In this document: positions 1 to 32,000 of the stretch, one piece after another
Position numbering within the stretch: the stretch's first letter is position 1
Layout of the letters: each line of letters opens with the position of its first letter
Program-made: the position numbers and the translations under genes
NCBI RefSeq assembly: GCF_000757865.1
Contig: NZ_CP007754.1
Coordinates: forward strand, 930,001 to 962,000
Direction of reading: 5' to 3'
Length of the DNA: 32,000 bases
Source of the DNA: Prochlorococcus sp. MIT 0801
GTDB lineage: Bacteria > Cyanobacteriota > Cyanobacteriia > PCC-6307 > Cyanobiaceae
The notes under the pieces: generated by a model
The model's input: the letters and a program-made list of their open reading frames with translations, nothing else
The model's database searches: none
What the model was told of the DNA's origin: nothing

Positions 1-599
1 GGATCGATGCAATGAGATGGTATCTTCTAAGAGATATTGAATTTGGAGAAGATGGTGATTTTCAAATGAGAAGATTTGTTGATATCGTTAATAGTGATTT
101 ATGTAATACTATTGGTAATTTATTAAATAGAACAATAACAATGTCGAAAAAATGGTTTAGAGAAAATATCCCAATAGATAATACTTTATCATCTAATTCT
201 ACACTTAAAGTTCAATCAGAGAAAAAGATAATCGAATATATGGAGTCATTTAAGGATAGTAATTTTAAAAGCTCAGCTAATGCAATAATTGATTTAGCCA
301 ATAGTGCAAATCTTTATTTAAATGATCGAGCACCATGGAAACTAATTAAGGATATTTCTAATAAAAATGTTGTAGCTCTTGATATTTATTCTGTTCTCGA
401 ATCATGCCGGATTATTGGAATATTACTTAATCCGATTGTACCAAATTTAAGTAATAGAATATTAAAACAACTTAATATTGATACTTCAAATATAAATTTT
501 AAAGATTCACTTCAATGGGGTTTATTAGATCCTAATAATGGATTACAGGATCCAACTCCTGTAATGGATAAGATTGAATTTAATGAGGAGGCTATATAG
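1..599 (+). CDS. metG: Methionyl-tRNA synthetase, C-terminal (anticodon-binding) part; 5' end lies outside the window
   Basis: The reading frame is open to the window edge (..IDAMRWYLLRD..). DAMRWYL and the helical SDLCNTIGNLLNRT segment are typical of the class I MetRS anticodon-binding domain. Stop TAG is at 597-599. Confidence 0.85.
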   Translation, partial: IDAMRWYLLRDIEFGEDGDFQMRRFVDIVNSDLCNTIGNLLNRTITMSKKWFRENIPIDNTLSSNSTLKVQSEKKIIEYMESFKDSNFKSSANAIIDLANSANLYLNDRAPWKLIKDISNKNVVALDIYSVLESCRIIGILLNPIVPNLSNRILKQLNIDTSNINFKDSLQWGLLDPNNGLQDPTPVMDKIEFNEEAI

Positions 600-1258
600 T
601 GAAATCTTTCAATATCTATTTACTATTTATACTCACTATATTTCCACTATTAGGATGTCAGAAATCTAATAAATCAACTGCACAGGTTGATAACAAAAGC
701 TATATTAATGATTTTGAACTACTTCAAGAAAATCCAAACAAAGAAACTAGTGTAAAAATTACTAGTCCAAAAGCCATAATTGATCCAACCATTAACGATA
801 TAGAAATATACGAAAGTTCAATTGAAATAATGAATGAAAATGGAATAGACTTTCAAGTTGAATCTGGCAATGCAACCCTAAATAATTTATCAAATAATAT
901 TAGAGTTTTTAATAATGTAAACATATCGTTCCTTAAAGATTCAGATTACAATATTAGCACTAATTCATTTAATTGGGATTTAAATACTTCAGTTATAGAT
1001 ATAAACAATCCACTTGATATAAATTTTGAAAATACCAAGATAAATGCATCTAAAGGATTTTATAATATCGACTCCAACCTACTTCAAATAGATAATACTA
1101 GATTTAATAGAAAAATAAATAATTCTGAAGGTGTAGAGGAATATCAAGTAGAAATAAAATCTGACTTTGCTAAATGGTTCAAGAATGATAATAAATTAGT
1201 ATTCACATCGAATGAGAAACAGGTTGAAACAACGATTAAATTTCTACTTACTAAGTAG
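599..1258 (+). CDS. Lipoprotein, possibly LptC/OstA-like (DUF1239-type) beta-jellyroll protein
   Basis: The GTG start overlaps the metG stop by 1 nt, with GGAGG 8 nt upstream. The N-terminus MKSFNIYLLFILTIFPLLGC is a signal peptide with an L-L-G-C lipobox. The Asn-rich beta-strand-like body suggests the family, but that assignment is tentative. Confidence 0.7.
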   Translation: MKSFNIYLLFILTIFPLLGCQKSNKSTAQVDNKSYINDFELLQENPNKETSVKITSPKAIIDPTINDIEIYESSIEIMNENGIDFQVESGNATLNNLSNNIRVFNNVNISFLKDSDYNISTNSFNWDLNTSVIDINNPLDINFENTKINASKGFYNIDSNLLQIDNTRFNRKINNSEGVEEYQVEIKSDFAKWFKNDNKLVFTSNEKQVETTIKFLLTK

Positions 1259-1861
1259 AACGTATAACTTATCAGACCATCCTGAAATCCATTTCTCATC
1301 TGAATTTGTAAATGATCTCTTTGACCAGCCTCCAACTATAGTTAGGCCCCTATTAGAGAGAGGATAAACGATCACTGCAGGTAAATCAGTTAAAACGTCA
1401 TCAAATTCTTCTCTCCCTGGAAATAACTCTGTATTTACTAACGAAATAAGTCTTTTTTGATCAATAGCTCTATTACATATTTCTCCAGGTTTAAATTTAT
1501 TATTTGATATTAAGCCTCTTCTAAGTATAACTCTATTATCCCAATATATTAATATTGTACTTGCCGCTGTTGCAGTTAGTATTTGCTTGCTTCCCCATGC
1601 TAATTCATTTCTTTGATCTTCTGATAATTCATTGCAAAGTTCAAAACCTTCTTTTCCATTCAACTTTGCTTTTGAAGGTTGTTTAGGATTAATTTCGGTC
1701 CAGAGATAACCTATAGTTATTAATGCTATAGAAGAAATTCCAGATATAGTCTCTGCTCTTACTAGGCTTGGATTTACTTGATTAGTAGTAGCAATGTTTA
1801 TAATTGATAAAATTAATAGAAAAGCTCCAAATATAATAACTAAGCTTGAAATTTTATACAT
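1244..1861 (-). CDS. Membrane protein, possibly CCB2/CCB4-type cytochrome b6f cofactor-assembly family (DUF2930)
   Basis: 205-aa ORF with two N-terminal hydrophobic helices followed by a soluble domain (ELAWGSKQILTATAASTILIYWDN..). It overlaps the 3' end of the upstream lipoprotein gene convergently by 15 nt. The family name comes from memory of the architecture only. Confidence 0.6.
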   Translation of the reverse strand: MYKISSLVIIFGAFLLILSIINIATTNQVNPSLVRAETISGISSIALITIGYLWTEINPKQPSKAKLNGKEGFELCNELSEDQRNELAWGSKQILTATAASTILIYWDNRVILRRGLISNNKFKPGEICNRAIDQKRLISLVNTELFPGREEFDDVLTDLPAVIVYPLSNRGLTIVGGWSKRSFTNSDEKWISGWSDKLYVLLSK

Positions 1862-1993
1862 TTATAAGTTCTAAAAAATTAAAAACTAAATATATTGAAT
1901 ATCTATTATACATTTCGATGTCAACTTTAATTTTTGCCTATATCGATATAATATAAAAAAATACTATTAATAGATAATCCAATTGCTCAACAT

Positions 1994-2551
1994 ATGATTA
2001 CACCATTAGGAAAAAACTATAAAGGACTTATATCAATTACAGGACCGACAAGAAGTGGAAAAAGTCAATTGGCAGAATTTTTAATCAAGAAACAACAATC
2101 CGTCACTTATATAGCAACATCAAAACCAAGACCAAATGATCCAGATTGGCAAAAAAGGATTGATCTCCACAGGAAGAGAAGACCTGATCGATGGAAGTTA
2201 ATTGAGCATCCTAAGGACATCTGCAAAGCAATTGAATCGATCAGTGGAAATGAATCTATATTAATAGATTCAATAGGTGGCTTAGTAGAGCATCACCTAG
2301 GAGATGACGATGATCAATGGGAAATATTCCAAGATAAATTACTTAATTGTTTTACAGATGATAATTTGCTAATTGTTGTTGTTTCAGAGGAGGTTGGTTG
2401 GGGAATTGTTCCTGCCACACCAATAGGACATTTATTTCGTGAACGTCATAGCACGCTAACCTCATTGCTTAGTTGTCGTTCAAAAAAAAAGTTGCTTGCT
2501 ATCAATGGCATTGCAATTGATTTAGATCAAATTGGCGAGCTCATCCCATGA
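1994..2551 (+). CDS. cobU: Adenosylcobinamide kinase / adenosylcobinamide-phosphate guanylyltransferase
   Basis: P-loop ITGPTRSGKSQLAE at the N-terminus, about 185 aa, and the IDSIGGLV / VVSEEVGWGIVP motifs typical of CobU/CobP. Confidence 0.85.
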   Translation: MITPLGKNYKGLISITGPTRSGKSQLAEFLIKKQQSVTYIATSKPRPNDPDWQKRIDLHRKRRPDRWKLIEHPKDICKAIESISGNESILIDSIGGLVEHHLGDDDDQWEIFQDKLLNCFTDDNLLIVVVSEEVGWGIVPATPIGHLFRERHSTLTSLLSCRSKKKLLAINGIAIDLDQIGELIP

Positions 2552-3048
2552 ATTCATCAAATCGTCCAAGACCTCGTGTCGCATTATTTGAACCAAGAAT
2601 TCCACAGAATACTGGAACAATTGGTAGGTCATGTTTAGCCTTTAATATGTCATTAGATATTATTAAGCCAACTGGATTTAGCTTCGAAGATAAATATTTA
2701 AAAAGAGCAGGTTTAGATTATTGGCCACACGTTGATGTACATTTATATGAATCGTTTGAACAATATAAAAATTCATTTAAAAACTCAAGAATTATAGCTC
2801 TTACAAAAAAAAGTAATAATTTAATTTCAAATATTATTTATAAAGATACAGATATACTTTTATTTGGACGAGAGGATACAGGTTTGCCCGAAAGTGTAAT
2901 TAATAAGTGTGAAATTGTCGCAGGAATACCTATGCCAGGAGGTGAGAATCAATTAAAGACAGGAGGAGTTAGAAGTTTGAATTTATCCGTTGCCAGTGGG
3001 ATCGTTTGTTATTCTGCATGTTTACAATTAAACTTATTAAGCAAGTAG
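2548..3048 (+). CDS. trmL: SpoU/TrmH-family tRNA (cytidine/uridine-2'-O)-methyltransferase, TrmL-like
   Basis: ALFEPRIPQNTGTIGRSCLAF, LLFGREDTGLP and SLNLSVASGIV match the SPOUT motifs of TrmL. The start overlaps the cobU stop (ATGA). Confidence 0.8.
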   Translation: MNSSNRPRPRVALFEPRIPQNTGTIGRSCLAFNMSLDIIKPTGFSFEDKYLKRAGLDYWPHVDVHLYESFEQYKNSFKNSRIIALTKKSNNLISNIIYKDTDILLFGREDTGLPESVINKCEIVAGIPMPGGENQLKTGGVRSLNLSVASGIVCYSACLQLNLLSK

Positions 3049-3055
3049 AAAGTCA

Positions 3056-3241
3056 TTATCCAAGATAATTACAATATAAAACGCCATCATTTATTACATT
3101 ATCATCATCAACCTCTAACCATTCTTTGTATTCATCATACAGAGCTTCCCTGTTTTCACCATTCAAATTATTCAGTCGTTTAAGTGATGCGTTTAGCATT
3201 ACTTCTACTGCGTTTAAAGCTCCAGATTGCCTAGCAGACAT
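3056..3241 (-). CDS. Small hypothetical protein (61 aa), paralogue of 3487..3666
   Basis: ORF-track entry. It shares a conserved core with the divergently encoded 59-aa ORF (NASLKRLNNLNGENREALYDEYKEWL vs NSALKRISKLEGKDKKALESEFKEWI) and a C-terminal VLY motif. Confidence 0.6.
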   Translation of the reverse strand: MSARQSGALNAVEVMLNASLKRLNNLNGENREALYDEYKEWLEVDDDNVINDGVLYCNYLG

Positions 3242-3486
3242 AGAATAAATGAAGATTTATATAAAAACTTAGATCATGTAATACTATTTTTCAGTTTCAT
3301 TTATTACAGAATTCAGAATTTGACTAGTTTACGTAAAAAAAATTCAAAATAATTGAATAAATTTTGATTAATGTATGTGTATACATATAATGAGATTGAT
3401 TTCATAGTTGTTTTTAACTTATACGGGATTTACTAATTAACAGATGATAGTAGAGATAATAAGATAAAAATAACTGATTAGTTCAG

Positions 3487-3666
3487 ATGTCAAACACAAA
3501 CATTCTAGGAAGTTGTGAAGTCACAATTAACTCTGCACTTAAGAGAATTTCTAAACTAGAAGGCAAAGACAAAAAAGCTCTAGAAAGTGAGTTTAAAGAA
3601 TGGATAAATGCAATTGAAAGTATTGAAAAGAACTATGATGTTCTTTATATAAATAAGATCATTTGA
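3487..3666 (+). CDS. Small hypothetical protein (59 aa), paralogue of 3056..3241; below the ORF-track cutoff
   Basis: Hand translation gives ATG 3487 to TGA 3664-3666 = MSNTNILGSCEVTINSALKRISKLEGKDKKALESEFKEWINAIESIEKNYDVLYINKII. About half the residues across the 32-aa core are identical to the 61-aa neighbour. Confidence 0.6.
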   Translation: MSNTNILGSCEVTINSALKRISKLEGKDKKALESEFKEWINAIESIEKNYDVLYINKII

Positions 3667-3670
3667 TCAT

Positions 3671-3877
3671 TTATGCGCGAGGATGTAAATCTGGATATCT
3701 ACTACTTTCATCTTTTATTCTATTTGGATTTTCACGGTCTGAACTTCTGGCAGCATTGAAAATAACTAAAAAAGGTATGAATATTGCGAAGAAATAAAAA
3801 TGCAAGAGGACTAAATCCCATGGAACTCCTGAACTTCCATAATCTGGAAAAAACAAAGCGGTAGCTAAAGGGAGCAT
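3671..3877 (-). CDS. Small hypothetical membrane protein (68 aa)
   Basis: ORF-track entry with a hydrophobic segment (LVLLHFYFFAIFIPFLVIF) followed by a charged tail. No recognisable family. Confidence 0.4.
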   Translation of the reverse strand: MLPLATALFFPDYGSSGVPWDLVLLHFYFFAIFIPFLVIFNAARSSDRENPNRIKDESSRYPDLHPRA

Positions 3878-4206
3878 TTTAATCCAATTACTAATATTAA
3901 CTTAGCTAGAACCACTCTCAAGCGTGAGTTACTTTTTAGACCAAGATTTAATTAAAAGCTGCAACTCTCTTATACGCTTCTCTGCTGCTTCAATCTTTTC
4001 TGACTTCATTTTCAACTCTCAAGAAAGTTAAATCATATCAAAATGAATAGTATTTCGCGGTGTTAGTAACCGTAAGAGAGTGATTCAATCCTTATAGTTA
4101 AAGTAAATATTTGCTGTATGTAATAAGCTCAAACAAAATACTAAAGCTTTGCATAAAAACAATTAACGAACTATATTAACATCGTAAATATTTAATTCGT
4201 TAAAGG

Positions 4207-4422
4207 ATGAAGTACATAACAGAGAGCATAAAGAATATAAAAAATCTTTTACCCTATTTACTGTTAATAGCTATATATTTCTTTTTTGTTAATCTTGAGG
4301 CAGGGAGGGATAAAGAAACTAACAGAACAAACGAGAATGAATCTTTGTTGATAGAAGAAAAATCAACCGAACAAAATAAACAACAAAGAATAAAAATCCC
4401 AGTAATTCCATACAAACAATAA
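4207..4422 (+). CDS. Small hypothetical membrane-anchored protein (71 aa)
   Basis: ORF-track entry. AAAGG lies directly upstream of the ATG. The N-terminal hydrophobic helix LLPYLLLIAIYFFFV is followed by a hydrophilic tail. Confidence 0.45.
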   Translation: MKYITESIKNIKNLLPYLLLIAIYFFFVNLEAGRDKETNRTNENESLLIEEKSTEQNKQQRIKIPVIPYKQ

Positions 4423-5081
4423 ATTAATACCTAATATTTAATTTTGAAGTCCTAGCATTAAATAAATTGGCTTGTCTTTGCGAAGCCCTATCAAGCTGTT
4501 TTTTAATTTCTAAGCAGTGCTCGCAGTTGCATGTCATTTTAGAAAATAAATAAAGAAGGTTTTAAGTGAGAGGGTAAATCAAATGATGAGCGAGAATGAT
4601 TTAGAAGTTAAAAACTAACTAATTTTATGATTAATTTAACAACAAATCAGAAAATTTCAAGATGATTTTTTTAATAAAAGTAATCTCTGATATTAGCTTT
4701 GTATATGATTTAGTTGAATCTAATCCTTAGAGAATGATTTAGTGATCATTGGAAACACGTTCGGCATCAATTGACTTCTCATAATAAAGGTCGAGAGTTG
4801 AGTCTAGTTCAGCTAATAAATATGTTATGCGTTCATCCTTTTGATTTAAATCTTCTTGATTGATTAGGTTCATATTTATATGAGTAAGTAAGGTACTCAG
4901 GAATGATTGGAATTAATTTGAAGTACATGTTTAGATAAAGCTTCAGATATAATCTGACTTTAAATAACCATTGATTTCGAATAGTTAGTTAATTATTGGG
5001 GATTGAGAACTGAAGTGTGTATAAAGCTTGTTCGGTTTACAACCATTCGGATTATTCAGTATTACCAAATTTTAATAATGA

Positions 5082-5345
5082 ATGTTTATATTTTTAAAAA
5101 CTCCATTACCAATATTTAAAAGTGATCTAAAATTAAAAATCTATCAGATGTCAATGAAAAGAAAATTATTTAACATCGATAAAAAACCTCCATATTCACT
5201 TATAGGTTTGGAAAAAAGAGCTGCACTTGCTATTCAGAACCATTTTCGATTGAGCAATTATCAAATGCTAGTACTAAGTTGGATTAAGGGTCTCTGGACA
5301 GGTATTTTGCTTTCTCTAGTGGCCCATTATTTTATAAGTCATTAA
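5082..5345 (+). CDS. Small hypothetical protein (up to 87 aa; the true start may be the internal MSMKRK..)
   Basis: ORF-track entry with a C-terminal hydrophobic helix (LVLSWIKGLWTGILLSLVAHYFI). No family recognised. Confidence 0.4.
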   Translation: MFIFLKTPLPIFKSDLKLKIYQMSMKRKLFNIDKKPPYSLIGLEKRAALAIQNHFRLSNYQMLVLSWIKGLWTGILLSLVAHYFISH

Positions 5346-5488
5346 ACTCATGGATTCTTGCCCTTTAATTAAAAAAATTAATATATTTGCTTATAAAAAG
5401 CTCAACATCTTGGCAGGTTATGAAGTGGATTTTCTAAAGGAATTAATTTGATGTCCTATTTTTAAAAAGAAGTTTATAAATCTAACTA

Positions 5489-5743
5489 TTATTCAGATGT
5501 TAACTGAACTTCCTTTACCAAAATATTATCGTCTGTATTATCTAAATCATGAATATCAAAATCATCTGTTGAAATTGTTTTAATTGATTCAGCTGATTGG
5601 ATTTCTAAAGTTGTAGGATATCTTTTACCTATTTTACTTTTGTTTGTATAAAACATACCTTGAATATAATCTTTATTTTCGGTAAATCTTATCAAAAATA
5701 ATTTAAAATTTGAATTAATGAACTTTATAAAATTCTTAAACAT
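5489..5743 (-). CDS. Small hypothetical protein (84 aa)
   Basis: ORF-track entry. The composition is protein-like with an acidic C-terminal half. No family recognised. Confidence 0.4.
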   Translation of the reverse strand: MFKNFIKFINSNFKLFLIRFTENKDYIQGMFYTNKSKIGKRYPTTLEIQSAESIKTISTDDFDIHDLDNTDDNILVKEVQLTSE

Positions 5744-6161
5744 AATAAAAACTAATGTGAACTTATTATGGCTAAGCTAATTATTTAAACTGAATGAAAT
5801 TAGTAGTGCATTCCGAACTTCTATGTCTTTTTATACTGTATTTATAAACTACGATAGAATTAAATAAGCTACAAATCGGTAAATGTTCACGCATATTACC
5901 GATCATTTTTAAATTAACATACTACTTTTATTTGATAGGTAGCAAAAAATACAAATGACTTTATAATAAATTAATTTTAACTTCTTATGGTTTGTAAAGA
6001 CATTAATCAAATATTAATATCCTAAAGTATCGCTTGATAATTGGTGTGGTATGAGTCATGAGCAATTTAAAAAACAACAAGTAAAATGATTTATAACTCA
6101 CGCTACTAGTCAATAATAGAGAGTAGATAATACCGAACAGAGAAAACACGCATTTATATGT

Positions 6162-6350
6162 ATGTGTTCTTATAGTTGTAAGAAAATGATAGAGACAGTT
6201 TTTAAAAATCAGGTCTTAATAACTTTTGTAATTGCAAGTATTTGGATAATCCCAGGTATACTTTTCACATTTGCAACGAATCGCAAATACAAAAATCGCC
6301 AAATTGAAAGGCAGATTAAAAAGGTGGCTAGATTATATCCTCAGCAATGA
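6162..6350 (+). CDS. Small hypothetical membrane protein (62 aa or shorter)
   Basis: ORF-track entry with one hydrophobic helix (VLITFVIASIWIIPGILFTFA) and a basic tail. An alternative start exists at MIETVF. Confidence 0.4.
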   Translation: MCSYSCKKMIETVFKNQVLITFVIASIWIIPGILFTFATNRKYKNRQIERQIKKVARLYPQQ

Positions 6351-6394
6351 TATGAATGTATCGTAATCCAGCAAATTCTTAATTACTTTATAAT

Positions 6395-6451
6395 TTATTT
6401 TTTATTTTTTTCGTTATTATTTACTGGACGAACAGGCTTAGGTAGAAGCAT
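6395..6451 (-). CDS. Micro-ORF B1 (18 aa): MLLPKPVRPVNNNEKIKK
   Basis: Hand translation on the minus strand gives ATG (plus-strand CAT at 6449-6451) to TAA (plus-strand TTA at 6395-6397). The first 10 residues are identical to micro-ORF B2 (7028..7087), while 7 of the 9 codons after the ATG differ, all synonymously (including CGT vs AGA for Arg). It lies 74 nt downstream of gene A1. Confidence 0.55.
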   Translation of the reverse strand: MLLPKPVRPVNNNEKNKK

Positions 6452-6525
6452 AATAGAATAAGAGCTAATCTTTTTTAACCATGATCGATATAGGAATCTG
6501 CATTTAATGATACGATTTTCTATTT

Positions 6526-6681
6526 TTAGCTTTTATTTGTCTTTTCTATAACTTTTTGGAGTTCAGCTCTTGAAAGAGTAGCTTCAATTTGAGCCAAAAC
6601 TTGCTGTAGTTCGGCAGTTTTATTCAATGACGTCTCAGCCATAGATCTAAGCTTTTGAAGTTCTTTAGAGGCAGTTTTCAT
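6526..6681 (-). CDS. Small helical protein A1 (51 aa): MKTASKELQKLRSMAETSLNKTAELQQVLAQIEATLSRAELQKVIEKTNKS
   Basis: Translated base by base on the minus strand. It is a paralogue of 7176..7334 (NKTAELQQVLAQIEATLSRAELQKV vs DKTPQMQQALARLEATLSRRETQKV), with synonymous differences inside the conserved EATLSR block. Confidence 0.55.
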   Translation of the reverse strand: MKTASKELQKLRSMAETSLNKTAELQQVLAQIEATLSRAELQKVIEKTNKS

Positions 6682-6928
6682 AGATAAAATGAAAAAATTG
6701 ATTTTTTCCTAGAGAAATTACAGATAATTAGCGAAAAAATTAATAGTGACAACACACGAACAAATTTGCCCTAGATTTTCATGATGTCAATAGTTATGAT
6801 TGTGATACATAAATAAATGAATGGTTTTATTAATTCTTTTGTTGATTTTTATTACTTATATTTCTATTAACTAGTTATCAAAATATAAGCAAGATAAAGC
6901 TTAAGACTTATGTTGATTTATAAGATAT

Positions 6929-6964
6929 AAAAAAAAAACAAAGGTATATTTTAATACCTTTGTT
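6929..6964 (-). terminator. Rho-independent terminator for the minus-strand A2-B2 cassette (weaker on the plus strand)
   Basis: A perfect 11-bp stem pairs AACAAAGGTAT (6937-6947) with ATACCTTTGTT (6954-6964), with the 6-nt loop ATTTTA between them. On the minus strand the stem is followed by the complement of the A10 run at 6929-6938, which gives a U-tract. The hairpin sits about 65 nt downstream of the B2 stop. Confidence 0.6.
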
Positions 6965-7027
6965 CTTTTAATAACAAAAAGAGGAAATTAATAAAGATAA
7001 TAATTAATTAAATTGACATCCTTAAAA

Positions 7028-7087
7028 CTAACTGTCTTTTCCTTTCTTTTCAGAATCAACAGGTCTAACTGGCTTTGGCAATAGCAT
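7028..7087 (-). CDS. Micro-ORF B2 (19 aa): MLLPKPVRPVDSEKKGKDS
   Basis: Translated base by base on the minus strand, ATG (CAT 7085-7087) to TAG (CTA 7028-7030). It has the same N-terminal decapeptide as B1 with only synonymous differences, and lies 88 nt downstream of A2. Confidence 0.55.
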   Translation of the reverse strand: MLLPKPVRPVDSEKKGKDS

Positions 7088-7175
7088 GATAAAAATCCAA
7101 TCTCTATATATATTTATAGATGGTTTTCAAGATACGTAAATAAGAATTTAAAGTTTGAAACTTCTTGACACAAGC

Positions 7176-7334
7176 CTATCGCCTTTTAAGAGACTTCTCC
7201 GTCACCTTTTGTGTCTCCCTTCTTGAAAGGGTTGCCTCAAGTCTTGCTAACGCTTGTTGCATTTGCGGAGTCTTATCCATTGATCTCTATGTTTTGGCGA
7301 AAAGTAGCTGAATTTCTCCTGAAGAATTGTTCAT
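7176..7334 (-). pseudogene. A2, a paralogue of A1 interrupted by an in-frame TAG at codon 16 (alternatively a truncated 34-aa product from the internal ATG at 7278-7280)
   Basis: The minus-strand translation is MNNSSGEIQLLFAKT*RSMDKTPQMQQALARLEATLSRRETQKVTEKSLKRR. The TAG (plus-strand CTA 7287-7289) aligns with GAG (Glu16) of A1, which is a single G-to-T change. Confidence 0.55.
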
Positions 7335-7455
7335 TTCATATGGAAAATAGCATTTGAGTCAGCATGTTTGATTTAAATATAGAAATCAAGACAGTCATTC
7401 GCTAAGGAAAAGCTAGGATTTGAATGTTCAGTAAATATTCCATTAATGATCATTA

Positions 7456-7677
7456 ATGGAGATAATATCTATGACAGAAGATTGGAAGCCAGTAGATTCT
7501 CAAGTCCTAGTAGACGCATGGGATGAAATTAAAGATTGTGCTGAAGGTATACAAAAAGATCTAGCTTGCCCAGATGAGACTATTTCAAAAATGCTGAGGT
7601 CAGTCGCTGAAACATTTGATAATACTGTCGAAGATCTTCTTGATAAGGCTGAAGAGGATTGGGAAGAAGAAAAATAG
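7456..7677 (+). CDS. Small acidic hypothetical protein (73 aa; possibly starting at MTEDWKP)
   Basis: ORF-track entry. It is highly acidic (..DKAEEDWEEEK) and richer in G+C than the surrounding spacers. Confidence 0.45.
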   Translation: MEIISMTEDWKPVDSQVLVDAWDEIKDCAEGIQKDLACPDETISKMLRSVAETFDNTVEDLLDKAEEDWEEEK

Positions 7678-7692
7678 ATGTATTATTGACAT

Positions 7693-7836
7693 ATGATTCC
7701 AGATTTCTTTCAATCCCCTGAACACCTAACTCATATGGATCTATGGAAAACGATAATTGGCTTGTTCATAGTTTTATTTGCAACTTTTGTAGGCGTCGAA
7801 ATTAGAATTGGTAATGAAGACGAAGAGACAAAATAA
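7693..7836 (+). CDS. Small hypothetical single-pass membrane protein (47 aa); below the ORF-track cutoff
   Basis: Hand translation: MIPDFFQSPEHLTHMDLWKTIIGLFIVLFATFVGVEIRIGNEDEETK, ATG 7693 to TAA 7834-7836. It lies 15 nt after the preceding ORF on the same strand and has one clear hydrophobic helix. Confidence 0.35.
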   Translation: MIPDFFQSPEHLTHMDLWKTIIGLFIVLFATFVGVEIRIGNEDEETK

Positions 7837-8438
7837 TAGTTAATTTCCTAGTAAATCATTTTTCCTTGGCAATTTATTTAATTCTTAAATCTAAATTTGA
7901 ATAATAATGTAGAAAAATATTTGCTTTTTTCAAAATGTAAATGTCAATTAAGGTTTAGCGTAACTTAAAGATTTGCATCAGATAAAAAAGAACTTCTATG
8001 TTGGCAAAAACTAAGTGAACAATATAGATCAATGTGGAGTTGGACAGTTCCAGGAGATTATTTTGTTTTTAACCAAATAAAGGATTTTTCTGTCATATCA
8101 AATAAAGAGTTATCAAACAAATTTGCTGTATTAAAGATTGACATAACTCAAGTTGATCAATTATTTCTTCATAAACTATTGATATAAGTAGAAGATGGCT
8201 ACTTGCAAAAGAATGGAAAGAGGAGCGGATAAACCCTTAAATAATTTAGGATGATAAAACTTACTGTTGGAAAAGATTCATTATATTCCTATCAGCCTAA
8301 GGATTTTGATAGCAATTTATGTAACTAAAGCTAAGTGAATTGATTAATCATAATTCAACAGAGAAATAGAAAAGGAGATTAATGAAAAAACTAAAATTAA
8401 GTTATTTCAATGGTTGATAAATGCAATCACGTTTTTGA

Positions 8439-8603
8439 TTATTCCCCCCCTCCCCAGGCTTTGTGCTTTCTATCTAGGTCAGATATTGAATTACACTGAG
8501 CCTTTAATTTTAAAAGATAGGAAACTTTCGAAATCTTAGTATATGAAATCTTAATGGGGTCTTCCACCATAGACTGGTATGCGTTTAAGTAATCACTACT
8601 CAT
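8439..8603 (-). CDS. Small hypothetical protein (54 aa) ending ..HKAWGGGE, with a homopolymer tract in its last codons
   Basis: Hand translation on the minus strand: MSSDYLNAYQSMVEDPIKISYTKISKVSYLLKLKAQCNSISDLDRKHKAWGGGE. There is no paralogue or recognisable family, so support is the ORF alone. Confidence 0.3.
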   Translation of the reverse strand: MSSDYLNAYQSMVEDPIKISYTKISKVSYLLKLKAQCNSISDLDRKHKAWGGGE

Positions 8604-9060
8604 TAAGTTCAGAAGTGCTATATTTTTTATATTTACTACAGCAGTAAATCAAATTAATTTTTTTTAATTATCTCTTTGTCTTTGCTTAACAAGGTTAAGC
8701 AGCATTATAAGTTTTTCTACTTAATTTAATTTCTAAAACCTACCCGACTCTAAACTACATTCATAAATTGAAGTTGCTTTAGCTACGACTTTTGAAAATT
8801 TTAATCAATGGAATCAAGTCTCTTTAGCTACTAGTTTAGGAGAGTGGCATTCATTTTTTATAGTTAAGCAGTTTAGTCGCTAGTAAGCTTTATTCAATGA
8901 CCTCAAATAAATATAGATCTCAAGATTTCTTCCGAAGAAGACCATCCTCAATTATCATGCTTACATACATACCTTTTTCATTTCAGTTATGATTGATCTT
9001 ATTCAAGGATAGTATCTTGAATAATTATCTGTTACTCTGTTAATTTTTAGGTATCTGTTT

Positions 9061-9134
9061 GTCAGTGTAGCTCAGCCGGTTAGAGCACAGCATTCATAAC
9101 GCTGAGGTCGAGAGTTCAAGTCTCTCCACTGACA
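9061..9134 (+). tRNA. tRNA with anticodon CAU (elongator tRNA-Met type; tRNA-Ile2/lysidine cannot be excluded)
   Basis: Cloverleaf folded by hand. The acceptor stem pairs GTCAGTG with CACTGAC. The D arm is TAGCTCAGCCGGTTAGAGCA. The anticodon stem is CAGCA/CGCTG around the loop TTCATAA. The T arm is GAGAG-TTCAAGT-CTCTC and the discriminator is A. No CCA is encoded. It lacks the initiator signatures (a 1:72 mismatch and three G-C pairs in the anticodon stem). Confidence 0.9.
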
Positions 9135-9262
9135 TTATCTAATAAAAATAAAGCCCAGATGAATATTATTGATAATTAAATGAAATTAGAGCTTTTTTAC
9201 GTTTTATTTTTCTGTTACTATTTTTCTTCCGTATATAAGATTTAAATACTTTAAGGTAGACA

Positions 9263-9673
9263 TTATTTCATCTCTACATTATCAAGACGTTCGTTGAATG
9301 TTGTAAAGCATGAGTCCACGTTTGATTTTAATAGATCGTTGAATGAGCTATCATTTTGACTACCAATATTATTATTTTTTGTTTGATTGTATATAGAAAA
9401 ATTTTTGGCATTATTAAAACTTACAGTTGATTTATTACTATTGACTTGTTTGTTTTGATTAGAACCTTTAGAAAAGGAACTATTCTGTATCGGTGGTACA
9501 TTTGATTTATTTTTTTTGTCAATAAAATCCTTTGGCTGAATAGATATTGAATTTTTCTTGTTATTTAGAGGATACTTTTTAACTTCATTTCTCAACTGAT
9601 TTAATAGCTTATAATGATTTGAAGAACTAAATTTTTTCACAAGTGAAGGGTCCCAACTTATTGAATCATTCAT
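9263..9673 (-). CDS. Hypothetical protein (136 aa) with an Asn/Ser/Lys-rich low-complexity centre
   Basis: ORF-track entry with structured-looking termini (WDPSLVKKFSSSNHYKLLNQLRNEVKKYPL at the N-terminus, CFTTFNERLDNVEMK at the C-terminus) flanking the low-complexity sequence. Confidence 0.55.
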   Translation of the reverse strand: MNDSISWDPSLVKKFSSSNHYKLLNQLRNEVKKYPLNNKKNSISIQPKDFIDKKNKSNVPPIQNSSFSKGSNQNKQVNSNKSTVSFNNAKNFSIYNQTKNNNIGSQNDSSFNDLLKSNVDSCFTTFNERLDNVEMK

Positions 9674-9799
9674 TTTTATTGATTATGCTTGCTTAGATAG
9701 AAAGAGTAAAAGTCCCTTTGAACTTTACATGATAAATTATACAGAGGAATAGGGGAAGTTCTTTACTCTCCAAACCATTCAAAATACGCAACAAATTCC

Positions 9800-10396
9800 A
9801 TGACGACAAACGAGTGCCTAAGGGTAGGAATGCAAGCACCCGATTTTGCTACTACAGCAGTAGTTGATCAAGAATTTAAGGACATAACACTGTCTCAGTA
9901 CAGAGGAAAGTATGTGATTCTATTTTTCTATCCATTAGACTTCACATTTGTTTGCCCCACTGAAATCACGGCTTTCAGTGACAGATATACCGATTTCAGT
10001 AGCAAAAACACAGAAGTTTTAGGTGTTTCAGTAGATAGTAAATTCTCTCATCTAGCTTGGATTCAAACACCAAGAAATGAGGGAGGAATTGGAGATATTA
10101 ACTATCCTTTAGTATCAGACCTAAAACGTGAAATTTGCCAGGCTTATAATGTTCTAAACGAGGATGGTGAAGCTGATAGAGGTTTATTTATAATTAATCC
10201 AAGTGGAATAATTATGCACTCAACGATAAATAAAGCACCTGTTGGACGTAATATAGACGAAACTCTAAGAGTATTACAAGCATATCAATACGTTGAATCC
10301 CACCCTGATGAAGTATGTCCAGCTGGATGGACGCCTGGTGACAAAACCATGAAAGAAGATCCTAAAGGTAGTAAGGAATATTTCTCAGCACTATAA
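9800..10396 (+). CDS. Typical 2-Cys peroxiredoxin (thioredoxin peroxidase)
   Basis: The peroxidatic Cys motif DFTFVCPTE and the resolving Cys motif VCPAGW are both present. Length (198 aa) and overall sequence fit the AhpC/BAS1 type. Confidence 0.92.
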
Positions 10397-10416
10397 AAGT
10401 TAAAATAAAGTTTTAC

Positions 10417-12144
10417 TTAATTGGTAGATAAGAACGAATTAAGTGAATCAATAACATAATCAGATTCAAGAGTTTCCTTAACTATTAATTCATCAACAAG
10501 ATTATCCATTAAGGAAACTTTATCTGAAAGAAGGAATATTGCATGATTAAGAGCCTTATTTGCTATTGAAATTATTTGCTTATCAATCTCCATGCTCGTC
10601 TTCTGAGAATATTCTGTTCTATTTTTCATAATATCTTTTCCAAGAAAAATCGAATCTTTTTCTGAATCATATGCAATTGGTCCAAGATCAGAGAAACCAA
10701 ATTTTGTAACCATTTGATTTGCCCAAAAATATACATTTTCTAGATCCTTTTGTGATCCTTGAGTAACTTCATTAGTACCAAAAACAATAGTCTCAGCAGC
10801 TCTAGAACCAAGTGAAATAACAATTTTATTGTAAATGTAGTTACGGGTTAAAAGTCCACTGTCTATGGTCTCTTCATCTGGAGTGAAATAAGTCATTCCA
10901 GAAAGATCTCCAAGAGACTTAAATAAAGAGATTTTTTCTAATTTATCTTGCGTCGGAATCAATAAAGCAACAATTGTTTTACCAATAATTTGATAAGCAA
11001 TTTGTCTTTTTTTTGTCTGATCTGAAAGCGGCTTAGACAATATGCCAAATCGTGTTTTTTCAAGAGCGTTTTCTAGTTCAATAGTGCTAATGACTGACTT
11101 ATTATTTCTAGCAGCATAGATTGCAGCCTCATTCAAAAGGTTTTGCAAATCTGCACCAGAAAAACCAGGCGTCTTAGTAGCCCAGTCTTGAAGATTAACC
11201 GTATCGCATAAGGGTTTTGTCCTTGCATGCACAGATAAAATTTTGTGTCTAGCTTTTCGATCAGGTAGGGATATGTCAATACGACGGTCAAATCTACCAG
11301 GCCTAGTTAACGCTCGATCAAGAATATCGGGTCTATTAGTAGCCGCAATTACTATGACACCATTATTAGCTTCGAATCCATCCATCTCGGTTAGGAGCTG
11401 ATTTAGTGTTTGCTCTCTCTCATCGTTGCCACCGCCTATTCCGGCTCCCCTTTGTCGTCCAATAGAGTCAATTTCATCTATGAAGACAATGCAAGGTGAC
11501 TTTGATTTTGCACTTTTAAATAAGTCGCGAACACGTCCAGCTCCAACACCTACGAACATTTCAACAAATTCTGAAGCAGAAATAGAAAAAAAAGGAACAT
11601 CAGCTTCTCCTGCAATTGAGCGAGCAAGTAAAGTCTTACCGGTTCCAGGTGGACCAACTAACAAAACACCCTTGGGCGTTTTAGCTCCAAGATCTATCAA
11701 TGTCTGTGGATTCTTTAAAAAAGTTACTATTTCCTTTAATTCATCCGTTTCTTCGTTTAATCCAGCCACATCATCGAATGTATATTTTCTAATATCCTCT
11801 TCATTTACTTGAGATGTGCGACCTGAAAAATTCTGCAGATTGTTTAATAACTTGGATGATCTTCTAATTACAAATGCAAGAGAAAAAACAAATATCAATG
11901 TAAGGCCAAAACCTGTGATGATGCTGGCCAATCTTTGATCTGACCTAATATCTCTTACAGTAAGAGGAACATTATATTCTTCTGATACACGAAGTATTTT
12001 CTGATCATTATAAAATATTGGAATTATTTTTTTCTGCCCATTAATTAATTCAACAATGACTTCTCTTCTATTTGGAATTAAAATAATTGAAATAATTTCA
12101 CCACTTTGAATATCCTTTAATAATTGACTATAACTTTTACTCAT
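10417..12144 (-). CDS. FtsH-family AAA+ protein with a degenerate (HEXXH-less) M41 protease domain
   Basis: Walker A GPPGTGKT, Walker [10 protein letters not shown] and the second region of homology [20 protein letters not shown] are intact. At the position of the M41 zinc motif (AYHEAGHA in FtsH) the protein reads AYQIIGKT, and no HExxH occurs anywhere in the 575 aa. There is one hydrophobic helix (residues about 72-93). Confidence 0.85.
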
Positions 12145-12317
12145 TTGATAATTAAATCAACTAATTCAGATGAATTTATATACTAACTATAGTAAAAATG
12201 ATATCGAACTTGAGTTTATATAGAAAAAGAGACAAGAAGTTAGTTTTTCCTTAAATTATTTTTGTTAAATTGGTACTTGACGTTATAAAATAAAAGGTCT
12301 GTAACTGTTCAGCAAAA

Positions 12318-12497
12318 ATGGCGGTACCCAAGAAAAAAACCTCTAAAGGGAAGAGAAATCAAAGACTTGCAACATGGAAAGGTAAAGCTGCTATTTCAGC
12401 AGAAAAGGCCTTATCAATAGGAAAGTCTGTACTTACTGGAAGGGCTCAGGGATTTGTTTATCCAATGAATGAGACTTCAGAAGATGAATCTGATTGA
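12318..12497 (+). CDS. rpmF: 50S ribosomal protein L32 (59 aa); below the ORF-track cutoff
   Basis: Hand translation: [59 protein letters not shown]. The [10 protein letters not shown]-x-KRNQR N-terminus is the L32 signature. Confidence 0.88.
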
Positions 12498-12503
12498 GGA
12501 TAA

Positions 12504-12830
12504 TTAAGAACCAAGCTTATAGGCTTCAAGAATTAGAGCATAAGTAGAGCCAATTCTAATATTATTTATTATTGTTACGGGTATTGAAGTTTTAGATATC
12601 AGATAAGATCTAATTACTAACTCCATAATCAATAATATTATAATTGCTAGAAATATTGTATTAAAGGATTTATCTAATAAAAAAGAAAGAAAACTATTGG
12701 TAAAATAAAAACCTAAGAGTAACGAAAGTAATAATACACTCCTCTTACCCCATGTGTCAGAGATAATTGGATTGAAGATAATGACAAGTGAATCTAGTAA
12801 TTCACTGAATTTAGTTTTCTGCATTTTCAA
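12504..12830 (-). CDS. Small membrane protein, possibly Ycf20/DUF565-like
   Basis: ORF-track entry with 2-3 hydrophobic helices. The track start is a TTG at 12828-12830, and an ATG two codons downstream (12822-12824) is the likelier start. The family name is tentative. Confidence 0.55.
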   Translation of the reverse strand: MKMQKTKFSELLDSLVIIFNPIISDTWGKRSVLLLSLLLGFYFTNSFLSFLLDKSFNTIFLAIIILLIMELVIRSYLISKTSIPVTIINNIRIGSTYALILEAYKLGS

Positions 12831-13573
12831 TTTATAATATTTTCCAAATAATCGAAATCAACATTATTACTAATCAACTTTTTACCATAAATTAGCTTCG
12901 ATGGATTATCAAAATCACCAAGGCTATTCAAACAAGCATTGGCTTTTTTCGTAACCTTTTGTTGAGAATCAGCCCAAGGGGGCAAAATTAAAAGGCAATT
13001 AAGATTTGCCGCCTTAGCAGCCTCAACTCCATTCATAGAGTCCTCAATAGCAAGGCAATTATATTGTGATTTCTTACTTAATTTAAGTGCCCGCTCATAT
13101 GCATCAGGAAAAGGCTTGTGCTTACTTACATCTTCATAAGTAATAAATCCAGAAAAATAATTTAGTTGCGAACTCAATGAAGTTTTTAAAAAGGGTATCA
13201 GGGAATCTCTACCACTGGTCGTAACAATGAATTGCATTATGTCAAATTTATAAAGTTCATTAATAAGCCTCAGAACACCTTCTCTTACTTCAATTTTCCC
13301 AGATTCAATTAATTGCTTGTAATGAAAACGCTTTCTCGATTGAATTTCGGAACATTGGCTCTCACTAAGCTCACTGCCTATTTTGTTTCGATAATGGATT
13401 ATCCGGTTAAATCCCCCTGATATTTTTAGCAAATCCAAATATTGGCATTCATTCCACTTCCAATCCAAATCAAAATCCTTAAAGGCCAAATTAAAAGCTA
13501 CTCTATGCCCACATAATTCTGTGTCGGCTATCGTTCCATCCACATCCCAAAATACTGCTTCTAGTTTATGCAT
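12827..13573 (-). CDS. HAD-superfamily phosphatase, CbbY-like
   Basis: HAD motif I is present (FWDVDGTIADTE), along with motif II (VTTSG) and the C-terminal EDSMNGVEAAKAA motif. Size and sequence resemble cyanobacterial and plant CbbY-type sugar-phosphate phosphatases. Confidence 0.8.
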   Translation of the reverse strand: MHKLEAVFWDVDGTIADTELCGHRVAFNLAFKDFDLDWKWNECQYLDLLKISGGFNRIIHYRNKIGSELSESQCSEIQSRKRFHYKQLIESGKIEVREGVLRLINELYKFDIMQFIVTTSGRDSLIPFLKTSLSSQLNYFSGFITYEDVSKHKPFPDAYERALKLSKKSQYNCLAIEDSMNGVEAAKAANLNCLLILPPWADSQQKVTKKANACLNSLGDFDNPSKLIYGKKLISNNVDFDYLENIIN

Positions 13574-13634
13574 GTTTTTTTAGTATAAAACAAATATAAT
13601 TCTGATTAGTAAATAATCAATCAAGGATAAGCTT

Positions 13635-15524
13635 TTGGAAATAGATAATGAGATGCTCAATAGATGGATATTACCTAAGCCAATAAATGAAAATGAGTTT
13701 ACTAATATTAATTTAAATCACATTCTACAAGCTGTCTTAATTAGAAGAGGGATCGATTTAAATAATGAATTTGACGAATATATAACTCCATCTGATCTTC
13801 CAAATCCCGAGTTCCATTTTGATGACTTAGGAAAAGCGACTCAAAGAATAATTCAAGCTTGCGTTAATAAACAAAAAATTGCGATATGTGGTGACTATGA
13901 TGCAGATGGTATTACAAGCACAGTACTTTTAGTTGAATTATTAACTACACTTGGGGCAATAGTTAAGCCATTTATACCATCAAGACAAGATGAGGGTTAT
14001 GGCCTTAATAAAAACATGATAAATCAAGTAAATAATCAACAAATAAAGCTGATTATAACCGTAGATAATGGGATATCAGCATTTGAAGCAATAAAAAAAT
14101 CTAATGAACTTGGAATTGATTTAATTATCACAGATCATCACAAAATACCTGAAAAAACAATGGATATCTTTTCTCTTATACATCCAGAAAGAACTCCAAT
14201 TAACTCACCGTATAAATATTTGGCAGGTGTTGGTATTGCATATCTATTGGCAAGGAATATATGTAAAAAGATAAATCATGATATTAATGATACTTCCGCA
14301 AATGTATTTTTTTGTATTGGAACAATTGCGGATATGGCTCCTCTTAAGGGAGCTAACAGGAAATGGCTTAAAGAGTGTTTACCACAAATAAATAGAACCA
14401 ATAATAAAGGAGTAAAATCTATTATAAAGAAGCTATCTATTGAAAATACTGATATAACACCAGATGATATAGGTTATAAGATTGCTCCATTAATAAATGC
14501 TGTCGGTAGAATTGGTAATCCAAAACTTATTATTGATCTCTTTACAAATGATACGAATGAATCTGTAGTTAAACTTACAAAAGATTGTTTTGCTATGAAT
14601 AAAGAAAGAAAAAGATTAACTTCCTTAGTTGAAGAAGAGGCTCTGCAAATAGCAGTAAGTGAATATAGAAGTGATAGAAAATTTCTAGTCCTAACGAAGA
14701 GTGAATGGCACCCGGGAATAATAGGAATAGTAGCCGCTAGAATGGTTGACAAATTTAATTTACCTACCGCTCTACTTGCAGAAGCAAATGATGGTAATTT
14801 CAGAGGATCTATTAGATCAAATAACAAATTAAAGGTAAATCAGGCGTTAGCTGAATGTGATGATCTTCTAATAGCACATGGAGGTCATTCGGCTGCTGCA
14901 GGTTTTTCGATTAAGAAAGAAAATATACATCATCTTAGAGATAGGCTAAATAAAATAGCTTATCGGGAATTTAAAAATATAAATCTAGAAAAGTCAATTA
15001 AACCAGATGCATCTATTAGTTTTAAAGATATTACTTATAATTTTTACTGTCAATTACTATTGATAGGTCCTTTTGGAGTTATGAATCCTAAGCCAATTTT
15101 TTGGACAAGAAAGTGTATGGTTTTAGATATAAGTAAACTAAATGGTGGACATTTGAGAATGACTCTTAATGATGGAACTTCCACAATAGAGGCATTAAAG
15201 TGGAATACAACTCTTGAAATAAAGAAAAATGATCTAATAGATATTGCCTTTTATATTGAGATCAATAGATGGAAAAAAGTAAACTCAATGCAATTAAATA
15301 TATTAGATATTAAAAATCATAAAGAAATTGTCAGTTTAAAATTGTACGACCGTCATTACGATTGCCAATTAATTGACAATAAAAATATTTTAATCACTAA
15401 CTCAAAAGGTGAGTGTTTTAGTTCAGACCTATCATCATCTTCAGATAATCTTAATGAAGCACAAAAGGTATTTGCAAAAAAAATTCTTACTTTCGCAAAA
15501 CTTGCACTCGGAAAGGCCGCTTAG
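13635..15524 (+). CDS. recJ: Single-stranded-DNA-specific exonuclease RecJ
   Basis: DHH-family motifs GDYDADGITS, VDNG and ITDHH are present, together with the DHHA1 motif GGHSAAAGF. The track start is TTG 13635, and ATG 13653 is an alternative. Confidence 0.9.
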   Translation: MEIDNEMLNRWILPKPINENEFTNINLNHILQAVLIRRGIDLNNEFDEYITPSDLPNPEFHFDDLGKATQRIIQACVNKQKIAICGDYDADGITSTVLLVELLTTLGAIVKPFIPSRQDEGYGLNKNMINQVNNQQIKLIITVDNGISAFEAIKKSNELGIDLIITDHHKIPEKTMDIFSLIHPERTPINSPYKYLAGVGIAYLLARNICKKINHDINDTSANVFFCIGTIADMAPLKGANRKWLKECLPQINRTNNKGVKSIIKKLSIENTDITPDDIGYKIAPLINAVGRIGNPKLIIDLFTNDTNESVVKLTKDCFAMNKERKRLTSLVEEEALQIAVSEYRSDRKFLVLTKSEWHPGIIGIVAARMVDKFNLPTALLAEANDGNFRGSIRSNNKLKVNQALAECDDLLIAHGGHSAAAGFSIKKENIHHLRDRLNKIAYREFKNINLEKSIKPDASISFKDITYNFYCQLLLIGPFGVMNPKPIFWTRKCMVLDISKLNGGHLRMTLNDGTSTIEALKWNTTLEIKKNDLIDIAFYIEINRWKKVNSMQLNILDIKNHKEIVSLKLYDRHYDCQLIDNKNILITNSKGECFSSDLSSSSDNLNEAQKVFAKKILTFAKLALGKAA

Positions 15525-15527
15525 CCT

Positions 15528-15611
15528 TTAAACACCTCTTCTGTAGAAAATCAATGCAATGATTGCTGGTCCTGCAAGAAAAACTGCTACTAAAGGCAAT
15601 AGGTTTCCCAT
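15528..15611 (-). CDS. psb30: Photosystem II protein Psb30 (Ycf12), 27 aa; below the ORF-track cutoff
   Basis: Hand translation on the minus strand: MGNLLPLVAVFLAGPAIIALIFYRRGV. The single helix with the LAGPxII...RRG pattern matches Ycf12/Psb30 as I remember it (for example ..IAGPMIIFLLAVRRGNL). The gene is convergent with recJ, with 3 nt between the two stops. Confidence 0.7.
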   Translation of the reverse strand: MGNLLPLVAVFLAGPAIIALIFYRRGV

Positions 15612-15907
15612 GTTGTTTAAAAAATTTTTTTTATCCTACTAAACAACTGGCAATCCCAGCCATTATTTAAAAAATTTTGATGTTCAATAATTTCCTGCTT
15701 GTTTTTAATGCCTAGATCCTGGTTCTCTTAAAATGCTAAAAAAAGACTTTATAGGTATGAAATGATTTAATTATAGATCTTCTTAAATATGGATATAATC
15801 TATAGAAAAATAGGTATTTTCAATTTTAACTTGTTCATCTATAGTGTATTCATAATAATATTTTGTTGAATACAAATAAAAAAAATAAAATCTCTTTAAA
15901 GTAAATA

Positions 15908-16267
15908 ATGGGTAAATCTAATTCAAATTCTAAAATAGAACAAAGTGATCCAAAGGATTCTAATCCTTTTTTAAGTATATTAATTACATCTTTCAGTACA
16001 ATTTTTCTTGCTGAGTTAGGAGACAAGACACAACTTGCAACATTAATTCTTTCTGCTCAGTCTGGTAGACCACTTATAGTTTTCATTGGAGCTGCACTAG
16101 CACTTATTTCTACAAGCCTTTTAGGAGTTCTAATAGGTAGATGGATTGCTAATAACCTACCAAGGCAAAGGTTTACAGTACTGTCGGGAATAGTTATGTT
16201 AAGTTTAGGCTTATACCTAGTAATACAGGGTTTTATTGACTTTATACAAATTAAGAACTTGAGCTAA
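15908..16267 (+). CDS. UPF0016 (GDT1/TMEM165/PAM71-Mnx family) half-transporter, subunit 1
   Basis: One copy of the family signature E-x-G-D-K-T (FLAELGDKTQLAT) and three hydrophobic helices, making a half-size protein. Confidence 0.8.
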   Translation: MGKSNSNSKIEQSDPKDSNPFLSILITSFSTIFLAELGDKTQLATLILSAQSGRPLIVFIGAALALISTSLLGVLIGRWIANNLPRQRFTVLSGIVMLSLGLYLVIQGFIDFIQIKNLS

Positions 16268-16271
16268 GTTA

Positions 16272-16568
16272 ATGATTCTTACCCTTATTTTCACAACATT
16301 TGTCACGGTATTTCTAGCTGAAATGGGCGACAAAACTCAATTAACAACTATAACTCTAAGTAGTACAACTAATAAACCATTAGCAGTATTTATTGGCTCG
16401 TCATTAGCTCTCATATCAGCTACGCTTTTAGGAGCTTTGGCAGGTGGGTCTATTGCTAATCTCATTCCTGCCTATTTACTTAAACTACTTTCAGGATTGG
16501 TATTCTTAATTATAGGTATTAACCTCTTAGTCGAGATCAAAAAAGATGCAGCTAATGATAGATTATAA
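16272..16568 (+). CDS. UPF0016 (GDT1/TMEM165/PAM71-Mnx family) half-transporter, subunit 2
   Basis: A second copy of the signature (FLAEMGDKTQLTT) and three helices. It starts 4 nt after subunit 1. Confidence 0.8.
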   Translation: MILTLIFTTFVTVFLAEMGDKTQLTTITLSSTTNKPLAVFIGSSLALISATLLGALAGGSIANLIPAYLLKLLSGLVFLIIGINLLVEIKKDAANDRL

Positions 16569-16646
16569 ACTAAAATTTTTTTTAAATTTATAGTCTTTTT
16601 TTTTAAGACTCAAATCAATGAAATTAAATTAATTTGCCCCTTCATT

Positions 16647-18953
16647 ATGACATCAGTTCTAAAAATACTAGAAAGTCTAGATCATGAGGATGGATTAGAT
16701 GTTGACAAGCTTGAGAAAGCCTTAAAAATCACTAAAAAATTTGATAAAGATAGCTTAAATATAGTAATCAAAGCGCTTACAAAACTTGGTATAGTTCAAA
16801 ATATTATTGACGATAAACTGACGCTAAATAATGAAATTGATTTTTTGCAAGGTAGGGTGCGTTGTAGTAGTAAAGGTTATTGTTTTGTTGTTAGAGAAGA
16901 TCAAGGTGAAGATATTTATATCAGAGAAGCTAATTTGAATAATGCCTGGCATGGCGATTTTGTAATTGTTTTAATCACAAAGCAAGGAGTTAAAAGAAGA
17001 GCACCTGAAGGAAAGATACAATGTGTTCTTCAAAGATATAATGAAACATTGCTGGCTAAGGTAGAGCCAGACAAATTATCTGGAGCATTAAAGGCTTTCC
17101 CTTTAGATGACAGAATACCAATAACAATTGAACTTGATAATGCAAACAAAAGTAATAAAAAATATCCAGATAAAGATTTAATTTATGAAATAAAGATTAC
17201 TAAATATCCAATTGCACAATTTAATGCTCAAGGTTCAATAGTAAGAGAATTATCACTAAGTGCAGGAGTTGAAGGAGATATTGAGTTACTACTTTCCAAA
17301 AATAATATATCTAGAAGTTATGTACCACCCAAAGTTGCTCCCAAGAAAATCACTTCAAAAGGAAGAGAAGATTTAACGGCTCAACCCTCATTATTATTTG
17401 AAAGTTGGGAATCTAGCAATTCTCCATCCCTTCCTGGATTATATGCAGAACCCTATGAAGGTGGGAATAGAATATGGATTCATGTACCTACTATTTCAGA
17501 AAGATTAAATTTAGGTGGGAAACTAGATAAATATCTTAAAGACAAAGGAGAAATAATTTGTTTAGGAAACAACTGGCTAGAGTTCCTTAATGAATCACTG
17601 AGATCAGCATCTCAATTTAAAATAAATGAAAAATGTGAAGCAATTTCATTAATGATAGATATAAGTGCCGATGGAAATATAAATGATTGGAAATTTACAC
17701 TCAGTATTATTAAACCTGTAAAAATTATTTTACCTAAACACCTGAAAGCTATAAACAATAGAAAATCTACATCTAAGTCAATCCCAATTTCTCTCAAAGG
17801 CATTAAAGACAATTTAGAAGTCGTTTATACTCTTTTACATTCAGCAAAAATAATCACTAATAACAACTGTATATCTATAAAATTAGATGAGTATATTCCT
17901 AATTTGGAAAGATTAGGCGAATTAGTAAAAACTATTCCTGGAAGGGACTTTCATGGATGGTCTAAAACCTATGATAGTTGTGATTCACAATCACTGATAG
18001 ATGTTTATATTAGACTTTCAAATAATATACTTTCTAGACATTTAATAGGTTATAAATTACCATTTATTTATAAACAATACGAAGAAATTGATCAATCATC
18101 TATAAATGAATTAACTAAATCAGCTTTAGCATTAGACAAAAAATTAATAGTTAATGCCGATGGAACAGTAACCTCTACTGAATTAATAAGGTCATTTGAA
18201 TCAAGTAATGAAAAGAAAATCTTGCATAAACTTGTTAAACATATGATTCCTGGTATTCATTTAAAACTCAATAAAATTTTTCCAAATGAGAATGTGGATT
18301 TAAATTATGAATTATCCCCTAACAATATTGAATCTCCTTGGTGTTGTCCAACTTTAAATTACTGGAATATTTTTAATCAGTTTATAATAAGCTCACTTTT
18401 ATCTGATGGTAAAAATAAATCTACAAGCCGAAGTAAAGATACTGTTGATTTAGGTAAAAAAGACAGCTGGAGAGATGTCAACTGGGAGATATTTCCTACA
18501 AAATTAAAGGAAAATATTGATAAGCATTCAAATTTAAGATTAGTTCAAGATTTAAATGAAATTAGAAAAAAATCTAAATCATTTAGAAACAACATAATTT
18601 CAATTGCTCAAGGAAGGGAGGCCCAGAAAATTATAGGTCAAGAGGTAACAGCTATTATTACAGGAGTTCAAAGTTATGGTTTTTTTGCGGAAATAGACGA
18701 TATAACCGCTGAAGGATTAGTTCATGTAAGTACTTTGGGTGACGATTGGTACGAATATAGATCTAGACAGAACCTTTTAGTAGGTAGAAAGAATAAAAAA
18801 ACTTATCAACTTGCACAAAAAATCAATGTCAGGGTTTTAAAAGTTGACATTCTTAAAAATCAAATTGACTTGGAGCTTGTAAAGGAAACAGAAACAGAAA
18901 CAGAAACAGAAACTATAAATAGTACTAAAGTTGTATCTGATAACTATGAATAA
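16647..18953 (+). CDS. RNase R/II-family protein (HTH - cold-shock-like - RNB - S1 architecture) with a degenerate RNB active site
   Basis: The N-terminus is winged-helix-like, a cold-shock-like segment follows (GRVRCSSKGYCFVV), and an RNB-like core is present (IWIHVPTISERL, AISLMIDISADGNI). The C-terminal S1 domain is clear (GQEVTAIITGVQSYGFFAEIDDITAEGLVHVSTL). The catalytic Asp cluster and the SPIRRY motif are not recognisable. Confidence 0.75.
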   Translation: MTSVLKILESLDHEDGLDVDKLEKALKITKKFDKDSLNIVIKALTKLGIVQNIIDDKLTLNNEIDFLQGRVRCSSKGYCFVVREDQGEDIYIREANLNNAWHGDFVIVLITKQGVKRRAPEGKIQCVLQRYNETLLAKVEPDKLSGALKAFPLDDRIPITIELDNANKSNKKYPDKDLIYEIKITKYPIAQFNAQGSIVRELSLSAGVEGDIELLLSKNNISRSYVPPKVAPKKITSKGREDLTAQPSLLFESWESSNSPSLPGLYAEPYEGGNRIWIHVPTISERLNLGGKLDKYLKDKGEIICLGNNWLEFLNESLRSASQFKINEKCEAISLMIDISADGNINDWKFTLSIIKPVKIILPKHLKAINNRKSTSKSIPISLKGIKDNLEVVYTLLHSAKIITNNNCISIKLDEYIPNLERLGELVKTIPGRDFHGWSKTYDSCDSQSLIDVYIRLSNNILSRHLIGYKLPFIYKQYEEIDQSSINELTKSALALDKKLIVNADGTVTSTELIRSFESSNEKKILHKLVKHMIPGIHLKLNKIFPNENVDLNYELSPNNIESPWCCPTLNYWNIFNQFIISSLLSDGKNKSTSRSKDTVDLGKKDSWRDVNWEIFPTKLKENIDKHSNLRLVQDLNEIRKKSKSFRNNIISIAQGREAQKIIGQEVTAIITGVQSYGFFAEIDDITAEGLVHVSTLGDDWYEYRSRQNLLVGRKNKKTYQLAQKINVRVLKVDILKNQIDLELVKETETETETETINSTKVVSDNYE
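18885..18914 (+). repeat. Hexanucleotide microsatellite (GAAACA)x4 plus a partial fifth unit, encoding ETETETET in the C-terminal tail of the RNase R-like protein
   Basis: Read directly: gaaaca gaaaca gaaaca gaaaca gaaact. Confidence 0.9.
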
Positions 18954-19562
18954 ATGAATAGTATTGTGATTGCAATTACTGGAGCCTCAGCTATGCAAAT
19001 AGCAGAGCGCTCAATACAGGTATTGCTAGAAAATGATCAATCAGTAGATTTAATCCTCAGTAAAGGTTCATATGAAGTGGCCAAAAGTGAACGTGGTATT
19101 AATATTCCTGTTGAACCAAATGCCCAAAGAGAATTTTGGAGAAGTAAACTTGACGTTAAATCAGGTAAATTAACTTGTTATAGATGGAATGATCATTCAG
19201 CATCAATTGCAAGTGGTAGTCATAAGACAAAGGGTATGGTGATTGTTCCTTGTTCTATGGGGACGTTGGGAAGAATAGCATCAGGATTTTCACTAGATTT
19301 AATAGAAAGATGTGCCGATGTTCACTTAAAAGAGAATAGGCGACTAATTATATCTCCAAGGGAAACACCATTAAATTTAATCCATATTGAAAACATAAAA
19401 CGTCTAGCCACTGCTGGGGCATCAATTGTGCCTCCAATTCCAGCTTGGTATACCAACCCAAAAACTATTGAAGATATTATAGATTTTATTGTAGTTAGAT
19501 TGTTTGATTCACTTGGGGAGGATTTAAATTATATTAAAAGATGGAGTGGTCCCATTAAATGA
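18954..19562 (+). CDS. ubiX: Flavin prenyltransferase UbiX (Pad1 family)
   Basis: ITGASAMQIAERSIQVLL and VIVPCSMGTLGRIASG are characteristic of the UbiX/Pad1 flavoprotein family. The ATG immediately follows the upstream TAA. Confidence 0.85.
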   Translation: MNSIVIAITGASAMQIAERSIQVLLENDQSVDLILSKGSYEVAKSERGINIPVEPNAQREFWRSKLDVKSGKLTCYRWNDHSASIASGSHKTKGMVIVPCSMGTLGRIASGFSLDLIERCADVHLKENRRLIISPRETPLNLIHIENIKRLATAGASIVPPIPAWYTNPKTIEDIIDFIVVRLFDSLGEDLNYIKRWSGPIK

Positions 19563-20113
19563 AGTTTAGTAATTTAATTAAAGCTACTCCATTCTTATCT
19601 ACATTATTATTAATAATCTTTCTCTGTGTAAGTAATCAAAAGGAATACACAAAAATAAGAATATTAATTTGGAACACACCATCTTTAACTTTAGGAAATT
19701 ATCTTGCAATATCAACAGGAACTGGTTTTATTCTCTCTTATTTTATAACAACAAGACTTGGAAAGGCAATTCAAATAACACAAAAACCAACTCTAGGATA
19801 TAAAGAAGAAGATAAGTATGAAGAGGTTAGTGAAGACGAGGAGACTGTATTTAATAAAGATCAACCATATAATAATGCTCTAATAGAGCGAGACATTAAA
19901 GATCCATCACCAACAATAAATGCAAGCTTTAGGGTAATAGGAAGGAAAGAAAGAAGAAGTTTCAATCACGAAAAATCTAATATTGATGATTCTCAATATG
20001 AAGGCTCTTTAGAATATGAGGATTTTGATGATCAATCTGTCAAAAATAAAAGTATCAATCAACCTAACTCAATAGTAGGTGACTGGGATGATGAAAATTA
20101 TTCAGCATGGTAA
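19559..20113 (+). CDS. Hypothetical membrane protein (two N-terminal helices, possibly LapA/DUF1049-like, with an acidic C-terminal tail)
   Basis: ORF-track entry. The start overlaps the ubiX stop (ATGA). Hydrophobic helices are at the N-terminus and the remainder is Asp/Glu-rich. Confidence 0.6.
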   Translation: MKFSNLIKATPFLSTLLLIIFLCVSNQKEYTKIRILIWNTPSLTLGNYLAISTGTGFILSYFITTRLGKAIQITQKPTLGYKEEDKYEEVSEDEETVFNKDQPYNNALIERDIKDPSPTINASFRVIGRKERRSFNHEKSNIDDSQYEGSLEYEDFDDQSVKNKSINQPNSIVGDWDDENYSAW

Positions 20114-20186
20114 ACGATAATCTAAACAATATTTTTAATCAATAATATCTTAACAACGAACCATATTAATTTGCTAAAATAAAAAA

Positions 20187-20738
20187 ATGGAAAATCAAGA
20201 ACCCACCAACGAAATAGCTTCAAGGAAACAAGTAACTAAGTCTCAATCAGATACTTTAGATAAGATTGAACCTGTTTCTGATGACAAAAAAGATTCAAAT
20301 ACATTAGACAAACCAGAAATATCCTCTTCAATAAATAAAAATGCACCTGGAATCTCTAAAAAACCAGCAAAGCCACCCAAGCTAGAGGATAAACCCTTTA
20401 AAGACTTTATAAGTAACCACCTGATACCTAGATTAAAGGAATCAATTGAAGATAAAGGATCATTAGTAAGTGAAATTAAATTAATAGAGGGCAATAGACC
20501 AGTTGTAGGAGGAAATTGCTGGATGGTTTTTTGTGAATTGTCTGAGCAAAGAAAATTCTGGCTTTGTTTTAGCAAAGACATAATAACCTCAGATAAAACT
20601 ATATTATTAGCTGAGTCAAATTCAGATCCAAGTATTGTTGAATCATTTTTAATTGACGAGAAGAAGACTACACTACCTTTACTAATTTCTCGAGTTCTTC
20701 AAAGATTAAATGGTCAGAAATGGATTGGTGCTAATTAA
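20187..20738 (+). CDS. Conserved hypothetical protein (possibly the DUF2996 family found in cyanobacteria and plastids)
   Basis: ORF-track entry with a Lys/Pro/Ser-rich N-terminal third followed by a globular-looking domain (KPFKDFISNHLIPRLKESIEDKG..). The family name is tentative. Confidence 0.6.
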   Translation: MENQEPTNEIASRKQVTKSQSDTLDKIEPVSDDKKDSNTLDKPEISSSINKNAPGISKKPAKPPKLEDKPFKDFISNHLIPRLKESIEDKGSLVSEIKLIEGNRPVVGGNCWMVFCELSEQRKFWLCFSKDIITSDKTILLAESNSDPSIVESFLIDEKKTTLPLLISRVLQRLNGQKWIGAN

Positions 20739-20872
20739 ATATAAGCTATTAATTAATTAACTAAAATTCCTTCTTTATTAATTAGTTAATAATTAATAAC
20801 AATAATTATGTCCTAGTAATATTCAAATACGCAGTTAAGCCAATCAAATGCCATAATGTAAAAAAAAAAAAA

Positions 20873-22318
20873 TTGACTAATTCATTACTAATTAAAGAAA
20901 GTGAAAATTTACTGTTCCATACTTTTGACGAACAATTAAAACCTCAAGTTGAAGAATTACTTTCTCTGGGCAAATCCGCTGGAGCGGACCTAGTAGAAGT
21001 CTTTCTGGAAAAATCGGATAACATCTCCCTCTTGGCTGAGCAGGATGATATTTCAAATGTAAGTCCATCTTTTGGTATAGGAGCAGGTATTAGGGTATTT
21101 CTTGGAAAAAAAGATGGTTTTGTAAGCACAAATGATTTAACAAAATCAGGACTTCTCTTTGCCTTAAATCAAGCCCTTGGAATGTTAGGCCTCGCAATTG
21201 GTTCAAGAAATAATGACAAGTTTGAAGGCTTAAAGGATTTAAAGGATTTTGGATCAAAGAAGAATGATTGGTTAGGTCACTCGCCAGATCTAAATGAATC
21301 CACTCTTAAACTGCTAGAAGCCACAAACTCACTAGCAGATAAAAATAAAAATCTTCATGTAAGAAGAGCGAGTTATTCAAGGAATTGGCAAGAAGTTCTT
21401 GTTGCAGCTTCAGACGGTGTATTTTCAAGAGATATCCGTCTTCATCAAACTGTTGGTATAAATGTTATTGCCCAAAAAGATAAACACAGATCGACCTCTG
21501 CTAGAAGATATGGAAGTTCTGGTAATCCTGACGATTTAAGAAACTGGGATATAGAAAAAAGTTCTTGTGAATTAAATGAAAGTGCTCAAAATATGCTTTA
21601 CGCAGGATTTGTTGAAGCTGGGCAAATGCCTGTGGTTCTCGCTAATAAATTTGGTGGAGTTATATTCCATGAAGCTTGTGGTCATCTACTTGAAACAACT
21701 CAATTAGAGAGAGGAACATCTCCATTTCATGACTCAATAAATAAGCAAATTGCTAACGAAGCCGTAAGTGCAGTTGATGAAGGACTTTCGAATCATGCTT
21801 TTGGGTCACTCTCAATGGATGACGAAGGAATGGAACCTCAAAACACTTTATTAATTGAGAATGGGATATTAAAAAAGTTTCTTTCGGATAGAGCTGGCTC
21901 TCTAAGAACTGGTCATCCAAGAACAGGAAGTGGAAGGAGGCAAAATTTCTCTTTCGCTGCTGCAAGTCGTATGAGAAATACATATATTAAGCAAGGTAAT
22001 TATTCTCCAGAAGAATTAATTAAAAGTGTTGATGATGGTCTTTATTGTAAATCAATGGGCGGAGGCAGTGTCGGACCAACTGGTCAGTTTAACTTCTCTG
22101 TTGAAGAAGGCTATTTAATAAAAAATGGAAAACTTGATAAACCAGTTAAAGGTGCAACATTAATTGGTGAAGCAAAAGAAATACTTCCCAGAATTTCAAT
22201 GTGCGCAAATGATTTAGATCTCGCTGCAGGCTTTTGTGGGTCAGTAAGTGGAAGTGTAAATGTTACTGTTGGCCAACCACATATCAAAGTAGACTCCATA
22301 ACAGTAGGAGGTAGATAA
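20873..22318 (+). CDS. tldD: TldD-family metalloprotease
   Basis: The HEACGH zinc motif (GGVIFHEACGHLLE), the GSGRRQ segment and the glycine-rich C-terminus are typical of TldD. The track start is TTG. Confidence 0.88.
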   Translation: MTNSLLIKESENLLFHTFDEQLKPQVEELLSLGKSAGADLVEVFLEKSDNISLLAEQDDISNVSPSFGIGAGIRVFLGKKDGFVSTNDLTKSGLLFALNQALGMLGLAIGSRNNDKFEGLKDLKDFGSKKNDWLGHSPDLNESTLKLLEATNSLADKNKNLHVRRASYSRNWQEVLVAASDGVFSRDIRLHQTVGINVIAQKDKHRSTSARRYGSSGNPDDLRNWDIEKSSCELNESAQNMLYAGFVEAGQMPVVLANKFGGVIFHEACGHLLETTQLERGTSPFHDSINKQIANEAVSAVDEGLSNHAFGSLSMDDEGMEPQNTLLIENGILKKFLSDRAGSLRTGHPRTGSGRRQNFSFAAASRMRNTYIKQGNYSPEELIKSVDDGLYCKSMGGGSVGPTGQFNFSVEEGYLIKNGKLDKPVKGATLIGEAKEILPRISMCANDLDLAAGFCGSVSGSVNVTVGQPHIKVDSITVGGR

Positions 22319-22319
22319 A

Positions 22320-23708
22320 ATGAATGAATCAATAACTAATCCTAAAATAAGTAAGTTAGATCCAATTATATTGAAGAAACTTTTAGAAAAATACAGTGAA
22401 GAGTTATCTATTAGTAAATGGGATATGGGTGCATCATCCAGTAGAGATATATCTGTTCAGGTTCAGCAAGGAAATGCAAAACAACTAAAAGGTTCCCAAA
22501 GAAATTCTATGACCTTAAGAGTATGGAATAAAAACAATCAAGTAGGAATTACTAGTACATCCGACCTGACTAGTAAAGGCATTAAAAAAGCAATGAAAGG
22601 AGCAATTGAAGCTAGCCTTTTTGGTAATGAAAAGGAATCTCCTGAGTTCTCCTCATTATCTAAATCAGAATTAGCAGAAATTAATCCTGAAATTTCTAAA
22701 TCTCATACAATTGATCAATTACTTAGTATTTTAAAAAACGCTGAAAAACAATTAATTAATACTCATAAGTCAATAGATTCTGTGCCTTATAATGGATTAA
22801 ATGAAAGTTATATGGAGAGAATATATATTAATAGTGAAGGTGCTAATAGATATATGAATTTATCACAATCTTCTATATACTTGTATGCCAAGGCTGAGGA
22901 AGAAAATAAAAAACCCCGAAGTGCAGGGGGGATAAGAATAAACTCTAATTTAGAAGAACTTGATATTGATTCTTGTATAAGCGAAACGTCAGATAAGTTA
23001 ATTAGTCATTTAGATTATAAATCAATAGAAACCAACAAATATCTTGTTTGTTTTACTCCTGATGCTTTTCTTCAACTAATAAGTGCATTTAGTTCAATGT
23101 TTAATGCACGATCTATTATTGATGGTCTAAGTTTAATGAACGAAGACTCACTAGGTAATCAAATTTCAGTCGCAAATTTAAACATAAGTGACGAAGGTCT
23201 TCATCCTAAAAATGTTGGAGCTTTTAGTTTTGATGGTGAAGGAACTCCAACACAAAATATCCAATTGGTCACAAATGGTATTTTGACTCAACTACTTCAC
23301 TCAGAGGCAACCGCAAGGAAATTTGGTGTTAGACCTACAGGGCATGCTGGTTTAGGCGCTAAGGTATCCGTTTCTCCAGATTGGCTAGTCGTAAGCAAAA
23401 GTGAATCTGAATTGGATAAAGATGAAAGCCTAAGTATTAAAAATACAAACAAAGAATACATTTTGATAGATGAGTTATCTGCGATTCATTCTGGAGTCAA
23501 AGCTAGTCAAGGCTCTTTCTCCTTGCCCTTTGATGGCTGGTTAGTTAATGAGGGAAAAAAGACATCAATTGAAGCCGCTACAGTTGCTGGAGATATCTTA
23601 AAAGTCTTATCAACTATTGTAAAAATTGAAAATGAACAGATAGTTACACATCAAGGTATCAGCCCCCATGTTTGGGTTGAAAACATGTCAATTACTGGGG
23701 AAGCGTGA
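22320..23708 (+). CDS. pmbA: PmbA/TldE-family protein (partner of TldD)
   Basis: It shows PmbA_TldD-fold similarity without an HExxxH motif, starts 1 nt after the tldD stop, and has a typical length (462 aa). Confidence 0.8.
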
Positions 23709-24715
23709 AGATAGTTTTCTGGGGAACGCCTAAATATGCTGCTGAAAATTTAAACAGCATTGTTAAGGCGGGACACGAAGTTATAGCTGTAGTTACACAA
23801 CCAGACAAAAAGCGAGGACGGGGAAAAAGTTTGTCACCATCCCCAGTGAAAGAAGCTGCTGAAGATCTATCTATTCCTGTCTATTCAACATATTCAATAA
23901 GTAAAGATCAAAAAACAAAAGAGATACTTATAAATTTGAAAGCTGATGTTTATCTAGTTGTAGCTTTTGGTCAAATTCTTCCAAAAGAAATATTAGATCA
24001 GCCAAATCTTGGATGCTGGAATAGCCACGCTTCTCTGCTTCCTGCTTGGAGAGGAGCAGCTCCAATTCAGTGGAGCATAATTAATGATGATGCCAAGACA
24101 GGTGTTTGTATTATGTCAATGGAAGAAGGCTTAGATACAGGACCAGTTATTGAACAAGAATCAACAATTATAAAAGATACAGATAATCTTGAGATACTTA
24201 CTAATAGACTATCGATAATGTCATCAAAACTTTTACTTATATCACTTGAAAAAATAAAGCTAACCAAAGGATTAAACAAATCATCAAGACTTAATCAATT
24301 GAATGCTATTCCCCAGACAAAATTAAAGGGTACTCCAAGTTATGCAAGACAAATAACAAAGGAAGACAATTTAATAGATTGGAATCAAAAAGCAAGAAAG
24401 ATTATAAAAAAAATTAAGGGTTTATACCCAAATGCATATACATATTACAATTCTAAAAGAATAAAGATTTTAGAAGTATTTATATCTTTTGACAAAAATC
24501 AATCTAAAGAAAGTCAAGATATAAAAAGTCAATCAAATAAACATATTATACCTGGAGAAATAGTAATGATAAATAAAAAAAATGGTTTAAAAATCATGAC
24601 AAAAGATTATCCTATTATAATCAAATATGCACAGTTAGAAGGCAAAAAGCCAACAGACGGTTATACGCTATCAATCCAAACAAATTTTAGCATTAATGAC
24701 AAACTTGGAGTCTAA
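23705..24715 (+). CDS. fmt: Methionyl-tRNA formyltransferase
   Basis: [11 protein letters not shown] at the N-terminus, the [15 protein letters not shown] catalytic motif, and a GTG start overlapping the pmbA stop (GTGA). Confidence 0.9.
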
Positions 24716-25434
24716 ATACTATTAATAGATGAATTCTTTTTTGAAAAGCCCCAAAGGAAAAGAAATAACATTACCAAGAAGAATAAATATTCAGGTATAA
24801 CTAATTTGTATAAAACTAATTGAATAATTAACTTTATTCCAATAAGTCCAACTGCAATATAACCAGCTTTTTCTAAATTAATATATATTTCCAGCCATTT
24901 AATAAATAGTCCAGATGTGAAACGTAATGCAATAACTCCAATAATTGCTCCAGTAATAACCAAAAGGAACTGATCGCTTATTGCTACGGCTGCGGTAATA
25001 CTATCTATAGAAAATGCTAAATCAGTTATTGACAATAAAAGAATAACCTTAAATAATGAAAAATTAGATTTATTACTGTCAACATCTATGTTTTTATCAG
25101 AATCATTATTTTTTAAAGATAAAAACTTTGAAATTGAAAGAGAAATCAAATAAATTCCACCAATAAGCTTAACTGGCCAAAAATTTAAGAAAAATTGCGC
25201 CGTAAGAATTACAAGTATTCTTAATAATAAAGCTATAAATATACCGATATTGAGTGCTTTTTTTTGAAGATTAATATTATTTAGATTCTTAGTTATTGAT
25301 GCAAGAGCCACTGCGTTGTCAGCTGATAATACAAGCTCTAATGAAACTATAACCGGCAAAAGAGGAGCTAGTTCAACCCATCTGTCAATACCGTCCAGTA
25401 AGGGGGTTAAGGATTTGAGAGATGCTGAATCCAT
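24712..25434 (-). CDS. TerC-family integral membrane protein
   Basis: Multiple transmembrane helices with the duplicated TerC signature ([10 protein letters not shown] and [14 protein letters not shown]). Its 3' end overlaps the fmt 3' end by 4 nt (convergent). Confidence 0.8.
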
Positions 25435-25520
25435 TAAATTACAGAAAAAGAGCTATTTATATTGACTGTTTGGTATATTTTAACTCTAATTATTCAATTC
25501 AGTGCTAAGTCAAAAGGGTT

Positions 25521-26213
25521 ATGAGAATCGAATCAAAGCTTTGCCACATATCAGAAAAAAAAGCTGTTGTTCAAGTAATTGGTTGGATTAATGACAGAAT
25601 TTTAGGAAGTGCTCTAGCCGAAGGGCCAACAGTAGAAGTGGCTGAAGATAAAGCCATATCAAGACTGAATAAAAGGATAAATGCAGTCACAAAAGATGAG
25701 CCAAGTATTAATACTAATAATGAACATAAAAGCAATACTCCATTAAGAATTGAACTTCCTAATAGTGAAAAAGTTGAATTACCTAAAAGAGAAAAGGCTG
25801 AGGACATTAATATCAATCAAGAGCCAAATGATTGGAGTAGCGAATTAACAGCGATAGATGCAGAAATTGAACGTCTAAAATGGTCTAGAGATGATGAAAT
25901 AAATTTCCTAGAAAAAACATTAGGTTACAATAATCGAAATAAAATAACTAGCTATACTGATATAGTGAAGTATCTAAGTCTACTAAAAAAGACTGATAAC
26001 AAGAATCCATTCAAAGTATCAAATGGGAATCTTAATACTTTAATAGAAGAGTCCGACATTATACTTAGGGATTTATCATGGGATCATAAACAAGGACGCG
26101 AATTTCTACAAAAGGAGTTTAATGTTTTATCTAGGAATGAACTTAATGAATCACAATTAGTATCATTTGTTGAGAAGCTAAAATTGATTCGAAATCAATA
26201 TCTAGGTCATTAA
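25521..26213 (+). CDS. Conserved hypothetical protein (230 aa)
   Basis: ORF-track entry. A globular-looking N-terminal roughly 55 aa is followed by a charged linker and a C-terminal helical domain. No family recognised. Confidence 0.6.
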   Translation: MRIESKLCHISEKKAVVQVIGWINDRILGSALAEGPTVEVAEDKAISRLNKRINAVTKDEPSINTNNEHKSNTPLRIELPNSEKVELPKREKAEDININQEPNDWSSELTAIDAEIERLKWSRDDEINFLEKTLGYNNRNKITSYTDIVKYLSLLKKTDNKNPFKVSNGNLNTLIEESDIILRDLSWDHKQGREFLQKEFNVLSRNELNESQLVSFVEKLKLIRNQYLGH

Positions 26214-26276
26214 GCCTTCTCAACAAGACTATTAAAATGTTATTGTTATTTCAATAAAAATAAGTAAAAAAAAATA

Positions 26277-29200
26277 GTGTCTCTAGAGTCAATAGCAAAT
26301 TATTTAGAAAAGCATCATTTAACAACTGAGTTGATTGAACGAACAAATAGAGAAGAAAGATTAATATTAACAGGTGCCTCTCGGACAGCAAAGGCATTAA
26401 TCACTACTTCGCTTGCTAAAAATGAGTCCAAAAGATTATTAGTAATTGTCCCTACATTAGAAGATGCTACTAGATGGTACCCCCTTGTAAAAGATTGTGG
26501 TTGGACTAAGACATGTTTATATCCAACAAGCGAAGTCTCACCATATGACACTACAGAGGTGACCTCCGAAATCATTTGGGGGCAATTACAAGTACTAAGC
26601 GATATATTGGAATTAAAAGATGATGAGAACATTGCAATAATAGCGACAGAAAGATCATTACAACCACATCTGCCACCAATCGAATATCTTAAATCAAAGT
26701 GTATTAAATTAAATTTAGGTGATGAAATAAACCTTAGTAAATTATCTATAAAATTGAGTGAATGTGGATATATCAAGTCTAATAATATAGATCAAGAAGG
26801 AACATGGACTAGACGTGGAGATATTATTGATATTTACCCTGTTAGTAGTGAACTACCAATTAGATTAGAGTTGTTTGGGGATCATTTAGATAAGATTAAA
26901 GAATTTGACCCAATTTCACAAAGATCATTAGATCAAATCAACAATGTATGTATAACACCAACAGGTTTTGATCCACTAATCATTAATAAGCTTAAATCAA
27001 CTAAAAACAAGGATATATCGAGTTTATTTAATAATGATGATTTCGATGAGTTAGTAAATTCAAATAAATTGGAATCAGCAAAGAGATATTTAGGAGTTGC
27101 ATTTGATAAGCCTTCATCATTATTAAATTACTTAGATGATAAAACATTTATTGTTGTTGATGAGAGGCTTCAAGGGATATCTCATGGTAAAGCTTGGTAT
27201 AATATTGTTAAAGAAAATTATACAGATGAAATTATTAATATAAATGGTAGTGAATCAATTAAGAGTATATTTAAACCTAATCTTCATAATGATATTAATG
27301 ATATATATGATTCTCTTAACAATTATAAAGGTATTGATATAACAGATTTTGAAGACACTACTAAGAAAACTAATGTTTTTAATATTTCAAGCAAAGTTCA
27401 TAATTGGCTTCCTAATCAATATGGAAAAATAAGTTTATCATTAAAAGATTACATTAAGGATAAATATTCTATTTGGATAATATCAGCACAACCTAGTCGT
27501 GCTGTTTCTCTGTTAGAGGAACATGAATGTATCTCAAAGTTTATTCCAAATAATTCTGATCTTAATGCTATTAAAGACATTATAGATGACAAAATACCAG
27601 TTGCTATTAAAAATAGAAATGAGGGTGAAATAGAAGGCTTTTATCTTCCTGCCTGGAAAATCGCTTTATTAACGGATAAAGAATTTTTTGGACAAAACAA
27701 TATTTCTACTACTGGTTATATAAGAAGAAGAAAACAATCTCAAAGTAAAAAGATAGATCCTAATAAGATGAAACCTGGCGATTATGTTGTTCATAGAAAT
27801 CATGGAATTGGTTTATTTCAAAAAATTGAAAAATTAAATATTAATGGTGAGTCTAGAGATTACTTGGTAATAAAATACATGGACGGAAAACTGAGTGTTG
27901 CTGCCGATCAACTTGGCAGTTTAGGTAGGTATAGAAGTTCAAATTCAAAGACACCCACAATTAGTAAATTAGGAGGAGCAACTTGGAATAAAATAAAGGA
28001 AAAAGCTAAGAAGTCCGTTAAGAAAGTTGCTATTGATTTAATTAAGTTGTATGCAGAAAGAAGTAAAGAAAAAGGCTACAAATATCCAAGTGATGGTCCA
28101 TGGCAAAATGAATTAGAAGATTCATTTCCATATGCACTTACTCCTGATCAGGCAAAAGCTACATCTCAAGTCAAATCTGATATGGAAAGTGAAAAGCCTA
28201 TGGATAGACTAGTTTGCGGAGACGTTGGATTTGGGAAGACAGAAGTTGCAATACGAGCAATATTTAAGGCTATTACTTCAGGAAAACAAATAGCTTTATT
28301 AGCACCAACGACAGTATTGTCTCAACAACATTGGAGAACTATTTCTGATCGATTTGCTCCATATCCTATAAAAGTCTCTTTACTCAATAGATTTAAAACA
28401 AGTAGTGAAAAGAAACAAATAGTTAGTGGACTAAAAGAAGGGCATATTGACGCTGTTATTGGTACACATCAGCTTTTAAACAAAAAATTAGTTTATAAGG
28501 ACTTGGGACTTTTAGTTATAGATGAAGAACAACGTTTTGGAGTTAATCAAAAAGAGAAAATAAAGGAGTTAAAAAAAAGTGTAGATGTATTAACCCTTTC
28601 AGCGACTCCAATTCCAAGAACACTATATATGAGTCTTTCTGGGGTGCGTGAAATGAGTTTAATAACAACACCACCTCCCCTAAGAAGACCAATTAAAACT
28701 CACTTAGCACCACTCGATAATGAAATAATAAGAAGTGCAATTTCACAAGAGATTGATAGAGGTGGCCAAATATTTTATATTGTTCCTCGAATAAAAGGAA
28801 TAGAGGATGTAGCAGAAAAATTAAAAATAATGATCCCAAATGTAAAATTATTGATTGCACATGGTCAAATGGAGGAGGGAGCATTAGAAAATGCAATGTT
28901 GGCATTTAATGCAGGAGATGCAGATATTTTGCTATGTACAACTATTGTAGAAAGTGGCTTAGATATTCCTAGAGTAAATACTATTTTAATTGAAGATTCT
29001 CACAAGTTCGGTTTATCTCAACTTTACCAATTGAGAGGCAGAGTAGGCCGAAGTGGTGTTCAAGCACATGCTTGGTTATTTTATCCAAGCGATGAGAAAT
29101 TAAATGAAATTTCAAGACAACGCTTAAAGGCTATAAAAGAATTTAGTGATTTGGGCAGTGGTTATCAGTTAGCTATGAGGGACATGGAAATTAGAGGCGT

Positions 29201-29783
29201 TGGAAATATCTTAGGTATTGAACAAAGTGGACAAATGGAAACAATAGGATTTGATTTGTATATGGAATTATTGCAGGAAACAATTGCTGAAATACAAGGG
29301 CAAGACATTCCTGCTGTTGAAGATACTCAAATAGATCTACCTGTTACAGCTTTTATACCAGGAGATTGGATAACTGATCCAGATGAAAAAATAAATGCTT
29401 ATAGATTAGCCACACAATGCGAAAACAATGAATCGTTAGTTCAATTTGCTAGCAACTTGGTTGATAGATATGGAACATTACCAAAAGCAGTTGAATCCTT
29501 AATAGAAGTAATGAAACTAAAAATAATCGCTAAAAAATGTGGCTTCTCAAGAATTAAGTTATCTAAACCAAATGTTGAGCTTGAGACAATGATGGATGAA
29601 CCAGCTTTCAGGTTATTAAGAAAAGGTTTGGCTAATCATCTTCATGGAAGATTTATTTACAAGAAAGGCGATAGGTATTCAACGGTGACCATTCGAGGTC
29701 TCGGAATCTTGGATAGCGATAAACTTTTGGATCAACTAACAGATTGGCTAAAGCTAATGAATTCAGAAATAAACGATCAATAA
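26277..29783 (+). CDS. mfd: Transcription-repair coupling factor Mfd
   Basis: 1168 aa with a UvrB-homology N-terminus, a CarD/RNAP-interaction domain (GDYVVHRNHGIG), and superfamily 2 helicase motifs (GDVGFGKTEVA, DEEQRFGV, LSATPIPRTL, QLRGRVGRS). The track start is GTG. Confidence 0.93.
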   Translation: MSLESIANYLEKHHLTTELIERTNREERLILTGASRTAKALITTSLAKNESKRLLVIVPTLEDATRWYPLVKDCGWTKTCLYPTSEVSPYDTTEVTSEIIWGQLQVLSDILELKDDENIAIIATERSLQPHLPPIEYLKSKCIKLNLGDEINLSKLSIKLSECGYIKSNNIDQEGTWTRRGDIIDIYPVSSELPIRLELFGDHLDKIKEFDPISQRSLDQINNVCITPTGFDPLIINKLKSTKNKDISSLFNNDDFDELVNSNKLESAKRYLGVAFDKPSSLLNYLDDKTFIVVDERLQGISHGKAWYNIVKENYTDEIININGSESIKSIFKPNLHNDINDIYDSLNNYKGIDITDFEDTTKKTNVFNISSKVHNWLPNQYGKISLSLKDYIKDKYSIWIISAQPSRAVSLLEEHECISKFIPNNSDLNAIKDIIDDKIPVAIKNRNEGEIEGFYLPAWKIALLTDKEFFGQNNISTTGYIRRRKQSQSKKIDPNKMKPGDYVVHRNHGIGLFQKIEKLNINGESRDYLVIKYMDGKLSVAADQLGSLGRYRSSNSKTPTISKLGGATWNKIKEKAKKSVKKVAIDLIKLYAERSKEKGYKYPSDGPWQNELEDSFPYALTPDQAKATSQVKSDMESEKPMDRLVCGDVGFGKTEVAIRAIFKAITSGKQIALLAPTTVLSQQHWRTISDRFAPYPIKVSLLNRFKTSSEKKQIVSGLKEGHIDAVIGTHQLLNKKLVYKDLGLLVIDEEQRFGVNQKEKIKELKKSVDVLTLSATPIPRTLYMSLSGVREMSLITTPPPLRRPIKTHLAPLDNEIIRSAISQEIDRGGQIFYIVPRIKGIEDVAEKLKIMIPNVKLLIAHGQMEEGALENAMLAFNAGDADILLCTTIVESGLDIPRVNTILIEDSHKFGLSQLYQLRGRVGRSGVQAHAWLFYPSDEKLNEISRQRLKAIKEFSDLGSGYQLAMRDMEIRGVGNILGIEQSGQMETIGFDLYMELLQETIAEIQGQDIPAVEDTQIDLPVTAFIPGDWITDPDEKINAYRLATQCENNESLVQFASNLVDRYGTLPKAVESLIEVMKLKIIAKKCGFSRIKLSKPNVELETMMDEPAFRLLRKGLANHLHGRFIYKKGDRYSTVTIRGLGILDSDKLLDQLTDWLKLMNSEINDQ

Positions 29784-29811
29784 ATCAATTTCTAAATTCA
29801 GAAATATAGGC

Positions 29812-30060
29812 ATGTCAATTAATCAATTGGTTGAACAAAATGCATTAAAAGTAAAAAATTGCTATAGTCTCCGAAATTTGAGTATTTTTACCTTGGGTGA
29901 AGTAATAGAAATTAGCTCAAACCAGTATGGACTTAGTCTTTTTAGCGGAATGATAAGTCTTTTAGCTTTAGGGGTGTATACACTTTTGACTGTAGACACC
30001 GGAAACGACGATGATGATTCAGACTCTGGAAGTGGTGGCTTGATGCAACCAGTCAATTAA
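29812..30060 (+). CDS. Small hypothetical membrane protein (82 aa) with an Asp/Ser/Gly-rich tail
   Basis: ORF-track entry with one hydrophobic helix (LSLFSGMISLLALGVYTLLTV). It is preferred over the fully overlapping antisense ORF 29862..30056. Confidence 0.5.
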   Translation: MSINQLVEQNALKVKNCYSLRNLSIFTLGEVIEISSNQYGLSLFSGMISLLALGVYTLLTVDTGNDDDDSDSGSGGLMQPVN

Positions 30061-30068
30061 TTGGAAGA

Positions 30069-30377
30069 TCAATTAGGTATTAGGTTTGAAAGTCTCTCTC
30101 TAAAATCACCCTTAGCAATACCTCCTTTAAGTTCACCAATAATTTCAAATTCTCCATCCGGATCATTAACTAATAGATAAGTCGGCCAGCCCATACCTTC
30201 TTTGGTAGGATATTGCCTTAATAATATTGGTCTATATTTTCTATAAACAACTGTATCTTGTAGTTTAACGCTAATAAATTCTATACCTAATTCAGTCGCA
30301 ACTTTAGAATCAAAGAAGCTCATCCTGTGACAAGTTCCACAATCCTCAGAACTAAATTTAATTAAAGAACAGGACAT
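30069..30377 (-). CDS. Thioredoxin-fold protein with a CxxC motif
   Basis: SSEDCGTCHRM contains C-G-T-C near the N-terminus, and WPTYLL resembles the cis-Pro loop region of thioredoxin-like proteins. 102 aa. Confidence 0.65.
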   Translation of the reverse strand: MSCSLIKFSSEDCGTCHRMSFFDSKVATELGIEFISVKLQDTVVYRKYRPILLRQYPTKEGMGWPTYLLVNDPDGEFEIIGELKGGIAKGDFRERLSNLIPN

Positions 30378-30430
30378 AAAAAAAATATATTATGAACTTA
30401 TACTAAATATAAGTATTAATAAAAACTAGT

Positions 30431-31081
30431 TCAGTAATTAGACTTATTGTTTCTTGCAATGACTGAATAAAATGGATCACTCTCAGATGAGTAAAAGCCA
30501 AAAAGCTTTTTATCTTGAGTTTTTTCATTTAATATTTTTTCAATCCTCCACCCATTTGATGTGAGGACACTAGTTACATATTCAATTCTTTTTTCCTCTG
30601 ACGAATATGTCCAGATGTTTGGAGCTTTGGTCCAGAATGCTCGATTAGTGAAGGAGATTATCAATACTGAATCTGATTTTATAACCCTTGATAGTTCTAA
30701 TGAAACTTTTTCAGGATATTGAAGATATTGCCAGCCAGCAACGATTAATCCAACATCAATAGAAGAATCTTCAATTGGCATATTTTGCTTCTTATTTAAA
30801 TTTTGGACGAAGAACCAATCAAGTCTTTCATTAGAACTTAACTCGGCTTGATTCATTCCATGACCAATAACTTTTTTATATTTAATATTTGTTGGTAAAT
30901 GGGATACCCAACTACTCATTAAATCTAAAATTATATGATGTTTGAGTAGATACTCTGAGTATAAATTTGTAAGTCTATTTCTGAATGAGTCGCTAAGGTG
31001 ATGAACAAATCTTGGCTGTTGATAAAAGATTTCATCATCTGAAATATCACTTTTACTCCTATCGTCAGTCGAAAGTTTCAT
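30431..31081 (-). CDS. Conserved hypothetical protein, probably a SAM-dependent methyltransferase-fold family shared by cyanobacteria and plants
   Basis: FYQQPRFVHHLSDSFRNRLTNLY .. ILDLMSSWVSHLP resembles a family I recall being annotated as methyltransferase-like. The assignment is tentative. Confidence 0.6.
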   Translation of the reverse strand: MKLSTDDRSKSDISDDEIFYQQPRFVHHLSDSFRNRLTNLYSEYLLKHHIILDLMSSWVSHLPTNIKYKKVIGHGMNQAELSSNERLDWFFVQNLNKKQNMPIEDSSIDVGLIVAGWQYLQYPEKVSLELSRVIKSDSVLIISFTNRAFWTKAPNIWTYSSEEKRIEYVTSVLTSNGWRIEKILNEKTQDKKLFGFYSSESDPFYSVIARNNKSNY

Positions 31082-31204
31082 TTAGATCAAAATATTTCGT
31101 TAATAATAGTAGAGTTTTAATGTATTGGTGAGTAAAAAATAAGGAAACAGATAGTATATCTATATAAAGCCAATTTAAAGAATATTATTTAGTTTATATT
31201 AAGG

Positions 31205-31804
31205 TTATTCATTTATAATTTGAGAAGACTTAGGGGGTTCATTTAGATCAAATTTATTATTAGTAGGGATCAAGAGCATAAGGGAACTTGTGGATAAAAA
31301 TAAAACGAATGCATAAAATAAATTAAATCTTTTGTTTGATTTATAAACAAAAGATTTAATATATTTCTTGCTAAAAGGTTTGTCTAAGGGGATATTCCAA
31401 CATAGGTTAAATCTGGAATCAAATCTTAAGAGATCTAAACATTGAGTAAGATCTGACAATTCAGAATCATCTAAAATAATTTCGAGAGGCTTTACATCAT
31501 TCTTTGTACTATTGAGAAGTAATTTATGATTACTGCCAAATGGAGATATGGTCACAATACTTTTTTTAGATATAAATGTTTCTCGAATACCAGAGATATA
31601 CGATCGTGAATATTGAAGAATTACTTGCATCAAATCTTCAAGATGTTCCTTTTCACCCTCTAATGTAGGAGAGTCAATTATTTTCAATGTCCATGACGAT
31701 AAGATACCAATAGTATTCTCTGAGTCTCCATTTGACACATCTGGCATACCATTAAGTTCAAGAGATGAAGAGTTTTGAACAAATTTATAAGATAAATTAA
31801 TCAT
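31205..31804 (-). CDS. Conserved hypothetical protein (possibly DUF4335-like) with a C-terminal membrane anchor
   Basis: ORF-track entry with a C-terminal hydrophobic helix (LFYAFVLFLSTSSLMLLI). The family name is tentative. Confidence 0.55.
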   Translation of the reverse strand: MINLSYKFVQNSSSLELNGMPDVSNGDSENTIGILSSWTLKIIDSPTLEGEKEHLEDLMQVILQYSRSYISGIRETFISKKSIVTISPFGSNHKLLLNSTKNDVKPLEIILDDSELSDLTQCLDLLRFDSRFNLCWNIPLDKPFSKKYIKSFVYKSNKRFNLFYAFVLFLSTSSLMLLIPTNNKFDLNEPPKSSQIINE

Positions 31805-31814
31805 TTATATAAAC

Positions 31815-32000
31815 CTAGGATTGATTATATAAAGAAGCTTTTAGTCTATAAGCACCACCTTTTCCACATGATAAAGAAAGAATGACTAATAACTCTCTAA
31901 AAAATTCATGTTTATCATCATTTAATAAGTAGTTTATATAACTACGATCCACATTCATCCTCTCAGTTATAAGTGACTTAAGACGTGAACTAAATAAAAA
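31815..32000 (-). CDS. 3' end of a hypothetical protein gene whose start lies beyond the window
   Basis: The minus-strand frame is open from the window edge: FLFSSRLKSLITERMNVDRSYINYLLNDDKHEFFRELLVILSLSCGKGGAYRLKASLYNQS, ending at TAG (plus-strand CTA 31815-31817). It is co-directional with, and 10 nt upstream of, the next gene. Confidence 0.4.
   Translation of the reverse strand, partial: FLFSSRLKSLITERMNVDRSYINYLLNDDKHEFFRELLVILSLSCGKGGAYRLKASLYNQS

Follow-up and report, generated by a model that had tools for sequence, protein, structure and literature searches.

A conserved 19-residue micro-gene within a duplicated set of small genes in NATL-like Prochlorococcus

When read along the minus strand, the locus described here carries two kinds of very small genes, termed A and B, in the order A2-B2-A1-B1, accompanied by several promoter-like blocks and one intrinsic terminator (Table 1). 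It lies in a 32,000-nucleotide stretch of DNA from Prochlorococcus sp. MIT 0801, which was analysed as a whole and is referred to as the window. The setting is a variable region adjoining a tRNA gene (tRNA-Met), and an Rfam scan of the whole window returned this tRNA-Met as its sole match, with none inside the A/B locus. All loci compared are orthologous and belong to one clade, the NATL-like, low-light Prochlorococcus. An earlier note on this DNA had described two repeated units, each made of a small helical protein gene followed by a tiny ORF; A1 proved to be an intact ORF as described, and both B frames indeed begin with the same decapeptide, MLLPKPVRPV.

Table 1. Features of the A/B locus, numbered by position in the window and ordered as read on the minus strand
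Feature	Position	Strand	Description
A2	7176..7334	-	disrupted copy of a 52-aa A2-type gene; in-frame TAG 7287-7289
Palindrome block AAGAAGTTTCAAACTT	7151..7166	-	contains AAGTTT-C-AAACTT; just upstream of the B2 -35-like hexamer
B2 promoter-like element	7112..7140	-	TTTACG 7135-7140, 16-nt spacer, TATAAAT 7112-7118
B2	7028..7087	-	19-aa micro-gene encoding MLLPKPVRPVDSEKKGKDS
Intrinsic terminator of the B2 (possibly A2-B2) transcript	6922..6969	-	16-bp stem-loop and U tract; scan, fold
A1 promoter-like element	6763..6790	-	TTGACA 6785-6790, 16 nt, CAAATT 6763-6768
A1	6526..6681	-	intact 51-aa ORF; exact protein WP_011823706.1
Conserved block TCGTATCATTAAATGCAGAT upstream of B1	6496..6515	-	corresponds, in diverged form, to the B2 promoter region
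B1	6395..6451	-	18-aa paralogue encoding MLLPKPVRPVNNNEKNKK

Across loci the B2 peptide takes the form MLLPKPVRPVDSEKKGKDx, and a degenerate pattern built on the decapeptide has exactly two matches in the 32-kb window, against none in 100 shuffles. Between B1 and B2, nine nucleotides have changed within the first 10 codons, all of them synonymously. Among about 100 distinct NATL-like loci, pN/pS of B2 is 0.10 in frame versus 0.85-1.7 in the other frames, which is the lowest value at the locus (A1, 0.17; A2-type genes, 0.31); B2 is the most constrained element found there. Residues 10-17, which lie outside the search pattern, are invariant or nearly so while all synonymous codons are used, the invariant Val and Gly positions draw on all four of their codons, the stop codon interchanges between TAA, TAG and TGA, and the codon table reveals a 3-base periodicity in the variation. 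Judged by these substitution patterns, B1 and B2 are truly protein-coding small ORFs under purifying selection, and both would be expected to be translated. The products are cationic (net charge +2 for B2, +4 for B1), with 8 of 19 residues charged, hydrophobic stretches of at most three residues, and three prolines each (3/19, or 16%, in B2; 3/18, or 17%, in B1; 30% in the N-terminal decapeptide alone). The B genes are unannotated, B2 is not preceded by a Shine-Dalgarno sequence, and gene callers never report it at its real length; owing to a coding capacity of only 19 residues, it was overlooked in the annotation of every genome examined. A query made of a B2-B2-B1 concatenate found the B motif in no other protein of a collection of 5.8 billion, matching only mis-called copies of the locus, so nothing suggests that B imitates a segment of some larger protein. 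A literature search for the peptide sequence and for the NATL1A locus tags found neither in any paper.

The A genes, which the earlier note did not recognise, are already annotated in NATL1A, A2 as the hypothetical protein NATL1_10271 and A1 as the preceding record (ABM75584.1/WP_011823706.1), so that only the B genes lack annotation. A copy of A2 does lie where it had been placed, but its frame is interrupted at codon 16 by an in-frame TAG, and the residual ORF (7176-7280) encodes only 34 aa from an internal Met; A2 in MIT 0801 is thus a pseudogene or a 34-aa remnant, whereas NATL1A and NATL2A retain an uninterrupted 52-aa version. A search with A1 gave 479 candidate clusters, and at 50% identity there are 130 representatives. 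A third A subfamily (A3-type; L027, L149 and L150) has no neighbouring B. In the same set of about 100 loci, the in-frame pN/pS values given above contrast with out-of-frame controls of 0.85-1.8, a pattern that marks the A genes too as truly protein-coding and under purifying selection, as had been proposed for both kinds of frame. An AlphaFold2 model of A1 consists of one helix spanning residues 2-50 (pLDDT 91.7), and the predicted form of A is accordingly one unbroken alpha-helix of about 50 residues; such a helix would be amphipathic, with invariant polar residues, and would probably pair with itself or with a partner. Scans of A against Pfam, NCBIfam, PHROGs, PADLOC and the PDB returned only sub-threshold, generic helical matches, and PADLOC and Pfam placed none of 79 A members above threshold in a defence, toxin or antitoxin family. 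By sequence comparison, then, A is an orphan matching no known family. JGI/IMG labels some A2-type proteins as DUF1192 (PF06698), and the two share a small size (about 50-60 aa) and a helical, coiled-coil-like bacterial character; however, the weak matches of A are to other generic helical families. At E <= 0.1 the 79 members matched 53 families, and DUF1192 is not among the 25 that recur most often, nor among the family matches of A1; the label is therefore rejected.

Across orthologous loci, no DNA of the locus is better conserved than the 90-nt spacer between A2 and B2. The view that conservation is confined to the reading frames therefore stands for the paralogous copies within the window and fails for the orthologous loci. 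The palindrome block is conserved at a level of at least 90% to 100% (60 diverse loci; 103 loci), occurs as a single copy in the window, and is a candidate transcription-factor site. Two known regulators were considered for the B2 promoter and rejected on their consensus sequences: for an HLR1/RpaB site the second half-site would fall where the spacer is variable, and the NtcA consensus GTA-N8-TAC is unmatched. In an alignment of diverse loci, the TTTACG and TATAAAT columns are invariant or nearly so, with a spacer of 16-17 nt, which would place the start of B2 transcription near 7106 +/- 5. A generic promoter scan discriminated poorly in the AT-rich DNA here, and because the promoter motifs have no further copies in the window beyond chance, a regulon could not be defined.

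At the other end of B2, the hairpin that had been noticed at 6929-6964 is borne out as a real intrinsic terminator by terminator scan, folding and covariation. Compensatory changes occur at all 12 of the 12 stem pairs tested, and the terminator cells are paired in 88.5% of cases, versus 29-58% in slid controls, with 0 of 500 shuffles equalling the observed values. The region from the B2 stop to the terminator spans 60-110 nt, is variable in length and sequence, and contains no conserved columns. Since B2 has a near-invariant upstream block of its own and a covarying terminator, it is probably transcribed separately, into an mRNA of about 180 nt, rather than solely as the second cistron of an A-B operon. 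Promoter-like block and terminator also persist in the 35 of 112 loci in which A2 is a pseudogene or gone, and this survival in about a third of the loci weakens the bicistronic module that the earlier note had envisaged. Nevertheless, bicistronic A2-B2 transcripts, and likewise A1-B1 transcripts, may also exist, because no terminator separates the two genes of either unit.

A1 and B1 are preceded by blocks of their own. The promoter-like block of A1, CTATTGACAT...TGGCAAATT, sits 3' of the B2 terminator and is conserved across 72 unique loci with a spacing of 16 or 17 nt; at the position of the CAAATT found in MIT 0801, most relatives carry TTTGGCAAATT. The sequence and position of this block suggest that it is a separate promoter for A1, beyond the B2 terminator, leaving the gene with a 5' UTR of about 75-90 nt. 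Single-sequence folds place a hairpin in this 5' UTR in most relatives and a weak one in the window, and RNAalifold on a MAFFT alignment of the region gave no consensus structure. As for B1, the TCGTATCATTAAATGCAGAT block has CGTAT in common with the B2 promoter region, is kept in all marine loci bearing B1, and can still be recognised where B1 has decayed; it is the putative promoter of B1.

The layout A2-B2-A1-B1 is, in our reading, ancestral, and arose when a two-gene unit was duplicated in tandem long ago, the synonymous sites being already saturated between the paralogous units. The order of A then B and the spacing have been kept in both units, the distance from A stop to B start being about 86-93 nt for A2-B2 and about 75-78 nt for A1-B1 in homologous loci, and the same arrangement recurs in other genomes, where the earlier note had proposed looking for it. 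The copies have fared unequally since. Of 112 unique loci, 77 carry an intact A2-type gene, 29 a partial one and 6 none; A1 was found after B2 in 95 of 106 loci; and B1 is intact in only 13 of the 63 unique loci carrying A1, decayed remnants being visible in others. B2 and A1 are nearly always retained, and A2 and B1 often decayed. In a set of 74 unique loci, 10 keep A2 without an intact A1 and 18 keep A1 without an intact A2, and 72 have at least one intact A beside B2. Because the metagenome loci were retrieved through the B pattern, the universality of B2 has to be read from the 22 loci retrieved through A alone, of which 21 carry it. Decay has been complementary, sparing one copy of each gene, which indirectly suggests that neither product is dispensable.

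Taken as a whole, these observations are best accounted for, with a probability that we put only a little above even, by a duplicated unit encoding trans-acting small proteins, in which B2 has an independent mRNA and one copy of each gene is kept. A and B would be two kinds of small cytoplasmic proteins, presumably acting as free peptide or protein in trans. The functional epitope of B would be the decapeptide with its three prolines, followed by a short lysine-rich tail. The B2 mRNA would run from a conserved promoter, with a palindromic regulator site upstream, to the covarying terminator, while A1 would be transcribed from its own promoter. Selection would preserve one or more functional copies of B (B2) and of A (usually A1), whereas second copies would be left to decay, as A2 has done in MIT 0801 and B1 in most relatives. 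More tentative, and in our estimate rather less probable than its opposite, is the further proposal that A and B share a pathway or bind each other, thereby modulating a larger cellular target; B may be a peptide with a partner or regulator, much as the earlier note had suggested among other options.

The strongest alternative, which we still regard as unlikely, is that A and B are unrelated small neighbours with separate functions, inherited and duplicated together without forming a module. Such an account sits well with the separate promoter-like blocks of B2 and A1 and the terminator between them, with the A3-type subfamily that exists without B, and with the way in which B2 outlasts A2 and A1 outlasts B1. 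Moreover, since every locus is orthologous within one clade, the adjacency of A and B could reflect plain inheritance instead of functional coupling. What speaks against it is the retention of at least one A beside B2 in 72 of 74 loci, the survival of the A-then-B order and spacing in both units despite saturated synonymous sites, and the fact that both gene kinds are found together only in the same set of NATL-like genomes.

A second alternative casts B2 as a cis-acting leader peptide, with attenuation at the hairpin controlling read-through into A1. TnaC, MgtL and the amino-acid attenuators are encoded by very short leader ORFs, some with proline, which are followed by a terminator and then by the downstream gene, and the B2 locus resembles them in its same-strand succession of promoter, short proline-containing 19-codon ORF, intrinsic terminator and A1. 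However, it departs from them in having no conserved alternative pairing (antiterminator) between the B2 stop and the terminator, in the TTGACA promoter-like block that lies 3' of the terminator and would serve A1 (72 loci), in the conservation of the whole peptide at the amino-acid level, beyond a few regulatory codons, and in its paralogue B1, which has no A gene downstream. Rho is not known from cyanobacteria, and a mechanism of the TnaC type would thereby be ruled out for B2. We therefore hold the leader-peptide role to be improbable.

Marginally less probable again is a toxin-antitoxin-like or addiction pair, in which one product is toxic and the other neutralising. Tiny, paired and duplicated genes in a variable region adjoining a tRNA gene are suggestive of such a system, and the retention of B2 without A2 would suit an antidote to A-type toxins still supplied by A1. 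The Ibs/Sib pairs of E. coli offer the closest comparison in size, Ibs being strongly hydrophobic type I toxins, 18-19 aa long, each with an antisense RNA as its counterpart. B is like Ibs in being equally tiny, duplicated and missed by annotation; in contrast to Ibs, it is charged and rich in proline and lysine, has no hydrophobic or transmembrane segment, and shows neither an overlapping antisense arrangement nor a conserved antisense element. No A member exceeds the threshold for a defence or toxin family, the reciprocal loss of A1 and A2 (10 and 18 of 74 loci) means that no single cognate pair is obligatory, and the high conservation of B2 and the purifying selection on the A genes (less so in the A2-type, at 0.31) are unlike the fast turnover of toxin-antitoxin genes. 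The toxin/antidote pair raised by the earlier note thus fits poorly, and its other suggestion, a phage-interaction module, finds no backing in phage or viral collections, since neither the B pattern among viral contigs nor a tblastn search of A and B against 50,697 phage genomes produced a match. Hardly credible, finally, is the idea that the B frames go untranslated and owe their conservation to a small RNA or a DNA repeat, as their size below that accepted by gene callers and the missing Shine-Dalgarno sequence might suggest, given the 3-base periodicity, the four codons at invariant Val and Gly, the interchanging stops, the pN/pS of 0.10 in frame versus 0.85-1.7 out of frame, the lack of an Rfam match and the unconserved 3' UTR.

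Returning to the preferred account of small proteins acting in trans, its interest lies in the fact that Prochlorococcus genomes are minimal and well studied, and yet a gene of 19 residues under very strong purifying selection was missed. The locus is widespread in marine metagenomes, in NATL-like populations, which makes it probable that its product is synthesised by a large number of cells in nature, and the decayed copies found across loci provide geneticists with ready-made natural knockouts. The outcome is a testable cyanobacterial small-protein candidate, together with a candidate operator for a regulator, and no new principle is demonstrated.

Among known systems, B calls to mind the proline-rich antimicrobial peptides of animals, which are defined by a proline content of >=25%, a net charge of >=+1 and an antimicrobial action on an intracellular target, DnaK or the 70S ribosome, a PRP motif being indicative (PMC7736402). 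Like these, B is short, cationic and non-helical, and has a core of the form (aromatic or Leu)-Leu-Pro-basic-Pro, its LLPKP being comparable to the YLPRP of oncocin and pyrrhocoricin, through which those peptides bind DnaK or the exit tunnel of the ribosome. The charge of B falls within the range; its 16-17% of proline is below 25%, and it contains PKP and RP only, without PRP. B is furthermore bacterial and would be made inside the cell, unlike the animal peptides, and the resemblance is a lead only. Should B nevertheless be an endogenous analogue of them, forming with A a peptide-based growth brake, which is a speculative and very improbable reading drawn by analogy, the invariant LLPKPVRP core would engage the cell's own DnaK or the exit tunnel of its ribosomes, translation or proteostasis would be throttled on a specific signal sensed at the palindromic operator, single-helix A would be the sequestering partner of B, and the brake would operate in a phototroph lineage that is among the most abundant in the ocean.

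A nearer parallel is found within the genus, where short mRNAs and small RNAs from the genomic islands of MED4 encode peptides of 33-130 aa (33 aa for Yfr6, 44 aa for Yfr9), some of them suspected to be toxin-antitoxin-like (Steglich et al. 2008, PMC2518516). Unlike those peptides of a high-light strain, B has 18-19 aa, occurs here only in NATL-like genomes and shares no sequence similarity with them. Like the MED4 island units (PMC2518516), however, the locus encodes short peptides that lie in a variable region and were missed by annotation, and B2, to judge from its promoter-like block and terminator, would likewise have its own transcription.

As judged from substitution patterns, A (a helical protein of ~51-52 aa) and B (a peptide of 18-19 aa), each present as two paralogous genes, are both protein-coding, with the strongest constraint in the locus falling on B2: Nei-Gojobori pN/pS in frame is 0.10 for B2 (0.85 and 1.7 out of frame), 0.17 for A1 (1.8 out of frame) and 0.31 for A2-type genes (1.05 out of frame). 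For B, metagenomes were scanned with a degenerate decapeptide pattern that left B2 residues 10-17 free; across the 103 unique B2 sequences these residues are invariant or nearly so with all synonymous codons in use (four each for Val10 and Gly16; AAA in 55 and AAG in 48 for Lys17), and the stop interchanges between TAA, TAG and TGA. Back-translated, the decapeptide has exactly two matches in the window and none in 100 shuffles, and the first 10 codons of B1 and B2 differ at nine nucleotides, all nine synonymous. Independently of B, an A profile run against species-representative genomes found 22 loci, all 22 in Prochlorococcus, and B2 adjoins A in 21 of them. The metagenome loci having been recovered through B, the universality of B2 rests on these 22 loci recovered through A; moreover, every locus belongs to one orthologous set from a single clade, and A-B adjacency alone is thus a weak sign that the two are functionally linked.

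Features of the A/B locus and its surroundings (window coordinates)
Feature	Position	Strand	Description
B1	6395-6451	-	18-codon ORF starting MLLPKPVRPV
TCGTATCATTAAATGCAGAT	6496-6515	-	conserved block preceding B1
A1	6526-6681	-	intact ORF, 51 aa
A1 promoter-like block and 5' UTR	6682-6790	-	
CTATTGACAT-N-TTTGGCAAATT	6763-6790	-	conserved A1 promoter-like block, 3' of B2 terminator
Stem-loop and U tract	6922-6969	-	terminator downstream of B2
B2	7028-7087	-	19-codon ORF starting MLLPKPVRPV
CTATAAAT	7112-7118	-	upstream of B2, after 16-17-nt spacer
TATTTACG	7135-7140	-	-35-like TTTACG, downstream of palindrome block
AAGAAGTTTCAAAC(T/C)TT	7151-7166	-	near-invariant block upstream of B2, palindrome AAGTTT-C-AAACTT
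A2	7176-7334	-	in-frame TAG at 7287-7289; remaining open frame 7176-7280, 34 aa
73-aa protein gene	7456-7677	+	strongly acidic; 95% identical to NATL1A gene
47-aa protein gene	7693-7836	+	one hydrophobic segment; 85% identical to NATL1A gene
PF12766 remnant	7909-8175	+	pyridoxamine-5'-phosphate-oxidase-like; 180-aa gene, intact in NATL1A
tRNA-Met (CAT)	9060-9135	+	borders 6-kb small-ORF stretch

The exact A1 protein is present in Prochlorococcus marinus NATL1A (CP000553) and other NATL-like genomes, and NATL1A aligns with 3.5-9.7 kb of the window at ~93% identity, which places the window strain among NATL-like (low-light I) Prochlorococcus, distinct from NATL1A and NATL2A. The cassette lies inside a 6-kb stretch (3.0-9.1 kb) with small ORFs only, between ordinary genes and a tRNA-Met, an edge typical for island flanks. 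The PF12766 gene, alignable over residues 71-159 only (57% identity) and carrying an internal stop, is by these signs a pseudogene in the window strain, and the disrupted A2 lies close to it. Adjoining A2 in divergent orientation are the 73-aa and 47-aa genes, further conserved small genes of the region, neither of which has a family match. In NATL1A (NATL1_10271) and NATL2A the A2 counterpart is undisrupted (52 aa), and A1 and A2 are annotated there as hypothetical proteins; the B frames are called as genes in none of the genome records examined.

Candidate clusters for A numbered 479 and 89 in a 5.8-billion-protein collection, and a 1.84-billion-protein library yielded 130 representatives at 50% identity, every one a tiny protein and none linked there to a larger or named family. 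Relatives above threshold were likewise absent from Pfam, NCBIfam, PHROG, PADLOC and PDB, and a JGI label of "DUF1192" was not reproduced by family search. The protein is predicted as a single unbroken helix (residues 2-50, mean pLDDT 91.7) with a heptad-like hydrophobic stripe and the invariant polar residues T22, Q26/Q27, S37, R38, E40, Q42 and K43. A2-type frames cut at the N-terminus to 33-34 aa occur in the window, in the related loci L007 (3409-3513), L042 and L147, and as the protein P0209; in several independent lineages they begin at a conserved internal Met (position 19-20, ..SMNKTAQLQQ..), from which the C-terminal two-thirds might still be produced.

In B, the common decapeptide has three prolines and is followed by lysine-rich tails (DSEKKGKD in B2, NNNEKNKK in B1), with no signal peptide or hydrophobic segment. 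Since a concatenated synthetic B query matched only mis-called forms of the same A/B locus (stops lost, in-frame upstream starts, one tandem B2-B2 variant), B is regarded as an orphan with no evident mimicry of part of a larger protein. On a 605-nt metagenome contig, two B2 copies with the promoter-like spacer alone between them are called as one 77-aa ORF (P0364); such doubling is seen in some populations, and in others the palindrome is preceded by what is left of a B tail (..KKGKSKGY..), locus L012 (3450-3660) being a further case of this variation. These doublings and remnants indicate that B copy number varies independently of A.

The flanks of B2 were aligned over 60 diverse loci (-100 to +240 of B2), with which a 103-sequence alignment agrees, and in both the A2-B2 spacer is more conserved than either coding region. 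Here the palindrome block, the -35-like element, a spacer variable in part and CTATAAAT are followed by an AU-rich leader of ~24 nt up to the ATG, in which a Shine-Dalgarno sequence is absent. Beyond the stop, 60-110 nt of AT-rich, unconserved sequence precede the terminator, whose stem shows compensatory changes in 12/12 pairs and 88.5% of cells paired versus 29-58% in slid controls, values reached in 0/500 shuffles. Owing to the upstream block and downstream terminator, B2 has the features expected of an independent ~180-nt unit, although read-through from A2 is possible, there being no terminator in between. The earlier note had described four frames forming a duplicated bicistronic A-B module: A1, B1 and B2 stand, whereas A2 is no full ORF in this strain, and "bicistronic" needs revision in view of B2's own promoter-like block and terminator, with A2 read-through as what might be kept of it. 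A1 likewise follows a strongly conserved promoter-like block, TTGACA...TGGCAAATT (alignment A5 at A1, 66 loci), and a 5' UTR of ~75-90 nt. Most relatives have a hairpin in this UTR, variable in sequence (mean z = -1.9) and ending ~25 nt before the ATG; it is weak in the window (-4.5 kcal/mol, z = -0.5), and RNAalifold on a MAFFT alignment gave no consensus structure. The block preceding B1 resembles the B2 promoter region and seems to be its diverged equivalent.

A profile-HMM census covered ~112 unique B2 loci: 77 have an intact A2-type gene 5' of B2, 29 (the window among them) a partial copy or pseudogene, and 6 nothing recognisable. Of the 106 cases that could be assessed, 95 have an A1-type gene behind B2; among 63 unique loci only 13 have an intact B1 behind A1, decayed traces being visible in others; and at least one intact A is present in 72 of the 74 loci scorable at all positions. 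These counts point to an ancestral order A2-B2-A1-B1 decaying in a complementary way, with B2 and usually A1 retained, and A2 and B1 expendable. A third A subfamily (MNKTQEQLxKLRKVAExSLNKTEELQKVLAQIEALMS...KKKD) occupies a different genomic place (loci L027, 4001-4500, downstream of pstA/pstB; L149, 90-420; L150, 392-700), with no B beside it. A conserved non-coding element, TGTGGAAAAAnTTGTGGAAAAA ... GGACTCACTAACAA, lies 60-250 nt downstream of these genes and could be another small RNA or binding site.

The best-supported reading is that A and B act as two small proteins in trans. B2 would have a regulated promoter to itself and be transcribed as a short monocistronic mRNA, its function residing in the peptide rather than the RNA, since synonymous sites and the 3' UTR vary freely, and the N-terminal decapeptide would be the conserved epitope. 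That one A and one B are kept in a complementary way, and that the two co-occur only in these NATL-like genomes, suggests that both are needed, perhaps acting together. Attenuation, with B2 as a leader peptide, is unlikely: a conserved antiterminator is absent, A1 has a promoter-like block of its own, conservation spans the whole peptide and no A lies downstream of B1. A toxin-antitoxin pair, akin to the toxin/antidote-like idea of the earlier note, is also improbable, given a non-hydrophobic B, no family match and reciprocal loss of cognate partners; its suggestion of a phage-interaction module found no echo in phage or viral collections, where neither A nor B was found. Finally, B as a non-coding element is ruled out by the codon-level evidence.

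The locus comprises an unannotated bacterial micro-protein gene and an orphan single-helix protein family, for which the functions proposed here are candidates; the signal from sequence evolution is unusually clear, in an organism of importance. In B, the LLPKP core is similar to YLPRP, the core of the proline-rich antimicrobial peptides of animals, whose targets are DnaK or the ribosomal tunnel. B nevertheless falls below their 25% proline criterion (PMC7736402) and has no PRP motif, making the resemblance a low-probability lead. The nearest precedent is found in the genomic islands of MED4, with short mRNAs and peptide-coding Yfr RNAs whose products have 33-130 aa and are unrelated by sequence (PMC2518516).

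Follow-up and report, generated by a model that had tools for sequence, protein, structure and literature searches.

Bacteria encode small proteins of roughly 15-50 aa in short open reading frames (sORFs). In E. coli there are SpfP (15 aa), SgrT (43 aa) and MntS (42 aa), and PatS of Anabaena is a gene for a peptide of 13-17 aa whose RGSGR motif binds HetR. The small cyanobacterial regulators AtpTheta, PirA, NblD and AcnSP have been reviewed, and no conserved cyanobacterial protein is shorter than PetN, at 29 aa, according to the same review (PMC11848123). The micro-ORF considered here, B2, resembles this class of proteins. It is a very short ORF with a putative promoter and terminator of its own, and its product would be soluble, charged and conserved at the peptide level. 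It differs in being seen in one Prochlorococcus lineage only. It has no sequence relationship to SpfP, SgrT, MntS, AtpTheta, PirA, NblD or AcnSP, and its 19 aa make it shorter than PetN. The likeness to PatS is an analogy only: both are cyanobacterial genes of fewer than 20 codons with a short invariant peptide motif, but B2 has no RGSGR, its conserved motif is N-terminal and its host is unicellular. To our knowledge, Prochlorococcus has no HetR. Judged by its sequence, B2 is a new family within the sORF-encoded small proteins.

Short units of two other kinds are also worth comparing. The Yfr RNAs of Prochlorococcus, including Yfr106-108 of the LL clade (PMC7368042), are like B2 in being short, clade-specific intergenic units with a promoter and a terminator hairpin. 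They differ in that the conservation of B2 follows codon logic and not RNA structure. The leader peptides of attenuation systems (trpL, hisL, pheL, TnaC, SpeFL and MgtL) share with B2 the size of the ORF (14-34 codons), an intrinsic terminator after it and a same-strand gene further 3'. Where B2 departs from them is taken up below with the other rival explanations.

B2 lies on a segment of a low-light Prochlorococcus chromosome of about 30% GC; the window referred to here is the whole stretch of 32,000 nucleotides that was analysed. On one flank of the locus are the C-terminus of a methionyl-tRNA ligase, an LptC-like gene, CCB2/CCB4, CobU and a SpoU methylase. On the other are tRNA-Met, an AhpC-type peroxiredoxin, FtsH and RecJ. 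Between SpoU (end 3048) and tRNA-Met (9060) there are small ORFs only, none of which has a significant family match. At 7456-7677 an acidic protein of 73 aa is encoded divergently. The features of this region are listed in Table 1. In every locus this region keeps its syntenic position, with the SpoU methylase gene on one side and tRNA-Met/AhpC on the other. A hypervariable genomic island was rejected because this synteny extends over the whole stretch from 3 to 9 kb of the window. B2 was found in Prochlorococcus only, and the carriers of known clade all belong to LLI. The named isolates carrying it are MIT0916 and MIT1012 only, both of which are of clade LLI (PMC12675747). Viral contigs gave no match to the peptide pattern or the promoter pattern, and phage genomes gave no tblastn match for A1 or B.

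Table 1. Features of the A-B locus, in window coordinates
Feature	Position	Strand	Description	Sequence
Micro-ORF B2	7028..7087	minus	ATG 7087-7085, 19 codons, stop 7030-7028	MLLPKPVRPVDSEKKGKDS
Micro-ORF B1	6395..6451	minus	ATG 6451-6449, 18 codons, stop 6397-6395	MLLPKPVRPVNNNEKNKK
Putative B2 promoter block	7112..7166	minus	Sequence consensus; exact pattern match at 7161-7114	
Upstream element	7166-7153	minus	Conserved part of the B2 promoter block	AAGAAGTTTCAAAC
-35-like element	7140-7135	minus	B2 promoter; 16-nt spacer to the -10	TTTACG
-10-like element	7118-7112	minus	B2 promoter	TATAAAT
B2 intrinsic terminator	6925..6969	minus	16-bp hairpin (6969-6932) and T-tract; terminator scan	
Gene A1	6526..6681	minus	51 aa; conserved copy of A; ORF list	MKTASKELQKLRSMAETSLNKTAELQQVLAQIEATLSRAELQKVIEKTNKS
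A1 promoter	6762..6790	minus	TTGACA (6790-6785), 17 nt, AAATTT (6767-6762)	
Gene A2	7176..7334	minus	A1 paralogue directly upstream of the B2 promoter; tblastn match 7334..7185	

Two micro-ORFs in the window, B1 and B2, encode peptides with the same start, MLLPKPVRPV. The earlier note had taken this pair as direct evidence of translation, and the codon strings it gave match the window sequence exactly. After the ATG 9 of 27 bases differ and 7 of the 9 codons are affected, yet no amino acid is changed. The synonymous differences include a Leu codon (CTA/TTG) and an Arg codon (CGT/AGA). Two results exclude chance as the origin of the match. A degenerate back-translation of the decapeptide, searched across the whole window with up to 3 mismatches, finds the B1 and B2 sites only, where shuffles lead one to expect 0.00. 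When 9 random substitutions are placed in codons 2-10, the peptide is retained in 0 of 300,000 trials. As an argument for translation, the comparison of the two copies pointed in the right direction, but it is the weakest form of that argument since B1 is a less constrained and often decayed paralogue. We argue that the decisive signal of selection is that of the B2 orthologues of other genomes, not the B1/B2 pair.

The back-translated decapeptide was scanned against one genome per bacterial species. This gave 25 loci, every one of them in Prochlorococcus, and a B2-type ORF is present in 25 of 25. Codons 11-19 (DSEKKGKD[DNS]) lie outside the search pattern, and in these genome loci they are conserved with synonymous variation. 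Residues 1-10 are fixed by construction in a peptide search, so metagenomes were searched with the non-coding block alone. The pattern used, GTTTCAAA-N13-TTTACG-N15-CTATAA, covers the promoter block and has no overlap with the ORF. It matches exactly in 101 metagenome stretches. Among all the loci collected the block matches at 126 places. A complete B ORF follows 23-29 nt downstream at 122 of these, and 3 are cut by the end of the contig. The match on a 3.3-kb contig (L105) has no downstream B ORF and is probably a chance match. All 122 complete B2 orthologues collected via the promoter block are intact, and this must be taken as an upper bound since loci in which the promoter and the ORF have both decayed are invisible to these searches. 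One single-cell genome outside the 25 (L138) was reached via A1 only, and it has the promoter and an intact B2.

The B2 orthologues are 17-22 codons long, mostly 19, and their consensus peptide is MLLPKP[V/I]RPVD[S/A]EKKGK[D/E]x. In the 113 unique 51-nt cores the residue counts run M L L P K P [V106/I7] R P V D [S91/A19/T2/P1] E K K G K. The conserved residues are all of 1-11 and 13-17; the constraint is absolute at residues 1-6 and 8-11, and the charged tail is less constrained. Variation in the 113 unique sequences falls almost wholly on third codon positions, with an entropy by codon position 1/2/3 of 2.8/0.5/15.3 bits, a pS of 0.57 and a pN of 0.026. The earlier note had proposed collecting homologues from genomes and metagenomes and computing dN/dS. 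Doing so gives purifying selection, with a dN/dS of about 0.025 for B2, the tightest constraint in its neighbourhood. The earlier note's view of a peptide that stays conserved under drifting nucleotides is borne out across the orthologues by the intact ORFs, the third-position variation and this dN/dS. The note had also named frameshifts and non-synonymous scatter as evidence that would count against it: there is none for B2, and there is scatter and frequent loss for B1. B2 is very likely a genuine micro-gene that codes for a peptide, and B1 its decaying paralogue. It would be translated into a 19-aa cytoplasmic peptide.

This peptide does not belong to any described family that we could find. 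Profiles from Pfam, NCBIfam and the PDB do not match it. When 5.8 billion proteins were queried with the concatenated peptide, 15 matched, and all of these are artefactual extensions of the B2 ORF, either upstream or through a mutated stop, and no longer protein with the decapeptide was found among these 5.8 billion. The exact decapeptide string has no match in the papers searched. Nor did we find a description of the B2 locus in those on small proteins, sRNAs or ribosome profiling in Prochlorococcus.

The signals around B2 fit a short transcription unit. The conserved block upstream reads as a sigma-70-type promoter, and in 116 unique sequences conservation reaches 90% or more even at those of its positions that the search pattern does not cover. 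In an alignment of the flanks (27 sequences) this nucleotide-conserved block is followed by an AU-rich leader, and the ORF by an unalignable 3' UTR and then a hairpin with a T-tract. Transcription would start near 7105. The promoter would drive a transcript predicted at about 175-180 nt, made up of a leader of about 18 nt, the 19-codon ORF, a variable 3' UTR of ~56 nt and the hairpin terminator. The terminator hairpin has an energy of -9 kcal/mol or below (mean -14.6) in 94 unique orthologues, and in these its stem begins a median of 56 nt past the B2 stop. Compensatory double changes are seen at 12 of 12 predicted terminator pairs in 42 orthologues. There is no Shine-Dalgarno sequence at B2, and a missing Shine-Dalgarno is common in Prochlorococcus. 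The element AAGAAGTTTCAAAC contains the palindrome GTTTCAAAC, and a TTCTT, a few bases downstream after a 7-nt spacer, matches the element. Having such a conserved element upstream of the -35 suggests that B2 expression may be regulated.

B2 is one half of a cassette that occurs twice. Each B is preceded on its strand by an ORF of ~51 codons, A, and the two A-B cassettes align over their full length with 73% identity, which argues for an old tandem duplication. Every sufficiently long locus has the same order: A2, promoter, B2, terminator, promoter, A1, then B1 when present. The four genes have fared differently. Where the locus extends far enough to tell, an intact A1 nearly always follows B2, and the dN/dS of A1 is about 0.09. 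Of 111 loci, 67 (60%) have an intact A2 and about 40% a broken one; the intact copies have a dN/dS of about 0.19. In the window A2 is broken by an in-frame TAG that leaves a 34-aa ORF at 7280..7176. B1 is intact in 19 of 71 loci (27%), broken in 3 and unrecognisable in 49, with a dN/dS of about 0.15. Its peptides run MLLPKP[V/I]RP[L/V/S]-N-x-N-[D/E]-K-N-K-K, and one has a TTG start. It sits 74 nt downstream of A1 without a B2-type promoter or terminator. The B1 in the window is a comparatively well kept example of the decaying copy. By the retention and dN/dS of the four genes, A and B are each maintained as a single good copy, A1 and B2, and these sit on different cassettes. The scatter in B1 and its frequent loss make it a decaying duplicate and not an equal partner of B2. 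A2 and B1 have quite likely both been decaying since the duplication.

Several other explanations for the conservation of B2 must be considered. The conserved object could be a non-coding RNA or a DNA motif with an incidental ORF, or an antisense ORF that shares the wobble positions. The B2 transcript would indeed have the size and signals of an sRNA, and in 110 of 110 sequences the antisense frame that shares its third positions stays open. However, neither an RNA nor a DNA motif accounts for third-position variation that keeps the amino acids, including the two-step Leu and Arg changes. Compensatory RNA pairs, which the earlier note had said would speak for a structured RNA, were looked for in the ORF and are absent. 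RNAalifold gives no consensus structure for the leader plus ORF (0 pairs in 118 unique sequences), and single sequences fold more weakly than their shuffles (mean MFE z-score +0.7). Only the terminator covaries. A structured RNA was rejected on the empty consensus and on folding no better than that of shuffles. An Rfam scan of the window found the tRNA at 9061-9134 alone and nothing at the B2 region. An antisense ORF was rejected as well, because there is no start codon over the overlap and its pN/pS is higher, 0.17 against 0.047 in the sense frame. The sole start (ATG, GTG or TTG) in the open stretch in the window is the ATG at 7086, which is at the edge of the overlap, and the B2 promoter and terminator face the sense direction. 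We consider this whole group of explanations extremely improbable. One can also imagine a dual transcript that encodes the peptide and acts as a base-pairing regulatory RNA, like SgrS/SgrT or Spot 42/SpfP. Trans-acting sRNAs are likewise short transcripts that have a promoter of their own and end in a strong terminator hairpin, and Prochlorococcus leans on sRNAs: PMC2518516 describes few protein regulators and a heavy reliance on sRNAs. This scenario is still quite unlikely, since pairs of leaders differ at 37% of positions, the 3' UTR is unalignable and no conserved seed or non-coding segment was seen, while the conservation of the ORF follows codon logic. Yfr106-108 of NATL2A were rejected as the identity of the transcript because their published probe and primer sequences do not match the B2 locus; key B2 locus sequences are also absent from the supplements of PMC7368042. 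We argue that the selected product of B2 is, with good probability, the peptide and not the RNA.

A conserved peptide could still act in cis. In such a scenario B2 would be a leader peptide that steers hairpin termination and read-through into A1, by attenuation or by nascent-peptide arrest. The order of promoter, short ORF, intrinsic terminator and same-strand gene is the right one for this. Conservation at the peptide level would fit sequence-specific arrest too; the arrest peptides TnaC and SpeFL are conserved in this way. However, A1 has a strongly conserved promoter of its own 3' of the B2 terminator; a gene under attenuation is transcribed only by read-through from the promoter of its leader. 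The consensus of the A1 promoter is CTATTGACAT...TGGCAaaTTt, with conservation of 90% or more across 80 unique upstream regions, and it sits about 100 nt upstream of the A1 ATG. A1 is therefore independent of read-through from B2. The terminator stem of B2 also begins too far from the stop, at the median of 56 nt, for a terminating ribosome to reach it, and the spacer between them is not conserved in sequence. No antiterminator was found: pairing of the upstream transcript with the 5' arm of the terminator equals that of shuffles (mean z -0.06). B1 is downstream of A1 and has no same-strand gene after it. Finally, B2 has no tandem codon runs, and unlike attenuation leaders it is conserved along the whole peptide and not at regulatory codons alone. 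On the promoter of A1, the distance of the terminator and the lack of antiterminator pairing, the attenuator reading was rejected, and we judge a cis-acting B2 very unlikely. If the peptide acts in trans it might instead be a proline-rich effector of the ribosomal exit tunnel or of DnaK, like the proline-rich antimicrobial peptides. The earlier note had offered an idea of this kind as speculation, and LLPKPVRPV does have 3 prolines spaced by two or three residues along with basic residues. Proline-rich antimicrobial peptides of the oncocin/Bac7/apidaecin type have a very high Pro/Arg content with repeated PRP or PP motifs, and those we know of are all animal-derived. Of the 19 residues of B2 three are Pro and one is Arg, and neither PRP nor PP repeats occur. 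It has no signal peptide, there are no export or immunity genes nearby, and the profile searches of PDB, Pfam and NCBIfam gave no match, so an effector of this type is very doubtful. Two other classes of peptide were considered and rejected. A type I toxin (Ibs, Ldr or TisB type) does not fit a peptide that is hydrophilic and charged after residue 10 with 3 prolines in residues 4-9. A RiPP precursor of the prochlorosin kind does not fit one with no Cys, one variable Ser/Ala position and no modifying enzyme nearby.

This returns us to B2 as a peptide gene whose product would act in trans as a very small protein. It is too small for an enzyme, which means it probably works by binding a partner. 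The absolute constraint at the N-terminus together with the looser tail suggests that a linear motif at the N-terminus does the binding. The invariant decapeptide is partly hydrophobic and contains prolines, and it may bind its protein partner in an extended form, while the charged tail might need only to stay hydrophilic. That the B peptide acts in trans by binding a partner is possible, at something short of an even chance. Protein A is the first candidate for the partner since the duplication took in A and B together. The AlphaFold2 model of A1 is a single helix over residues 2-50 (pLDDT 93), and a helical A would be the most obvious candidate. A1 matches 479 protein clusters, none of which has a Pfam domain or a name. 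Its family has 134 representatives at 50% identity, all short, and A has no significant match in Pfam, NCBIfam, PADLOC or PDB. A 48-aa subfamily of A is found downstream of pstC-pstA-pstB in another Prochlorococcus lineage. No B-like ORF was found near these pstCAB-associated genes, which means A can exist without B. A fuller scenario would make B2 a regulatory peptide and the smallest conserved functional protein in Prochlorococcus, specific to LLI, docking on a cellular target through its decapeptide, forming a new two-component module with A, the module being under dedicated transcriptional control through AAGAAGTTTCAAAC. As a whole we offer this scenario as tentative and rather unlikely to hold in full.

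Standard gene callers miss genes of fewer than 30 codons, and in the protein databases B2 occurs only as part of ORFs with artefactual extensions. Here single-cell genomes and metagenomes supplied more than 100 distinct alleles, and such diversity in natural populations can by itself, with no experiment, establish a 19-codon ORF as coding. The A-B cassette is also a clear example of complementary decay after the duplication of two genes. If our reading of B2 is true, its protein is shorter than PetN. B2 has cultured hosts in MIT0916 and MIT1012, so the hypothesis is open to direct test. Prochlorococcus has a streamlined genome with very few regulators. The strict retention of B2 in one ecotype of such a genome implies that it likely does something specific to that ecotype.

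The 6 kb from the SpoU methylase gene to tRNA-Met (window 3050-9060), in which the two A-B cassettes lie, contain only small ORFs, and none of these has a family match. It is worth considering whether this is a hypervariable island. The stretch is syntenic at 65-80% identity in all related genomes, therefore we rule out such an island.

Features of the cassette region and of a related locus
Feature	Position	Strand	Remark
Membrane-like ORF, 62 aa	window 6162-6350		no family match
A1	window 6526-6681	-	gene family A
A1 promoter (predicted)	window 6762-6790	-	high conservation; perfect TTGACA -35 box
Stop-free frame	window 7032-7139	+	shares B2 wobble positions
Conserved element AAGAAGTTTCAAAC...TTCTT	window 7141-7166	-	just upstream of B2 -35 box
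A2	window 7176-7334	-	gene family A
Conserved block ACTGTCTTG(G/A)TTTCTTCATTTA	window 7365-7400	-	upstream of A2
Acidic protein, 73 aa	window 7456-7677		no family match
Membrane-like ORF, 47 aa	window 7693-7836		no family match
A-like subfamily, 48 aa, MDKTKEQLEKLREVAEASLTKTDELQKVLAQIEALMSRKESQTLSKKK	L127 3836-4147; also L128-L131

The element before B2, the 19-codon micro-ORF, is strongly conserved and contains the palindrome GTTTCAAAC. A regulator may bind to this element, and to our knowledge it matches none of the NtcA, LexA, Fur, PhoB or RpaB motifs. There is a near-copy with 1 mismatch at 19954-19967 (+), a number within chance expectation. The -35 box of the A1 promoter is unusual for Prochlorococcus in being perfect. 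The 5' UTR downstream of this promoter is about 75 nt long, and a CCTAG...CTAGG inverted repeat within it is conserved in part. The block upstream of A2 is preceded by a TTAGCT...AGCTAA inverted repeat and lies within the divergent intergenic region that A2 shares with the 73-aa ORF. This block may serve as a promoter or an operator.

The plus-strand frame opposite B2 has no stop codons in 110 of the 110 orthologues examined. No start codon is found in this frame over the B2 overlap. The open frame is probably a side effect of B2 codon composition.

Some copies of B2 are unusual. There are natural alleles without a stop codon (P0365-P0367, P0369, P0370 and P0375), in which 40-75 extra residues are read from the 3' UTR. 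These extensions look non-functional on sequence grounds because they are unrelated to each other. A 1-kb metagenome scaffold (L133, 1-1027) has an intact B2 directly 3' of a 226-aa Amidase_2, endolysin-like ORF, and at the junction GC falls from 41-50% to 27-31%. Either B2 was acquired by a phage or mobile element, or the assembly is chimeric. On a low-coverage contig (L134, 1-605; protein P0364) there is a tandem pair of promoter-plus-B2 units, and at their joint the AG-rich B2 3' end meets the similar A2 3' end. This suggests recombination between the purine-rich 3' stretches of B2 and A2, or an assembly artefact.

In a different Prochlorococcus lineage, the 48-aa A-like subfamily is found 3' of pstC-pstA-pstB. 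An ORF of 51 aa lies 10 nt upstream of the A-like gene, and there is no B-like ORF at this locus (L127-L131). The product of family A itself is 51 aa long and is predicted to form one long helix. It has hundreds of relatives in marine metagenomes, and no family name was found among them. Decay of the A and B paralogues is complementary: A1 and B2 are retained, and A2 and B1 are often lost.
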